A program made the position numbers and the translations under genes. The notes beneath the pieces were generated by a model. It searched no databases and had not been told where the DNA came from. It worked only from the letters and a program-made list of their open reading frames with translations. A stretch of DNA of 64,000 nt from Candidatus Bathyarchaeota archaeon (GTDB lineage: Archaea > Thermoproteota > CALKCG01 > B24 > DRYS01). The DNA is taken from NCBI GenBank assembly GCA_018396535.1, contig JAGTQC010000002.1, forward strand, positions 32,001-96,000, read 5' to 3'. Positions 1 to 64,000 of this stretch are shown here, in pieces (the stretch's first letter is position 1; every line of letters starts with the position of its first letter).

Positions 1-829
1 GAGTAAGGAAGCTGTGCTTAAAGTATGCTTCGAGACGGGTGATGTGGCTTTATTCGTATTATCGGCTGCTACGGCTGCTATAACATTCTTCTATAGTCTT
101 AGGATGATTAGTATAACTTTCTTATATCCTAAGAGTAAGCATCTCGAAGAATTGGAGGCTGAAGGTTTGCATATACACGAGGTATCACCGATTATGTGGA
201 TACCATACTGTCTTCTAGCATTCTCTACGTTGATACTAGGTGTTCTAGGTCGGTTAGTGGAGGAGTTCTTCCATGAATCGTTATCCCATATCATAGCTGC
301 CGGTCACCTAGAAGCTGTGGTCGAATCTCATGGAGTAGGCTTCGATCCATCTATAGCTTCCCTACTAGCTAGCGTATCTGCTCTAGTAATCGGTGGGCTT
401 CCCGGGTACTGGTTCTACGTAGCTAGGAGGGGTGACCCCTACTCGATCGTGGAGGGTAGCGTTATCCTTAAAGCTGTATGGAGATTCCTCTGGAATAGAT
501 GGTATATAAATAGGTTGTACTATATACTATTCGTGAATATACCTATATCGCTAGCTAAGATTATGAATAGATGGATCGAGGTAGGCTTCTTCAATGGCTT
601 ACAGTATGGTGTATCATTGATCACCCTCCGCCTCGCTATACTCGTAGATAGGTTTATGGAAGTAGGCTTTTTCAATAATCTACAATATGGTGTAGCTGAG
701 TTGATAGCTCGTATATGTAGATCTTCTAGATATCTTCAGACAGGCTCTCTGAATATCAATATGTATCAGGTTTCGATTATTCTTATCATAATCCTACTCA
801 TACTACTCGTATCCATGGGGGTGTTATAG
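1..829 (+). CDS. nuoL: NADH-quinone oxidoreductase-like subunit L, C-terminal part (5' end outside window)
   Basis: TFFYSLRM, HE-S-P-MWIP, WNRWY and LQTG motifs of the NuoL/MrpA C-terminus; abuts nuoM. Confidence 0.85.
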   Translation, partial: SKEAVLKVCFETGDVALFVLSAATAAITFFYSLRMISITFLYPKSKHLEELEAEGLHIHEVSPIMWIPYCLLAFSTLILGVLGRLVEEFFHESLSHIIAAGHLEAVVESHGVGFDPSIASLLASVSALVIGGLPGYWFYVARRGDPYSIVEGSVILKAVWRFLWNRWYINRLYYILFVNIPISLAKIMNRWIEVGFFNGLQYGVSLITLRLAILVDRFMEVGFFNNLQYGVAELIARICRSSRYLQTGSLNINMYQVSIILIIILLILLVSMGVL

Positions 830-2317
830 ATGAGTCTCCCGATATTGATCCAAGCAGTCCTCACACCTATAGTTTTAGCACCTATAGTATACCTAGCTGG
901 TAGGAGGCTATCCCATCATGTGGGTTGGCTAGCCTTCGCTATACTCATCCACTCTACAGCTATGATACTCATGGTAGCTGGTTCAGAGTATCTTGAGGTA
1001 TACTCTTGGGTTCCTAGGATGGGGTGGGATATAGGTTTCAAGCTTGATGGATTAAGCCTACCCTTCGCTTTAAATATAGCAGTATTATCGACTGTTATCG
1101 CTGTCTACTCTATACCCTATATGGAGCATAGGATAGGGGATAGGCCTGGGGAGTATGGGAGCTATTATGCTCTATACCTACTCTACGCAGCCGGTATGCT
1201 AGGTGCGGTTTTAGCTACAGATCTAGTTGAATTCTACATATTCTACGAGCTTATGCTGATACCAAGCTATCTATTGATAGCTAGATGGGGGTATGGTGAG
1301 AGGGAGAGGATAGCTTTCATGTACTTCCTATGGACTCATATAGGTGCACTAGCTCTACTAGCATCTATAGTAGCGGTCTACTGGGTTACAGGAGCTACAT
1401 CGATAGAGGTTGTTAAGACTATACTGCGGAATACTAGGATTCCATTCCAATTGGAGGCGGGTATGGCTACAGCTATGCTTGTAGGATTCCTAGTTAAGAT
1501 GGCTGTGCTAGGCTTACACGTATGGCTTCCACACGCTCACGCTGAGGCTCCTACACCTATAAGCGCGTTGCTATCACCTGCTATGATAGGTATAGGTGGG
1601 TATGGTGTTATCAGGATAGCTTTAAGCTTCTTCCCACGATTCTTTACAGCTTATAGTCTTCCGATAGCTCTATGGGCTTTTCTAACTATGCTATACGGTG
1701 GTCTTATGGCTTTAAGCCAGGATGATATAAAGAGGCTTCTAGCCTATAGTAGTATAAGCCAGATGGGCTACCTACTGTTCGGTATATCCTCCGTGAATAT
1801 GCTAGGTGTATCAGGCTCTATCCTACACTATCTATCCCACGGTCTAGGTAAGGGCATCCTCTTCATGATAGCGGGTATACTGATAATGCAGACAGAGCTT
1901 AGGAGTATAAGCCGTATGGGTGGGTTAGCTTCTAAGATGCCTCTAACAGCTTTATCCACCCTCATAGGCTTTCTAACACTGATAGGTCTACCTACGACTA
2001 GCGGCTTCATATCAGAGTGGATGATCTTCGGAGGGGTTATAAGGAGCAGTCTAGCTTCTGGAAGTATGGATAAGCTGATAGTAGCTATACTCGGGTTGCT
2101 AGCTACGATGCTCACAGCAGGGTATGGGCTTTGGACTGTGAGGAGGGTATTCTTCGGCTCTATACCTAAACATCTAGAGGAGGTTAGGGAGGGTTCTGTA
2201 ATAGCTCTTACACCGATAATAGCTCTCGCAATCCTAACTTTCGTTATAGGCGTCTATCCAGCACCTATACTTGATAGGCTAACCCAGACGGTGATGCTAT
2301 CTCTGAATCTAGGTTGA
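830..2317 (+). CDS. nuoM: NADH-quinone oxidoreductase-like subunit M
   Basis: FYIFYELMLIP, LHVWLPHAHAEAPTPISALL, DIKRLLAYSSISQMG. Confidence 0.9.
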   Translation: MSLPILIQAVLTPIVLAPIVYLAGRRLSHHVGWLAFAILIHSTAMILMVAGSEYLEVYSWVPRMGWDIGFKLDGLSLPFALNIAVLSTVIAVYSIPYMEHRIGDRPGEYGSYYALYLLYAAGMLGAVLATDLVEFYIFYELMLIPSYLLIARWGYGERERIAFMYFLWTHIGALALLASIVAVYWVTGATSIEVVKTILRNTRIPFQLEAGMATAMLVGFLVKMAVLGLHVWLPHAHAEAPTPISALLSPAMIGIGGYGVIRIALSFFPRFFTAYSLPIALWAFLTMLYGGLMALSQDDIKRLLAYSSISQMGYLLFGISSVNMLGVSGSILHYLSHGLGKGILFMIAGILIMQTELRSISRMGGLASKMPLTALSTLIGFLTLIGLPTTSGFISEWMIFGGVIRSSLASGSMDKLIVAILGLLATMLTAGYGLWTVRRVFFGSIPKHLEEVREGSVIALTPIIALAILTFVIGVYPAPILDRLTQTVMLSLNLG

Positions 2318-2509
2318 CTGTGTCTTTCTCCTCCTTCTCCATACACCTAGGGCTCCTGAATCAGAGTATTCGGTTAGGATTTTATGCCTCTCCTCCCATA
2401 GGCAATGCTCTGTATAGTGTTGTTCACAGAAGTAGCGGTTGCAGTAGGGGCATTTCTTCAATTCGCCTCCACTCTTACCGCATATATAGCATACCTCGCT
2501 TCCACTCAT
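2309..2509 (-). CDS. small AN1-type zinc-finger protein
   Basis: CxxC...CPYCNRYFCEQH pattern. Confidence 0.65.
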   Translation of the reverse strand: MSGSEVCYICGKSGGELKKCPYCNRYFCEQHYTEHCLWEERHKILTEYSDSGALGVWRRRRKTQST

Positions 2510-2659
2510 AGTGAAAACCCTATACGCTGATACTATCTAGAATATACTCATATACTTTAGCTTTTATACTCGTATAGGTTTAGGATGGTGAAGCATGTAT
2601 TCGGTAGCTATATTACGTGTATCTACATAGTAAAGTTTAAAGAATATGCAGGATCATAG

Positions 2660-4435
2660 TTGAATCTAGGTATGGAGAGACGTGGAAGGATAGTTAGGAT
2701 CGCCGGACCTGTAGTCGAGGCTGAGGGTGTAGCTGGTGTCAGGATGTATGAGGTTGTTAGGGTTGGGGAGCTCGGGCTTATCGGGGAGGTTATAAGGGTT
2801 GAGGGTGACCGCTGTACGATACAGGTTTATGAGGAGACTACCGGTCTTAGACCTGGGGAGCCTGTAGTAGCTACGGGTGAACCGCTTTCTGTAGAGCTTG
2901 GCCCAGGATTGATAGGTCATATCTTCGACGGTGTTCAGAGACCCCTTACTAGGCTTCAACTTATCGTAGGAGACTTCATAAGTAGAGGGGTATCTATCGA
3001 AGCTCTAGATAGGAGTAGGAGATGGCTCTTTAAGCCTACAGTTAAGGTTGGCGATGTAGTAGGTGAGGGTGATATTATAGGTGTGGTGCAGGAGACGCCT
3101 ATGGTTGAGCATAGGGTGATGGCTCCTATAGGTGTGAGGGGGGTTGTTAGAAGGGTTGAGGAGGGGGAGTTCACAGTCAATGATGTAGTGGTATCTGTGG
3201 AAACTGAGCGTGGAATGGTAGGCTTAACTATGCTACAGAGGTGGCCTGTTAGGAAGCCTAGACCGTATGCTAGGAAGCTCCCGGTTGAGGAGCCTCTTAT
3301 AACCGGGCAGAGGGTTCTCGATACGTTATTCCCGCTAGCTTTAGGCGGTACGGCTGCTATACCTGGAGGCTTCGGTACTGGGAAGACTATAATGCAGCAT
3401 CAGCTAGCTAAATGGGCTAGCGCTGATATAGTGATATACGTTGGATGTGGTGAGAGGGGGAATGAGATGGCTGAGGTTCTAGAGGATTTCCCGAAGCTTA
3501 CAGATCCTAGGACTGGTAGACCGCTTATGGAGAGGACTGTCTTGATAGCTAACGTATCTAATATGCCTATAGCAGCTAGGGAGGCTAGCATATATACTGG
3601 TGTCACTATAGCCGAGTATTTCAGGGATATGGGCTATAACGTAGCTTTGATGGCTGACTCTACTAGTAGATGGGCTGAGGCTTTAAGGGAGATTTCTGGT
3701 AGGCTTGGTGAGATACCTGGGGAGGAGGGTTACCCACCCTACCTAGCTAGCAGGCTTGCAGAATTCTATGAGAGAGCTGGTAAGGTTGAAGCTCTAGGTA
3801 GACCTGTGAGGACTGGTTCTGTATCTATCATAGGAGCGGTATCACCTCCTGGTGGAGATTTCTCAGAACCTGTAACCGTTAATACTCTAAGAATAGTGAG
3901 GGTTTTCTGGGCTTTGGATGAGGAGCTTGCGAGGAGGAGGCATTTCCCAGCTGTTAACTGGCTTAGAAGCTATTCGCTATACCGTGACGAGCTGGAAGCT
4001 TGGTTTAGACGTAAGCTTGATCCTGAGTGGAGTAATATGATACGCGAATGTATGTATATACTTCAGAGGGAGGAGGAGCTTAAGGAGATAGTTCAGCTAG
4101 TAGGCCCTGATGCTCTTTCAGATGAGCAGAGATCTATACTAGAGGTTGCTAGGATGATAAGGGAGGATTTCCTAGCTCAGCATGCATATCATCCGGTAGA
4201 TACGTACTCAGATCTCGAGAAGACTAGGATTATACTCGGTATAATACTAGACTTCTACAGGTTTACTAGCGAATCTGTGAAGAAGGGTGTAGCTCTGCAT
4301 AGGATACTAGATCTACCTATAAGAGGGGAGATAGCTAGACTTAAGATAAGACCCCTCGAGGAGCTTAGGGGTATCGCTGATAGCTTACGTACGGATATGG
4401 AGAGGCAGTTTAGAGAATTGATGAAGGAGGTTTGA
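2660..4435 (+). CDS. atpA: A/V-type ATP synthase subunit A (ATG at 2672 is a plausible start)
   Basis: Walker [28 protein letters not shown]; no intein. Confidence 0.97.
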
Positions 4436-4460
4436 TATATTTGATCGAGGTGGTTTCGAA

Positions 4461-5864
4461 GTGAGTATAGCTCTTAAGAGGTATAGGAGTATATCTAGGA
4501 TTTCAGGTCCGCTACTATTCGTAGAGGCTGTTAGAGGCGTAGCCTATGGTGAACTGGTACGTATAGAAACGCCTAGTGGTGAGGAGAGGCGTGGACAGGT
4601 TCTAGAGGTTACGGATAGGTTTGCTGTGATACAGGTTTTCGAGGGTACTGAAGGGTTAAGCCTAGATAAGACTGCTGTCAAGTTTACGGGTGAGACTATA
4701 AAGCTACCTGTATCCGGTGATCTCCTAGGTAGGATATTCAACGGTAGGGGTGATCCTATAGATGGTGGGCCGCAGATAGTACCTGAGGATTATTGGGATA
4801 TCCACGGTATGCCTATAAACCCATCTTCTAGGGAGCATCCTAGAGAATTCATACAGACAGGTATATCCGCTATCGATGGCTTATATACGCTAGTTAGAGG
4901 GCAGAAGCTACCTATATTCTCGGGTTCAGGCTTACCCCATAATACGCTAGCTGCTCAGATAGCTAGGCAGGCTAAGGTCTTGGGTAAGGAGGAGGAGGCT
5001 GTAGTAGTACTCGCGACTATGGGTATAACCGCTGAGGAGGCAAGGTTCTTCATAGAGGATTTTAGATCGAGAGGTGTGATGGATCATATAGTACTATTCA
5101 TAAACCTAGCTAACGATCCTGCTATAGAGCGTATAATAACGCCTAGACTAGCTCTTACATGCGCTGAGTATCTAGCCTTTCATGAAGGGTATCATGTACT
5201 TACCCTACTCACAGATATGACGAATTATGCTGAAGCTTTGAGAGAGGTAAGCGCTGCTAGGAGGGAGGTTCCAGGTAGGAGGGGTTATCCAGGATACCTG
5301 TATACAGATCTAGCGACGATATACGAGAGGTGTGGACGTATACATGGTGTGAAGGGTAGTCATACAGTATTCCCGATACTAACTATGCCTCACGATGATA
5401 TAACTCATCCTGTACCAGATCTGACAGCGTATATAACTGAGGGGCAGATAATACTTAGTAGAGCTATGCATCGTAAGGGGATATATCCGCCTATAGATAT
5501 ACTACCATCGCTATCTAGGCTTATGAGGACGGGTATAGGAGAGGGTAGGACTAGGTTTGATCATAGAGAAGTCGCCGACTGCTGCTACTACGCCTATGCT
5601 GAAGGTGTATCGCTGAGGGAGCTTATAGCAGTTATAGGTGAAGCTGGGCTTACAGCTAGGGATAGGTTATACCTACAATTCGCAGATGAGTTTGAGAAGA
5701 GGTTTGTAAACCAGGGGGTTTATGAGGAGCGTAGTATAGAAGAGACTCTAGATCTGATGTGGGATGTCCTATCGATACTACCTGAGAGGGAGCTTAAGAG
5801 AGCTGATCCTAAAACGATAGAGTGGGCTAAGCAGCAGGGTAAATACAAGTATAGATCATCTTAG
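4461..5864 (+). CDS. atpB: A/V-type ATP synthase subunit B
   Basis: [36 protein letters not shown]. Confidence 0.97.
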
Positions 5865-5981
5865 ATGGATTGTATACGTAGAGTATTCCATCTAAACTCG
5901 GATTAACTCTTCCGATTTACGTAAGTTATAGATCTTACTGGTACTATTCTTATAGCAGGACTCTTTTATGAAACATGATGA

Positions 5982-7241
5982 ATGAAGCCGGTAAAGCTAT
6001 ATAAGGTTCGTATAGATATAGAGGATCAAAGCGTAGTAGAGGATCTGCTACATTTCCTAGAGGATTTCGGTAACTTCCATCTATCCATATTCGTCGAAAC
6101 ACCTACATCTACAGATATGAACCCCTATATCATAGGATGGATACCTCAAGCTATGAAGAATAGGTTCGATTACGAGATAAGGAGTCTATATGGCGGCCGA
6201 TTAGATGTAGAGTATAGCCTCTCTGAGCATGATGATAAACCTCCAAGCCTAGTTTATCGTAGTAGATTCCTAGAGCCGTTTGGGAGGATAGTAGATTCAT
6301 TCGGGTATCCATCATATAACGAGATAGATCCTACCATATTCGTAATGTTCTCCTTCGCACTACTATTTGGGTTTATGTTTGGGGATATGGGTCATGGATT
6401 AATCCTCTTCGCATCTGGATTAATCCTCTACCTAGTTAGGGATAGGATCTATGTAAACTCTGATATGATCCGATACGTGCTTAGCGGATCTACCCTATAC
6501 ATAGTATGCGGTTTATCGAGTATACTCTGTGGTATACTATTCGGTGAGTTCCTAGGGTATAGGATTGGTATACTGAGTTTTAAGCTTACGATACCACCCC
6601 CCTTCAACATATCGTTCCCGTTTAAACCTCTAGATAGCCCGATAGCTATGTTCAAGCTATCCATACTTGTAGGTGCTGTACATGTATTATCTGGTATAAC
6701 GTTGAATCTAGCTAATAAGATCCTGAATAGAGAGTATATGGAGGCTCTGATAGAACCTATACCGTGGATATGCATGTATATAGGAGTTATATACAATCTA
6801 TTCTGCTTTAAGCTAGACTTCGCTGCATGGATAGCCAGCCCTACACTATACATACTAGTGATACTACCAGTATGTGTAATGCTACTAGGTAAGCTGTATA
6901 TGGAGAGGCTGGAGGGGTTGATCCAGTTCTTCGAAGCTATGATATCTACTGTGAGTAATACCGTATCCTACCTAAGGATAATGGCTCTATCGTTATCGCA
7001 TAGTATATTAACGCATATAATCTTAGAGCTAGGAGGGGGGAGTTTAGCAGCAGCGTTAATCGGAGCTATTCTCGTAGTTATCTTAGAGGGTCTTATGATA
7101 TTCATACATACGACACGGCTTATATGGGTTGAATGGTTCTCGAAATTCTATAGAGGTGATGGTATACCGTTTAAACCTTTGAAGATATCAGAGGTGAAAG
7201 CTGTACGTATCGAAGCAGCTAGTATCCCTAGGAGGAGCTAG
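5982..7241 (+). CDS. atpI: A/V-type ATP synthase subunit I (a), short paralog lacking most of the soluble domain
   Basis: PSYNEIDPT, FGFMFGDMGHG, SYLRIMAL, RLIWVEWFSKFY. Confidence 0.85.
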   Translation: MKPVKLYKVRIDIEDQSVVEDLLHFLEDFGNFHLSIFVETPTSTDMNPYIIGWIPQAMKNRFDYEIRSLYGGRLDVEYSLSEHDDKPPSLVYRSRFLEPFGRIVDSFGYPSYNEIDPTIFVMFSFALLFGFMFGDMGHGLILFASGLILYLVRDRIYVNSDMIRYVLSGSTLYIVCGLSSILCGILFGEFLGYRIGILSFKLTIPPPFNISFPFKPLDSPIAMFKLSILVGAVHVLSGITLNLANKILNREYMEALIEPIPWICMYIGVIYNLFCFKLDFAAWIASPTLYILVILPVCVMLLGKLYMERLEGLIQFFEAMISTVSNTVSYLRIMALSLSHSILTHIILELGGGSLAAALIGAILVVILEGLMIFIHTTRLIWVEWFSKFYRGDGIPFKPLKISEVKAVRIEAASIPRRS

Positions 7242-7902
7242 ATAATCCTTCGAGAAACTTTATCAGCTGGTATAGATTCTCCACTATGCAATCCGCTGCT
7301 TTAACTATATGCTTCTTAACCACCGTCTCTGTTAGAACTATTATCGTATAGACTCCTGCAGCTTTAGAAGCTTTCAAATCGTTTTCATCTGAACCGATGA
7401 ATACGACTCTATCCCTATCCACACCCATCTCCGATATACATTGGATTATCTGATCTGGGTAGGGTTTAACCCTATTCCTCATACTCCTCCCTACGATCAC
7501 ATCGATGTAATTCTGTAGGTTGAATTTAGAGATAAGCTCTGAAGCTACTCTTCTAGTAGATAGAGTAACTACTCCTACTCTAAGATTCCTCCATCTAACC
7601 CATCTCAACACATCCCATGCATACGATCTAAGCTTGGAATACTGGATAGCGGATAGCTCATACTCTTCGAGTTTAGTAGAGGAGTCCTCCCATAACCCGG
7701 CTGCTCTATGGAATGGTATACCTTCGACTAGCTTATCGAAATTCGAGAGAAACTCATCCCTACTAGCTAGTAGCTTCTCATCTACGGATACACCGTTATA
7801 CTCGAAAATCCTTGTAATATCTATCTTAGCTCTCCTCCAATCTATCGATCTATAGAAGTCTGTGATCGTCCTCTCTAGATCGAATATTACGCTATCGAAC
7901 AT
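7228..7902 (-). CDS. HAD-superfamily hydrolase (phosphoglycolate phosphatase-like), atypical motifs
   Basis: VIFDLERT, KPYPD, FIGSDENDLKASKAAG. Confidence 0.75.
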   Translation of the reverse strand: MFDSVIFDLERTITDFYRSIDWRRAKIDITRIFEYNGVSVDEKLLASRDEFLSNFDKLVEGIPFHRAAGLWEDSSTKLEEYELSAIQYSKLRSYAWDVLRWVRWRNLRVGVVTLSTRRVASELISKFNLQNYIDVIVGRSMRNRVKPYPDQIIQCISEMGVDRDRVVFIGSDENDLKASKAAGVYTIIVLTETVVKKHIVKAADCIVENLYQLIKFLEGLSSSS

Positions 7903-8059
7903 CGATCATACCTAACCTCGTATACCGATATACGAGGATTAAACCTAGTTATCGATCATTTAAATATATCTATGAAGCTAGCGTGCAGCTGGCATACACT
8001 AGGTTCGACATAATGTTTAAACGCTTAGCATACTCTTCTAAGGATATCGGTATCTGGCT

Positions 8060-8476
8060 ATGTCTAGCGAGAGAGCTAGAGAAATGATATCATCGATTAT
8101 AGAAGCTATCGGTATAGAACGATTCCTATCTGAAATGAATGTTTCACGAGAGGATGTGGATGCATGGCTTAAAGGTGAACGCCCCATACCGTTTCATATA
8201 CTTTCGAAAGCGTTGAAGATGAAGGCTGAGCTTTATTATAGAAAGCCTAGGATAGCCAGGGTTGAAGCCTATGCGAGATCTAGGAGTGTAGTCTCTACCG
8301 CTGTATTTAAGAAGATGCTGATCAAAAGTACTATTATCGTACTAGCTATGCTCACCTCTTCTATGATCGGTTATACAGTTGGGAGCTGGTATAGCTCATT
8401 CTACGCTGGTCTAGGTTTATTCCTACCTCTAACCATAGGTTTGGTTTTAATCTTAATCTTAGGGTTGAAGAGCTGA
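8060..8476 (+). CDS. putative XRE-like HTH protein with two C-terminal TM helices
   Basis: VSREDVDAWLKGERPIP resembles an XRE HTH; hydrophobic C-terminus. Confidence 0.5.
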   Translation: MSSERAREMISSIIEAIGIERFLSEMNVSREDVDAWLKGERPIPFHILSKALKMKAELYYRKPRIARVEAYARSRSVVSTAVFKKMLIKSTIIVLAMLTSSMIGYTVGSWYSSFYAGLGLFLPLTIGLVLILILGLKS

Positions 8477-8535
8477 ACTACTACGTTTAATCTATACGCT
8501 AATCTTATAATCGTCTCAAACCTAAACGTAGTAGC

Positions 8536-10176
8536 TTGAAAATAGGTAGCGGATGGGTTAGAGATATGATTAAACCATTAAAGATGAAGAAGATTAGAGC
8601 TATAACCTATCGACCATACTTCCATAGGGTAGCGGCTGTACTAGCGGAGAGCGGGGTGTTCCACCCATTCATCTCTAGCGAAGCGGAGGATTGGCTTAGG
8701 AAGGGGCTTGTAAGAAGGGTGGATGTATCGAAGGATCTATCTAAGATAGATGCTATACTAGGTAGCATAGACAAAGCTGCTATAGAGCTATCTGAGACTA
8801 GCTCTATAGATCTACCGAGTTTCAAATCTTTAGATGAGGCTATGAAGATGTTAGAGGATATAGAGGATGAGGGGTATCTATGTAGGGTTAAAGATCTACT
8901 AGAGGAATGTAGGAAGAGTATAGCTGAGGGATACATAGATACGGCTAGAAGTAGTTTAGGTAAGCTGAGGGATCTAGTTGGAACCTATAGGTTTTCGCTA
9001 GAATTCATGTCTTCGACATTAGAGGTATGTGATTGTATAGTATTCGAGGGGTGGACTCCAGCAGGATACGTTGAGAAGCTATGTGAAGATATAAAGAGGG
9101 CTTCTGAAGGTTATTCTATAGTAGAGGTAGCTGATCCTGGTGAGGAAGATCATCCTCCTACGGTGATAGAAACGCCTAGGACGCTTAAAGTATTCGAACG
9201 CCTAGCTGTAGCATACGGTCTACCTTCATACCATGAATTCAACCCTGCTATATTCTTCTCGATAACCTTTCCGATCATATTCGGGTTGATGTTCGCAGAT
9301 GTTGGGCATGGACTCCTCCTACTAATACTCGGCTTAGCATGTATAAGAGCTAAGAGGATGGGTGGTGAGTATGGGGAGATAATCGGGTATTTCGTAGATA
9401 ACGGTCTATTCTTCGTATCTCTAGGAGTATCATCTATCATAGGTGGACTCCTCTACGGTGATATATTCGGTTTCCACGGTGTAATCCATCCGATAGGGTT
9501 CAGCATAAGGATAGGGAATACATGGATACCTATAGGAGGCTATAACCCGGTAGCTATGCTTGAGCATGGGAATCTCATGCCTATGTTTAAATTCGCTCTA
9601 TTCGTAGGAGCAATCCATATAACACTAGGGCTTCTGATAAACCTAGCTGTTAAACTGGTTAATAGAGAGTATCTAGAAGCTTTAACAGAGCCTATCCCAT
9701 GGCTCTGGCTGTATGTAGGGTTAATCTATATGGTATTCACACTGAAATACGATATATTCAATATAGTAAACCTATTCTCCCAGCATCTAACTATGGTGAT
9801 AGTAGCATTGGTAATACCATTAGCATTGATGATCCTAGGTAAGGGGTTGCTAGAAGGCTTTATGGAAGCCGCATCCTTCACATTCGAAGCTGTTATATCT
9901 ACTATAGGTAATACGGTATCATATGGACGTGTGATGGCTCTCCTCCTATCCCACGGTATGATGAGTAGTATGTTCATCCAGCTATCCCACGGTATGTCTC
10001 TACCAGTTCAGATAGCTGTGATAGCTCTAGGTACATTCCTAGTAATGTTCATAGAGGGGTTGATAGTATTCGTGCATACTGTACGTCTACACTGGGTTGA
10101 ATGGTTCAGCAAATTTTATAAAGGGGAAGGTATAGAGTTCAAACCGCTGAGGATCGGTAAAGGTGGTTACGTATGA
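8536..10176 (+). CDS. atpI: A/V-type ATP synthase subunit I (a), longer paralog (ATG at 8566 plausible)
   Basis: FEGWTP, FGLMFADVGHG, SYGRVMAL, HTVRLHWVEWFSKFY; overlaps atpK. Confidence 0.92.
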   Translation: MKIGSGWVRDMIKPLKMKKIRAITYRPYFHRVAAVLAESGVFHPFISSEAEDWLRKGLVRRVDVSKDLSKIDAILGSIDKAAIELSETSSIDLPSFKSLDEAMKMLEDIEDEGYLCRVKDLLEECRKSIAEGYIDTARSSLGKLRDLVGTYRFSLEFMSSTLEVCDCIVFEGWTPAGYVEKLCEDIKRASEGYSIVEVADPGEEDHPPTVIETPRTLKVFERLAVAYGLPSYHEFNPAIFFSITFPIIFGLMFADVGHGLLLLILGLACIRAKRMGGEYGEIIGYFVDNGLFFVSLGVSSIIGGLLYGDIFGFHGVIHPIGFSIRIGNTWIPIGGYNPVAMLEHGNLMPMFKFALFVGAIHITLGLLINLAVKLVNREYLEALTEPIPWLWLYVGLIYMVFTLKYDIFNIVNLFSQHLTMVIVALVIPLALMILGKGLLEGFMEAASFTFEAVISTIGNTVSYGRVMALLLSHGMMSSMFIQLSHGMSLPVQIAVIALGTFLVMFIEGLIVFVHTVRLHWVEWFSKFYKGEGIEFKPLRIGKGGYV

Positions 10177-10640
10177 TAGAGGATCTACTACCTGTATTAT
10201 CTGTGCTGATAGCTTCTGGAGCTCCATCGATCGGAGCGATCTATGCTATAACTACGGTAGGAACCACTATGGCTGGAGCGGGGACGGAGAAGCCGGAGAT
10301 ACTAACGAAGGCATTGATAGCTGTGGTATTAGCAGAAGCTATAGCTATATATGGGCTACTCACATCCTTCATGCTAGTAACGAAGATCCCTACTATAACA
10401 ACCCTAGCGGATAGCTATAAAGCATTAATAGCTAGCCTTATCATGGGTATAAGCGGCCTATCAGCTGCGATAGGTATAGCTCGTTCAGGATCAGCTATGG
10501 CTGGAGCTATGCTTGAAAGACCTGAAACATTCTCTAAAAACGTAGTTGGAGTAGTATTAGCAGAAGCTATAGCTATATACGGGCTACTCGTAGCATTCAT
10601 GCTGATAGCTCAGATAGGCGTAGCACCTATACCTCATTAA
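10173..10640 (+). CDS. atpK: A/V-type ATP synthase subunit K (c), double hairpin
   Basis: two copies of PE...VLAEAIAIYGLL. Confidence 0.93.
   Translation: MIEDLLPVLSVLIASGAPSIGAIYAITTVGTTMAGAGTEKPEILTKALIAVVLAEAIAIYGLLTSFMLVTKIPTITTLADSYKALIASLIMGISGLSAAIGIARSGSAMAGAMLERPETFSKNVVGVVLAEAIAIYGLLVAFMLIAQIGVAPIPH
10326..10589 (+). repeat. 36-nt near-identical direct repeat inside atpK (10326-10361 and 10554-10589)
   Basis: gtattagcagaagctatagctatata(t/c)gggctactc, 35/36 identical, 228 nt apart. Confidence 0.9.
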
Positions 10641-11691
10641 ACACTACAACTTTCTCTAAAACCTCCACAGGTATATTCTCGACTATACCGTAGAGTATTA
10701 TTCTAAGATTCCTCGCTTCAACCCATTTAAGATTTATATATGAAAGCAGCCAGCCTATATGAGATAGGGATGGATACCTTTTAACGATCTCTCTACTAAA
10801 CCTAGCTATAAGCTTCATCATCTCATTATCGATTAGAGATATACTATTTCTAAGCCTATAATCTTCGAATACTTTACTTAGTAGATATCCATAGATACCT
10901 CTTTTAATTATACTAAATACATCATCGATATCTTTAGATCTAAGCATATCAATAAGATCTGCCTCACTGATAGTATAGTATATAGGTATTATAAACTCAC
11001 GTATATCATCAAAACTTAATCCAAGCTTCTTACCTCTAAGTATAGTTCTAATATTTAGAAGATCCGCCTCTAAGCCTAGAAATCCTTCAGCTATTTTTCT
11101 ATCTAAATGTTTAAGTATCCTTTCTTTCATAAACCAAAGTTTTAGATAGACATGCTTATCTAGATCAGAATCTATGAATATATACGAGTCACCCCTATCC
11201 AAATACTTCCTAATTATGTTACTATAATCGATACCGTCCAATAAGCGTAATAACCCTTCTATATCTCTAGATTTCTCGAAAATATTATAATAGTCATCGA
11301 GAGTTAACCCTAAGGGTACTGGTACTATATATCTAACTATCTCCTTAGGATTCATCTTCAAAAATAACCCTTTTATGATAACTTTCATATTCTCAACTTC
11401 AAATCTATCTAAAAAATTAACTATAAAATTATATGCATTTTTAGGAGAATATCTTATAATAACCATTATATCATCAAACAAACTTTTCAAAATGATACCT
11501 TCCATTAATTGTAGATTAACTTCTCTAACATCCTTAATATACTGATTATATACTGTTTTAGATAATATATTAATATATTCATCAATACTCCTAGTTTTAA
11601 TTAGTTTAATGTATATATCTCTTTCTAGTAATCTACTATACATAGCTTTAATTTTAGCTGCTATAAAATTGTAATTTAAATTGATAGACAT
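10627..11691 (-). CDS. atpC: A/V-type ATP synthase subunit C
   Basis: AKIKAMYSRLL, FEVENMKVIIKG, DLLNIRTILRGK, EARNLRII; AT-rich. Confidence 0.88.
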   Translation of the reverse strand: MSINLNYNFIAAKIKAMYSRLLERDIYIKLIKTRSIDEYINILSKTVYNQYIKDVREVNLQLMEGIILKSLFDDIMVIIRYSPKNAYNFIVNFLDRFEVENMKVIIKGLFLKMNPKEIVRYIVPVPLGLTLDDYYNIFEKSRDIEGLLRLLDGIDYSNIIRKYLDRGDSYIFIDSDLDKHVYLKLWFMKERILKHLDRKIAEGFLGLEADLLNIRTILRGKKLGLSFDDIREFIIPIYYTISEADLIDMLRSKDIDDVFSIIKRGIYGYLLSKVFEDYRLRNSISLIDNEMMKLIARFSREIVKRYPSLSHIGWLLSYINLKWVEARNLRIILYGIVENIPVEVLEKVVVFNEV

Positions 11692-11708
11692 ATCAAATCC
11701 CTCATAAT

Positions 11709-12215
11709 TTATTTTAAAACTTCCTCTACTATATTGATACCTCTTTTATAAATCCCTACATTCCTTTTAAGTATATCTATTTTTACTAAAATTTTTGATT
11801 CATATTTTTGAGAATTAATTTTCCCCTTTACCATATCTAGCTTTATAAAGAAATCATTACGTATCCTATTATAATATTCTGCATATCTTAATCTACTTCT
11901 TATCTTATTAAAGATGGAGCCTATATAGACGTTAACTTTATCCTGTATCTTCTGTATATTATTTATAGCTTCTTCCTTAACATTTTTAATATCGTTTTCT
12001 GATCTCATTTTAATATCCTCTATTTTTTGAATACTATTTTCTATCTTTATTAAAGAATCCTTTGATTCTACATTAGTAGCTAATCTATTTAATACGAATT
12101 TCATTTTAGCTTTATTCTCATCTAGTTTATCTATATATTTTAGTATTCCTAACGCTTTATTAATCCTGAATATAAATTTCCAATCAGTAATGCCTTCTTC
12201 CTTCGGCATCCACAC
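11709..12215 (-). CDS. AT-rich helical hypothetical protein inside the ATP synthase operon
   Basis: 168-aa open frame co-oriented between atpD and atpC. Confidence 0.55.
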   Translation of the reverse strand: MWMPKEEGITDWKFIFRINKALGILKYIDKLDENKAKMKFVLNRLATNVESKDSLIKIENSIQKIEDIKMRSENDIKNVKEEAINNIQKIQDKVNVYIGSIFNKIRSRLRYAEYYNRIRNDFFIKLDMVKGKINSQKYESKILVKIDILKRNVGIYKRGINIVEEVLK

Positions 12216-12283
12216 TCTATGGAGAGGATAGAGCTTATATTCGTAAATAAAGCTTTTCTACAAATTTTTAGCCTACCTTGATT

Positions 12284-12904
12284 CTAGCTTTGCTGTTCAC
12301 CTACTATACGTTCTATCCTGAATAAGTGTTCACGCTCCATCTCCTCCAATCTGAATTCTATGAATGCTATATCTCTTCTAAGCCTTGGTATAACTATATG
12401 TTCGAGAGCGTTAACTCTACGTTTAATCTTCTCTAGCTCAGCGGCTAGAGCTTTCACCGTAGCTTCTATCTCAGCTACCTTAACCATAACCTTTAACGTA
12501 TCCTCCATCATTGATACCGCTTCATCTAGATATGTTGTTGTCCCTATAAGACTGTATGATGCTCTCCTCTCCCCTCCAGCTTCCTCTACCAGGTTGAATA
12601 CAGGTGTTTCTACACCCATAATCCTCCTTCTATCTATCTCTATCCTAAATCTTGTAGGTGTCTTTATAGCTAATCCTAGCAGTCCACTACGCCCCATAGT
12701 CGCTTCGGCTAGACTAAAGGATTGGTAGGCTTTCCTAAGTTTAATCTCCATCTCATCTATCAACCCTCTAGCTCTAGATATTGTAGATAGGATCTCCATA
12801 GCTAGGATAGTCCTCTTCTCCTCTAGTAGAGATTTAGCTCTCTCAGCTATACCTAGTAGCCTCTTAAGTCTTAGAAGCTCCATCCTAGTAACGTTTACAC
12901 TCAA
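12284..12904 (-). CDS. atpD: A/V-type ATP synthase subunit D
   Basis: TRMELLRLK, KRRVNALEHIVIP, LEEMERE. Confidence 0.95.
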   Translation of the reverse strand: MSVNVTRMELLRLKRLLGIAERAKSLLEEKRTILAMEILSTISRARGLIDEMEIKLRKAYQSFSLAEATMGRSGLLGLAIKTPTRFRIEIDRRRIMGVETPVFNLVEEAGGERRASYSLIGTTTYLDEAVSMMEDTLKVMVKVAEIEATVKALAAELEKIKRRVNALEHIVIPRLRRDIAFIEFRLEEMEREHLFRIERIVGEQQS

Positions 12905-12907
12905 ACC

Positions 12908-13228
12908 TTAGATCGCCACCTCGAATCCTATAGCTCTCTTAACAATCTCTCTTAAAGTATCTGTAGCCTTAGCTGGTATACCCCTCCTATCTGGGAATGT
13001 TATAGGTGTAACCATCTTAAGATTTACAGCTAGCTCTTCGAAACCATCTATAGAAGAAGCTATCTTATCCGATATTAAAGCTAATACGTAATCCTCCCCC
13101 TTCTCAAACTGCTCTAGGATCCTCCTAGCTTCGTTTGGATCTACTACACTATATGTTTCGCCTACCCCTGCTAAACGGAATAACGTACATGTCTCTTCAT
13201 CAGCTATCACGATTATCCTACCTGGCAA
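12908..13228 (-). CDS. atpF: A/V-type ATP synthase subunit F
   Basis: IADEETCTLFRLAGV, IVKRAIGF. Confidence 0.9.
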   Translation of the reverse strand: MPGRIIVIADEETCTLFRLAGVGETYSVVDPNEARRILEQFEKGEDYVLALISDKIASSIDGFEELAVNLKMVTPITFPDRRGIPAKATDTLREIVKRAIGFEVAI

Positions 13229-13231
13229 ATA

Positions 13232-13858
13232 CTAAACCCCCATAAATAGTATCCTAGCTAGCATAGGTTGAAGCTTAGGCTTCAACCTTTCGAATACAGC
13301 TTCAAGACTCCCATCGATCTCTACACTTCCATCAAGCCTCCTAACTACCACACCCCACCTACTCTTTAATCTACTATCAGAAACTCTTATAGTGGTAGGG
13401 ATGCCTACGGTAGCTTCAACCCTTTCAGCTATTCTATCGATATCTAACTTAAACCCTCTATCATCCTCTGATAATACAACTTCAAGATCTCCTCCACCAG
13501 CTAGAACGCCATACTCGTATATCCTATCCTCGAGGAACCTCCTATACCTATCGTCCCTAGGCATATTCTCCAACCTCCTAGCTGCTTCTCGAAGAACATC
13601 CTCTATCAGCTTATTCTTCTCCACAATCTCCATCCATTTAGCTCTCATCCTAGCATCGACTAATATACGCCGTTTAAGATATGCAGCTTCGACCTCAGCC
13701 TTCATAATTATAGATGAAGCTTCTCTTCTAGCAGCTTCGATAGCCTCCCTCCTCCTAGCTTCGATCATAGCTTTAGCCTCCCTCTCAGCTTCATCTATAA
13801 TCCTCTGAGCTTTAACCCTAGCATCCTCTATTATACGATTAACTAGCGGATCGATCAT
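13232..13858 (-). CDS. atpE: A/V-type ATP synthase subunit E
   Basis: N-terminal coiled coil, GVVVRRLDGSVEIDGS, C-terminal ARILF. Confidence 0.88.
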   Translation of the reverse strand: MIDPLVNRIIEDARVKAQRIIDEAEREAKAMIEARRREAIEAARREASSIIMKAEVEAAYLKRRILVDARMRAKWMEIVEKNKLIEDVLREAARRLENMPRDDRYRRFLEDRIYEYGVLAGGGDLEVVLSEDDRGFKLDIDRIAERVEATVGIPTTIRVSDSRLKSRWGVVVRRLDGSVEIDGSLEAVFERLKPKLQPMLARILFMGV

Positions 13859-14196
13859 AAACTACCCTCCATAACCTCCTTCAATACGAGCTTCACAGCC
13901 TCCTCAAACCTATCCCTAGCCTTCGCTCTCAATTCATCTAGCATCTCCTCAGCCTTTACTAATATACTAGATGCCTCCCTCTCAGCTTCAACCCTAGCAT
14001 CCTCTATTATCCTAGAAGCCTCCTCCTCCATCCTCTTTACCTCTTCAAGATACGCCTCCCTATAGATTCTATGAGAGCTCGATTGAGCCTCCTCCAATAT
14101 CTTATCAGCTCTATCCTGAGCTTCCTCTATAAGTGCTCGAACATCTTCCTCAACCTCTCTAAGTTTCATAATAATAGCTGCGAAATCCTCCGTCAA
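13855..14196 (-). CDS. atpH: A/V-type ATP synthase subunit H/G (peripheral stalk)
   Basis: E/A/R-rich helix, 113 aa, first gene of the H-E-F-D run. Confidence 0.75.
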   Translation of the reverse strand: MTEDFAAIIMKLREVEEDVRALIEEAQDRADKILEEAQSSSHRIYREAYLEEVKRMEEEASRIIEDARVEAEREASSILVKAEEMLDELRAKARDRFEEAVKLVLKEVMEGSL

Positions 14197-14456
14197 TCCC
14201 GATACCTAGAAGAGTTAGGTTTGAATACATATAAAGGTTACCTCCATAAGCATAGCGTTACGGTATTCGAATCATGTAATCCTCAGTAGTATAGAGCTTT
14301 ACTTAACAGTTAGCGATTAAATCGATAATCTACCTACGATTCGATAGAGGGATTAAGATATGACCTGGATAGAGGATAACGATAACTATACTATGCAGCG
14401 AGTAACTACCAATAAATCTAATCTAACTATAACGGGTAGAAGATATCTATACTGAA

Positions 14457-14580
14457 TGGTCCCGCGGGCAGGATTTGAACCTGCGACCATCCGGTTTCTG
14501 TCACCTGGAAGGCTGGTATACTCCGCCTAGCTTAGGCGGGGCCTACAGCCGGACGCTCTTCCAGGCTGAGCTACCGCGGG
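14457..14580 (-). tRNA. tRNA-Tyr(GTA) with a 47-nt intron at 37/38 (14496-14542), CCA encoded
   Basis: CCCGCGG/CCGCGGG acceptor stem with C1-G72, anticodon arm TCCGG CT GTA G|A CCGGA, GTTCAAATC T-loop, CTGT/ACAG BHB helix. Confidence 0.95.
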
Positions 14581-14666
14581 ACCTATCTATAGTTTGCGTA
14601 TCCGGATACTGATAAGCTTTATCCACAACTACTCTATGCTACATTTCGTAGAGGTGGCTCCTAGAT

Positions 14667-15758
14667 ATGTATTTCGATGAGGAGAGTATATCTATACTCA
14701 AATCGCTATGCGACTCATTCGGTCCAGCTGGGTTTGAGAGGGAGACTGCATCGATAGTGAAGAAGGAGGCTTCGAAATATGCTGATAGCGTACTGACTGA
14801 TAAGCTTGGATCTGTAATATTCGTTAAGAGAGGATTATCGGATAAGCCTAGAGTACTCATAGCTGGGCATATAGATGAAGTCGGATTCGTAGTTTCAGGT
14901 ATAGATAAGGATACTGGCTTTCTATCATTCGATCCTCTAGGCGGATGGTTCGATCAAACACTACTATCCCAAAGGGTTGTGGTTAGAACTCGTAAAGGAG
15001 ATCTGATAGGCGTTATAGCTGCTAAACCACCACATATACTTACACCTGAGGAGAGGGATAAGGTTGTCAAGATAAGCGATATGTTCATAGATATAGGCGT
15101 ATCGAGTAGGGAGGAGGCTGAAGCTCTAGGTGTTAGGATAGGGGATCCGATAATTCCATGGTCTCCGTTCACTTTGATAAATGGTGGTAGAGTAGCTATA
15201 GGTAAAGCCTTCGATGATAGGATAGGAGCATTCATAGCTTTAGAAGTAGTTAAAAGATTTAGGATGGGATCCGTCGATCATCCGAATACAATCTATGGAG
15301 CAGCTACAGTCCAAGAGGAGGTTGGGTTAAGGGGTGCTACAACGGTAGCCCACGTCGTTAACCCAGATGTAGCTATAGTAGCAGAGGTAGATATAGCGGG
15401 AGATATACCTGATGTTAAACCATCAGTAGCGCCAGCTAAGCTTGGTAGAGGACCTACCATAGTTACATACGATAACTCCATGATACCCAACCAGCTTTTT
15501 AAAGAATTCGTTATAAACGTAGCTGAGAAATGTGGGATACCCTACCAGCTTAGCCATGCTAGAGGGGGTACGGATGCTGGTAGAATCCATATAAGTAGAG
15601 CTGGATGCCCTAGTATAGTTATAGGAGTCCCTACGAGACATATCCATACACATACATCTATGGTGAACCTCTCAGATCTAGCTAACGCAGTAAAGCTTGT
15701 ATACGAGGTGGTTAGAAGATTAGATCAGAAGATTGTAGATAGTTTCACAAGCTTCTAG
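14667..15758 (+). CDS. M42 family (TET) aminopeptidase
   Basis: GHIDEVG, KAFDDR, TVQEEVGLRGA, GGTDAG, RHIH. Confidence 0.92.
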   Translation: MYFDEESISILKSLCDSFGPAGFERETASIVKKEASKYADSVLTDKLGSVIFVKRGLSDKPRVLIAGHIDEVGFVVSGIDKDTGFLSFDPLGGWFDQTLLSQRVVVRTRKGDLIGVIAAKPPHILTPEERDKVVKISDMFIDIGVSSREEAEALGVRIGDPIIPWSPFTLINGGRVAIGKAFDDRIGAFIALEVVKRFRMGSVDHPNTIYGAATVQEEVGLRGATTVAHVVNPDVAIVAEVDIAGDIPDVKPSVAPAKLGRGPTIVTYDNSMIPNQLFKEFVINVAEKCGIPYQLSHARGGTDAGRIHISRAGCPSIVIGVPTRHIHTHTSMVNLSDLANAVKLVYEVVRRLDQKIVDSFTSF

Positions 15759-16335
15759 ATCTAACATAGACGTATATGAATCTCTGTATCGATGTAATCG
15801 TAGCTACTACAGCTACCACTATCACAGCTATACCTGGATACCCAAACATCGTTAGAAAGCTTAGGATAAGTATACGTTCAGCTCTCTCACCCAAGCCAAC
15901 CCCTGCAAGATTTATACCGATAGATTCAGCTCTAGCTCTCATATAGCTTGTTAGAAAGCTTCCTATCAAAGCTATAAGACCAGCATGAATACTACATAAA
16001 CCACCTAGCATAATACCACCTAGTATTATAGACTCTTCCACCCGATCCACAGTAGAATCTAGGAAAGCTCCAAATCTAGATACTCTATTAGTTAATCTAG
16101 CTACCGCTCCATCGAGCGCATCCATAAATCCTGATAATAGTATTAGTATACCAGCATAGGGGAGGAGGCTAGATCCATAGATGTATAATATACAGCCTGA
16201 TGCAGAAGCAAAGAGTAGACCTAGTAGACATATAGATCCAGGTGTAAGCTTAAGCTTAACAGCTATCTCCGCTACCGAATCTATATACCCTGCTACTATC
16301 CGTCTTATACGTTCAAGCAATCCTAGATATAACAT
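15745..16335 (-). CDS. CDP-alcohol phosphatidyltransferase (archaetidylinositol-phosphate synthase-like)
   Basis: DALDGAVAR...GAFLDSTVDR, SYMRARAES, GERAER. Confidence 0.9.
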   Translation of the reverse strand: MLYLGLLERIRRIVAGYIDSVAEIAVKLKLTPGSICLLGLLFASASGCILYIYGSSLLPYAGILILLSGFMDALDGAVARLTNRVSRFGAFLDSTVDRVEESIILGGIMLGGLCSIHAGLIALIGSFLTSYMRARAESIGINLAGVGLGERAERILILSFLTMFGYPGIAVIVVAVVATITSIQRFIYVYVRSRSL

Positions 16336-16379
16336 TAATTAAACCCTATAAAGATAGCTAAACCTTACTTAGCTACTAT

Positions 16380-16856
16380 ATGTCTAGAGGCGTCTACACA
16401 CTTATTCTAGCATTATACTCAGGGAAATCTATAAGAGTAGGCAGACTCGGAGTACTAACCTTCGATAAAGGCTTCTACGCTTACACTGGATCCGCTATGG
16501 GTAAAGGAGGATCCAGCTTAGAAAATAGGATTGCTAGATATCTACGTAGAAGTATAGATAAACCATTCTGGCATATAGATTACCTCCTAATGGAGGCTGA
16601 ATCGGAGGCTGTAATCTACGCTGTATGCGAGCAGAGCTTCGAGCATAGGATAGCATCAGAGTTATCTAGAAGAGTAAAACCGATCGACGATTTCGGTTCA
16701 TCAGATTGTAGATATGAGTGTAGAGCTCACCTACACTATCTAGGTTTAGATATATCCCATGCTATGAATACGGTATTATCCATTTATACAAGCTTAAACC
16801 TAGAACCCAGGGTGATATACCCTAACAGAGATATTTTTAAACAGAGGGAGTTATAG
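16380..16856 (+). CDS. GIY-YIG (Uri/DUF123) nuclease family protein
   Basis: GVYTL, YAYTGSA, WHIDYL, FGSSDCxxxCxAHL. Confidence 0.85.
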   Translation: MSRGVYTLILALYSGKSIRVGRLGVLTFDKGFYAYTGSAMGKGGSSLENRIARYLRRSIDKPFWHIDYLLMEAESEAVIYAVCEQSFEHRIASELSRRVKPIDDFGSSDCRYECRAHLHYLGLDISHAMNTVLSIYTSLNLEPRVIYPNRDIFKQREL

Positions 16857-16881
16857 TATAGCAGTAGTGGAGGGATAGGCT

Positions 16882-17309
16882 ATGAGTAGACCTTCAGATA
16901 TAGGTTCGATTAAACCAGGTATGTATGTAGTTATAGATGGGGAGCCATGCAGAGTTTTATCTGTAGATAAATCTAAACCCGGAAAAGCCTAGTAGGTGCT
17001 CGAAGCCTCTAGGCTCCGAAACATGGAAGCGCGAAAGCAAGGATAGTAGGCATAGGATTATTCGATAATGTTAAGAGATCTATAGTAGCACCAGTAGATG
17101 CAACTATCGATATACCTATAGTAGATAAGAGAGTTGGGCAGGTAATATCGATCATGGGGGATAGTGTTCAACTCATGGATTCAGAAACATACGAAACATT
17201 CGAATTGAATATACCAGAAGACCTTGAAGGAAGAGATAGATTAGCTCCAGGAGTAGAAGTCGAGTATTGGAGGATTATGGGCAGAAATAAGCTCGTGAGA
17301 GTTAAGTAA
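16882..17309 (+). CDS. eif5a: translation factor aIF-5A, two exons (16882-16985 + 17021-17309), 130 aa after splicing
   Basis: exon 1 [34 protein letters not shown]; exon 2 [15 protein letters not shown]...[13 protein letters not shown]...VEYWRIMG; removing 35 nt restores SKPGKHGSAK. Confidence 0.93.
16986..17020 (+). other. putative bulge-helix-bulge intron in aIF-5A mRNA (35 nt)
   Basis: CGGA/TCCG 4-bp helix, two AAA bulges, GCCTAG/CTAGGC 6-bp intron stem; carries in-frame TAG TAG and shifts frame. Confidence 0.85.
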
Positions 17310-17354
17310 ACCCTTTATATCCGCATCATCTATAAAGTTATACCTGATTAAAGT

Positions 17355-17429
17355 GGGCCGGTAGCTCAGCCTGGTCAGAGCGTCCGGCTGATAACCGGAA
17401 GGTCGAGAGTTCGAATCTCTCCCGGCCCA
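17355..17429 (+). tRNA. tRNA-Ile(GAT), no intron, CCA not encoded
   Basis: GGGCCGG/CCGGCCC acceptor stem, TCCGG CT GAT AA CCGGA, GTTCGAATC. Confidence 0.96.
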
Positions 17430-17704
17430 CTCTACCATACTTTTTCCCCGGATACTACCATTGCAATATCATATATTCTTCGAAGCAAGACTTTAACAAC
17501 CTTGTAAATGTATTCATAACCTTTCACATAAAAGTAATTCAACTGGATAGCTAGGATAGTATCGATAATCCCTAAACCTAGGTATCTATAGGAGATTCGA
17601 GATCTCATCGATGACGAAATTTATAGTTGAAGCGGGTAGAAAGAATCTGATGAATAATTTTTAGATCAATAGATTTTTACCACACACTATACTTAACTAA
17701 TGTT

Positions 17705-18256
17705 ATGCTTCGCTATCCTGCTCTACTATTATCCATCATATCGTTATCGATCCCACTCATCTCCATAGCCGTATCCATAGCAGCTTCAGATTGGTTTAGT
17801 ATAGCGGATAATGCCTTAAGCGATCTAGGCCATGCTATACGTAGCCCTGTAGCCCCCATATTCAACTTCGGGTTGAGTTTAGGTGGCCTCCTAGTATCCA
17901 TAGTATCGGTACTACATTTTAACAGAATGCATAAGGTACTATCTATAGGTGGAGCTCTAGTAGGGTATACGTTGATACTAGTCGCCGTCTTTGATGAAGT
18001 CTATCAGAATCTACACTTCACGGTATCTGTAGCATTCTTTCTATCTTTAGCATTCATGCTCTTAATCTACACATACCTATACAGGAACCCGCTATCCTTA
18101 CTCGCTTTAACCCTAGGATTACTATCATGGATGCTACACTTATACTATAGGATACCTAGAGGTGCTGCGATACCTGAGCTCATTTCGATAGCTGTGGTTA
18201 TACCATTCTATATAGATCTAGCTAGGAGAGTGGATCTAGCTATGTATGATCCATAA
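17705..18256 (+). CDS. DUF998-like membrane protein
   Basis: WFS...NALSDLG, FNFGL, LVAVFDE, LHFTVSVAFF, AIPEL. Confidence 0.75.
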   Translation: MLRYPALLLSIISLSIPLISIAVSIAASDWFSIADNALSDLGHAIRSPVAPIFNFGLSLGGLLVSIVSVLHFNRMHKVLSIGGALVGYTLILVAVFDEVYQNLHFTVSVAFFLSLAFMLLIYTYLYRNPLSLLALTLGLLSWMLHLYYRIPRGAAIPELISIAVVIPFYIDLARRVDLAMYDP

Positions 18257-18270
18257 TTATACCTCTAACA

Positions 18271-18798
18271 TTATCCAGCCCCACTTACCTCCTTCTCTAG
18301 ATTCACTATATCGCTGGGCTTCAATATAGAGATACCCGTCATCGGACCTACGATCTCTATGAGTACTATCTTATCTGGATTCTCTAAATCAACCTTCCTA
18401 TCTATCAATTTAGCAGCCTCGACTATGATTTCCCTACTACCTAGTTGCGTATGCCTCTTCTCGATAGTTATACGGAACTTCTCGTTCTCCTTTATCATAT
18501 CCTTCAGCTCCCTAACAGCATCAACTATAGCTTCAATCCTAGACTGTACATACCTCTGTATAGGTATAATCCTCTTAACAACCCCTACCCTATCAGGGTT
18601 CGCTTTTACATAATCCCTAATCCTCCTAACAGCCTCTATAGGATCAAGTCTAGTTTTAGCTAGTATGAGACCGCTAATATCTGTCTCCCATGCTTCAGCT
18701 TCACTATCCCCTACTTCTGATAAAAGATCCTTTATATTATAGACAGCATCGAATTCCATTCCTCTCGGACAGGTTACTATAAGGTTAAACTCCCTCAT
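18271..18798 (-). CDS. THUMP-domain RNA-binding protein
   Basis: KFRITIEKR, KVDLENPDKIVLIEI. Confidence 0.85.
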   Translation of the reverse strand: MREFNLIVTCPRGMEFDAVYNIKDLLSEVGDSEAEAWETDISGLILAKTRLDPIEAVRRIRDYVKANPDRVGVVKRIIPIQRYVQSRIEAIVDAVRELKDMIKENEKFRITIEKRHTQLGSREIIVEAAKLIDRKVDLENPDKIVLIEIVGPMTGISILKPSDIVNLEKEVSGAG

Positions 18799-18877
18799 AA
18801 CACCAATATTATGTTGATCTATCTAGAATATTAAGGATTAAATCTACATCTATAGAATAGGGAGGTAACCAGTATAG

Positions 18878-19870
18878 ATGCGGAGAGCATCGATCATAGT
18901 ACCTGTCAAAAACTGCGAATCAACTATATCCGATCTACTATCATCCATAGCGAACTTAGATTATCCTAAAGATCTACTTGAAGTTATAGTAGTCGACGGC
19001 GGATCGACCGATAGAACGATCGAAATAGCATCTAGATACCCAGTAGAGATAATAGAGGAGCCAGGATTAGGCCCTGGATATGGTAGGATGATTGGGGTTA
19101 AACATTCTAGAGGCGATATACTAGCATTTACAGATGGAGATTGTATAGTTCCTAGCGGATGGCTGAAGACTATATCTAAAGATCTTGAAGATTCGACAAT
19201 AGGTTGTGTAGGTGGAAGTGTACTACTGGATAGACGTTATAGTATAGGCTTCTCAGCTAGATACTTTGAAGAATCCATCATAAGAGTCATGCCCCTCTCA
19301 CACGAAAGAAGAATATACCATACACTTCTACCATTTAAACATCTTGCTTTCGCAAATCTAGCTACTAGGAGAGATGTTCTCGAAGCTGTAGGAGGCATAG
19401 ATACGGTATTCAAAACATTCGAGGATATGGATCTATTACAACGTATATGCGACCATGGCTATAAGATTCTCTTCGATCCAGACGTCTATGTATGGCATAA
19501 GCATAGACAGACTATTAAAGGATTATTGAAACAGGTCTATAACTATGGAGCTGGTGGCCCCAGATTTAGAAGAAAGCATCCGCGAAGCGTGATAACACGA
19601 TGGTATAGAGCTGGACTCCTCCTATTCTATTCCATGCTATCAATTATAGCTATCAGTACAGCATTATCCCCTATCTATGGACTCGCATCATCGTCACCCA
19701 TAGTCTTAGGATACATTGGCAGTCTCATCCATTATTTTCGAAAAACCAACTCTATGGTGAAATCTATAGTATACCCCGCGATAGATATAGCTGTGATAGT
19801 AGCCTTCTGTATAGGGGATACCGTATCGAATCTGAAAACACTATATAGCAGATCTAAGAATAAGAAATAG
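18878..19870 (+). CDS. GT2 glycosyltransferase
   Basis: SIIVPVKN, VVDGGSTDRT, FTDGD, ED motif, C-terminal TMs. Confidence 0.88.
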   Translation: MRRASIIVPVKNCESTISDLLSSIANLDYPKDLLEVIVVDGGSTDRTIEIASRYPVEIIEEPGLGPGYGRMIGVKHSRGDILAFTDGDCIVPSGWLKTISKDLEDSTIGCVGGSVLLDRRYSIGFSARYFEESIIRVMPLSHERRIYHTLLPFKHLAFANLATRRDVLEAVGGIDTVFKTFEDMDLLQRICDHGYKILFDPDVYVWHKHRQTIKGLLKQVYNYGAGGPRFRRKHPRSVITRWYRAGLLLFYSMLSIIAISTALSPIYGLASSSPIVLGYIGSLIHYFRKTNSMVKSIVYPAIDIAVIVAFCIGDTVSNLKTLYSRSKNKK

Positions 19871-19878
19871 AATTAAGC

Positions 19879-20769
19879 CTAGATAGATGCATATTCACGA
19901 TAGTACTCCTCTATATCATCCCTAGATAATCTACCCCTATGGAGCATTATCCTATATCTGAACTTAACATTTGACCCCCTATCTATCTTCATACTACCAT
20001 CTACATCTTTTCTCCCTTCAAAATCCCTTAGACCAAAGCAGTTGACCGCGAAGAGCCCATATGCTCTTACATGCCAGTATGTGGGATGCCTAGGATTACT
20101 AGGATGATCGAATATAGTTATACCCACTATCTCTCCATCAACTCTACCCGTATAATCGCACCACCTAGCTCTCTTACCCCAACACTGAGGTTCACCTACA
20201 CCCCCCTCGGAATTCATTATAACTCCACCACCCACAGATTCTCTCATACTATCTACAACCCTCAATGCGACAATACCCCCCTCCTTAGTATCCCCCAAAG
20301 TTACATCCCCGTAACTCGCTCGAAACTCTACCTCATAATCTATAAGCCTAATATCGTTTCGAGTTTTCCAAAATGCTACAACCCTACTTTCATCCATAAG
20401 CCTCCCACCTTCTACAGATAACCAAAGGTTTATGGAATTCAATACGCATACATCACTTCTCAGCGATATAGTTGGGTTATCTGCACATTTTATAAATCCA
20501 GCAGTAGGTTTCTCACTCCATAAATCAACGCCGTTTACATCTCCATGCGCAGTCCATAGAGATCTATGATGTATATGATCTGGCGGCTCATCCCTAGTAA
20601 CCATCATACCTTTAGGAGCATATATTGGGTAGAAATATGGCTTACGAATACCTCCACCATACCTGTATATCGCTATCAGCGTATCATCCTCAAATACCTC
20701 TAAGAAGCCATCCCTGACTAATCGAACCGAGAACACCATTCCATGACACCAATCCTTAATACTCTGCAA
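19879..20769 (-). CDS. DUF6807 / 'PmoA-family' carbohydrate-associated protein (not methane monooxygenase)
   Basis: KPYFYP, DHIHHRSLW, DHPSNPRHPTYWHVRAYGLF. Confidence 0.75.
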   Translation of the reverse strand: MQSIKDWCHGMVFSVRLVRDGFLEVFEDDTLIAIYRYGGGIRKPYFYPIYAPKGMMVTRDEPPDHIHHRSLWTAHGDVNGVDLWSEKPTAGFIKCADNPTISLRSDVCVLNSINLWLSVEGGRLMDESRVVAFWKTRNDIRLIDYEVEFRASYGDVTLGDTKEGGIVALRVVDSMRESVGGGVIMNSEGGVGEPQCWGKRARWCDYTGRVDGEIVGITIFDHPSNPRHPTYWHVRAYGLFAVNCFGLRDFEGRKDVDGSMKIDRGSNVKFRYRIMLHRGRLSRDDIEEYYREYASI

Positions 20770-21583
20770 AAAACCTCTTAAGATTTTCTATACTAATCTT
20801 AACAGCACCAGCCGGATCCTCCTCTCTCCTTAAAATCTCTACGGATACGTAACCCTTAAATCCGATTTTCCTCAAGCTTCTAACGACTGCCCTATAATCG
20901 GCGGATCCGAAACCAGGCCCACCCATATTATCATCGTTAGCATGAAAATGCATAAGATATCTCCCACCCTTTTCTATCTGTCTATCAATAGGCTCATCCG
21001 CACCAGTCATAGCGTACACATCTAGTATAAGCCTGAAATTAGGATGATTCACATCCTCTATAAGCTTGATAGCTTCATCTACCGTATTTATGAAGTTAGT
21101 CATCCCTTTCCTTAGAGGTTCTATACATATATAGACGTCGTATTGCTCAGCATACATCGAACATCTTCTAAATATATCTGCAGCCCATCTCCATGCATCT
21201 GCATGATTAACTCCCTCAGGTATACTTCTCTGAGCTGGAGAACCGAAGACTATAATCTTACCGTCGAGATCACTACAAAAGTCTATCAACGCCCTTAGAT
21301 AAGATTCCGTTCTCTCTCTCACGTTAGAATAGGGACTCGTTAGATGAACACCTTCGACACCTCTAAGAACCCAGTGTATTCCGACGATCTCTATATCGAA
21401 GCTTTCAGCATCATTTCTTATAGATCTCCTCGTATCTTTATCAACATCTGTAACCCTACTAGCTATGGTGAACGGGGCTATCTCAACACCGTTATACCCA
21501 ATGCTCGATACGTACTCGAAAACACGTCTAAGACTCCATCCTTCAAATACCTCATTACATACAGCAAATCTGGGCATACTCAT
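20756..21583 (-). CDS. sugar phosphate isomerase/epimerase (psicose/tagatose 3-epimerase-like TIM barrel)
   Basis: GVEIAPF, IEPL, LDVYAM, HFHANDDN, VSVE. Confidence 0.85.
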   Translation of the reverse strand: MSMPRFAVCNEVFEGWSLRRVFEYVSSIGYNGVEIAPFTIASRVTDVDKDTRRSIRNDAESFDIEIVGIHWVLRGVEGVHLTSPYSNVRERTESYLRALIDFCSDLDGKIIVFGSPAQRSIPEGVNHADAWRWAADIFRRCSMYAEQYDVYICIEPLRKGMTNFINTVDEAIKLIEDVNHPNFRLILDVYAMTGADEPIDRQIEKGGRYLMHFHANDDNMGGPGFGSADYRAVVRSLRKIGFKGYVSVEILRREEDPAGAVKISIENLKRFFAEY

Positions 21584-21749
21584 CGTACTACATCGCTCAT
21601 CGTATTAACTTAATATTTAAAGTTATTCTCGACCAGCCTGTAAACTATAAACTGGAAGCTAGTTAGCCTACAGAGCTTCACTCGCTGCTCAGATTTGGAC
21701 TCTAAATCAGTAAAACTTAACTATGGGTTATTAAAATACTTATAGTTTT

Positions 21750-23180
21750 ATGCATACGCGGGTTATGAGAAAACGTAATAGTTTAGCGGTAAGCCTTGCA
21801 GTATTCCTCATCTGCACAGTAGTAGCTGTAGTAGTAGCAGGTATAGCAGGATACTATATAGGTCATGATGGGGGCTATCGCTCAGGATATAATGCCGGCT
21901 ATAACGAAGGATATGGCAAGGGTCGAGATGAAGGCTTGGTAGCTGGTGCGCAAGCAGCCTACCGTGAAGGCTATAATACAGGTTATAGCACAGGTTATCG
22001 TCACGGCTTCTCCAACGGTACACTTAATGTTGCTAAAGCATTGTATATGGGGCTTAAAGATAGGATATTAAGAGAGATCGTACAAGTATCTGCACCCAAC
22101 CTCCCATCAAAGATAAAGGTCGGGTGTCTAATGGCCTTAACAGGCGAATTAGGGCCTATGGGTGTCGAGATAGCTAAAGGTGCTCAGCTAGCCGTAGCTC
22201 TCGTAAATCGCCTTGGAGGTGTAGCTGGTAGACCTGTAGAGCTTATACTAGAAGATACCGGTACAGATCCTAGTAAAGCTTTAACAGCTTGTAAGAAACT
22301 AGTCGAGGTCGACGGTGTCAAGGTTATAGTAGGCCCTATGGCTAGTGGTGAAGTTATGGCTGTAGGAAGTTATGTTAACGAGAGAAAAGTCGTACTAGTA
22401 TCTCCATCAGCTACATCACCATACATAACTCTAAACTTCCCAGATGACTACGTATTCAGAGTCGTAGGCAGCGATACAGCTCAAGCTAAAGCTCTAGTTA
22501 AGCTAGCTCTGGATGCAGGTTGTAGGAAGATAGCGACTTTAGTTATGGATAACCCATATGGTGTAGGTATAGAGGATGTAGTTTCATCTCTTATAAAAGA
22601 TAAAATAGTACTCAAGGTGAGATACGACCCTAAGAAGATGGATTTCAGAACAGAGTTAACACAGATTAAAGGCGCAGGCGTAGATGGCGTTATATATGTA
22701 GGCTATTATGAAGATGGTCGTGTAATGTTTAGACAAGCCTTAGAGCTAGGTTTAGATAATATAAAGTGGTTTGCAGCAGAAGGTGTATACGGAGAACCAA
22801 TGCTAGTAGTTCCTGAATCCGCTGAATTCATGTATAGAGCCGTATTAGGTACTAGACCTCTACCTCCACTTATATCGTTCTATGATGAATTCTTAGAGGA
22901 ATACGAAGCAGTATTCGGAGCTAAACCAGCAGCCCCATACATAGAGTATTGCTTTGACGCTACACTTATGCTCTTAGAGGCTATAGCTAAAGCAGGGGTA
23001 TATGATGGAGCAGCTATAAAAGAGAAGCTGATGGAAATATCAAGCTCCTTCCTAGGTGCTTCAGGCTATAAAGCCTTTGACAGCGTAGGAGATCAGCTTA
23101 TGCAGATATATTCAACATGGAAAGTTGTCAAAGATGATGGTAAATATAAGATAATAGATGTAGGAGCCATAACACCATAG
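21750..23180 (+). CDS. livK: Liv-type ABC transporter substrate-binding protein with N-terminal TM and GxxxG-repeat stalk
   Basis: IKVGCLMALTG, GRPVELILED, SPSATSP, FRVVGSD. Confidence 0.85.
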   Translation: MHTRVMRKRNSLAVSLAVFLICTVVAVVVAGIAGYYIGHDGGYRSGYNAGYNEGYGKGRDEGLVAGAQAAYREGYNTGYSTGYRHGFSNGTLNVAKALYMGLKDRILREIVQVSAPNLPSKIKVGCLMALTGELGPMGVEIAKGAQLAVALVNRLGGVAGRPVELILEDTGTDPSKALTACKKLVEVDGVKVIVGPMASGEVMAVGSYVNERKVVLVSPSATSPYITLNFPDDYVFRVVGSDTAQAKALVKLALDAGCRKIATLVMDNPYGVGIEDVVSSLIKDKIVLKVRYDPKKMDFRTELTQIKGAGVDGVIYVGYYEDGRVMFRQALELGLDNIKWFAAEGVYGEPMLVVPESAEFMYRAVLGTRPLPPLISFYDEFLEEYEAVFGAKPAAPYIEYCFDATLMLLEAIAKAGVYDGAAIKEKLMEISSSFLGASGYKAFDSVGDQLMQIYSTWKVVKDDGKYKIIDVGAITP

Positions 23181-23204
23181 ATCAGCTGGGGGATCAAAAT
23201 ATAA

Positions 23205-24104
23205 ATGTATACACTGAATCTCCCTCAAATATTTTTTAATTCTATAATAACTGGGAGCATATTTATGCTTGCAGCTATAGGCTTAAGCCTATCCTATAGC
23301 CTATCTCGTTTCCCGAATTTTGCTCATGCAGAATACATAACCTTAGGAGGGTACATCGGTTTTCTTCTATTTGAACAGTTGAATATGCACCTCTATATAG
23401 CGTTCACAGCTTCTTTCCTAGTATCTGGGCTTCTCTCTCTACTATCCTATACGGTTCTATTCAAGCCTCTCCAAGATAGGGGGGCCCCCATGGTTTATCT
23501 TATGGTTGCATCCATAGGTTTAGGTATAACCATTAGACACATAATTCAACAGATATGGGGTGGATCCCCTTTAACTATAAGAGCCGTATGGCCTAGATGG
23601 GATATAGGACCTCTAACGATCTCGGGTCTCTATCTATACCTAATAGCTACGGTTATCTCAACATCTATAGTACTACACTTACTACTAGCTAGCACTATTA
23701 TAGGTAAATGTATTAGAGCGGTATCTGATAATATAGAGCTAGCTTCCTCAGTAGGTGTGAATGTGGATAATGTATCTAGGTTTGTATGGTTTGTAGGAGG
23801 GGGGTTAGCAGGTTTATCAGGGTTTTTCATGGTAGCTATAGCTAACGCTATACCTCTCTTAGGTTGGAGACTGCTAATACCCGCATTCGCCGTAACGGTT
23901 TTGGGAGGAGTGGGCAGCTTCTATGGAGCTTTAATTGCAGCTTATACTCTCGGCTTTGCTGAGAATATAAGTGTAATAGGTTTAACCGCTCTAGGTCTAC
24001 CTACAGATCTGAAAATGCTCGTTTTCTTCATTACGATAGTCGTCGTATTATTAGCTAAACCTGAAGGTATAATCGCATCGATAAGGAGGGGTTTACGTGT
24101 CTGA
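23205..24104 (+). CDS. livH: branched-chain amino acid ABC permease
   Basis: NFAHAE, GKCIRAVSDN, VLGGVGS. Confidence 0.88.
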   Translation: MYTLNLPQIFFNSIITGSIFMLAAIGLSLSYSLSRFPNFAHAEYITLGGYIGFLLFEQLNMHLYIAFTASFLVSGLLSLLSYTVLFKPLQDRGAPMVYLMVASIGLGITIRHIIQQIWGGSPLTIRAVWPRWDIGPLTISGLYLYLIATVISTSIVLHLLLASTIIGKCIRAVSDNIELASSVGVNVDNVSRFVWFVGGGLAGLSGFFMVAIANAIPLLGWRLLIPAFAVTVLGGVGSFYGALIAAYTLGFAENISVIGLTALGLPTDLKMLVFFITIVVVLLAKPEGIIASIRRGLRV

Positions 24105-25080
24105 TCCAGCGATCTTCATAATGCACATAGCCTACAAGATCGGAGTTTATGGTATAGCAGCTTTAAGTCTCAATATAGAATATGGGTATACAGGTCTATC
24201 CAATTTTGGTAAAGCGGCATTCCTCATGATAGGCGCATACACAGCTGCGATAGCACTCGAGAATGGTCTACATCCCGTCATAGCTATAATCCTATCTGTA
24301 ATTATATCTGGTGTTATAGGTCTACTAGCATCTGCTTTTACATTAAAGTTTAGAGAGGATTATCTAGCTATAACACTACTAGCCTTTGCTGAGATCACTA
24401 GACTTATAATACGGAGCTTCGATGACTCCGCAAAAGCTTTAACCAGATTGATAACCGGTATGGAAAACTACGTTAACATATTCGGCGGGGTTCACGGTAA
24501 AGTAGTAAGAAGCTTCATAAGCATCATAGGCGATTACAGGCTATACAATGTAGCTCAGCTATGTCTAGCCTACGGATTTCTAATATTCTCCTACATATTC
24601 GTAAAACTACTGTTAGACTCACCTTATGGCCGTGTTCTCAGAGCTATCAGGGAGGATGAGCTTGCCTCTCAAACACTAGGTAAGGAGACATGGCGTTATA
24701 AACTACAAGTTATAATCCTAGGCTCCATGCTTGCAGGGTTAGCTGGTGCTTTAATCGCACAGTTTGAAGGATATATAAGTCCTGAAAGCTTCCAACCCCA
24801 TCTAACTTTCGCTATATGGATGATGGTTATACTCGGTGGTGTAGGGAATAACCTGGGAGTTATCCTAGGAGCCGCTCTTGTAGAATCTATAGAAGCAGCT
24901 GCTTTATTCATTAAAGGCTTCCTCGGCTATCTGCCATTAGATCCTATAAATATACAGTGGATATTTGTCGGTATATCTATCATAGTAATCGTAGCATTCA
25001 AACCTAAGGGTCTCGTAGAAGAACGCCCTATCAAAACACCCGCCATGGAGGTGGCTATAGCTGGCTCTACTAGAGATTAG
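24097..25080 (+). CDS. livM: branched-chain amino acid ABC permease
   Basis: DYLAITLLAFAEI, SPYGRVLRAIREDE. Confidence 0.88.
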   Translation: MSDPAIFIMHIAYKIGVYGIAALSLNIEYGYTGLSNFGKAAFLMIGAYTAAIALENGLHPVIAIILSVIISGVIGLLASAFTLKFREDYLAITLLAFAEITRLIIRSFDDSAKALTRLITGMENYVNIFGGVHGKVVRSFISIIGDYRLYNVAQLCLAYGFLIFSYIFVKLLLDSPYGRVLRAIREDELASQTLGKETWRYKLQVIILGSMLAGLAGALIAQFEGYISPESFQPHLTFAIWMMVILGGVGNNLGVILGAALVESIEAAALFIKGFLGYLPLDPINIQWIFVGISIIVIVAFKPKGLVEERPIKTPAMEVAIAGSTRD

Positions 25081-25831
25081 AAAATTATCGAAAAGTTTCG
25101 GTGGGCTAAAAGCCGTAAACTCAGTCGATCTAGATGTAGAGGAGGAAAGTATAACCGGGCTTATAGGTCCTAACGGCAGCGGGAAAACTACTTTATTCAA
25201 TATGATCTCTGGTGTTGTGCAGAGGGATAGCGGCGAGATATGGTTTATGAAGGAGCGTATAGATGGTCTCCAGCCGTTCAAGATCTATGCGAAGGGTATA
25301 GTTAGAAGCTTCCAAATACCAAGACTATTTTGGAGGCTTACCGTCTTAGACAACATGTTGATAGCAGCTAGAGAATTTATAGGTGAAAGCTTTACAGGAA
25401 CATTATTCAGAAGGGGTAAATGGGTATCAGAAGAGAGGAAGCTTGTAGATAAAGCTCTAGATATACTTAGGTTACTAGGATTGTCTGAGTCGGCTTTCAG
25501 ATTTGCATATCAGCTTTCAGGAGGACAGATGAAGCTTCTAGAGATAGGTAGAGCTCTAATGGCTGATCCCAAGCTTCTTCTTTTAGATGAGCCTACAGCT
25601 GGTGTTCATCCCAAACTTGCACAGGATATATTCAGGAAGATAGAAGAGATACGGAGAATATACGGTACAGCAGTCTTCGTTATAGAGCATAGAGTTGAAA
25701 CATTATTCTCTTATGCAGATTGGGTATACGTTATGGATAATGGTAGCCTCATATATAGTGGTAAACCTAGCGGCGTAGTTCTAGATGCCAGGGTTCAGAA
25801 AGCGTATCTAGGTGATATATATGTTGCTTAG
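25061..25831 (+). CDS. livG: branched-chain amino acid ABC ATPase; probable CTG start at 25061
   Basis: frame upstream of 25202 reads ALLEIRKLSKSFGG...GPNGSGKTT; LSGGQ; LLLDEP. Confidence 0.88.
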   Translation: MALLEIRKLSKSFGGLKAVNSVDLDVEEESITGLIGPNGSGKTTLFNMISGVVQRDSGEIWFMKERIDGLQPFKIYAKGIVRSFQIPRLFWRLTVLDNMLIAAREFIGESFTGTLFRRGKWVSEERKLVDKALDILRLLGLSESAFRFAYQLSGGQMKLLEIGRALMADPKLLLLDEPTAGVHPKLAQDIFRKIEEIRRIYGTAVFVIEHRVETLFSYADWVYVMDNGSLIYSGKPSGVVLDARVQKAYLGDIYVA

Positions 25832-26552
25832 AACAGTTGATCTAAGCGTAGGCTACGGAGATCTAAAAATCGTACAAAACGTATCGGTAGAAGTTAAAGG
25901 TGGGGAGGTTGTAAGCCTGATAGGCCCTAACGGTAGCGGTAAATCAACCTTGATAAAGGGTATAGTAGGTCTAGCTAAGGTATTCAGCGGCAGGGTCCTC
26001 CTTGATGAATTGGATGTAACAGGTTTACCAACGTATAAGCTTATCAGGATGGGTATAGGCTATGTACCCCAGAGACTCAATATATTCCCTAACCTATCGG
26101 TTAAGGAGAATCTTGAAGTTAGTGGAAGCTGGCTTGATAAGAATAGGATGAGGAGGAAAATCCAAGAAGTGATGGATATATTCCCGGAGATTAAACATAA
26201 AATGGACTGTAAAGCTGGACTTTTAAGCGGAGGAGAAAGGCAGATACTAGCTTTGGCTAGAGCTTTAGTAGCAGAGCCTAGGGTACTCTTACTCGATGAG
26301 CCTACAGCCAGTCTTAGCCCTATGATGGCTGATAAGATCTTCAGATATATAAGGGACATAGCATTCACTAATGATATTGCAATCATGATCGCAGAGCAAA
26401 ACGTAGCTAAAGCTTTGAAAAACTCTGACAGGAGTTACGTGTTAGTTTCAGGTAGATGCGTATCTGTAGAATCATCTAAAGCTCATCTATCAGACGATCA
26501 GCTTAAAAGGATATACCTTGAATTTATGAGCATTAAACCCGATAGCTTATGA
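25812..26552 (+). CDS. livF: branched-chain amino acid ABC ATPase
   Basis: GPNGSGKS, LSGGERQ, LLDEP, AEQN. Confidence 0.88.
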   Translation: MIYMLLRTVDLSVGYGDLKIVQNVSVEVKGGEVVSLIGPNGSGKSTLIKGIVGLAKVFSGRVLLDELDVTGLPTYKLIRMGIGYVPQRLNIFPNLSVKENLEVSGSWLDKNRMRRKIQEVMDIFPEIKHKMDCKAGLLSGGERQILALARALVAEPRVLLLDEPTASLSPMMADKIFRYIRDIAFTNDIAIMIAEQNVAKALKNSDRSYVLVSGRCVSVESSKAHLSDDQLKRIYLEFMSIKPDSL

Positions 26553-26609
26553 TAACTGATTCTAGAAAGATATACTTAAAAACATCGATAATATATATGA
26601 TCTATAGGG

Positions 26610-28928
26610 ATGCAGATAACCTTCTACCCTATAGATATCGATTACAGAGAATCTCCATCATTATCAGTTAGGCTTTGGGGTATAGATAGGGATGGAAAAC
26701 GTATAATGGCTTTTGACGATAGATTTAAACAATATTTCTTCGTCATACCTAAAGAGGGGTGTTCGACTAAGCTTTTTGAAGAATTAAACCTCCTAGGCGT
26801 ATCAGTTGATGAAATAGAAAAAAGATTCTTCGGCAAACCTATCAGGGTATTAAAGGTTGAATCCAGTAATGTCAAGCTTATCAACGAAGCCTTAGCTAAA
26901 ATATCTAGGAGCCGATATGTCGATAAGGTTCTCGAAGACGACCTTAGAGCTTCTACACATTATCTGCTGGAAAAGCAAATTAAACCATGTAATTGGGTTG
27001 AAGTGAGTGCAGAGTACGGGGGTATAGAAGGGGTTAGAGTTGATAAAATATACCGTATCATAGGTGATTTTAGAACGATCGATACAGCTATACCTCGACT
27101 CCGTATATTAGCATTCCATGTATACCCGTTATCGCGCTTCGGATCACCGAATCCAGATATCGATCCTATAGCCGTTATAACGGTAGGGACATCCGATGGA
27201 CATATAGAGCAGTATACGATAGATGATGGAGAGAAAACCATACTTTTGAAATTTATAGATTTCATAGATGAGTATGACCCAGATATAATCGTAGGGTTTG
27301 AATCGAACAGAGTATACTGGCCTTTCATAAATAGGAGAGCTTCCATCAACAATATTAAACTATCTATAGGTAGGGACGGGGGCTCTCCGCATACAAGCGT
27401 GTATGGTCATATATCGATACCTGGTCGTGTAAACCTAGACTTATACGATTTCGTGGAAGATTTGTATGAGGTTAAATCCAAAGATATAGAAGGCTTAGCC
27501 GACTATCTAGGATTGAAGTTTCCACGTAAACTTGTACCTAGCTTTAAGGTTTCGGAACTATGGAGTAGAGGATCGGATGGAAGGATAGATGTTAAGGAAT
27601 CTAGTAGATCGATCGTAGAAGCCATGCTAAAGCTATCTGAGGATATAGTCCCACTTGCACTTCAACTATCCTCGGTAGTGGGTCTACCACCTGACCATGT
27701 ATTCACCGCTGCTGTAGGTTTTAGAGTTGAGTCACATCTGATGTTCGAAGCAGCTAGTAGAGGCGAACTGATACCTAAACGTAGCGAGGTAGAATACGAA
27801 AGGTATGCTGGAGCTATAGTTCTAGAACCTACACCAGGTATACATGAGGATATACTCGTATTAGACTTCAAGTCTCTATACCCATCCCTCATAATAAAGT
27901 ACAATATATCACCGGATACTTATATCGAAGAGGGTGTAGCCTCTGATATAGATTTCTATGAAGCACCCGAGGTTAAGCATAGATTTAGAAAGGAGCCTAA
28001 AGGAATGTATGCAGAAGCATTATCTAAACTCCTTAAGGCTAGGGATGAGGTTAGAGTTAAACTTAAGGAAGTTGAGCCCAACAGTCACTTATACAAACTC
28101 CTCGATGCCAGACAGAAAGCTATAAAGATAGTATCTAACGCTACTTATGGTTATGCTGGCTGGATCGGTGCGCGATGGTATATGAAGCCTGTAGCAGAAT
28201 CTGTAGCAGCCTGGGGTAGAGCTACACTTAAATCAGTACTAGATTATGCATCTAAAATAAGCCTTAAAGTAGTTTATGGAGATACAGATTCCATATTTGT
28301 AGAATATGATGAGGAAAAAATAATGAAGCTTACAGAATTCGTAGAGAAGGAGCTTGGCTTAGAGATAAAACCAGATGTACACTATAAACGTGTATTATTT
28401 ACTGAAGCTAAGAAGCGTTACGTAGGTCTAACATTAGATGGACGTATAGATTTCGTGGGATTCGAAGCTGTAAGAGGGGACTGGAGTATGCTGGCTAAGA
28501 TAGTCCAAGAGGCTGTAGCAGACTCTATATTGAGGGAGGGGTCCGTAGCTAAAGCCATCTCCATATCTAGGGACTATATATCCATGGCTCGTAAAGGTTT
28601 ACTACCCTTAGAATACTTCATAGTATGGAAGACTATATCTAAGCCGCTAGAGGAGTATAAGGTTAGAACACCTCATACAGAAACTGCTAGAAAGCTTGTA
28701 GCTAAAGGTTTCAAGGTAAACCCCGGCGACCGTATAGGCTTTGTTATCGTCAAGAGAGCGGCGCAGAAACTATATGATAAAGTGGAGCCATACCTATACG
28801 CTAAACTGGAAGATATAGATATAGAATACTATATAGATAACCAGGTAATACCCGCTGCTCTAAGGATATTAGAAGTCTTAGGTGTAAGAAAGGAGCAACT
28901 TCTAGGTAGACAGGTAACCCTCTTTTAG
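26610..28928 (+). CDS. polB: family B DNA polymerase (PolB3-type), exonuclease motifs degenerate
   Basis: DFKSLYPS, KIVSNATYGY, YGDTDS, KKRY, C-terminal PIP-like QVTLF. Confidence 0.93.
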   Translation: MQITFYPIDIDYRESPSLSVRLWGIDRDGKRIMAFDDRFKQYFFVIPKEGCSTKLFEELNLLGVSVDEIEKRFFGKPIRVLKVESSNVKLINEALAKISRSRYVDKVLEDDLRASTHYLLEKQIKPCNWVEVSAEYGGIEGVRVDKIYRIIGDFRTIDTAIPRLRILAFHVYPLSRFGSPNPDIDPIAVITVGTSDGHIEQYTIDDGEKTILLKFIDFIDEYDPDIIVGFESNRVYWPFINRRASINNIKLSIGRDGGSPHTSVYGHISIPGRVNLDLYDFVEDLYEVKSKDIEGLADYLGLKFPRKLVPSFKVSELWSRGSDGRIDVKESSRSIVEAMLKLSEDIVPLALQLSSVVGLPPDHVFTAAVGFRVESHLMFEAASRGELIPKRSEVEYERYAGAIVLEPTPGIHEDILVLDFKSLYPSLIIKYNISPDTYIEEGVASDIDFYEAPEVKHRFRKEPKGMYAEALSKLLKARDEVRVKLKEVEPNSHLYKLLDARQKAIKIVSNATYGYAGWIGARWYMKPVAESVAAWGRATLKSVLDYASKISLKVVYGDTDSIFVEYDEEKIMKLTEFVEKELGLEIKPDVHYKRVLFTEAKKRYVGLTLDGRIDFVGFEAVRGDWSMLAKIVQEAVADSILREGSVAKAISISRDYISMARKGLLPLEYFIVWKTISKPLEEYKVRTPHTETARKLVAKGFKVNPGDRIGFVIVKRAAQKLYDKVEPYLYAKLEDIDIEYYIDNQVIPAALRILEVLGVRKEQLLGRQVTLF

Positions 28929-29022
28929 GAGCATCTGGTCTCATCTCAGAAGCTTATTCCTTGTATAAACTTTAAATAACCTCCCCCTCCATATATATTG
29001 GATGAACTAATTCGCCAAGAAA

Positions 29023-29097
29023 GCGGCCGTGGTCTAGGCTGGTTAGGATGGGGGCCCTCCAAGCCTCCGGTCGCGGGTTCAAATCCCGCCGGCCGCA
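29023..29097 (+). tRNA. tRNA-Gly(TCC) with C at position 33
   Basis: GCGGCCG/CGGCCGC acceptor stem, GGGGC CC TCC AA GCCTC, GTTCAAATC. Confidence 0.9.
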
Positions 29098-29115
29098 TAG
29101 TAATATTTGATGATA

Positions 29116-29265
29116 CTATACGACTCCAATCCACCTATATATAGGTGGTATCGTATACCCTCTAACATATGCTATAACGACTATTATCGTGAGTATGAGT
29201 ATGGTGACTAAAGCTACGGCTAATATAACTCTATAGAGTATACGTGTAGCGAGGGTATTCGACAT
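29116..29265 (-). CDS. small single-TM protein, 49 aa (not in ORF track)
   Basis: MSNTLATRILYRVILAVALVTILILTIIVVIAYVRGYTIPPIYRWIGVV; GGTAGGG upstream; co-oriented downstream of pepQ. Confidence 0.55.
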   Translation of the reverse strand: MSNTLATRILYRVILAVALVTILILTIIVVIAYVRGYTIPPIYRWIGVV

Positions 29266-29334
29266 AATATACCCTACCTAAATAGAGACTAGTATATTCT
29301 CTAATTAAGCATTATTGTTAACGATTATCTCCCC

Positions 29335-30405
29335 TTACTCTAAATAGTTAAAGCTTGTTAGAGATTGCACCTCCTCGCCTACTACATACATATCCTCATC
29401 TCTAACACCTACCATCCCTGGGATATATATCCCAGGCTCTATCGTTACTACACAGTCTTCTGGGATAGGCTTCTCATAAATTGGGCTTAAATATGGAGGC
29501 TCATGGATATCTAACCCGACTCCATGACCAAGCCCATGAATAAAGTACTCCCCATATCCTAGATCTACTAGAATTTTCCTCGCAGCTTTATCGATTTCTC
29601 TAGCTAACATTCCAGGTCTAAGGAGATTTAACGCTTCGTTCTTAGCTTTATGTACCGCTTCGAGGAGATAACTATACTTATGCTTGAAATCCCCAAGTAG
29701 GAATGTTCTAGTCATATCTGATCTATAAGATTCATATACAGCGCCTAGATCGATCACGACAATATCATTCTCCTCTATACGCCTATACGATGGTTTAGCA
29801 TGTGGTTTAGAAGATGAGGAGGATGAAGCTACTATAGTCTGAAACGCTACGGATTCTGCACCCATTTTACGCATAATATACTCTGCCTCGACCGCCAGCT
29901 CCCATTCAGATATCCCTGGTTCTAATATACTTGATACTTTATCCATAGTTCTCCTAGCTATTTCAGCAGCTCTAGCTATAAGTTTCATCTCATATGAATC
30001 TTTCTTCATTCTCATCTCCCATATAGTATCCATACATTCTCTGAGATTTGATGTTATCTTACCCATAGCTTCATAGTCTCTCACCGATAGCTTATCGAAA
30101 AATATAGTGGATGGCTTCACTTCAGAAAGTATACGAACCACCCTATCCATAAGCCTATCCTCAGGCCCATAGACTTCTAAACTTAGAGTTGATCCAACCT
30201 TAGCCTTAACCTCTTCTTCTTCAAGCTTAGGCAGTATAAGTGTAGCTTCATCACAATCGATTATTAAGCATCCTACGCCTACCCCAGCGAAGTAAAGTAG
30301 ATTTGATGAATCCGTCAGGATTATACAAGAACCCTCCTGCAACTCCAACTTATTTATCAATATATCTCTTCTTCTAACCATCACATCCTCCAATGCATAA
30401 TTCAC
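29335..30405 (-). CDS. pepQ: Xaa-Pro dipeptidase/aminopeptidase (M24B)
   Basis: DLGA..YRSDMTRT, HGLGHGVGLDIHE, TIEPGIY, GVRDED. Confidence 0.9.
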   Translation of the reverse strand: MNYALEDVMVRRRDILINKLELQEGSCIILTDSSNLLYFAGVGVGCLIIDCDEATLILPKLEEEEVKAKVGSTLSLEVYGPEDRLMDRVVRILSEVKPSTIFFDKLSVRDYEAMGKITSNLRECMDTIWEMRMKKDSYEMKLIARAAEIARRTMDKVSSILEPGISEWELAVEAEYIMRKMGAESVAFQTIVASSSSSSKPHAKPSYRRIEENDIVVIDLGAVYESYRSDMTRTFLLGDFKHKYSYLLEAVHKAKNEALNLLRPGMLAREIDKAARKILVDLGYGEYFIHGLGHGVGLDIHEPPYLSPIYEKPIPEDCVVTIEPGIYIPGMVGVRDEDMYVVGEEVQSLTSFNYLE

Positions 30406-30569
30406 CTCAGAGTATGCTATGGGACATATATCCTTGAAGCTAATATCTAGTTAGTATACAGGTTTTTAACTATTATAGTATATGAGGTTTAATCCTAAGT
30501 ATACTCGAGAATCTCCTAGTTACTAGATGATCGCCTAAAGAAGGTAGGGTAAGGAGATGTAGATGCATC

Positions 30570-33500
30570 ATGGTTTACATAAAGCGTATAGAAATTAAAG
30601 GGTTCAAATCATTCAAAAACCGGACGGTGATAAACCTATGCAAAGGTCTTAACGTTATAACAGGCCCTAACGGATCGGGAAAGAGCAATATAGTCGACGC
30701 TATAAGGTTTGCTTTAGGTGAGCTTAACCCTAGGATGCTAAGGGTTGAAAGATTCTCTGAGCTTATATGCGATAACCTAGATGCAGGATCTAGAAGAGCC
30801 TATGTAAAAATAGTATTAGATAACAGCGATAGAAAAATACCTATAGATAGCGGGGAAGTAGAGATTCAACGTTCGATAGATGAAAAAGGTAGGATGACTT
30901 ACAAGATTAATGGACGTAGATCATCAAGGGAAGCTATCGTAGATATGCTATCTGTTGCAGGTCTATCCCCTTCAGCTATAAACATAATTATGCAGGGTGC
31001 AGTAACCAGGATAGCTGATCTAACACCCAAACGTAGAAGAGAACTCCTGGAAGAGATAATAGGTATATCAATTTATGATGAAAAGAAGGCTAAAGCAGAG
31101 GAGGAGCTAAGGAGAGCTGAGATAAACTTTAGAGTAGCTGAAGCTAAGCTCGAAGCTATGCGGGAGCAGCTGGATAAACTATCTAGAGAAAGGGAGCAGG
31201 CTTTAAAGTATATTGATCTAAAAGCTAAGATCGCAAAGCTGAAGGTTACCCTGCTCTCAGCTAAAATTTTAAGCTTAAGGAGAGAGGTTGCTGAGCTATC
31301 TATAGACTACGAAAATACACGGTCAGAAATCGAAAAACTATTGAGATACCTTGAATCCCTCAAAGCTGAACGTAAGAGTTTAGAAGATGAGCTTGCAAAC
31401 ATACCGATACAACCTATCGAAGCTGATAACTTAACATCTCAGCTTTCACAGCTAAGGGAAGCTAAGGTTAGACTAGAGGAAACTTTAAAATCGATAGATG
31501 ACGAGATCTCATCAATCGAAAAGATACGAGGAAATCTGGCGGAGAGATTATCTAATGTAGAAATAGAGATTAAGTATTTAATCGAAAAGATAGAAGAACT
31601 ATCTAACGAAGAAAATGCATTAGTTAAAGCTTTAGATGAAAAAAGAGCTAAATATCGTTCATTTTTCGATCATATATGTAGTTTAGGATCACATTTCAAA
31701 AATGTAGCGAACGATATTGTTAGACTGCATAACGAGTACGTAGAATCTATTGCTATATACTCTCAGCTACGTAGCTCTATACTAGAATGTAATGCAAAGG
31801 TCTCAGTAATAGAGGAAGCTATTAAAGCTAGAGATGAGATGTTAAAGAAGCTCAATGATGTGGAAATATCTATAGAACAGCAGATGGAATCTATACGTTC
31901 AACTAAACTTCGACTTCGAGAAGTTGCTACTAAACTCCTCGATAAATTACAAACTCTATTATCGAAGATGAAAATGTTAGAGAATGAAACGGAAAAAGCA
32001 TCATCATTAGCATATAAGTGTGGGGAAATAATTTCATATTTGAAAGCACAACTAGAGACTATCGATAGATTAGCGAATATACAATTGCTGAGCGAAGCAA
32101 TCGACAGAATTATGCATGATAATCAAATACCAGGTGTATACGGATTATTATACAATAATATCAAATTTAAGGATGAATTTAAGATAGCTCTAGAATCTAT
32201 AGCGGGCGTATTTCTATATGCTGTTATTGTGAAAGATATAAATTCTTGTCTTATGTGTCTAGATAAATTGAAGAAATTAGGTATAGATAAAGCTATAGTT
32301 ATCCCACTTTCAGATATCAAACCTACTGTTTTATCAAATTATCCCTACATCGAGGGTATTTTAGGTCTATCTCTAAATTTTGTAGAATATAATCCAGAGT
32401 TTAAACCAGTAGTAGATCTACTATTCGGGAATACCCTTATAGTTTCGGATAGAAGAATAGCTATAGAACTTTCTAATAAAGGATTTAGATCTGTGACGAT
32501 CGAAGGTGAGTTATACGAACCTGAGGGGCCTATCAGATTAGGATCTTTCTTAAGACTTGATCATTCAAAATTCCTAGTTAAAAGCAAGCTTTTATCAAAT
32601 CTTATAGATCTATCTAGACGTTTAGAGAAAGCTCTGACTAACAAATCTGAGAGCTATAGACGTTTAGTAGAGGAATATAGAGCTATTCGTAGAAGATATA
32701 TTGAACTTGAAAAGTGGCTAGCGGTTATAGATGTATATCAGAATATACTCGAGAGAGAGATAATTCAACTTAATAAACGTAGAGATAATCTAGAAAAGAG
32801 TATAGCAGAACTACGCATAGAGTATGATCAGCTCATAAATAGAGTGAATTCTGAACGTACAGATATTATATCCTTCGAGAGAAAACTTAATCTCATAGCT
32901 AAACAGCTTTCAGAAATATCCTCCAAAACTATTTCATCAAATATCGATGAAAAAATCTTTAAGGAATTTTCAAATATAGCTGCTGAATTATCAATCCTAG
33001 AAGAAGATCTATTAAGAGTAAGGTCTGAAAAATCGATGCTTCAAGGTAAATTGGGTATGCTTGGAGATAGAGAATATACTATGCTTAAAGCTGAACTAGA
33101 TAGATTATTAGAGGATGCTTCATCCTTACAGAATCGACGTAAAGTGTTAGAGGAGCAGTTAAAGAATGTGACACACTCTATAGAGAGAATAGAATCTGAT
33201 ATCAGATCTAGATGTGTAGGAGAGAATTCAAAAGCCCCGGATCTATACGGAAGATTATCGGTTATTAGGAAGGAGATGGAAACTACTGAGGAATCGTATA
33301 GGATGCTCGTAGATAGATTACGTATGGTCGAAGCAGCTATCCATGAGAGAAAAGCTAAGTTAGAGTTGATGGAGGTTGAACTTCATAAGCTAGGCTTTGA
33401 AGAACCTGTACCTATAGATAGCCAGGATATTTCGTCATTAGAGAATTTAATAGTTAAGTACGAGACTGAAATAGAAGCGCTAGGCTCTGTTAACCTTCTA

Positions 33501-34091
33501 TCAGTAGATGAATACGAAGATGTTAAACGCAGACATGATGAACTAGCTAAGAAGGTTAATGTATTGAGAGAGGAGAAGTTATCCATAGAGAAGTTTATCG
33601 AAGAGATTGAAAGCGAGAAGAAACGTGTATTCATGGAATTTCTAGATAGATTAAATTCTAAGCTTAGGGAGGTATTCAGTAAATTTACTAGCGGAGGGGA
33701 TGCATGGCTTGAACCCGAGGATAAAACCAACATATTTAATGGAGGTATAGACCTTATAACGGCGTTCCCAGGTAAACCTAGACGCTCTCTAAGCATAGCT
33801 AGTGGTGGCGAGAAGACTATAGCAGCTCTATCTTTTGTATTCGCTCTATCCAAATTGAATCCCACAACTGTATATATACTAGATGAAGTCGATGCCCACT
33901 TAGACCCGGTAAATCTAGAAAGGCTAGCCTCAGCTTTAAAAGATCTATCCAATGAGAGCCAGATTATAGTGATAAGCTTGAAAGATGTTATAGCATCTAA
34001 AGCTGATAAGATCTACGGCATATACTCTAAGGGAGGCTTATCTAAAGTTGTAGCTGCAGTTATGAATGTGGAGGCTATTAGTAATGGGTGA
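30570..34091 (+). CDS. smc: chromosome segregation protein Smc
   Basis: GFKSF, GPNGSGKSN, central hinge, SGGEK, LDEVDAHLD; 1173 aa. Confidence 0.93.
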   Translation: MVYIKRIEIKGFKSFKNRTVINLCKGLNVITGPNGSGKSNIVDAIRFALGELNPRMLRVERFSELICDNLDAGSRRAYVKIVLDNSDRKIPIDSGEVEIQRSIDEKGRMTYKINGRRSSREAIVDMLSVAGLSPSAINIIMQGAVTRIADLTPKRRRELLEEIIGISIYDEKKAKAEEELRRAEINFRVAEAKLEAMREQLDKLSREREQALKYIDLKAKIAKLKVTLLSAKILSLRREVAELSIDYENTRSEIEKLLRYLESLKAERKSLEDELANIPIQPIEADNLTSQLSQLREAKVRLEETLKSIDDEISSIEKIRGNLAERLSNVEIEIKYLIEKIEELSNEENALVKALDEKRAKYRSFFDHICSLGSHFKNVANDIVRLHNEYVESIAIYSQLRSSILECNAKVSVIEEAIKARDEMLKKLNDVEISIEQQMESIRSTKLRLREVATKLLDKLQTLLSKMKMLENETEKASSLAYKCGEIISYLKAQLETIDRLANIQLLSEAIDRIMHDNQIPGVYGLLYNNIKFKDEFKIALESIAGVFLYAVIVKDINSCLMCLDKLKKLGIDKAIVIPLSDIKPTVLSNYPYIEGILGLSLNFVEYNPEFKPVVDLLFGNTLIVSDRRIAIELSNKGFRSVTIEGELYEPEGPIRLGSFLRLDHSKFLVKSKLLSNLIDLSRRLEKALTNKSESYRRLVEEYRAIRRRYIELEKWLAVIDVYQNILEREIIQLNKRRDNLEKSIAELRIEYDQLINRVNSERTDIISFERKLNLIAKQLSEISSKTISSNIDEKIFKEFSNIAAELSILEEDLLRVRSEKSMLQGKLGMLGDREYTMLKAELDRLLEDASSLQNRRKVLEEQLKNVTHSIERIESDIRSRCVGENSKAPDLYGRLSVIRKEMETTEESYRMLVDRLRMVEAAIHERKAKLELMEVELHKLGFEEPVPIDSQDISSLENLIVKYETEIEALGSVNLLSVDEYEDVKRRHDELAKKVNVLREEKLSIEKFIEEIESEKKRVFMEFLDRLNSKLREVFSKFTSGGDAWLEPEDKTNIFNGGIDLITAFPGKPRRSLSIASGGEKTIAALSFVFALSKLNPTTVYILDEVDAHLDPVNLERLASALKDLSNESQIIVISLKDVIASKADKIYGIYSKGGLSKVVAAVMNVEAISNG

Positions 34092-34788
34092 GAAACCATT
34101 CTGGCTTGAAGAACCATGGATTACTCTCATAGATTTATCTAAGATGAGTTCTATAGATCCATGGTCTATAGATTTAAAGATGCTTATCCTAGGATTTTTA
34201 GAGAAACTTAAATCCTATGGGTTGATAAATTTCTCCATACCAGGAATTGTTCTTCTATCATCTGCTACAATATTCAAACTTAAAGTTGAATATATATTCA
34301 AACCGTTTACTGTTAAAGTCGAAAAAGATAGAGAACAGTCTGAGGGGAAAACTAGAACTACACCTACGTTGGATATCCCGACGATAGATCTCCCATTAAG
34401 GTATAACTTTGCTTCACTCGATATAGAATCCATCTTAAAACTATTGATAGAAGTTCTTGAAGAAGCTAGTAAAGTTAGGATCGAGCCACCCTCCATAGAT
34501 AAACTTATCGAAGATTCTCAATCGTTCATACTTGAGGAGAGCTTTGAATCTAAGATAGAGACTTGGATAGGTGAATTAGAGGAGAGAATAAGAACCTTAT
34601 TATGGAGCGGATACGAGTATATAAGCTTCCGAAAAATTGTAGAGAATATGGATCTGCGAAGTCAGATTAGGATGTTTATAGCTCTACTCTTCCTCGCTCA
34701 TCAAGGTAAAGTCGATTTATTTCAAGATGAATCTGAATCTGATCTAATCATATCTGTGGAGGGTTATAAGGTTTGGTTGAAGAGTTAA
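34066..34788 (+). CDS. scpA: kleisin ScpA (ATG at 34084 plausible)
   Basis: IDPWSIDL, FIALLFLAHQGKVDLFQ. Confidence 0.88.
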   Translation: MWRLLVMGEKPFWLEEPWITLIDLSKMSSIDPWSIDLKMLILGFLEKLKSYGLINFSIPGIVLLSSATIFKLKVEYIFKPFTVKVEKDREQSEGKTRTTPTLDIPTIDLPLRYNFASLDIESILKLLIEVLEEASKVRIEPPSIDKLIEDSQSFILEESFESKIETWIGELEERIRTLLWSGYEYISFRKIVENMDLRSQIRMFIALLFLAHQGKVDLFQDESESDLIISVEGYKVWLKS

Positions 34789-35333
34789 AGAAGATAGTTG
34801 AAGCCATACTCTATGTAGCTGGTAGACCTATAGAAATTTCTAAGATACACAAGGTTTTGAAGAAGTTCTTTCCATCCATAGATATGGAGGATATACGTAG
34901 AGCTATACTACAGCTTATGGATGATCTCAACACCTACGGCTCAGCCTTAGAGGTTATACAACTTCCTGGTGATAAATTCGTCTTACAACTTAAACCTGAA
35001 TACTCTGATATAGCTAAGTTTTTCGCTTTCACATCACCTATAAGTAAAGGTTTACTAAAGACTTTATCATATATTGCTTTTAATCAGCCAGTATCTTTAA
35101 GCCAAGTTGCAAAAGTTAGAGGTAGCTCAGCATACCGTCATGTACGTGAGTTGAAGCGTATGAAACTAATATCGTTTGAGAAAAAGGGTAGAGAAACCAT
35201 ACTATACACTAGTAATAATTTCAATGAGATGATGGGTTTATCAGGGACGCCATCAGAGATATCTGAAATTCTAAGAAGACTTTTTTCCTCTAAGCATGGA
35301 GAAGGTACATTGAGACTACCGAATTTATCGTGA
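34773..35333 (+). CDS. scpB: ScpB
   Basis: VEAILYVAGRP, LKTLSYIAFNQPV, VRG...HVREL. Confidence 0.9.
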   Translation: MVEELKKIVEAILYVAGRPIEISKIHKVLKKFFPSIDMEDIRRAILQLMDDLNTYGSALEVIQLPGDKFVLQLKPEYSDIAKFFAFTSPISKGLLKTLSYIAFNQPVSLSQVAKVRGSSAYRHVRELKRMKLISFEKKGRETILYTSNNFNEMMGLSGTPSEISEILRRLFSSKHGEGTLRLPNLS

Positions 35334-35380
35334 TAGAATTTATATATAGGCTCCCTCTCCTAGATGGATGAGATGCAGAG

Positions 35381-35776
35381 ATGCCTATCTGGCATTGGGA
35401 TCTACATAAGCGTAAGCAATCAGGTGGTAAACGTAGAGCTTATCGTGGTAAACGTAGGTATGAAAGCGGGGGGTATCCTACCGAGACTATTGTAGGTACC
35501 CCTAAGCGTAAGGTAGAACGAGCTATGGGTGGTAACGTTAAAGTTAAACTACTATCTGATAATATCGTAAATGTATCTGATCCATCAACTGGTAAAACCG
35601 TTAGAACAGAGATTCTAAGAGTCGTTAAGAATCAGAGTAACATAGATTATGATCGAAGGGGTGTACTAACAAAGGGAGCTATAGTAGCTACCCAACTTGG
35701 ATTAGCTAGGATAACATCTCGTCCAGGTCAGGATGGTGTTCTAAATGCTATCCTTATAGAATCTTCTTCTAGATGA
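35381..35776 (+). CDS. rps8e: 30S ribosomal protein S8e
   Basis: RKQSGGK, GGNVKVKL, TSRPGQDGVLNA. Confidence 0.96.
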   Translation: MPIWHWDLHKRKQSGGKRRAYRGKRRYESGGYPTETIVGTPKRKVERAMGGNVKVKLLSDNIVNVSDPSTGKTVRTEILRVVKNQSNIDYDRRGVLTKGAIVATQLGLARITSRPGQDGVLNAILIESSSR

Positions 35777-35787
35777 TATGATTAGGT

Positions 35788-36096
35788 ATGAAACTTAAGA
35801 ATCGTGTGATAGTATGGCTGGTCTATCTAGATTCTAAGCGTTCGAGAAGATCTGGTAGACGCTTACCTAGGGATATAGCTGTAGATAATCCTAAATTGGA
35901 AGAGTTGATCGAAGCTGCTAAGAAGCTGAATCTAAACCCTGAAGCTTATCCTAATAAAGCTTATCCTAGATCATGGTGGGATGAAACAGGGTATATTATA
36001 GTAGATAAAAAGTGGCCTAAACAAGAGCTTCTAAAGAAACTTGCTGAAGAGATTGCTAAGATTAGAATTGATAAATCTAAGATGATCTCGAGGTAG
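35788..36096 (+). CDS. srp19: signal recognition particle protein Srp19
   Basis: YLDSKRSRRSGRRLP, AVDNP, KAYPRSWW. Confidence 0.93.
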   Translation: MKLKNRVIVWLVYLDSKRSRRSGRRLPRDIAVDNPKLEELIEAAKKLNLNPEAYPNKAYPRSWWDETGYIIVDKKWPKQELLKKLAEEIAKIRIDKSKMISR

Positions 36097-36206
36097 AGTA
36101 TTTTCCAATCTCAAACTATTTAAGTCTAACCTTATAGTATTATGTTTACCCTGAATAAGATTTATTTAGGAGGCTATTACCGTTTCGTAGGTAGGGTGAG
36201 GCTGAG

Positions 36207-36596
36207 ATGCCTAAACCTATGTATGTAAGGTTTGATGTTCCGAAAGAGCTGGCGGATGCGGCCTATGAGCTATTGGTTACTGTAAGGAATTCTGGAGGTA
36301 AAGTGAAGAAGGGGGCTAATGAAGTAACTAAAGCCGTAGATAGAGGTCTAGCTAAACTTGTATTGATAGCTGAAGATGTAGATCCACCGGAGATAGTAGC
36401 GCATTTACCATTGTTATGCGAGGAGAGGAAAATTCCATACGTTTATGTCCCATCTAAACAGAAGCTCGGAGAGGCTTCAGGTATAGAGGTTCAGGCATCC
36501 TCCGCATGTATAATAGATCCGGGAGAAGCTAAAGATGTACTCCAAGCGTTTATAGAGAAACTTAACGCTCTACGTAAGGGTGGTACTAGGGGTTGA
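36207..36596 (+). CDS. rpl7ae: 50S ribosomal protein L7Ae
   Basis: [29 protein letters not shown]. Confidence 0.97.
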
Positions 36597-36802
36597 GCTA
36601 TAGAGAGGATGTAACCCCCGCCGAGGTTATACAGATATTAGGTAGAACTGGGCCTACAGGCGAGGTTCAGATAGTTAGAGTAAAGATACTAGAAGGTAAG
36701 GATTCTGGACGTATAATATCTAGGATAGTTAAGGGGCCTGTACGTGTAGGAGATATACTTATGCTTAGAGAGACTGAGAGAGAGGCTAGAGGCCTCAGGT
36801 GA
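36593..36802 (+). CDS. rps28e: 30S ribosomal protein S28e
   Basis: [27 protein letters not shown]. Confidence 0.96.
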
Positions 36803-36806
36803 TCCT

Positions 36807-37019
36807 ATGCCTAGGGATAGGACCTGCGTATTCTGCGGTGGTAAGATACCTCCAGGGACAGGTCTACTATTTGTTAGAAACGATGGGAGCCTACTATGGT
36901 TCTGTTCTCGTAAATGTAGGGTTAGTATGCTTAAGATGCATAGGGATCCTAGAAAGCTTAAATGGACGATTCACCATGGTAAGAAGGAAATAGTTAAACC
37001 TACAGATCAGCATCTTTAG
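36807..37019 (+). CDS. rpl24e: 50S ribosomal protein L24e
   Basis: CVFCG..IPPGTG, FCSRKC, PRKLKWT. Confidence 0.96.
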   Translation: MPRDRTCVFCGGKIPPGTGLLFVRNDGSLLWFCSRKCRVSMLKMHRDPRKLKWTIHHGKKEIVKPTDQHL

Positions 37020-37033
37020 GAGGCTGTTAATCC

Positions 37034-37645
37034 TTGAAGATAATCGTAGTCGCTGTTCCAGGAGGAGGTAAAACCACGATAATGAATTATGTAAAAAAGA
37101 GAAAGCCTGATGTAGTTATAGTGAATTTCGGAGATTATATGTTTGATATAGCTAAGATACGTTTCGGTATAAAGGATCGAGACGAGATGCGTAGAAAGAT
37201 ACCTGTAGATCAATATAGAGCTATCCAGGAGGAGGCTGCTAAACGTATAGCAGAGCTTAAAGGAGATGTCCTGATAGATACCCATGCAGCTATAAAGAAG
37301 CCTGAAGGCTTCTACCCGGGTCTACCAGACTATGTAGTCTCTCTGATGAAGCCCGACGTCATACTACTATTCGAATTCGATCCCTATGTAGTTCTACAGC
37401 GTAGGATGAAGGATATACGTGGTGAAGGTGCTACCCTGAGAACTGGTAGAGATGTAGAGTCTGTGGGAGAGATAGAAGCTCACCAACAGGCTAATAGATA
37501 CTTCGCTTTCGCAGCTGCTAACGCATCCGGATGTACCGTTAAGATAGTGGATCTAAGATTCAAGGAGAGCCGCCCATTCGAACATGCAGAGGTAGGAGCT
37601 GAAGAGATAGTGAAGCTATTCGAAGGATCAACCCTTACCTATTAG
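37034..37645 (+). CDS. adkA: archaeal adenylate kinase
   Basis: VPGGGKTT, VNFGDYM, RDEMRR, IDTHAAI, GFYPGLP. Confidence 0.88.
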   Translation: MKIIVVAVPGGGKTTIMNYVKKRKPDVVIVNFGDYMFDIAKIRFGIKDRDEMRRKIPVDQYRAIQEEAAKRIAELKGDVLIDTHAAIKKPEGFYPGLPDYVVSLMKPDVILLFEFDPYVVLQRRMKDIRGEGATLRTGRDVESVGEIEAHQQANRYFAFAAANASGCTVKIVDLRFKESRPFEHAEVGAEEIVKLFEGSTLTY

Positions 37646-38212
37646 CCTATAGTAGACGGTTGCAGGGCATCCTACGCATCTCCCCTCCATATAGCTTTTA
37701 CAAGGTCTACAATCTACACCGCATGGAGGCTTCTCTAAACCTCTGCCCATAAGGTTTAATCTTACAGGTATATATGGCTCATATAGTACGCCTCCTATAG
37801 GATAATACTCGACTCTAGCTACACCATCCAAACTCTTGATAGAACATCCCGCAGAAGATATACAGTGTAGCGTCCTATAATCTTCAGCTATCATCAAAGC
37901 TACGAGATTATAGCTTCCAAGAACAGGGAGGAACCATACAATCCTAGGGCACTCCCTAAACCTCTTGATAATAGAGTCCATAAACCTCTTATTTTTAACA
38001 TCTACAAATACTAACAGGGGTATCCAGCCTAATAGCTCTATGTTAACGCTAGCTGAAACCTTGATGACATTATTTCTGAAAAGTCCATCAAGCCTCTTCT
38101 TAACACCCATAACCGTATATCCAATTTCCTCGCTTAACTCTTTAAGAGTAGCCCTCCCATCTACCGCTAGTCGTGAGATCAACTTCCGGTCAACTTCGTC
38201 TAGAATATTCAT
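37628..38212 (-). CDS. Lrp/AsnC regulator with Cys-rich C-terminal tail
   Basis: LDEVDRKLI...DGR HTH; tail CGVDCRPCKSYMEGRCVGCP. Confidence 0.85.
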   Translation of the reverse strand: MNILDEVDRKLISRLAVDGRATLKELSEEIGYTVMGVKKRLDGLFRNNVIKVSASVNIELLGWIPLLVFVDVKNKRFMDSIIKRFRECPRIVWFLPVLGSYNLVALMIAEDYRTLHCISSAGCSIKSLDGVARVEYYPIGGVLYEPYIPVRLNLMGRGLEKPPCGVDCRPCKSYMEGRCVGCPATVYYRLIGKG

Positions 38213-38214
38213 GA

Positions 38215-38229
38215 GTTTAGATTATAAAC
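38215..38229. promoter_or_regulatory. palindromic operator GTTTA-N5-TAAAC (imperfect second copy 38246-38260)
   Basis: GTTTAGATTATAAAC in the divergent lrp/TSUP promoter. Confidence 0.6.
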
Positions 38230-38265
38230 AAAACTTTATATAAACGTTTAGAATAGAAACCCTAT

Positions 38266-39208
38266 ATGCATGAAGAAGCTTTTGGTAAAGCACGGCGGAA
38301 GCTACTACCCGCTATGCTGAAGGAATATTTTCCAACATTAATGTTATTAATGGTTATTGGATTATTTATAGTCGGAGCATTTTCGTCTGGAAATCAGATT
38401 TAGAAAGGGACGCTACAGATTTCATTATTTGATGGAATCTTGTTGACTATCATAGGGTTTGCAGCTGGATTGCTTGGAGGGCTTATCGGTACTGGAGGAT
38501 GTAGTATCATATTGCCTACACTACATTTTTGGCTAGGCTACCCAGCTCCACTAGTTATAGGAACAACATTATTTGCCGTTATCTTCACAACACTCTCTGG
38601 AGCCTATGGGCATCTTATAAGGAAGAATCTCGATAAGAATGCAGCTTTATGGATCGGGGTTAGGCACTCTAGGTGTTCTTGTCGGCTCCTGGCTTTTTAC
38701 GATACTCGTTGAATATGTCAGCATACTGAATCTTATCCTTGGTATCGTATTTCTTTGGACATCATGTAGAATGATAGTTGAGGGTATAGGTATCGCTAAA
38801 TCTAAAGCAGATAAACAAGGGAAGAATATCCCCGGATCGAGAATGGAGATGGGTATTTTCGGTTCCATAATAGGAGTCTTAACAGGTATCGTCGGTTTAG
38901 GTGGTGGATACGCTCTTGTCCCTGGATTGATATACCTGTTTAACGTTCCAGTCTACGTTACGATGGGAACATCCCTAGCGTCGATGATCCCGTTAGCTGT
39001 TGCCGGCGGAGTGGTAAAGGCGGCTCAAGGCTATGTCGTATTAAGCGCTGGATTTTTACTTGCTGCGGGGGCTATCGTAGGCGCGCAGCTTGGAGCGGCG
39101 TTAATCAAAAAGTTTAAGCCAAACACATTGAAGCTAATATTCGGAGCTTACTTTCTTTACGTTGCACTCAAGTTTATAACAGGATACTTTGGAATCATGA
39201 TATGGTGA
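38266..39208 (+). pseudogene. TSUP/TauE sulfite-exporter family gene with in-frame TAG (38401-38403) and a frameshift near 38656
   Basis: GLIGTGGCSII and GIVGLGGGYALVP halves lie in different frames; upstream frame MLKEYFPTL...NQI*KGTLQ is continuous across the stop. Confidence 0.75.
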
Positions 39209-39438
39209 AAATTTTGTATAGAAAGTATAATGTTAATATTTATATCCCTGCACTCTGAATAAGACTATTACTTCACTCTCATTGCTACAGGCATTTATAC
39301 ATTTTTAGAGATGAAATGAGCTAAGCTTAAGGGTTATGATCCACTTTATAAATCTTAATAACGGATTTGTAAGATGGCTTATCTGGTTATTTTCCTAGCT
39401 ATAAGAGTTAGTATATGGTTTAATATTTCAAGTTTTTT

Positions 39439-39453
39439 GTTTAAAAATTAAAC
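39439..39453. promoter_or_regulatory. palindromic operator GTTTA-N5-TAAAC
   Basis: GTTTAAAAATTAAAC upstream of the 39535 operon. Confidence 0.55.
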
Positions 39454-39534
39454 GAGGTTTTACTTATTAAATTTTATATAAAAATTTCTATAATTTAGCC
39501 TTATATTATACCTATGTAATCTCTGGTATGTGGT

Positions 39535-39924
39535 ATGTCTAGCAGACCTAGATTCGTAATGTGCATATGTACTGGTGAATGTCCTGGGTTTGCTAAGCTC
39601 GATCTATGGAAGCTGGTGAACTATATACGTAACGAGCTTGATGTAGAGTATGCGATAATACATCCACAGCTATGCGTAGATGATGGCGATAGATTCTTCA
39701 GGGATTATCTTAAGGAAGGCCCTACAGATATAGTCTATATCATAGGCGGCTGTGATCCTAGGATGCAGAGGAGACTCTTCAGAGAGGCTTTCGAATCTAA
39801 GAAGCTCGATATGGATAGAAACCTGGTATCTTTGGATCTTAGAAATATGAGTACTGAGGAAGCTATGAGGAAAGTTGCCGAAGCCGTAGAGGGGGTTAAG
39901 AGGAGGGTTAGAACTGATGGTTGA
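39535..39924 (+). CDS. stand-alone protein resembling the HdrA N-terminal domain
   Basis: CxC...LC..DG...GGCDPR...FR...DLRN spacing parallels HdrA CHC...MCS..G...AACSPR..FR..NIRE. Confidence 0.6.
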   Translation: MSSRPRFVMCICTGECPGFAKLDLWKLVNYIRNELDVEYAIIHPQLCVDDGDRFFRDYLKEGPTDIVYIIGGCDPRMQRRLFREAFESKKLDMDRNLVSLDLRNMSTEEAMRKVAEAVEGVKRRVRTDG

Positions 39925-40204
39925 AAGGATGTATCTAGGTATCCCGCGTAGAGAGATCCCATGGTATCCGCAGATAGATTATGAAAGGTGTATCGGCTGT
40001 CTTACATGCGTTAAGCATTGTCCTCACAATGTCTACGGTACAGAGGGTAATCCTGCTAAGCCTGTAGTTGTAAACCCGTATAACTGTATAGTTGGTTGTA
40101 GCTCCTGTGCTAAGCTATGCCCCTCTGAAGCGATAAAGTTCCCGTCTAAAGATGAGTTGAGGGAGATCTTAAAGAATCTTAGAGGGAAGTATGGCTTAGG
40201 ATAG
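39917..40204 (+). CDS. 2x[4Fe-4S] ferredoxin
   Basis: CIGCLTCVKHCP and CIVGCSSCAKLCP. Confidence 0.9.
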   Translation: MVERMYLGIPRREIPWYPQIDYERCIGCLTCVKHCPHNVYGTEGNPAKPVVVNPYNCIVGCSSCAKLCPSEAIKFPSKDELREILKNLRGKYGLG

Positions 40205-40238
40205 CCTACTCACCATCTATCTCAAACAAGTAGCTACG

Positions 40239-40253
40239 GTTTATTTTTTAAAC
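40239..40253. promoter_or_regulatory. palindromic operator GTTTA-N5-TAAAC
   Basis: (G)GTTTATTTTTTAAAC(C) upstream of 40292. Confidence 0.55.
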
Positions 40254-40291
40254 CAATACTTAAATCGTTTAGCTACTAACTTTTACTCAGT

Positions 40292-40867
40292 ATGAGTGGA
40301 TCGGTAGAAGGCTTTCGAGTGGAGATCTCTAGAGGTAGATGCCTTAAGGATCCTACTAAAGTTATGATAGAAGCATTCTATCCCGAAGGGTTTGGTGACT
40401 CCGTGGAGATGCTTGCATTAATTCTCCCGCCGTTGAAAGCTAGATATTCTAGGCAGAATCGTTGCACTACTATTATAAATGAAGGTAGGCTTATAGGCGT
40501 ATATTCTGATGGAAGGATATTATTCTGCGCTAAGGATATGGATGAGATTAGAAGCATCCTGAAATATGTTAGGAATCTCCTAGAAGAAGCTTCTAGATTA
40601 GTTAGAGAAAAAGGCCCTCCAAGAGTGGAAGATGTAGAAGCTTATGGTAGGATTTCAGTTTTCAAACTATATGATTATCTCCCTAAAACAAATTGCGGCT
40701 TATGTGGATATTCTACATGTATAGCTTTCGCAACTAAGGTTCTCCAGGGTGAAGCTAAGCTTAAGGATTGTAGCTTATTGAGTATATATGAGTGGAAGCA
40801 TTTAGTCATAAAACTCGAAAAAGATTTTAATACAACGATACTCAAAAGCTTAGGTTGGTTTGCTTAA
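40292..40867 (+). CDS. (Fe-S)-binding protein with CdhE/RnfB-type FeS domain
   Basis: LPKTNCGLCGYSTCIAFA...C. Confidence 0.8.
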   Translation: MSGSVEGFRVEISRGRCLKDPTKVMIEAFYPEGFGDSVEMLALILPPLKARYSRQNRCTTIINEGRLIGVYSDGRILFCAKDMDEIRSILKYVRNLLEEASRLVREKGPPRVEDVEAYGRISVFKLYDYLPKTNCGLCGYSTCIAFATKVLQGEAKLKDCSLLSIYEWKHLVIKLEKDFNTTILKSLGWFA

Positions 40868-41215
40868 AGTAAGTTACTGTTATGAACATTGAGAAAGCTG
40901 ATCTACTTGAAGAATTAGAGAAAACTAGAAGATAAGTTATATGTATTAGTCTTAATACCTATTCATTAATAAAAATCCAATTAAAATATTCAAAAATACT
41001 TGATTTTTAATAATATTGAAAGAGAGCTAAGGATACAACCAACATACTGTGAGAAAATTAACGAAGCATGCAGTATGAGGGGACATTATGAATATACGAG
41101 TTATACGGATTATACTATTGATGGAGATGGAGCATAGAGTAGAGGAACTTGTCAGATTCCAGACTACCCTAAAATTTTTCTCTTTAAGACAATCTAATAA
41201 AAATGGGGGTGTTCT

Positions 41216-42718
41216 ATGGGTCCTAAGATTGCTTTTATAGGCGCTGGTAGTGCTAGATGGACGAGTAGAATATTGATCGATATCTTCATGAATGAAGATC
41301 TACGCAACTCAGAGATATGGCTTATGGATATAGATGACTATCGGCTTAACATTATATCGACACTTGCTAAGAGGTATGTTGAAGAGGTTAAGCTTCCTGT
41401 TAAGATCTGTGCAACTAAGGATAGAGCGGAGGCTATTAGGGATTCAGATTTCATTATATCGACTGCTCTCCCGAAGGGTTACCTATACTATGAGACTATG
41501 AGAGATCTATCCGAGAAGCATGGCTACTATAGAGGTATCAATAGCGTTGAGTGGAACTATGTAGGGGATTATCATACGATATGGGGCTACTATCTATTCA
41601 AACTACATCTCGATATAGCTAGAGATATAGAGGAGCTTGCTCCAGATGCATGGTTTTTCATAGTTTCGAACCCAGTCTTAGAGTTAACTACGATGGTTGC
41701 CCGCGAGACTAAGGTTAACGTAGCAGGTATATGCCATGGATTCTTAGGTTATAGGGCTGCTATCGAGGTTCTAGCTATGCGCTTAGCTAAGGAGAAGCTC
41801 GGTAGGGATATAACACCATATTGTGCAGCTCATAGACCTGAGTGCTATAGAGAGGTTTTCGATCTTATAGAATTCGATGAGATAGAAGTGGAGATGAAAG
41901 GGTTAAACCACGTTATATGGTTAACTAAATTTACATATAAGGATGAAGATGGCTATAAGTACATGGATGAATGGATTAGAGAGGATTCTGAGGAGTATTG
42001 GAGAGTTTGGAGAGAGTATACGACCAATCCTTGGGATCTAGATCTATGCCCAGCAGCAATAGACATGTATAAGACATATGGCTATCTACCTATAGGGGAT
42101 AGTGTTCGCGGAGGTACATGGAAATACCATTGGGATCTTAAGACTAAGCAGTACTGGTACGGTCCGTATGGTGGACCAGATTCAGAAATAGGCTGTGCCA
42201 TAAGGATAATGCAAGTTAGAAGGAATGTCGATGAGATGGCTAGGATAGCATTCGATACTTCGAAACCTGTATCCTCAGCTATTCCGTTTAGACCGAGTGG
42301 TGAGGTTATAGTAACTCTGATAGACTCTATATATAACGATAAATCTGCAGATAGTTATGAATTACAATTCTTCGGTAAACGCGTAACTGTACCTATATAC
42401 GTGAACGTTATGAATAGAGGAGCAATACCCAATATCCCAGGAGACGTCGCCGTTGAGACTCATGTAAGAGTCGATGGTAAGGGTATCCATCCGATACAAA
42501 AGGATTCTATTCCAAGCAAACTCTACAAGTATGCTATACTACCTAGGATTACGAAGATGGAGTGGGCTCTAGAAGCAAATCTTAAGGGTGGAAGGGATAG
42601 TCTAGTACAATGGCTTATAGTGGATGTTAGAACTAAAAACATGAAGCAAATAGATGATGTTATAGACGATATATTGAAGCTTCCAGGAAACGAGGAGATG
42701 GCTAAACACTTTAGCTAA
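41216..42718 (+). CDS. GH4 NAD-dependent alpha-glucosidase/alpha-glucuronidase
   Basis: KIAFIGAGS, GYYRG, SNP, GICHG, GLNH. Confidence 0.88.
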   Translation: MGPKIAFIGAGSARWTSRILIDIFMNEDLRNSEIWLMDIDDYRLNIISTLAKRYVEEVKLPVKICATKDRAEAIRDSDFIISTALPKGYLYYETMRDLSEKHGYYRGINSVEWNYVGDYHTIWGYYLFKLHLDIARDIEELAPDAWFFIVSNPVLELTTMVARETKVNVAGICHGFLGYRAAIEVLAMRLAKEKLGRDITPYCAAHRPECYREVFDLIEFDEIEVEMKGLNHVIWLTKFTYKDEDGYKYMDEWIREDSEEYWRVWREYTTNPWDLDLCPAAIDMYKTYGYLPIGDSVRGGTWKYHWDLKTKQYWYGPYGGPDSEIGCAIRIMQVRRNVDEMARIAFDTSKPVSSAIPFRPSGEVIVTLIDSIYNDKSADSYELQFFGKRVTVPIYVNVMNRGAIPNIPGDVAVETHVRVDGKGIHPIQKDSIPSKLYKYAILPRITKMEWALEANLKGGRDSLVQWLIVDVRTKNMKQIDDVIDDILKLPGNEEMAKHFS

Positions 42719-42822
42719 ACTTTATCCTCTACAGATAGATTTCCAATACGATGTAACGATAATTAATAGAGATAAACACTATATTTTTAAATAGCTATCA
42801 CTTGATAAAATCTTCTTAGCTT

Positions 42823-43221
42823 ATGCTCTCTCCCCGCTTACTATCCATCCTAGGCTTATGGATAGTAGCTGACGGTATTATAGCGATAGTCCTTGTGTAT
42901 CCTTATCAACATTATTGGCTTGTTATCCGTTTCATCAGAGTAGTTGTAGGTTTCATAATACTTGTAGAGACTCAACGAATACGAGTAAAATTACTAACCT
43001 ATACTGTGAAGAATCTAGATAAATTATACAGATGTGCTCGTATCTACACGATTGTATTAGACTCCATAGGTATATGGTTAATAGCCGATGGGTTATCTAC
43101 AGGTCTACTAGGATATACTCATCCTATACTAGTATGGCAGTTTATACGTACAGTTCGAGTTATTATGGGTTTATGTTTAGTTCTGATAAGTTTGCTCCAT
43201 GAAAGATTCTATAAGATATAG
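42823..43221 (+). CDS. hypothetical membrane protein with internal duplication
   Basis: LGLWIVADG...RFIRVVVG repeated as IGIWLIADG...RTVRVIMG. Confidence 0.6.
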   Translation: MLSPRLLSILGLWIVADGIIAIVLVYPYQHYWLVIRFIRVVVGFIILVETQRIRVKLLTYTVKNLDKLYRCARIYTIVLDSIGIWLIADGLSTGLLGYTHPILVWQFIRTVRVIMGLCLVLISLLHERFYKI

Positions 43222-43333
43222 TAGGAGGGGCTCTCCCGTAATATAGGTTAATTTACCCCATATAGCCCTTCACAGACCATTCTACACTCAATAGTTTTAT
43301 CTATGATTTAGGTGTAATTGATTCATCTAGGCT

Positions 43334-44350
43334 ATGAAGAAGATTGGGGTTGGCGTCATAGGTGTAGGTATTCAAGGAGAAAGGCATGCAGCGGTATACG
43401 CAAACAATCCTCTATCTAAACTTATAGCTGTAGCTGATATAGATGGAGCTAAGGCTGAGCGTATAGCTAGGAAGTATGGTGCTGAAGTATACTTCACTGA
43501 CTACCATAAGTTATTAGATATGGATGAAATAGTGGCCGTATCTATAGCTACACCGGATTTTCTACATAGAGATCCATGCATAGCTGCCGCTGAAGCTGGC
43601 AAGCATGTCTTAGTAGAGAAGCCTATGGCTACATCTGTAAGTGATTGCCAAGCTATGATCGATGCATGTAGGAAGGCTGGTGTGAAACTTATGGTTGCAT
43701 TCCATAATAGATGGAATCCTGTATTCGTACAGACAAAGCTTAGCGTAACTAACGGTGATCTCGGTAAACTCGTATATGCTTATGCTAGATTAAACGATAC
43801 TATCTATGTACCTACTAAAATGTTATCATGGGCATCTAGATCTAGTAGCTTATGGTTTCTAGGTAGTCATGTAATAGATCTCTTACTATGGCTCTTCGAA
43901 GAGAAGCCTATAAAAGTTTATGGATTTCAGAGGGGTGGGAAGCTTAAAAGTATGGGTATAGATACTCCAGATCTATATGGCTATGTATTGTATTTCAAGG
44001 ATGCAATAGCCTTCGGGGAAAATGTATGGATATTGCCTGATGGATCTCCTACTATAGCTGAATTTAAACTAGAACTAATAGGAGATAAAGGGTGCGTATA
44101 TACAGATCATTCTAGAGGTAGATCTATAGAGAAGATCACAGACCGATATATTATACCGGATACATACGTATACTACGATCTATATGGTAAGCCTCTAGGT
44201 TTCACTGCGGAATGCGTAAACCACTTTATAGAATGCGTAGCAATGGATCGAGAACCTATAGTCAAGGGGGAGGATGGATTGATAGTGACTAAGATCATAT
44301 CATCCATACTTGAATCGGTAGATAGACTTGCAGAAATATATGTAAGTTAA
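43334..44350 (+). CDS. Gfo/Idh/MocA oxidoreductase
   Basis: GVIGVG, IATPDFLH, GKHVLVEKPMA. Confidence 0.9.
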   Translation: MKKIGVGVIGVGIQGERHAAVYANNPLSKLIAVADIDGAKAERIARKYGAEVYFTDYHKLLDMDEIVAVSIATPDFLHRDPCIAAAEAGKHVLVEKPMATSVSDCQAMIDACRKAGVKLMVAFHNRWNPVFVQTKLSVTNGDLGKLVYAYARLNDTIYVPTKMLSWASRSSSLWFLGSHVIDLLLWLFEEKPIKVYGFQRGGKLKSMGIDTPDLYGYVLYFKDAIAFGENVWILPDGSPTIAEFKLELIGDKGCVYTDHSRGRSIEKITDRYIIPDTYVYYDLYGKPLGFTAECVNHFIECVAMDREPIVKGEDGLIVTKIISSILESVDRLAEIYVS

Positions 44351-44418
44351 AAGCTTAGGTTTTAATATCTATATTAGGTGAAGTAAAGGATCATAGTCAG
44401 GTAAAGGAGGCGGTTCAT

Positions 44419-45363
44419 ATGGATGACTTTAACCCCCGCCTATTCATAGAGGAGAAAATTGAATGGCTTAGAAAGGAGATAGGATCAGAAGATGCGATAG
44501 TAGCACTTTCAGGAGGGGTTGATAGTTCTGTGACGGCTGTACTAGGCTTTAAAGCCATAGGTTCACGCTTAAAATCCGTATTCCTCGATGATGGATTTAT
44601 GAGAATAGGAGAGGCGGATAGAGTTAGAAGCATCTTTGAGAAACTAGGTATGAAAGTACACGTATACGACGTCGAACATGAATTCCTAGAAGCTCTCAGA
44701 GGGGTCAGAGATGCTGAGGAGAAGAGAAGGGAGTTTCGTGAAACCTTCTATAGGATATTCTCTCGTATAGCTCGCGAATTCGGTGTCAGGATAGTTCTAC
44801 AAGGGACAATAGCTGCGGATATCGTCGAAACTAAAAGCGGTATTAAAACTCAGCATAACGTTCTCGAGCAGATCGGTATAGATCCTCTTAAAAGCTACGG
44901 CTTCAAGATCCTTGAACCAATCAAAGAACTGTACAAGAGTCAAGTTAGGCTCATAGCTAAAGAGCTTGGACTCCCAGATGAAATAGTTAAGCGTAGACCA
45001 TTTCCAGGTCCAGGCTTATCCATAAGAATACTCGGTGAGGTTACTAAGGAGAAGCTTTCTCTGATAAAGAAGGCGACGGCTATAGTCGATGATGAACTCT
45101 CAGATATCGAATGCTTCCAAGCTTTTCCAGTTCTACTCGAAGGTATGGCTACAGGTCTTGACTCTACTGGTGGTAGAAAGTACGGGTATATTTTGGCTTT
45201 AAGAATAGTGGAATCTATGGATGCTCTGACTGCTAAATATATGAAGATAGATTGGAGTAAACTCGAAAAAGTTAGAGATAGATTACTAACGGAGATTCCG
45301 AGTGTAGCTAGAATACTCTACGATATAACAGATAAGCCTCCAGCTACTATAGAATTCGAATAG
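44419..45363 (+). CDS. guaAB: GMP synthase ATP-pyrophosphatase subunit B
   Basis: SGGVDSS, IKTQHNV, PFPGPGL, YDITDKPPATIEFE. Confidence 0.93.
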   Translation: MDDFNPRLFIEEKIEWLRKEIGSEDAIVALSGGVDSSVTAVLGFKAIGSRLKSVFLDDGFMRIGEADRVRSIFEKLGMKVHVYDVEHEFLEALRGVRDAEEKRREFRETFYRIFSRIAREFGVRIVLQGTIAADIVETKSGIKTQHNVLEQIGIDPLKSYGFKILEPIKELYKSQVRLIAKELGLPDEIVKRRPFPGPGLSIRILGEVTKEKLSLIKKATAIVDDELSDIECFQAFPVLLEGMATGLDSTGGRKYGYILALRIVESMDALTAKYMKIDWSKLEKVRDRLLTEIPSVARILYDITDKPPATIEFE

Positions 45364-45378
45364 GGTAGCAAATAATTA

Positions 45379-46572
45379 TCATAAGAAGCTAAGAATGATG
45401 AGCGACGATAAGTAGGCTGCTATAGCTGATGGGACTAACCTCTTATAGACTGATAATATCCCTGATTTATAGTATCCTATTGTTAGGATTAGGCATAGAT
45501 GTAGGGGTGATATTAAGTAGGAGAATATTACGGATATGTATATAGAGGATGCGGTAGATACAGACATATTATCTACGATCGCTGAAGCTATAGGGAATGC
45601 GAGAGCTATACCTGCAGAAGGCATAGCCGTCGCTAAACCTATAATCCATGTTATCGTTAGAGCTATTATTAACGGTGGTAGCTGTGAATATGAAAAGTAT
45701 GGTATAGCTGCTTCTATTAATCCTGAACGCTTCAGCGTATATCTGAAAACCATAACACTAGGTATGGCAAGGGGTATCGCTACATTAATCCTCCTTAGGA
45801 TATATCGAACCTTCTCTAAACCTATACGGTTGATAACTATCGTATAGGCTACAGCTACGATCAAAGCTAGAGCCATATTTAAACCTACTACTGTTAGAAT
45901 AACCGCGATCAATATAGGTGATATACCTAGTAGTATACGGTAGAGTGAAGGCCAGTCTATCTGACTTTTAGAGTAACCCTCTACTCTAGCTATACTACGT
46001 AGGGATGCTATGTAGCCTATGAGTATATATATGAGTAACACTGGTAGTTGAACCGCTATAAGTCTGTAGAGGCTCACACCGGCAAGTGTTGAAGCTAGTA
46101 TTATAGCTGAGGATAACGGGTATACGAAGAAGTTCCAATGCCTAAACCATACGTTTATGAAGCTCTCCTCGTCACCATCTAAACCGAGCTTATTAGCCGT
46201 ATCCTCTATCATAGGCGCTGATAGTAGAGCCCCACCAGGCATGGGTAGGCTACCCATTATAGCGGGTAGTATTGCTAGGATATATTTAGCTGGTAGAACA
46301 CTTCTAATCGATTGTATCAGTCTTTCGATCATACCTGATTCGCTCATACATAATGCTAGAAGCTGTATAAGTGCTACTATGGCAGTAAGCTCTAGAGTTT
46401 CTAGATCAATTATGGTGGAGATTACTATTTCTAGAAATTTATAGACGTTCATCGCCGATACTATAGCTATAGCGAGAGCTCCTATGAGTAATGCTAGACC
46501 ATAGTTTACACGATTAGCAACTAATACAACGACAACTATCAATGGGATAGCTATGAGTAGTAGGGGTAGCAT
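45379..46572 (-). CDS. DUF401-like membrane transporter
   Basis: GSLPMPGGALLSAPM, INVWFRH, SPLHLCL. Confidence 0.8.
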   Translation of the reverse strand: MLPLLLIAIPLIVVVVLVANRVNYGLALLIGALAIAIVSAMNVYKFLEIVISTIIDLETLELTAIVALIQLLALCMSESGMIERLIQSIRSVLPAKYILAILPAIMGSLPMPGGALLSAPMIEDTANKLGLDGDEESFINVWFRHWNFFVYPLSSAIILASTLAGVSLYRLIAVQLPVLLIYILIGYIASLRSIARVEGYSKSQIDWPSLYRILLGISPILIAVILTVVGLNMALALIVAVAYTIVINRIGLEKVRYILRRINVAIPLAIPSVMVFRYTLKRSGLIEAAIPYFSYSQLPPLIIALTITWIIGLATAMPSAGIALAFPIASAIVDNMSVSTASSIYISVIFSYLISPLHLCLILTIGYYKSGILSVYKRLVPSAIAAYLSSLIILSFL

Positions 46573-46813
46573 GACGGTTAAAGATGTCGAAGCATTCTTA
46601 TAAATCTTAAATACGGTGAAACATTAGGATTGATCGTCCAACCATTATCATAGTTACATCTTATAACTTCTTCTAGATTATCCGATCTTCCTTACTAGAT
46701 AAGCTTCTCTACATTATGCTAGATTGATCCATTTACAGCTTGGTAGGTATAGTGGTTCTAGATGCTGTTTAAATCTTTATAGAGTCGGATATGTTGTAAG
46801 TAGTGATCAAGAT

Positions 46814-48709
46814 TTGACGAACCCCTTCCTACGCGAAGTAATATTGGAGAATTTCATGAGCTATGAGTATGCTAGAATTAAGCTTGCACCAGGTTTAAAC
46901 CTTATATCTGGTCCGAACGGTTCTGGGAAATCATCGATTCTCCTGGGCATATCCATAGCTTTAGGTCAAACTTATACAGAAAGAGCTAGGAGACTTAGCG
47001 ATCTTATAAGATGGGGTAACGATATAGCACGTGTAACATTAATTTTCGATAATAGCGGTAATGATGGTAATAGATTATTTCCATCGATTAAATCTTCTAC
47101 TGTATCTATATCGAGGATTCTAAGGAGGGATGGAACCTACAGCTTCTATGTACTAGGGGAGGAGAGGACGAAGACTGAGGTAATAGAGCTTCTCAGTATG
47201 GTTGGTTTAGACCCTGATAATCCATTCATAATAATGCACCAAGGTACGATAGAGGAGTTTGTAGCTACACGTCCAGAGGAGAAGCTTAAACTTCTAGAGA
47301 AGGCTGTAGGCTTCGAGGATTATAGGAGGAATATACTTGAGGCTAGGAGCAAACTTTCTAAAATCTTATCTGAGGAAGAGGTTATACGTGAGAGGCTAGC
47401 TGATGCTGAATCTACGTTAGAATATTGGCGTAGAGAATATGAGAAGCTTACACAATACAAGAGGCTTAAAGAAAGAGAGGAGGAGCTTAGACTGGAGTTG
47501 GCATGGTCGAGGATAATCGGTATGGAGAATAGGATAGCTAAGCTAACCGATATGATTGATTATTGTAGTAGGAGAATAGCGAAGCTTGAGAGAATAGGCT
47601 CAGATGCTAGATCTAAGCTAATAGATACTGAGAGAGAATTTGAGAGTACAATATTCGAAGAGGATAGGCTACTCGAAAGAGTAATCGCATCGGAGAGATT
47701 CTTATCGGTAATATCGGAGAGTTCTCGTATACTCGAAAACTATGGTGGACAACTCCCCATAGAGTTAGAGAAAGAGCTTAAGAGAAGAGCTATAGATCGA
47801 GAAAGGGTCGAGGCAGATTTGAAGAACATGTATAAAGTTTATAGTGGATTGAGGGTGAAGGAGCGAGAATTGATTAAACGTTACGCTGATCTAAGAGTTG
47901 AAGAAGCGTTAGCTTCGTTCGAGGTAAATAGACTCCTAGATGAGAAGAAGCGTATAGAGGTTAGGTTATCTGAACTTCGATCTAGGATGGAATCTATGTT
48001 ATCGGAAGTAGGCGGCTCCTCATCAAGACCTCATACTGTTAGGAGTCTAGCTGAAGTAGAGGAGGAATTGAAAGGGATAGAAGCTAGGATTAGAGCCTTA
48101 GGCTCCGTCTCTGAGGATATAGCTGCTATGTATGAGAAGTACAGAGGGGTTTATGATGAATTGAAATCTAGACTTGAAATACTCTCTGAGAATAAGAATC
48201 TACTTTTAAATGAGTTAAACGATAGAATTAAAGTTTGGAGAGATGCATTAGAAAAACTACTGGATGATGTGAATAGAGAATTTCAAGCTATACTCGAGGG
48301 GTTTGGTTATAATGGTTTTGCTAAACTGGTAAATCCACATGATATAGATAGAAGCGGGTTAGAGATATATATGGGCACCCCAGGTATGGATCCAACCCCG
48401 CTTAATAACCTCACACAAAGTGGTGGCGAGAGGAGTCTAGCTATATCTACGTTTCTCTTAGCCCTCCAACAATACATTAAAAGCCCGTTTAGAGCTTTAG
48501 ACGAGTATGATGTGCATATGGATCCGGTGAATAGGGAGGCTGTATTGAAACATATAGTAGAGCGGATATCTGGTGAGCGAAGGATACAGTATTTAGTTAT
48601 AACACCTAATCCGTTACCATTAGCTGCTAAAATCACTAACGTTATAATCGTTCAGAAGGTGGGAGGGAAATCTAGAATTGGTAAAATCGAAGCCTACGTT
48701 GAAGCGTAG
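46814..48709 (+). CDS. short SMC-family ATPase, Smc5/6-like, no recognisable hinge (TTG 46814 likely start; frame open from 46724)
   Basis: LENFMSY, GPNGSGKSS, QSGGERS, LLALQ, PFRALDEYDVHMD. Confidence 0.85.
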   Translation: MTNPFLREVILENFMSYEYARIKLAPGLNLISGPNGSGKSSILLGISIALGQTYTERARRLSDLIRWGNDIARVTLIFDNSGNDGNRLFPSIKSSTVSISRILRRDGTYSFYVLGEERTKTEVIELLSMVGLDPDNPFIIMHQGTIEEFVATRPEEKLKLLEKAVGFEDYRRNILEARSKLSKILSEEEVIRERLADAESTLEYWRREYEKLTQYKRLKEREEELRLELAWSRIIGMENRIAKLTDMIDYCSRRIAKLERIGSDARSKLIDTEREFESTIFEEDRLLERVIASERFLSVISESSRILENYGGQLPIELEKELKRRAIDRERVEADLKNMYKVYSGLRVKERELIKRYADLRVEEALASFEVNRLLDEKKRIEVRLSELRSRMESMLSEVGGSSSRPHTVRSLAEVEEELKGIEARIRALGSVSEDIAAMYEKYRGVYDELKSRLEILSENKNLLLNELNDRIKVWRDALEKLLDDVNREFQAILEGFGYNGFAKLVNPHDIDRSGLEIYMGTPGMDPTPLNNLTQSGGERSLAISTFLLALQQYIKSPFRALDEYDVHMDPVNREAVLKHIVERISGERRIQYLVITPNPLPLAAKITNVIIVQKVGGKSRIGKIEAYVEA

Positions 48710-49457
48710 ATCTGTGAGGAGAGAAGTAGAGAAGATTATAGCACAGTGTAGGCTTACGATTAAGCGTGGAGCCGATCCGTTTCAGATAGACGTGAAGAGT
48801 TCTCTAGGTGTATTAAGAAATTTTCTTAAATCTGCTTCAACCTTAGACGATATCTGTCTAGATGGCGAAGCTATATACAATCTATCTACTGTGGTGGAAT
48901 CCCAGGATAGATGGGTTAAGTTTAGGTCTAGTAGACTCTTTGTAGATCCTATACTTATAGAGTCGAGGATTAAATCTATATCGAACAAAGTGCTAGCACG
49001 TATATTCGTATCATGTTGGACACCTATAGCTTCGATAGAAACGTTAACAATACCATCCATAGATCTGGCTATAGACTACTGGAATAGATTAAAACCTATA
49101 AAGAGTAGGTGGGGTAGACTACCTAAAGGCTCTATGAAACATCTAACTCTATCACCAGATGAAGCTTCTAGACTAGGCTTAATATACGATAGAAGATTTG
49201 AGGAGCAATTATCATCTATAGAAGAACAGATTAGAAAACTTCTAGCGAGTGAGGGAGGGAGAGTTGAGTATAGCATAATAGTCCGCGGCAAGGATTGGAT
49301 TGAAGCCGTTACTAAAGCTTACCTAGTAAGCTTCCTAGTTTCATCTGGACGTATAGGTATGACTTACGATCCCTCCACCGATAAATTCTATATAACACCA
49401 TACAGTAATTATGATAAGCCTAAATCGATCGCCATATCTATAGGGATTGGTGGATAG
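48678..49457 (+). CDS. putative kleisin (ScpA/Nse4-like)
   Basis: N-terminal DPFQIDV like ScpA DPWxID; C-terminal winged helix LVSFLVSSGRI; overlaps the SMC-like gene. Confidence 0.6.
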   Translation: MVKSKPTLKRRSVRREVEKIIAQCRLTIKRGADPFQIDVKSSLGVLRNFLKSASTLDDICLDGEAIYNLSTVVESQDRWVKFRSSRLFVDPILIESRIKSISNKVLARIFVSCWTPIASIETLTIPSIDLAIDYWNRLKPIKSRWGRLPKGSMKHLTLSPDEASRLGLIYDRRFEEQLSSIEEQIRKLLASEGGRVEYSIIVRGKDWIEAVTKAYLVSFLVSSGRIGMTYDPSTDKFYITPYSNYDKPKSIAISIGIGG

Positions 49458-50007
49458 AGGTATGAAGTCTAGAAAGGATATAGACGAAAGGGCTAGGAGG
49501 GCTCTGCAACTAATACTACTACAAAGGCATAGGAAACCTGGTGTAAAAGGGTGGGAGCTTAGACGCTCCCTAGGTAAGAATTATCTCAGCATACTAGAAT
49601 ACTTGAATGATAAGCTCGACTCCTATGGTTTATGCGTTAAGATGGTGTATGAGGGAGAGGAGACAAATCCAGATCAAGCTAGGTTCATAGTAACTGTTAA
49701 AGATGATATCAAGATGAGTGAAGCCATATCTGCGGGTTGGCGTATAGATGAGCTTGCTATACTCGCAGCTTCGGTAGCGTATATAGCTTCGAGACAGGGA
49801 TCTGTAAGCTCTAGGGAATTGATACATCTACTCGAAGCTAAATTCCCTAGATGGTTTGTAGAAGCTACTTTGAGGAGGCTTATAAGATCAGGCTACCTAG
49901 AGCAGGATCGTGATACTATAATGATTGGGTGGAGGAGTAAAGCTGAGATTGATATAAGTAAACTTTTAGAACTCTTAGTTAGGATGGATTTTGAAGGTAT
50001 AGGTTAA
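49447..50007 (+). CDS. putative KITE tandem winged-helix protein (Nse1/Nse3-MAGE-like)
   Basis: LNDKLDSYGL, LIRSGYL, IGWRSKAEI resemble MAGE/Nse1 motifs. Confidence 0.6.
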   Translation: MVDRGMKSRKDIDERARRALQLILLQRHRKPGVKGWELRRSLGKNYLSILEYLNDKLDSYGLCVKMVYEGEETNPDQARFIVTVKDDIKMSEAISAGWRIDELAILAASVAYIASRQGSVSSRELIHLLEAKFPRWFVEATLRRLIRSGYLEQDRDTIMIGWRSKAEIDISKLLELLVRMDFEGIG

Positions 50008-50041
50008 GTTAAATAAGACATACGTATATGCTAGTATAGGT

Positions 50042-53000
50042 TTGAAGAGGCTATCTACTTTTACTACGATACTTACACTTTTATTACTATTATTTACGCA
50101 TATACTTGAACCTATACCTATGCATGGATATGATAAGATAGTTCCTCCACCTATACTTGATTATATCTCCAACCGTATGGAAGATTATAGATATCGCGAT
50201 AGTAATGTAACGATAATAGAGTTAACCGATAGCACCGGCCTCATGGATCTCTATTCATCTGGTCTTAGAATTAGGTATGTTTCAAAAACTATGCCGGTAG
50301 TCTTTGTCGAAGGTTCGAGTGATGAATTAATGAGTATTATAGGAAGTAGATACGTTAAGTCTATATGGCCTGACAGAATAGTGAAGCTTACAGACATAGA
50401 TATACTAGGCTGTAGATTTTCTCTATCAGGCTATAGAGTAATGCCTCTCAATGAGACGACGATTATGGTGAACGCTAATCTTTTATGGAGTATGGGTTAT
50501 ACTGGCAAGGGTGTACGTATAGCTATAATCGATACAGGCGTAAATAGTAGTCATCCAGACCTCTACTTTCCGAATGGCACAAGTAAGATAGTAGAGTCTA
50601 TTTCTTTCGTTGGAGAAGATGTGGAGGATAGGCATGGGCATGGAACAGCTATGGCGGGGATAGCTGCTGGTTCAGGGCTAGCATCTGATGGTAGGTTTAA
50701 AGGTGTTGCTCCAGATGCTCTAATCATAAACGTTAAAGCATTCAAGACTGAGGGGTTGGAGGCATACTCGACTATAGAAATCCTATTTAAGGCTTTGGAG
50801 TATATTGAAACTGTTAAACCAGATGTGATATGTGCTGCATGGGGTATATACCCTCCTATACCAGAGGATCACCCGTTTAATAGACTTATAAGAAGACTTG
50901 TAGACTTAGGAACAGTATTCGTAGCTGCAGCAGGTAATCTAGGTTACCAATGGACGGTAGTATCGCCTTCATCCACCCCATCTGTAATATCTGTAGGAGC
51001 TGCTACAAGGAGTGGGGTAGCGTTTTTCTCTTCTAGAGGACCTGATCCATATAGTTTGAGAGCTACACCTTTAGTAGTAGCTCCAGGTGTTAGGATAATA
51101 GCTCCAGGTAGCGGAGTATTATACGATAAATTCAGGTATGACGGATATGAGGGTTATATAGAGATATCTGGTACATCACCAGCTACAGCTCACGTAGCAG
51201 GTGTTGTAGCTTTGATTCTATCAGCTAAACCTTGGCTTACACCTCAAGCTATACTTGCTGGTTTAGTTGCTTCAGCTAAACCTTTCAAAGATGTAGATTA
51301 CACGGAGCAGGGAGCAGGCTTAGTAGATGCGTATAGTTGTCTCAAAGCGCTCGAGGAAGATTTACAACCGTTCGAGGTTAGAGTACCTGTAGAGTATACT
51401 AGCGGGCTTAGATCTATAACGCTAGATCGTAGAGGGGGAACTCCTATACTCGGTTCACACTACTATAAAACCTATGGAAACTACACTATGATAGGTAACG
51501 GCTTATTCCACTTGATACTTTCTGAGAAGGCTATGCTTACATGGCTATTCTACAGTAAGGCTAGGGTATTGGAGGGTTTATCCATATCGATCCTACCGAT
51601 CGATTCTGATAGATGGATAACATATGAGTCTATGAATACTACTACAGGTTTTAAACTAACTAGTTTTTCAGATAGATTGTGGAGCGGGTATGCGGATCTC
51701 GAGTATAAGGGGATAAGGATTCGTATAGAAGTAGCAATACCACTTGACCAACCATACATAGAGTTTAAGTTTTTAAAGACGAGTGGGGATGTAGAACTTT
51801 TAAACGTTACTCTAGCTCCTTCCATTATGCTAGGCTTCATAGAGGCTGCTTACCTAGGTGGGCTTGAAGGTATTATCGTATGGAGTAGGGATACATTTAT
51901 AGGATTAGCTTCTACTGATAAACCTTACAGTCATCTTCTAGGTAAATCTAGAGATGCTTATGCGGTTAACTCTGAAAACGTGACTTTGACGTTCAAATAT
52001 AGTGGAACATCTATCAAGGTCTATGTAGCTATATGCGATTCTTATAGGGAGGTAGCATCTACGCTTTCGATACTTACGGGTAGGGATGTAGCTGAAGCTT
52101 TCCTAAAGCCTATCGAAGTTATAAGGATATTACCTCCTGAAACATCCAGCGTTTTCAGAATACTCGTTAGGAATCTTGGGTCTAGTAGAGATGTGAGAAT
52201 CTCTATAAGGGTTGTAGGTCTACCTAATAGTAGTACCTATGAGTATAATATGTGTTACGATATACATCTAGATAGCTATACGGATAATCGTTACGAATTC
52301 CGTCTACCGAAGCTATCTATGGGGTTATACAGAGTTTACGTTGAGTTAGAGAATCTACCATGCGAGATCCATAGATCGTATGATAGACTAGTATTCGATC
52401 TATATGTAGGCTTATACCCTAGGATAGTAGTGTCTCTACCTTATATGATAGATGGTATCGAAAAGCCGTTCATACTCATGTATCCCGGGGATGTTGATTA
52501 TCTAAACGTAACTTTGATATCTTCAACTCCTATATCTTGGGTTAACGCTTACATTGTAGGGAATGCGTCACTAATACTCAGAGTATACTCGACTAAAAAT
52601 GTAGGTTTCCAAGTTTATACTTCCATATATGGTTACATACCAGATGGTTTAGAACCTACGATGTATAGTGGAAGCTTGGTATTTGAGAGTTATGGAAGTG
52701 TTATAGCCTCTGTACCTGTAAATATAAGTGTATGTGAACCTATAGCCACAGTTCTATGGCATGATAGACTAGATTTCATACCTGGTAGGAACGATTTATA
52801 CCTATGGTATACGGAGTTATGGAGGACTTCAGCTCTTAGGGGTATAAGGATTGTTCCTGCTAGCCTACATATAGCACAGCCTAAGAGAATCGATTTACTT
52901 ATACTCCCAGACCCATACTACGGATACCAGGATATACGTTCAGTACTAGACTACTTCTTAGAACGCGACGGTTCTGCAGTTATACTCGTAGGTCCAGCTA

Positions 53001-53887
53001 TATTTGCTCTGAAGTATGGCTATAGGATGATACTTGAGGAGTATGGGTTGAAAGCTGTTAAGGAGCCATATTTTAGGTGGAGTAATTCGTCTACTAAACT
53101 TGATCTATATGGTTTTGAAGAATTAGCTTCTTTGAATTTAACGGTAGTATATGGTGTATTTTTCGATGTATCTACGACTACTATAAGGGGGGCTGTACAG
53201 GTTATGTTTAGAGCTCTAGAGGTTGGCCCATATGGATTCCTTAATGTATCGAGTAGCTTCTATTCATCGTTCATCTGTAGGAGTCTACCAGATGGTAGAG
53301 TAAAATTATTCGTGTATTCTAGCGTCTATAGCTTCGATGATCTATGGTGTAGACTAGGCTATGAGGTTAAATGGGATATAGAGGAGGGGAGGCTTATAGG
53401 CTATGTAGAGCCTATCGAGAATGTTACTGCTAGGAATATAGATCTCCTAACCATTATAGCGTCTAGGTTATCGAATAAACCTCCAAGGATTTTATCAATT
53501 AACGTTCTAGATAGTAGGGTGGAACAAATGTTTGAATCCTATACGCTAGTAGTAGCTGCTAGGGATGAAGAGGGTGATGCTGGTAAGCTTAATGTTACAG
53601 CTAGAATAGAGAAGCCTAACGGTGTTACCGTCCATATAGGTGGATCCTATCTTAAAGATGGGATATACATCCTATACTATACACCTGGTATGAATGACCC
53701 AGTAGGGGAATATAATGTTGTAGTTAGGGTTGAGGATATGCTTTATGCCTATAGCGAGAGATACTTAAAGTTTGAGGTTATACCACCTATTCGAAGTATA
53801 CTGATGATTATTATTCTAGTAGGGTTACCATTCGCTATCATAGGCTATATACTCGGTAGAAGGGTTAGGTTGAGGATTCGCGAGTAG
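50042..53887 (+). CDS. large membrane-anchored S8 (subtilisin-like) serine protease
   Basis: signal peptide; IIDTG, HGHGT, AAAGN, SGTS; C-terminal TM plus basic tail. Confidence 0.88.
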   Translation: MKRLSTFTTILTLLLLLFTHILEPIPMHGYDKIVPPPILDYISNRMEDYRYRDSNVTIIELTDSTGLMDLYSSGLRIRYVSKTMPVVFVEGSSDELMSIIGSRYVKSIWPDRIVKLTDIDILGCRFSLSGYRVMPLNETTIMVNANLLWSMGYTGKGVRIAIIDTGVNSSHPDLYFPNGTSKIVESISFVGEDVEDRHGHGTAMAGIAAGSGLASDGRFKGVAPDALIINVKAFKTEGLEAYSTIEILFKALEYIETVKPDVICAAWGIYPPIPEDHPFNRLIRRLVDLGTVFVAAAGNLGYQWTVVSPSSTPSVISVGAATRSGVAFFSSRGPDPYSLRATPLVVAPGVRIIAPGSGVLYDKFRYDGYEGYIEISGTSPATAHVAGVVALILSAKPWLTPQAILAGLVASAKPFKDVDYTEQGAGLVDAYSCLKALEEDLQPFEVRVPVEYTSGLRSITLDRRGGTPILGSHYYKTYGNYTMIGNGLFHLILSEKAMLTWLFYSKARVLEGLSISILPIDSDRWITYESMNTTTGFKLTSFSDRLWSGYADLEYKGIRIRIEVAIPLDQPYIEFKFLKTSGDVELLNVTLAPSIMLGFIEAAYLGGLEGIIVWSRDTFIGLASTDKPYSHLLGKSRDAYAVNSENVTLTFKYSGTSIKVYVAICDSYREVASTLSILTGRDVAEAFLKPIEVIRILPPETSSVFRILVRNLGSSRDVRISIRVVGLPNSSTYEYNMCYDIHLDSYTDNRYEFRLPKLSMGLYRVYVELENLPCEIHRSYDRLVFDLYVGLYPRIVVSLPYMIDGIEKPFILMYPGDVDYLNVTLISSTPISWVNAYIVGNASLILRVYSTKNVGFQVYTSIYGYIPDGLEPTMYSGSLVFESYGSVIASVPVNISVCEPIATVLWHDRLDFIPGRNDLYLWYTELWRTSALRGIRIVPASLHIAQPKRIDLLILPDPYYGYQDIRSVLDYFLERDGSAVILVGPAIFALKYGYRMILEEYGLKAVKEPYFRWSNSSTKLDLYGFEELASLNLTVVYGVFFDVSTTTIRGAVQVMFRALEVGPYGFLNVSSSFYSSFICRSLPDGRVKLFVYSSVYSFDDLWCRLGYEVKWDIEEGRLIGYVEPIENVTARNIDLLTIIASRLSNKPPRILSINVLDSRVEQMFESYTLVVAARDEEGDAGKLNVTARIEKPNGVTVHIGGSYLKDGIYILYYTPGMNDPVGEYNVVVRVEDMLYAYSERYLKFEVIPPIRSILMIIILVGLPFAIIGYILGRRVRLRIRE

Positions 53888-54215
53888 CTAATACTTTAGC
53901 TATCTCCTGAAATAGCTTCATTGAGGACATATCTACTACAGGTATCTGACCTCCTCTAGCTATAGACTTGAATCTCTCATACTTTGGGCATTTAGTGAAG
54001 CAAAGCTGGCTTATGATAAACTCACCTGTCTCTATTTCATGCTCAAATGATTTTTCAGGTACCTCCATGCATATCAGATACCCGCTTACCCAGAAGAGCT
54101 TGGATACCTCCATAGTGGATGAACACCATATAAGCTCATCTTCACTCTTCCTATAATCTAGCCCTAAAATCTTAACCTTCCTACTTATAGCTAACTCTAC
54201 ATCCATCTCAATCAT
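53865..54215 (-). CDS. hypothetical protein
   Basis: 116-aa ORF with GGAGG upstream; co-oriented with 54230-54604. Confidence 0.65.
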   Translation of the reverse strand: MIEMDVELAISRKVKILGLDYRKSEDELIWCSSTMEVSKLFWVSGYLICMEVPEKSFEHEIETGEFIISQLCFTKCPKYERFKSIARGGQIPVVDMSSMKLFQEIAKVLATRESST

Positions 54216-54229
54216 CCTCCGAGATAAAT

Positions 54230-54604
54230 TTAGTCTTTCAAATGGAAGCCTAAAGCTTTAGCTACCTTCTTAACTCCTTCGAAGGTTACCGTACTCACCC
54301 CCTTAACGACTTCATCTCTTGTAGGCGTTATCATATAGCCCTTGTAGAGACCGGATACATTCCCTATATAAAATACTTGTAGGACGAATAATAGTAGGTT
54401 TAACTGACGTGCAGAGAGACTTCTGGAAAGTATCTCGTATTCTTCATCAGACATAGCTACTCTACGCATAAAGGATTCCTTTATACCCGTAGGCTCTTCA
54501 TCCATAGCATCTAGCACATCGTACACGGTTATACCGTATTCTTTGAGTAAATCACTTAACGCCTTCTTTAACTGCACATATTCGTAGGTCATCATCCTCC
54601 CCAA
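54230..54604 (-). CDS. hypothetical protein
   Basis: 124-aa ORF, GGGAGG before an internal ATG. Confidence 0.65.
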   Translation of the reverse strand: MGRMMTYEYVQLKKALSDLLKEYGITVYDVLDAMDEEPTGIKESFMRRVAMSDEEYEILSRSLSARQLNLLLFVLQVFYIGNVSGLYKGYMITPTRDEVVKGVSTVTFEGVKKVAKALGFHLKD

Positions 54605-54690
54605 TCTATGTTAGATTCGGATTAAGGTTATTAAACTATCGCAAATAGAGGGAGAAAACTTATAAAAGCTATTTCCAGTCTCTAGGATAC

Positions 54691-55485
54691 GTGAACCTGG
54701 TTGACTATCATACACATACATACCTATGTAGACATGCTGTAGGTGAGCCTATAGATTACGTGAAGATGGCTGTTTCTAAAAACCTGACGGAGATAGGTGT
54801 ATCTGATCATCTGAGCTTCTCCATACCGGAGGATTCCATACCCTTAGATAAACTGGAGTTATACGTGAATATGGTTGAGGAGGCTAAACGTCTATATGGT
54901 GATAGGATTAGGGTTAGGTTAGGCTTTGAAGTGGAGTACTCATATGATAGCCTTGATTCCATAGCTAGAATATTGGAATCTATAGATGAGCTAGATTACA
55001 CCTTACTATCGATCCATAAGATGGATGGATGGATAGTTAATAGTTCCAGATCTAGGGATAAATATATGGAGGTCGATCTATATAGACTGTATGAGAAGTA
55101 CTTTAATCTAGTATGTGAAGCAGCTTCATATAGATTATTCCAGATCGTTGCTCATATAGATCTACCTAAAATCTTCGGTTTTAAGCCTATTGAGGATATG
55201 AAGCCTTTATACGAAGACACCGCTAAGAGGCTTGCTAAAGCTGGTGTATGTGTGGAAGTTAATACTTCTGGGTTTAGGAAGCCTGTAGCTGAAGTTTACC
55301 CTGCTAGAGAGTTTCTAGAGATTTTAAGGAAGTATAATGTACCTATAACTCTAGGATCGGATGCGCATAGACCTGAGGATGTAGCGTATCGATTCAGAGA
55401 TGCTATCGATATGATATTGAGTGTGGGATACAAGTCTATATCAGTCTTTGAGGGGGGAAGGAGGATTGAGATACCTATCTTCTGA
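54691..55485 (+). CDS. hisK: PHP-family histidinol-phosphatase
   Basis: DYHTHT..C.HA, SDH, AHIDLPK, EVNTSG, GSDAHRP. Confidence 0.85.
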   Translation: MNLVDYHTHTYLCRHAVGEPIDYVKMAVSKNLTEIGVSDHLSFSIPEDSIPLDKLELYVNMVEEAKRLYGDRIRVRLGFEVEYSYDSLDSIARILESIDELDYTLLSIHKMDGWIVNSSRSRDKYMEVDLYRLYEKYFNLVCEAASYRLFQIVAHIDLPKIFGFKPIEDMKPLYEDTAKRLAKAGVCVEVNTSGFRKPVAEVYPAREFLEILRKYNVPITLGSDAHRPEDVAYRFRDAIDMILSVGYKSISVFEGGRRIEIPIF

Positions 55486-56086
55486 ATAGATTAATCCATA
55501 TCTTCATCCTCTCCATGTACGACCTGAATACGGGATCGTTATAGTATCCTATGAGTATCTTCCATGCATCCTCAACACTCCTAGATTCAGCTACTATACG
55601 TAGAAGCCTCATACAATCTATGAGAGCATTCCTTCTATGTTTAAGGGGGAGTTCTAATGCTAAGGGTAGCTCTATATCTACGAGTGAAAGTGTTATCGGC
55701 GATATAGAACCTAGTAGTAAGCCTGATTTTAGTTTAAAAAAGCTTGGTACACCCTTCTTCTGAAGCCTCATAGGATCTACCAATCTTCTAAGACTACTCT
55801 TTGCGTAGCCATGTATCTCTATATAGATCGAGGGTTTAAACCTCTTTATCAATCGTATAAGGTTTAACCCGGCTTCGGATCTGTAGAATGATATGTCTAG
55901 AGTAGTTCTGTAGTATGCGTCGAACGAAACCCTAGGTACGAATATAAAGCTGCCTACTATACTCCAGTCTACAGATCTAATCTTAGATTCTATACGTCTA
56001 GATACGATCCATTCACGTCCATGGAGGCCTCCTACTGCTAGCTTAACAGGTAGACCGCCTCCCTTTACAAGTATCTCCTCCATCAT
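55475..56086 (-). CDS. DUF2119-like protein
   Basis: GGLHGREW, YIEIHGY, KKGVP, LLGSISP. Confidence 0.65.
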   Translation of the reverse strand: MMEEILVKGGGLPVKLAVGGLHGREWIVSRRIESKIRSVDWSIVGSFIFVPRVSFDAYYRTTLDISFYRSEAGLNLIRLIKRFKPSIYIEIHGYAKSSLRRLVDPMRLQKKGVPSFFKLKSGLLLGSISPITLSLVDIELPLALELPLKHRRNALIDCMRLLRIVAESRSVEDAWKILIGYYNDPVFRSYMERMKIWINLFRR

Positions 56087-56200
56087 AGCTTTATGATTAT
56101 ATCCATACGTTAAGCTAAGTTTAACTCTGTATAGAGTAGAAATAATGTTAGCTTAAGCTTAGATATTGCTAGACTATCTAGCATTTAGGCGGGTTGCTGT

Positions 56201-56866
56201 ATGATGATAGCTGGTTTAGATGAAGCCGGTAGAGGATCGATTATAGGGCCTCTAGTCCTATGCGGTATATTGATCGATGAAGAGTGTGCAGGGAGTCTTA
56301 TAGGTATAGGTATCAGAGATTCTAAGCTGCTATCTAGAAAGCGGAGGATTGAGCTTAGAAATCGTATAATCGAGGTGGTAGCAGACTACTTTATAGTAGA
56401 GGTTCCTCCATCAGAAATAGATTCAGCGGTACGAATACATAGATTAAACGATCTTGAAGCTAGGTATTTCTCGAGTATTATAGATAGGTTGAAGCCTAGT
56501 AAAGCATACATAGATTCCCCTCTACGCAATTATAAGCGATTCTCGGATATGGTATCCTCATACTGTAAGTGGAGGTGTGAGATAGTAGCTTTATGCCATG
56601 CTGATAGAGATATACCGGTTGTATCTGCTGCCTCTATACTAGCTAAGGTTAGGAGGGATGAGATTATAGATAGCTATAGGAGTATGTATGGGGAGGTGGG
56701 TTCAGGGTATCCATCTGATGCTAGAACTATAGAGTTTCTCCGTAGATCTATGAGTGAAGCTGAGGCTGCCGGTATAGTACGCAGGAGTTGGCGTACCTAT
56801 ACATCGATTATACACAACAGGGGTAGACAAACAGTGATAGATGCCTATAGAGATGGTAAAGCTTAA
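56201..56866 (+). CDS. rnhB: ribonuclease HII
   Basis: GLDEAGRG, DSK, VSAASILAKV, GSGYPSD, PIP-like QTVIDAY. Confidence 0.95.
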   Translation: MMIAGLDEAGRGSIIGPLVLCGILIDEECAGSLIGIGIRDSKLLSRKRRIELRNRIIEVVADYFIVEVPPSEIDSAVRIHRLNDLEARYFSSIIDRLKPSKAYIDSPLRNYKRFSDMVSSYCKWRCEIVALCHADRDIPVVSAASILAKVRRDEIIDSYRSMYGEVGSGYPSDARTIEFLRRSMSEAEAAGIVRRSWRTYTSIIHNRGRQTVIDAYRDGKA

Positions 56867-56886
56867 TGTAATAGGATAATCGGAGA

Positions 56887-58236
56887 ATGGTTATCAGGTG
56901 TTGCATCTTGGAGTTTAAGATAGTAGGTGGATCCATAGTTACTATGAGCGAGAGAGGTATCATTAGGGATGGATGCGTAATCGTAGAAGATGACAGGATA
57001 GTGGATGTAGGATCTAGGAGCATAGCATCCAGGTATCATGGATACGAGGAAATAGATGCTGATAAATGCGTAGTTATACCTGGTTTAATCAACTGCCATC
57101 ACCATATAGCTATGGGTCTTCTAAGAGGTTACGCAGATGATCTAATCCTGACGGAGTGGCTTGAGAAATGGGTTTGGCCTTTCGAATCGAAGCTTACAGG
57201 CTATGATATATACATAGGCGCATTACTCACATCTACTGAAACCCTGCTATCAGGCTGTACGACCGTAAATACTATGTACCACTACTCATATGATTATAAT
57301 GAAGCTAAAGCTTTACTAGATCTAGGTATGAGAGGGGTTGTAGGTCATGTATGCTTCTCATGGCGTAGGGAGGATGATTTAAAGCTCATAGAACACTTAT
57401 ACAGGGTTTGGCATGGAAAGGATGGTCGTATAAGAGTTTCCGTGGATCCTCATGCATGTTATACCGTAGATCCGAACTACCTAGTCGAATTACATAACCT
57501 ATGTATAGAGTTTAACAAGAAGAATCCTGAAACTCCAGTTATACTTCATACGCATCTTGCAGAAACAGAGGATGAAGCTAATAGGGTTGAGAAGACATTT
57601 GGTGTTGAGACTGGTGGAAGCGTAGTAAGGTATATGGATAAACTAGGTGTATTAGACAGGTATACTGTAGCCGCGCATTGTGTACATTTATCAAGCGAGG
57701 ATATATCTATACTAGCTAGACGCAGGGTTAAAGCCGTCCACTGTCCTGTCTCAAATCTTAAGCTATCCTCAGGTATAGCTCCCATACCCGCTATGTTGAG
57801 GGAGGGGGTGCATATAGCTATAGGCACGGATAGTGTATGCTCACATAATCGTTCAGATATGTTCGAGACTATGAAGTTCGCTGCTCTGATCCATAAAGGT
57901 GTCTATAAGGATCCAACCGTTATGCCTGCTTCACTCGTTTTGAAAGCAGCTACGGTATCTGGTGCTGAAGCTCTAATGTGGAGGGGGCTCGGCGTTATAG
58001 AGGCTGGATATTACGCTGATATAGTAGTTGTAGATTTTCGTAAACCTCACCTAACCCCTCTATACGATGAATATAGCCATCTAGTCTATGCAGTTAGAGG
58101 TTCGGATGTAAAGTATGTGATGGTTAACGGTAGACTTTTAGTAGATAACGGATGTATAACTACTATAGATTTGGAGTGGCTTTTAGATGAAGCTATCAAA
58201 GCTAGAGATAGAGTGTTGGAGAGACTTCATAGCTAA
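56887..58236 (+). CDS. amidohydrolase (MTA/SAH deaminase-like)
   Basis: PGLINCHHH, HTHLAET, AAHCVH, SNLKL, GTD. Confidence 0.88.
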   Translation: MVIRCCILEFKIVGGSIVTMSERGIIRDGCVIVEDDRIVDVGSRSIASRYHGYEEIDADKCVVIPGLINCHHHIAMGLLRGYADDLILTEWLEKWVWPFESKLTGYDIYIGALLTSTETLLSGCTTVNTMYHYSYDYNEAKALLDLGMRGVVGHVCFSWRREDDLKLIEHLYRVWHGKDGRIRVSVDPHACYTVDPNYLVELHNLCIEFNKKNPETPVILHTHLAETEDEANRVEKTFGVETGGSVVRYMDKLGVLDRYTVAAHCVHLSSEDISILARRRVKAVHCPVSNLKLSSGIAPIPAMLREGVHIAIGTDSVCSHNRSDMFETMKFAALIHKGVYKDPTVMPASLVLKAATVSGAEALMWRGLGVIEAGYYADIVVVDFRKPHLTPLYDEYSHLVYAVRGSDVKYVMVNGRLLVDNGCITTIDLEWLLDEAIKARDRVLERLHS

Positions 58237-59702
58237 TAGAGTAGCTTAACATTATCCTGGAATCCGAATTTCTCTATTATCGAATCCGTTATCGCTGAGA
58301 CACCTAGATCGTATATCCTACGGAATTCTGAATCCTCGCTATAAAGGTTTACTATAGCATCTCTTATATATCTTCTCCCCTTATCATCCCTTATGTTGAG
58401 AGCTAGGAATAGGTATGATTTAGCTATCATAGAAAGTGGATCCCTTTCTCTAATCTTACCATCCCTAACTCCACGCTTATAGTTATCTAGTTTTGCTACA
58501 AGCTCATCAGAGTATAGCGGACCCTTATCCTTAACCTCTCTCTCTAGATAGTCTAAGACGGTATCGAATAACTCATCATATATCTGTCTTCTCCTAGATC
58601 CAGGCGGTGAATTATACAGTATCTCTAATAGGAGTTCGTAATATATACCTGAGATCTTAGTTTTCACTCTTCCACCTGTAGCTAGTCTTAACGTCTCGTA
58701 TACTCTTGCACCTTTCATAGATGAAGGCGTAAAACCGCTAGTCGAGTGTATGGATATAGCCGATCCTAGAGAGTTAGCTATAGCAGCTAGTATAGAGACT
58801 CTAGATCTAAGCTCATCTAGATCGCCTTTATAGTCGAGTCTCTTCTCGAATCCTATATTAGGTGCTATGAACTCTGCATGCCCTCCTCTTTCCCTCCATT
58901 CTCTCAGATAGTAGTATAGATCCTTAGCGGATGTGATAACGGGTGTTTCATCGAAAGCTATCTCAAAGCCGAATGGTCTACCATCCATCTTATCAACTAT
59001 ATATGAGTAGATTCTCCACGTAGTCTCTAAGCTATCTATGTACTTTATGGTAAGCTTTTTCACATCATCTGCGCTAAACTCTATAGTGTAGCATCTACCA
59101 TCTATCCATGGGAAGATAAACCTTCTACCAGTATACCTATAGATTACTCTAATCCTATCGTTATACTCTGGGATAGCCTCCTCAAACCTCCTATCCAGCT
59201 CATATCCAGATAGCTTATCTGCAGAGAAGTCTATCAAAGAGCAGGCGTCGATGGTGAAAGCGTTTATCTTAGATGTCTCGACAGCTTCATCTATCTCGCT
59301 GAAATTATACTTTATAGATGCTTCGATTATATCACCTCTCTTAATAGAAGCTTTGCTAACACCTATAATTCTGGAAACGGCTTCAACAGCGGTAACCCCT
59401 ACTATAAGATGGTCAGCTTCTATCTCAGCTACGACACCCTCCCTACCTGCATAGTACGATGCCTTCTCTATATACTCTGTTATAGAGGTGCCTGTATGAC
59501 CTATGGTTATATGGTATAGACCGGGAGCAGATTCTACAACATATCTAGGTGCTGTCTCCCTTCCAAATGATAGCATGAATCCGGCTGCAACCCTATGCTC
59601 TTTAAGAGATTTCAATATTCCAGGTAGAACTATATCTGGTATCCTTATACCAAAAGCTGGGTGAGGTAGGGAACCTAGATATCTAGGTGTCTCTATCTGC
59701 AT
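58233..59702 (-). CDS. uxaE: tagaturonate/fructuronate epimerase family protein
   Basis: EADHL, FTIDA, FEIAFDETP, APNIGFEK, SIHS, KTKISG. Confidence 0.7.
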   Translation of the reverse strand: MQIETPRYLGSLPHPAFGIRIPDIVLPGILKSLKEHRVAAGFMLSFGRETAPRYVVESAPGLYHITIGHTGTSITEYIEKASYYAGREGVVAEIEADHLIVGVTAVEAVSRIIGVSKASIKRGDIIEASIKYNFSEIDEAVETSKINAFTIDACSLIDFSADKLSGYELDRRFEEAIPEYNDRIRVIYRYTGRRFIFPWIDGRCYTIEFSADDVKKLTIKYIDSLETTWRIYSYIVDKMDGRPFGFEIAFDETPVITSAKDLYYYLREWRERGGHAEFIAPNIGFEKRLDYKGDLDELRSRVSILAAIANSLGSAISIHSTSGFTPSSMKGARVYETLRLATGGRVKTKISGIYYELLLEILYNSPPGSRRRQIYDELFDTVLDYLEREVKDKGPLYSDELVAKLDNYKRGVRDGKIRERDPLSMIAKSYLFLALNIRDDKGRRYIRDAIVNLYSEDSEFRRIYDLGVSAITDSIIEKFGFQDNVKLLY

Positions 59703-59764
59703 GGAGAGTCATCCTCCTACACAACATACCTAATTAACATTAGATATAAGTATTCCCAGCTACG

Positions 59765-60769
59765 ATGATAGAGGAGGAGGGATGTACATTGATATTTCTA
59801 GGTGTGGATGGCGGGGCGACTAAGACTGTAGCTATAATAGCTGATGAAAATGGTAGGTTATATGGGGTTGGATACTCGGGTTCTTCATCCCATCATTTTG
59901 TAGGATATGAATCTGCTAAGATGAATGTGCTTAAAGCTGTGGAAACAGCTTTACGCTATGCTGGTATGAGTTGGGGCGATATCGATGGTGTATGCTATGG
60001 GTTATCATCGGTAGGCGATACGCCTATGGATACTGAGATAGTTAGAAGCTTTGTATCAGAGATAACTCCTATAGATTTCATACTGGTTAACGATGTTGTG
60101 AACGCATACTACGCTACATGTCTAGGTGAGCCTGGGGTGGTTGTAGTAGCTGGTACAGGCTCTATAGCTTATGGTAGAAGCGGTATATACGAAGTTAGGG
60201 TTGGGGGTTGGGGTCAGCTTATAGGCGATGAGGGAAGCGCTGTCTATATAGCTAGGCGAGCTCTACAGGAAGCTACTAAAGCGTGTGATGGTAGGGGTGA
60301 GTATACGATTCTCATAGATCGCATACCTAGAGCATTAGGCTTCAAAAGTTTAGAAGAGGTTACGTTCAACTTAATGACGATGAAAATTAGTCTAATAGAG
60401 CTAGCTAGATTAGCACCAGTAGTAGCTGAAGCTGCTGTTAATGGTGATAGAGTTGCTATCGATATTTTGAAAGAATCTGGTAGAGAGCTGGCTTTGCTAG
60501 CTATAGCGTGTCTTAGAAGGCTTAGACTCGAGCACGGAATCGTAGGTGCTTCAGGAGGTGTATTCAAATCTGGAGCTTTAGTATGGGATACGTTTAAGTC
60601 TATTGTGAAAGCATCATATCCACATGTAGAGTTCACTGATCCAATATATGGATGGCAGCCTGCTGCAGGAGCTATAGTTTTAGCTGCATATAAGCACGGT
60701 ATACGTATCGATAGAAGAGTGTTAACTCGATTATTCGAAGCTATAAAGGTAGAAGAGGCTAAGCTATGA
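59765..60769 (+). CDS. BadF/BadG-type sugar (N-acetylglucosamine-like) kinase
   Basis: GVDGGATKT, VAGTGS, GGWGQLIGDEGS. Confidence 0.88.
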   Translation: MIEEEGCTLIFLGVDGGATKTVAIIADENGRLYGVGYSGSSSHHFVGYESAKMNVLKAVETALRYAGMSWGDIDGVCYGLSSVGDTPMDTEIVRSFVSEITPIDFILVNDVVNAYYATCLGEPGVVVVAGTGSIAYGRSGIYEVRVGGWGQLIGDEGSAVYIARRALQEATKACDGRGEYTILIDRIPRALGFKSLEEVTFNLMTMKISLIELARLAPVVAEAAVNGDRVAIDILKESGRELALLAIACLRRLRLEHGIVGASGGVFKSGALVWDTFKSIVKASYPHVEFTDPIYGWQPAAGAIVLAAYKHGIRIDRRVLTRLFEAIKVEEAKL

Positions 60770-61315
60770 TACTCTAGTTAACTCAGATAGCCTTATCCTA
60801 CATGATTCGCAGAATCTGAAGCTTTTAATATCAACATCCAGTATCGAGTTGGAGAAGCTCATTACACACCTAGGGTTAGAGCAATGTTTTAATCCATACG
60901 TATGCCCTAATTCGTGTACCGCTTCCTTTAAGAGCCTCTCTGCGAGAAGATTTGAATCGGGTTCCCCTCCATAAAATTCGGGTCTCAACCTATGTAGACT
61001 TACTATAGCATAGTTTCCAGGAGATTCTGCTTGACCGAATACGAAGTTTAACCCTGAGACGTAGAGATCAAGGTCTGTTACTATTAGTATACTAGCCTTA
61101 CCACAACCTATGTTAGTTGATCTAATATTATCCAGTATGATAGTTGAATGGTACTGCTTTCTACGAGCGTTGTATGCATTCAGTGGGAGTTGTATAGGGT
61201 GGAAGAGTATAGATACGCAGGTATTGAACATTTCGCTAAGCTCATCCTTAAGTCGTGACAGTAGATCGATATTTACTTCGCCTAGAGGTATTAGTACTAT
61301 AGGCTTCATAACCAT
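60764..61315 (-). CDS. amzA: archaemetzincin
   Basis: HELGHTYGLKHC...CVMSFSN...FCESC. Confidence 0.93.
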   Translation of the reverse strand: MVMKPIVLIPLGEVNIDLLSRLKDELSEMFNTCVSILFHPIQLPLNAYNARRKQYHSTIILDNIRSTNIGCGKASILIVTDLDLYVSGLNFVFGQAESPGNYAIVSLHRLRPEFYGGEPDSNLLAERLLKEAVHELGHTYGLKHCSNPRCVMSFSNSILDVDIKSFRFCESCRIRLSELTRVS

Positions 61316-61316
61316 T

Positions 61317-62576
61317 CTAGGATACTTCGTATGTCTTTAGGATATCTGCTCTCATACATCTATACCCCTTCTCCTCTACTAAATTCTGTAGTTTAACCAT
61401 CTTATCTGGCTCTCCATGCATGAGGAATATCTGAGCATCTTTACCTATTTTCTCTATTATCCTAACTAAGCCACTATGGCCGGCATGACTGGAGAAGTCA
61501 AAGTGTTTCACTTTAGCTTTAACCTGTTTAGCCTTCCCCTTTACCATAAACTTACCTGTTTTCAGAAGAATATCTCCAGGTGTACCTGGTATCTGGTAGC
61601 TTACGAGGAATATACCGTTTTCATGTTTACCCATAAGCCTCTCCATATAGAATACAGCCATCCCACCTTTAAGCATACCTGCAGGACTTACTATCACACA
61701 GGGTTTCTTTAGTATATTTTTCCTATCCTTCCATCCGGATGGCCAGTCGGCCATCCCCCAAGCTTTCTTAAATAGTCCGCTATCCCTAAGCTTAGATGAG
61801 TGTTTCAACAATATCTCACCAGCTTTTACAGCCATCCCATCGATATAGACGGGATACTCGATATTATAGGCTGATAGTATACATAGAATTTCATGAGCTC
61901 TACCTACACTGAAAGCTGGTATCAAAACCTTACCGTTATTATCTAGTATGTTATATACATCTTCTATGAATTCCTTTTCAAGCTTAGCTCTTTCAGGATG
62001 TTCTTCTCCAGCATAAGTAGCTTCCATTATAGCTACATCTATCTTGCCATAATCTAAGTCTGCTCCCTTGAGGAGTCTTGTATCTATATCGTTAATATCC
62101 CCGGTATATAGGAGCCTTAAACCACTACTATCCTCTAGTATAACTTGTACAGATCCAGGTATATGACCTGAATTCAGGAATCTAACATTGAAATCTCCTA
62201 TTTCGAAGTCCATACCAGGCTCCATAATCCTAGCTGATGATATCATATTCTCAACTTCTATAGTTTCAAATGGGAGATAGTAACCTGATAATCTTAGGAA
62301 ATCCTTCAGTAGTAGATCGGTATACTCTAGGGTAAGTGATGAAAGGTATAGTGGTATACGTCTAGAGACGTAAAAGTATGGTGCTGCACCTGTATGATCT
62401 AGGTGAGCGTGGGTTAGTATTATTCCATCTATATCTTTTGGGGGGATATGGGCGGGAAATCCAGGTATATGATTTAAAGCTACGCCATAGTCTAGTATAA
62501 GCTTAGTACCTTCCGATTCTACTAAGATAGCTGACCTACCTACGGAGTCTGTACCACCTAGGAATGTAATCTTCAA
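61317..62576 (-). CDS. beta-CASP metallo-beta-lactamase ribonuclease (aCPSF2-like)
   Basis: THAHLDH, GHIPGS, YTGD, EATY, FSSHA. Confidence 0.88.
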   Translation of the reverse strand: MKITFLGGTDSVGRSAILVESEGTKLILDYGVALNHIPGFPAHIPPKDIDGIILTHAHLDHTGAAPYFYVSRRIPLYLSSLTLEYTDLLLKDFLRLSGYYLPFETIEVENMISSARIMEPGMDFEIGDFNVRFLNSGHIPGSVQVILEDSSGLRLLYTGDINDIDTRLLKGADLDYGKIDVAIMEATYAGEEHPERAKLEKEFIEDVYNILDNNGKVLIPAFSVGRAHEILCILSAYNIEYPVYIDGMAVKAGEILLKHSSKLRDSGLFKKAWGMADWPSGWKDRKNILKKPCVIVSPAGMLKGGMAVFYMERLMGKHENGIFLVSYQIPGTPGDILLKTGKFMVKGKAKQVKAKVKHFDFSSHAGHSGLVRIIEKIGKDAQIFLMHGEPDKMVKLQNLVEEKGYRCMRADILKTYEVS

Positions 62577-62604
62577 GGTTTAATCAAACCCACCTCACTA
62601 CTCG

Positions 62605-62907
62605 CTAGCCTCCTAAAGGCATATACCTAGGCATTACACCTATCAATAGCGATACTATAAACAGCAGCCAGGAGATTATAAGTATTACTCGAACGATCTT
62701 TCTAGCAGCTGCTACGAATTCTAATATCAGATATAACGCTGTTAACGCTACTAATAGTGTACATATATCACTATAGGTTGCCGCAGCTTCAGGAGCAGCT
62801 TTGAATACCGTACTCGATAGTATGAATCGTATGAATTCACGTAGATAATGGTATATAGTCCATAGAAAGTTTATCAGAGACTCTGGTGAGGGGGTAGGTA
62901 AAGACAT
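62605..62907 (-). CDS. hypothetical membrane protein
   Basis: 100-aa hydrophobic ORF co-oriented with neighbours. Confidence 0.6.
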   Translation of the reverse strand: MSLPTPSPESLINFLWTIYHYLREFIRFILSSTVFKAAPEAAATYSDICTLLVALTALYLILEFVAAARKIVRVILIISWLLFIVSLLIGVMPRYMPLGG

Positions 62908-62952
62908 CTCTCCAATACAATTGTAAGCTCAAGATACTTAAACTCTTCCTAT

Positions 62953-63876
62953 TCAAGTTAACCCTCCAAGCATAAATCCTATAATTCCCATTAACATTAG
63001 TATTAGAACGGTATTTTTAACCTTCAAAGCTGTCTCTCTCGATAAGCTACGTCGAAGCTCAACTATAGAGTATATGAAGCCTAAATCGACGAACGCTATG
63101 ATGGGGTAATAGTATACGGATACTAGACCTAGTATGGGTGGTATGATGCTCAAAGCTACCGCTAATATGTACAGTATAGATGCTAAATTAGATGCAGCCC
63201 TTTCTCCATATCTAACTGCTGGAGATTTCACACCGTGTGAACGATCACCTTCGATATCAGCTATACCCTTTGTAATCTCTCTACCCAAATTCGCTAGAAA
63301 GGCTATTGATGAGAATAGTATTATAAGAATGAAGCTTCCATCCACTCCTCTATTATATATGGATAGAGCTGCTAAACCACCATATACGAATGGGGCTGAG
63401 ACACATAGACTTACCATGATATTTCCTAAAAATCCAAGTCTCTTAATCCTCCATGAGTAGAGATATGATATTATAGCGAAGAATACTGCATAGAGGAAGC
63501 ATATAGGAGAAGTTAGTATAGATGATGATAGACCTAAACCTAGCAGGGTTATGGATAGTATTAAAGCTAATCTAGGTGTAACAGCTCCTGATGGTATGGG
63601 TCTATGAGGCGCGTTTATACGATCTATAGGTAGGTCGAAATAATCGTTGAGAGCCATAGACGCTCCACAGAGGGTAAACCCTGTGATATATGGAGGGATA
63701 ACATGACTAGGTATATACTCAAACCTACGTAAAACTATACATATACCTACATAAACTGCTAAACCCATCATGAAACAGTTGATCGGGCGGATAAGCCTTA
63801 TACAGCCGTATACCTTCTTCAAAGCGCTTCGAAACCTAAAAATTGAGTAGAACAATTTAAAGCTATCACCCCTCAT
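62953..63876 (-). CDS. digeranylgeranylglyceryl phosphate synthase (UbiA family)
   Basis: LIRPINC, NDYFDLPIDRINAPHRPIPSG, REITKGIADIEGD. Confidence 0.88.
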   Translation of the reverse strand: MRGDSFKLFYSIFRFRSALKKVYGCIRLIRPINCFMMGLAVYVGICIVLRRFEYIPSHVIPPYITGFTLCGASMALNDYFDLPIDRINAPHRPIPSGAVTPRLALILSITLLGLGLSSSILTSPICFLYAVFFAIISYLYSWRIKRLGFLGNIMVSLCVSAPFVYGGLAALSIYNRGVDGSFILIILFSSIAFLANLGREITKGIADIEGDRSHGVKSPAVRYGERAASNLASILYILAVALSIIPPILGLVSVYYYPIIAFVDLGFIYSIVELRRSLSRETALKVKNTVLILMLMGIIGFMLGGLT

Positions 63877-64000
63877 AAAGGACTAGTATTGAATCTAAAC
63901 ATTTATCTACAACTGGCTATCAAATCTATCATCGATGATGAGCGACCCTGTCTATGTATGTAGATGGCTTACATGCTTGAGCCAGATGACGAAGCGAGCA

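Follow-up and report, generated by a model that had tools for sequence, protein, structure and literature searches.

A predicted BHB intron in the hypusine-lysine codon of an archaeal aIF5A gene

The aIF5A gene of a hot-spring archaeon is interrupted, within the codon of its hypusine lysine, by 35 nt that are almost certainly a BHB intron of the pre-mRNA removed by an (alpha-beta)2 EndA and RtcB (probability about 0.9). The gene lies in a 64,000-nt stretch of DNA (the window; positions given below are window positions unless a contig is named) from a metagenome-assembled draft of 1.41 Mb in 14 contigs, which is 93% complete.

The interrupted gene and its predicted fold

The initial annotation had described an intact aIF5A broken at KPG-K-HG by 35 nt, and all of its coordinates and motifs were found in the sequence. 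The gene starts with ATG at 16882, ends with the TAA stop at 17307-17309, and is made up of the following parts:

16882-16985, plus strand: exon 1, 34 codons and the AA of the hypusine-lysine codon (translation, NF003076, Pfam PF21485)
16986-17020, plus strand: predicted BHB intron, 35 nt, with an orthologous site in the two other species of the genus (G001, G002) and in a metagenome contig (L040)
17021-17309, plus strand: exon 2, the third base of the lysine codon, 95 codons and TAA (NF003076, TIGR00037, Pfam PF01287)

Exon 1 is read as AAA CCC GGA AAA GCC TAG TAG, and the unspliced RNA stops, as had been claimed, at the TAG TAG inside the intron (16990-16995), giving an ORF of 36 aa (16882-16992). 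The exon-2 frame, which runs from 17022 to the TAA, has a UAG inside the intron at 17010-17012. Removal of the 35 nt gives GGA AA/A CAT GGA (a slash within a codon or peptide marks a junction), and the predicted spliced junction is CCCGGAAAACAUGGA. Translation of the joined exons confirmed that taking out 16986-17020 yields GKHG and a protein of 130 aa, in which KPG-K-HG is restored as part of KSKPGKHGSAK. We scored the two exons against profiles separately rather than as a joined sequence. Exon 1 matched positions 5-35 of NCBIfam NF003076 (IF-5A, equivalog) and exon 2 matched positions 37-128 (133.6 bits), so that exactly one residue, the hypusine lysine, lies between the two matches; exon 2 also scored above the cut-off of TIGR00037. 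This was the single aIF5A locus (n=1) of the host, and a search for a second intact copy found none in the 1.41-Mb, 93% complete genome.

Inspection by eye only placed a Shine-Dalgarno-like GGAGGG motif at 16869-16874 and TTTTTAAA at 16834-16841, both upstream of the gene. A tRNA-Ile(GAU) gene lies on the same strand at 17355-17430, 45 nt past the aIF5A stop, and a tRNA-Gly(UCC) gene lies at 29023-29097.

The proposed BHB geometry, with CGGA facing TCCG, AAA bulges and GCCTAG facing CTAGGC, is present in the sequence and was the minimum-free-energy fold in RNAfold at 37, 60 and 75 C. Its elements are:

16980-16983, plus strand: 5' strand CGGA of the central helix H, in exon 1, paired with 17015-17018 in every fold and invariant in the four sequences compared below
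16984-16986, plus strand: bulge 1, AAA, with a predicted cut after 16985 from the BHB rule
16987-16997, plus strand: 5' arm of the inner helix h', GCCUAG, a bulged U and AGGU, in which three pairs covary among the four sequences
16998-17004, plus strand: 7-nt loop of the inner hairpin, GCUCGAA (folds)
17005-17014, plus strand: 3' arm of the inner helix h', GCCU and CUAGGC (folds, alignment)
17015-17018, plus strand: 3' strand UCCG of the central helix (H'), in the intron (RNAfold, alignment)
17019-17021, plus strand: bulge 2, AAA, with a predicted cut after 17020 and no helix directly beyond (relaxed HBh')

Six base pairs form between GCCTAG (16987-16992) and CTAGGC (17009-17014), and AGGU/GCCU adds 4 bp past the bulged U. 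In the BHB of pre-tRNA, exon bases 32-35 pair with the intron. The aIF5A structure shows the 4-bp central helix and two 3-nt bulges on opposite strands that characterize a BHB, as well as its polarity, with both bulges 3' of their own helix strand. The strict hBHBh' form was not found, as C16979 faces C17022 and no helix starts right after bulge 2. The motif is of the HBh' form, confirming the earlier view of a relaxed motif without a direct exon-side helix.

We estimated the chance expectation with 2,000,000 shuffles of the 35-nt insert, in which the splice sites were held fixed where the protein demands it. A 4-bp central helix together with an inner helix of at least 4 bp arose in 401 of these shuffles, and the observed quality of structure was matched in 1. 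A loose BHB motif had 42,577 hits in the host genome; the significance therefore comes from the exact placement of the motif and not from the motif itself. No Rfam family matched the 35-nt insert. A mobile element as the origin of the intron was rejected, there being no second copy of the intron in the host genome.

Conservation and recurrence of introns in the hypusine codon

An insert is present at the identical position of aIF5A in both other species of the genus, G001 (CAZBGY01; 35 nt) and G002 (JANXEK01; 36 nt), which NCBI labels Candidatus Bathyarchaeia/Bathyarchaeota MAGs. Two JGI metagenome contigs from other samples also carry the insert, L040 being a further variant. Since our metagenome scan found the intron in 2 of the 80 closest loci, the covariation set is small, and covariation support is drawn from four distinct sequences, namely those of the host (G000), G001, G002 and L040.

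Among these four sequences the spliced coding sequence had a dN/dS of 0.06-0.07 in both exons, at a dS of 0.2-1.1, and both exons were intact. In the inner helix, three pairs had changed on both sides (C-G/U-A, U-A/A-U and A-U/G-C), and 95.8% of the alignment cells were paired, versus 26-47% when the partners were slid by 1-3 columns. Both the intron in the aIF5A loci of relatives and the compensatory stem changes, which the initial annotation had named as a check, were therefore observed in G001, G002 and L040. The central helix is invariant among the four sequences and fixed by the Pro-Gly codons, and is therefore uninformative for covariation. Of the 35 intron positions, 8 are changed between the host and G001, for which dS is 0.83; the aIF5A intron evolves more slowly than silent sites. 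A further region of low variation was found on the exon side:

16966-16986, plus strand: codons 29-35 (D K S K P G K), the longest run in the gene without synonymous change, ending at the junction

Over the whole gene, 58 of the 104 degenerate codons (56%) varied in the four sequences, and none of the seven among codons 29-35 did. This suggests that the exon side of the motif may be constrained at the RNA level.

An outer helix of CCAUG (16945-16949) with CAUGG (17022-17026) had also been put forward as a possible pairing. Here the evidence was divided, with one compensatory change in G001 in its favor and one mismatch in L040 against it. RNAalifold, applied to 16930-17110, produced a different, interrupted long helix that pairs about 16930-16964 of exon 1 with about 17039-17069 of exon 2 and would hold the exons around the BHB; we rejected it, as it showed no double-sided covariation and several broken cells.

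The relatives also bear on the position of the cuts. Both bulges of the host are AAA, hence its cut position is indistinguishable from sequence. The second bulge of G001 is AGA, where AAA (Lys) would result from cutting behind base 2 or 3 and AGA (Arg) from cutting behind base 1, which excludes cutting after the first bulge base. The canonical BHB cut falls after bulge base 2 (Marck and Grosjean 2003; Xue et al. 2006). This base-2 rule reproduces the published cbf5 boundary in the host genome, and in aIF5A it would place the cuts at 16985/16986 and 17020/17021.

Our collection holds 16 species of the GTDB class and order of the host. The aIF5A intron occurs in families f1 (3/3) and f4 (2/2), the latter represented by the hot-spring MAGs JZ-2_201705_bins_236 and QZM_A2_bin_28 (G005 and G008). 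The f4 (genus g4) intron is 30 nt long, with a sequence of its own, and shares the phase (AA/G). Its proposed structure has a weaker central helix, with three G-C pairs and an A.G, and at 60-75 C a different fold has the minimum free energy. This intron is identical in the two species, and their exons differ at 26 of 408 bases. KPGKHG is uninterrupted in the seven genomes of family f3 and in the two of genus g5 of family f2, and the aIF5A gene was not found in two incomplete genomes of the class. A tree of RtcB grouped f4 with f2 and left f1, (f2, f4) and f3 as a three-way split; on this tree the aIF5A intron must have been gained or lost at least twice. After a 5-nt gap the g1 and g4 introns share about 60% identity, a good part of which the splice-site ends impose. 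Given the class-wide set of core-gene introns with losses described below, an intron that was ancestral in the class and lost in f3 and g5 is as plausible as two gains.

Beyond the class, we searched 400 sampled genomes of the phylum by pattern and obtained two further true hits, against about 30 background matches. The complete 1,577,284-bp, Nitrosocaldus-like genome G351 has a 32-nt intron with a perfect BHB (CUGG/CCAG) and an 8-bp inner helix, which splits the hypusine-lysine codon one base earlier, as A/AG. A 22-nt intron related to it, also splitting A/AG, is present in a Nitrosomirales MAG (L191). In G106, of family f17, a 19-nt intron interrupts the same codon as AA/A (L241; contig C14, 36112-36157, minus strand), with a helix H of GGGU/GCCU that includes two G.U pairs and a 4-bp stem, GCGC/GCGC. 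At least four intron sequence families thus occupy the hypusine-lysine codon of aIF5A.

Other interrupted genes and the splicing machinery

The aIF5A gene is one of at least five genes with a BHB interruption in the host genome. The remaining predicted introns, by contig of that genome, are:

Contig C1, 62867-62900: cbf5, 34 nt, helix H CCCU/GGGG, bulges AGA and AUA, 10-bp inner helix
Contig C9, about 125171, minus strand: aEF-2, 32 nt, UCCG/CGGA, bulges AAA and AGA, 8-bp stem
Contig C12, about 5737, minus strand: aIF5B, 24 nt in frame, GGGA/UCCU, bulges UGA and AAA, contains TAA
Contig C8, about 172248, minus strand: SAM synthetase, 35 nt, GAGG/CCUC, 12-bp stem

Cutting after bulge base 2 restores all four of these genes, in which no matching codon pairs are present at the junctions. 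In cbf5 this cut restores GTLD/PAVTG and divides the catalytic Asp codon (GTL-D-PAVTG) after its first letter, the position published for the cbf5 intron (PMC2738675). The published distribution of that intron covers Desulfurococcales and Sulfolobales only (PMC2738675); we found cbf5 split at one profile position in 16/16 genomes of the class. The aEF-2 profile match lacks positions 1-20, with the intron lying just before the G1 motif, and removal gives QIR/NIGIIAHVDHGKT; the match begins at position 19-21 in all class members. For aIF5B, removal gives ...REAGG/MTQHIGA. The SAM synthetase match lacks positions 1-23, and removal of its intron gives ER/KGLGHPD. This interruption is found in f1, f2 and f3 and is absent in f4 (G005, G008), and in three f3 genomes the insert leaves the reading frame unshifted and contains a stop.

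The aIF5A and cbf5 introns of the host start and end alike (A-G-Y-CUAG ... CUAG-R-C-U) and are one compensatory pair apart. This likeness is missing in the aIF5A of the sister species and may be due to chance (about 0.5%, a post-hoc estimate).

A genome scan for H(4)-B(3)-h' returned 144-1,399 candidates that 'restore' an ORF, mainly gene-boundary noise, and recovered cbf5, aEF-2 and MAT; without homology such a scan is unusable as an intron census. Taken with the distribution of the individual genes, the aIF5A intron is one of a set of core-gene BHB introns in the class, with lineage-specific losses.

The host encodes two EndA paralogues, alpha and beta. The alpha paralogue (187 aa; C2:6210-6770) has its best match in EndA alpha of Aeropyrum pernix (3P1Z_B, E 7e-48). 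It has retained the catalytic region, YRxGPGxDHAPY...RK, as well as the Crenarchaea-specific loop, in which K41/R43 align with APE K44/R46. It is this loop, with its lysine, that allows non-canonical and relaxed motifs to be cut (PMC3241643). The beta paralogue (189 aa; C1:182214-182780) lacks the His and resembles structural beta subunits. The initial annotation had deduced from the relaxed motif that a broad-specificity endonuclease is implied, and the EndA pair with the loop Lys and Arg kept fits this prediction; cleavage of the relaxed aIF5A motif would rest on this assumed broad specificity of the host EndA. RtcB (484 aa, 596 bits; C7:165608-167059) and deoxyhypusine synthase (PF01916, 320 bits; C1:110757-111608) are also encoded.

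Two further observations concern this machinery and its tRNA substrates. The RtcB genes of G007, G010 and G011 (f3) and of G021 and G024 (L219-L228) lie in open frames of about 970-1000 aa, with the RtcB match interrupted near residue 100, the pattern that an intein would give; host RtcB is without one. ARAGORN called 36 tRNA genes in the host genome, five of them with introns, and its doubtful calls include a tRNA-Val with an 844-nt 'intron' (C3:7175-8109) and a 'tRNA-SeC'.

We propose that the aIF5A pre-mRNA would fold by pairing CGGA of exon 1 with UCCG near the 3' end of the insert, with a 3-nt AAA bulge after each strand and an interrupted 10-bp hairpin closing the intron side. The two-subunit (alpha-beta)2 EndA would then cut behind the second base of both bulges, and RtcB would ligate the exons and probably circularise the 35-nt intron. 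The joined mRNA, reading GGA AAA CAU GGA, would be translated into the normal 130-aa aIF5A, and deoxyhypusine synthase would be able to modify the restored lysine. From unspliced RNA only the 36-aa peptide would be expected. Cleavage and ligation of the aIF5A RNA, as well as the cut sites, are predicted here from sequence.

Alternative explanations and relation to known systems

We weighed this splicing model against other ways of reading the locus. Programmed translational bypassing, with take-off at AAA 16984-16986, landing at AAA 17019-17021 and resumption at CAU, has in its favor that the take-off and landing codons are both present in the host and in G002, and that in these two genomes a stop codon and a stable hairpin directly follow a codon repeated across a short gap, as in T4 gene 60. 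However, the matching codons are not conserved, as the landing position is AGA in G001, with no AAA or AAG nearby, and the introns of G351 and of the Nitrosomirales MAG (L191), which split A/AG, have no in-frame matching Gly/Lys landing codon. The exact BHB geometry with its covariation also speaks against bypassing, as does the finding that the identical geometry restores four other host genes where such codon pairs are absent. We regard it as a remote prospect for the host gene, and gene-60-type bypassing is excluded as a general explanation. Frameshifting was rejected, being blocked by the UAG in the exon-2 frame, as was in-frame read-through of the 36-nt (G002) and 30-nt (g4) versions, which would meet stops and place 10-12 residues into the hypusine loop. 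The formally broken ORF could instead mark a decaying or insertion-inactivated pseudogene, with aIF5A function lost or supplied elsewhere, and a genome that is 93% complete leaves room for a second copy. Against this, no second aIF5A was found in the host genome, deoxyhypusine synthase is retained, and aIF5A is near-universal, as 386 of the 400 genomes sampled from the phylum gave a match. The interruption is also precisely kept in at least five species of two families and in other lineages. The dN/dS of 0.06-0.07 across two intact exons, at a dS of up to 1.1, excludes a pseudogene, and we attach hardly any probability to it. Still less is attached to an assembly or sequencing artefact, in which the 35 nt would be missing from the DNA of the organism. 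The source is indeed a metagenome-assembled draft in 14 contigs, but orthologous inserts in G001, G002 and the two JGI contigs carry substitutions that preserve pairing, and an insert seen in at least four independent assemblies excludes such an error.

A real intron that is removed conditionally is a different matter, as it would make the interruption a switch tying aIF5A output to EndA/RtcB activity or to temperature. Unspliced RNA would yield no aIF5A, and the intron sits in the codon of an indispensable residue, where introns recur across several lineages. IRE1/RtcB splicing controls HAC1/XBP1 mRNA in eukaryotes and may serve as a precedent. However, aIF5A is normally an abundant housekeeping factor, and introns lie in conserved motifs of four other host genes and in cbf5 in 16/16 class genomes. 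These introns in other conserved motifs point to a general survival pattern of such introns rather than to a dedicated switch, which we consider highly unlikely. The initial annotation had speculated on a regulatory link between EndA/RtcB splicing and tRNA maturation, a suggestion that is pure inference. A regulatory role specific to hypusine is weakened because four other host genes have BHB introns in conserved motifs. This argues that the hypusine-codon position may reflect a general tendency of BHB introns toward invariant motifs, for which selection, insertion bias and detection bias are candidate causes.

The splicing model is closest to the cbf5 intron, and the aIF5A intron is an addition to the kind that cbf5 defines. 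Both introns are short, protein-free and within a coding sequence; removal is needed for a functional protein, and the BHB is often relaxed. Both have hosts with hetero-oligomeric EndA and show patchy gain and loss among relatives, and both split the codon of a decisive residue, which is the catalytic Asp in Cbf5 and the hypusine Lys in aIF5A. Unlike cbf5, which is split after codon base 1, aIF5A is split after base 2. The host class is labelled Bathyarchaeia in NCBI records, unlike the Sulfolobales and Desulfurococcales of cbf5. Splicing of cbf5 has been demonstrated experimentally, whereas we infer that of aIF5A from the DNA. The cbf5 pre-mRNA intron was reportedly described by Watanabe in 2002 and by Yoshinari in 2006.

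The aIF5A introns resemble archaeal tRNA and rRNA BHB introns in their 4-bp helix, two 3-nt bulges and predicted cuts after the second bulge base. Their lengths of 19-35 nt and the intron-side hairpin are within the range of tRNA introns, and the host encodes EndA and RtcB. Unlike tRNA introns, the substrate would be an mRNA without a tRNA body, the exon-side helix is missing beside bulge 2, and the sequence of one central-helix strand is dictated by the Pro-Gly codons. With HAC1/XBP1, aIF5A would share a protein endonuclease and an RtcB-type ligase acting on a short mRNA intron, with the active protein depending on its removal. However, aIF5A has a BHB and not twin stem-loops, the endonuclease is different, and HAC1/XBP1 is a proven stress switch, whereas regulation of aIF5A is hypothetical. 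T4 gene 60, as set out above, lacks both the BHB with covariation and the variation in matching codons (G001, G351, L191) seen here.

The initial annotation was not aware of a description of an aIF5A intron. Our literature searches agree with this within the searchable literature, a scope that leaves out most subscription journals, where we found no published aIF5A intron. According to Yokobori 2009 (PMC2738675), cbf5 is the only archaeal gene with confirmed pre-mRNA splicing, and the EndA reviews of 2019 and 2025 limit their pre-mRNA citations to the cbf5 work.

For more than 20 years cbf5 has stood alone as the archaeal protein gene with demonstrated pre-mRNA splicing. The aIF5A intron would add a second gene, one that is universally conserved and essential, and it lies in the codon of the residue that is later made hypusine. 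It would also mean that automated gene calling wrongly records core genes of these lineages as absent or fragmentary, and that the tRNA-splicing enzymes of some archaea may have a sizeable mRNA clientele. A broader idea, which we think unlikely and advance tentatively, is that introns were recruited to or kept in indispensable codons of core translation genes (the aIF5A hypusine Lys, the Cbf5 catalytic Asp and the G-motifs of aEF-2 and aIF5B) as a splicing-dependent control layer coupled to EndA/RtcB. If this were true, the control layer would be a counterpart in this archaeal class of HAC1/XBP1 splicing. The recurrence of introns unrelated in sequence in one codon offers a system for studying how protein-spliced introns originate, move and are lost, a question with relevance to the early evolution of introns in the archaeal-eukaryotic lineage.
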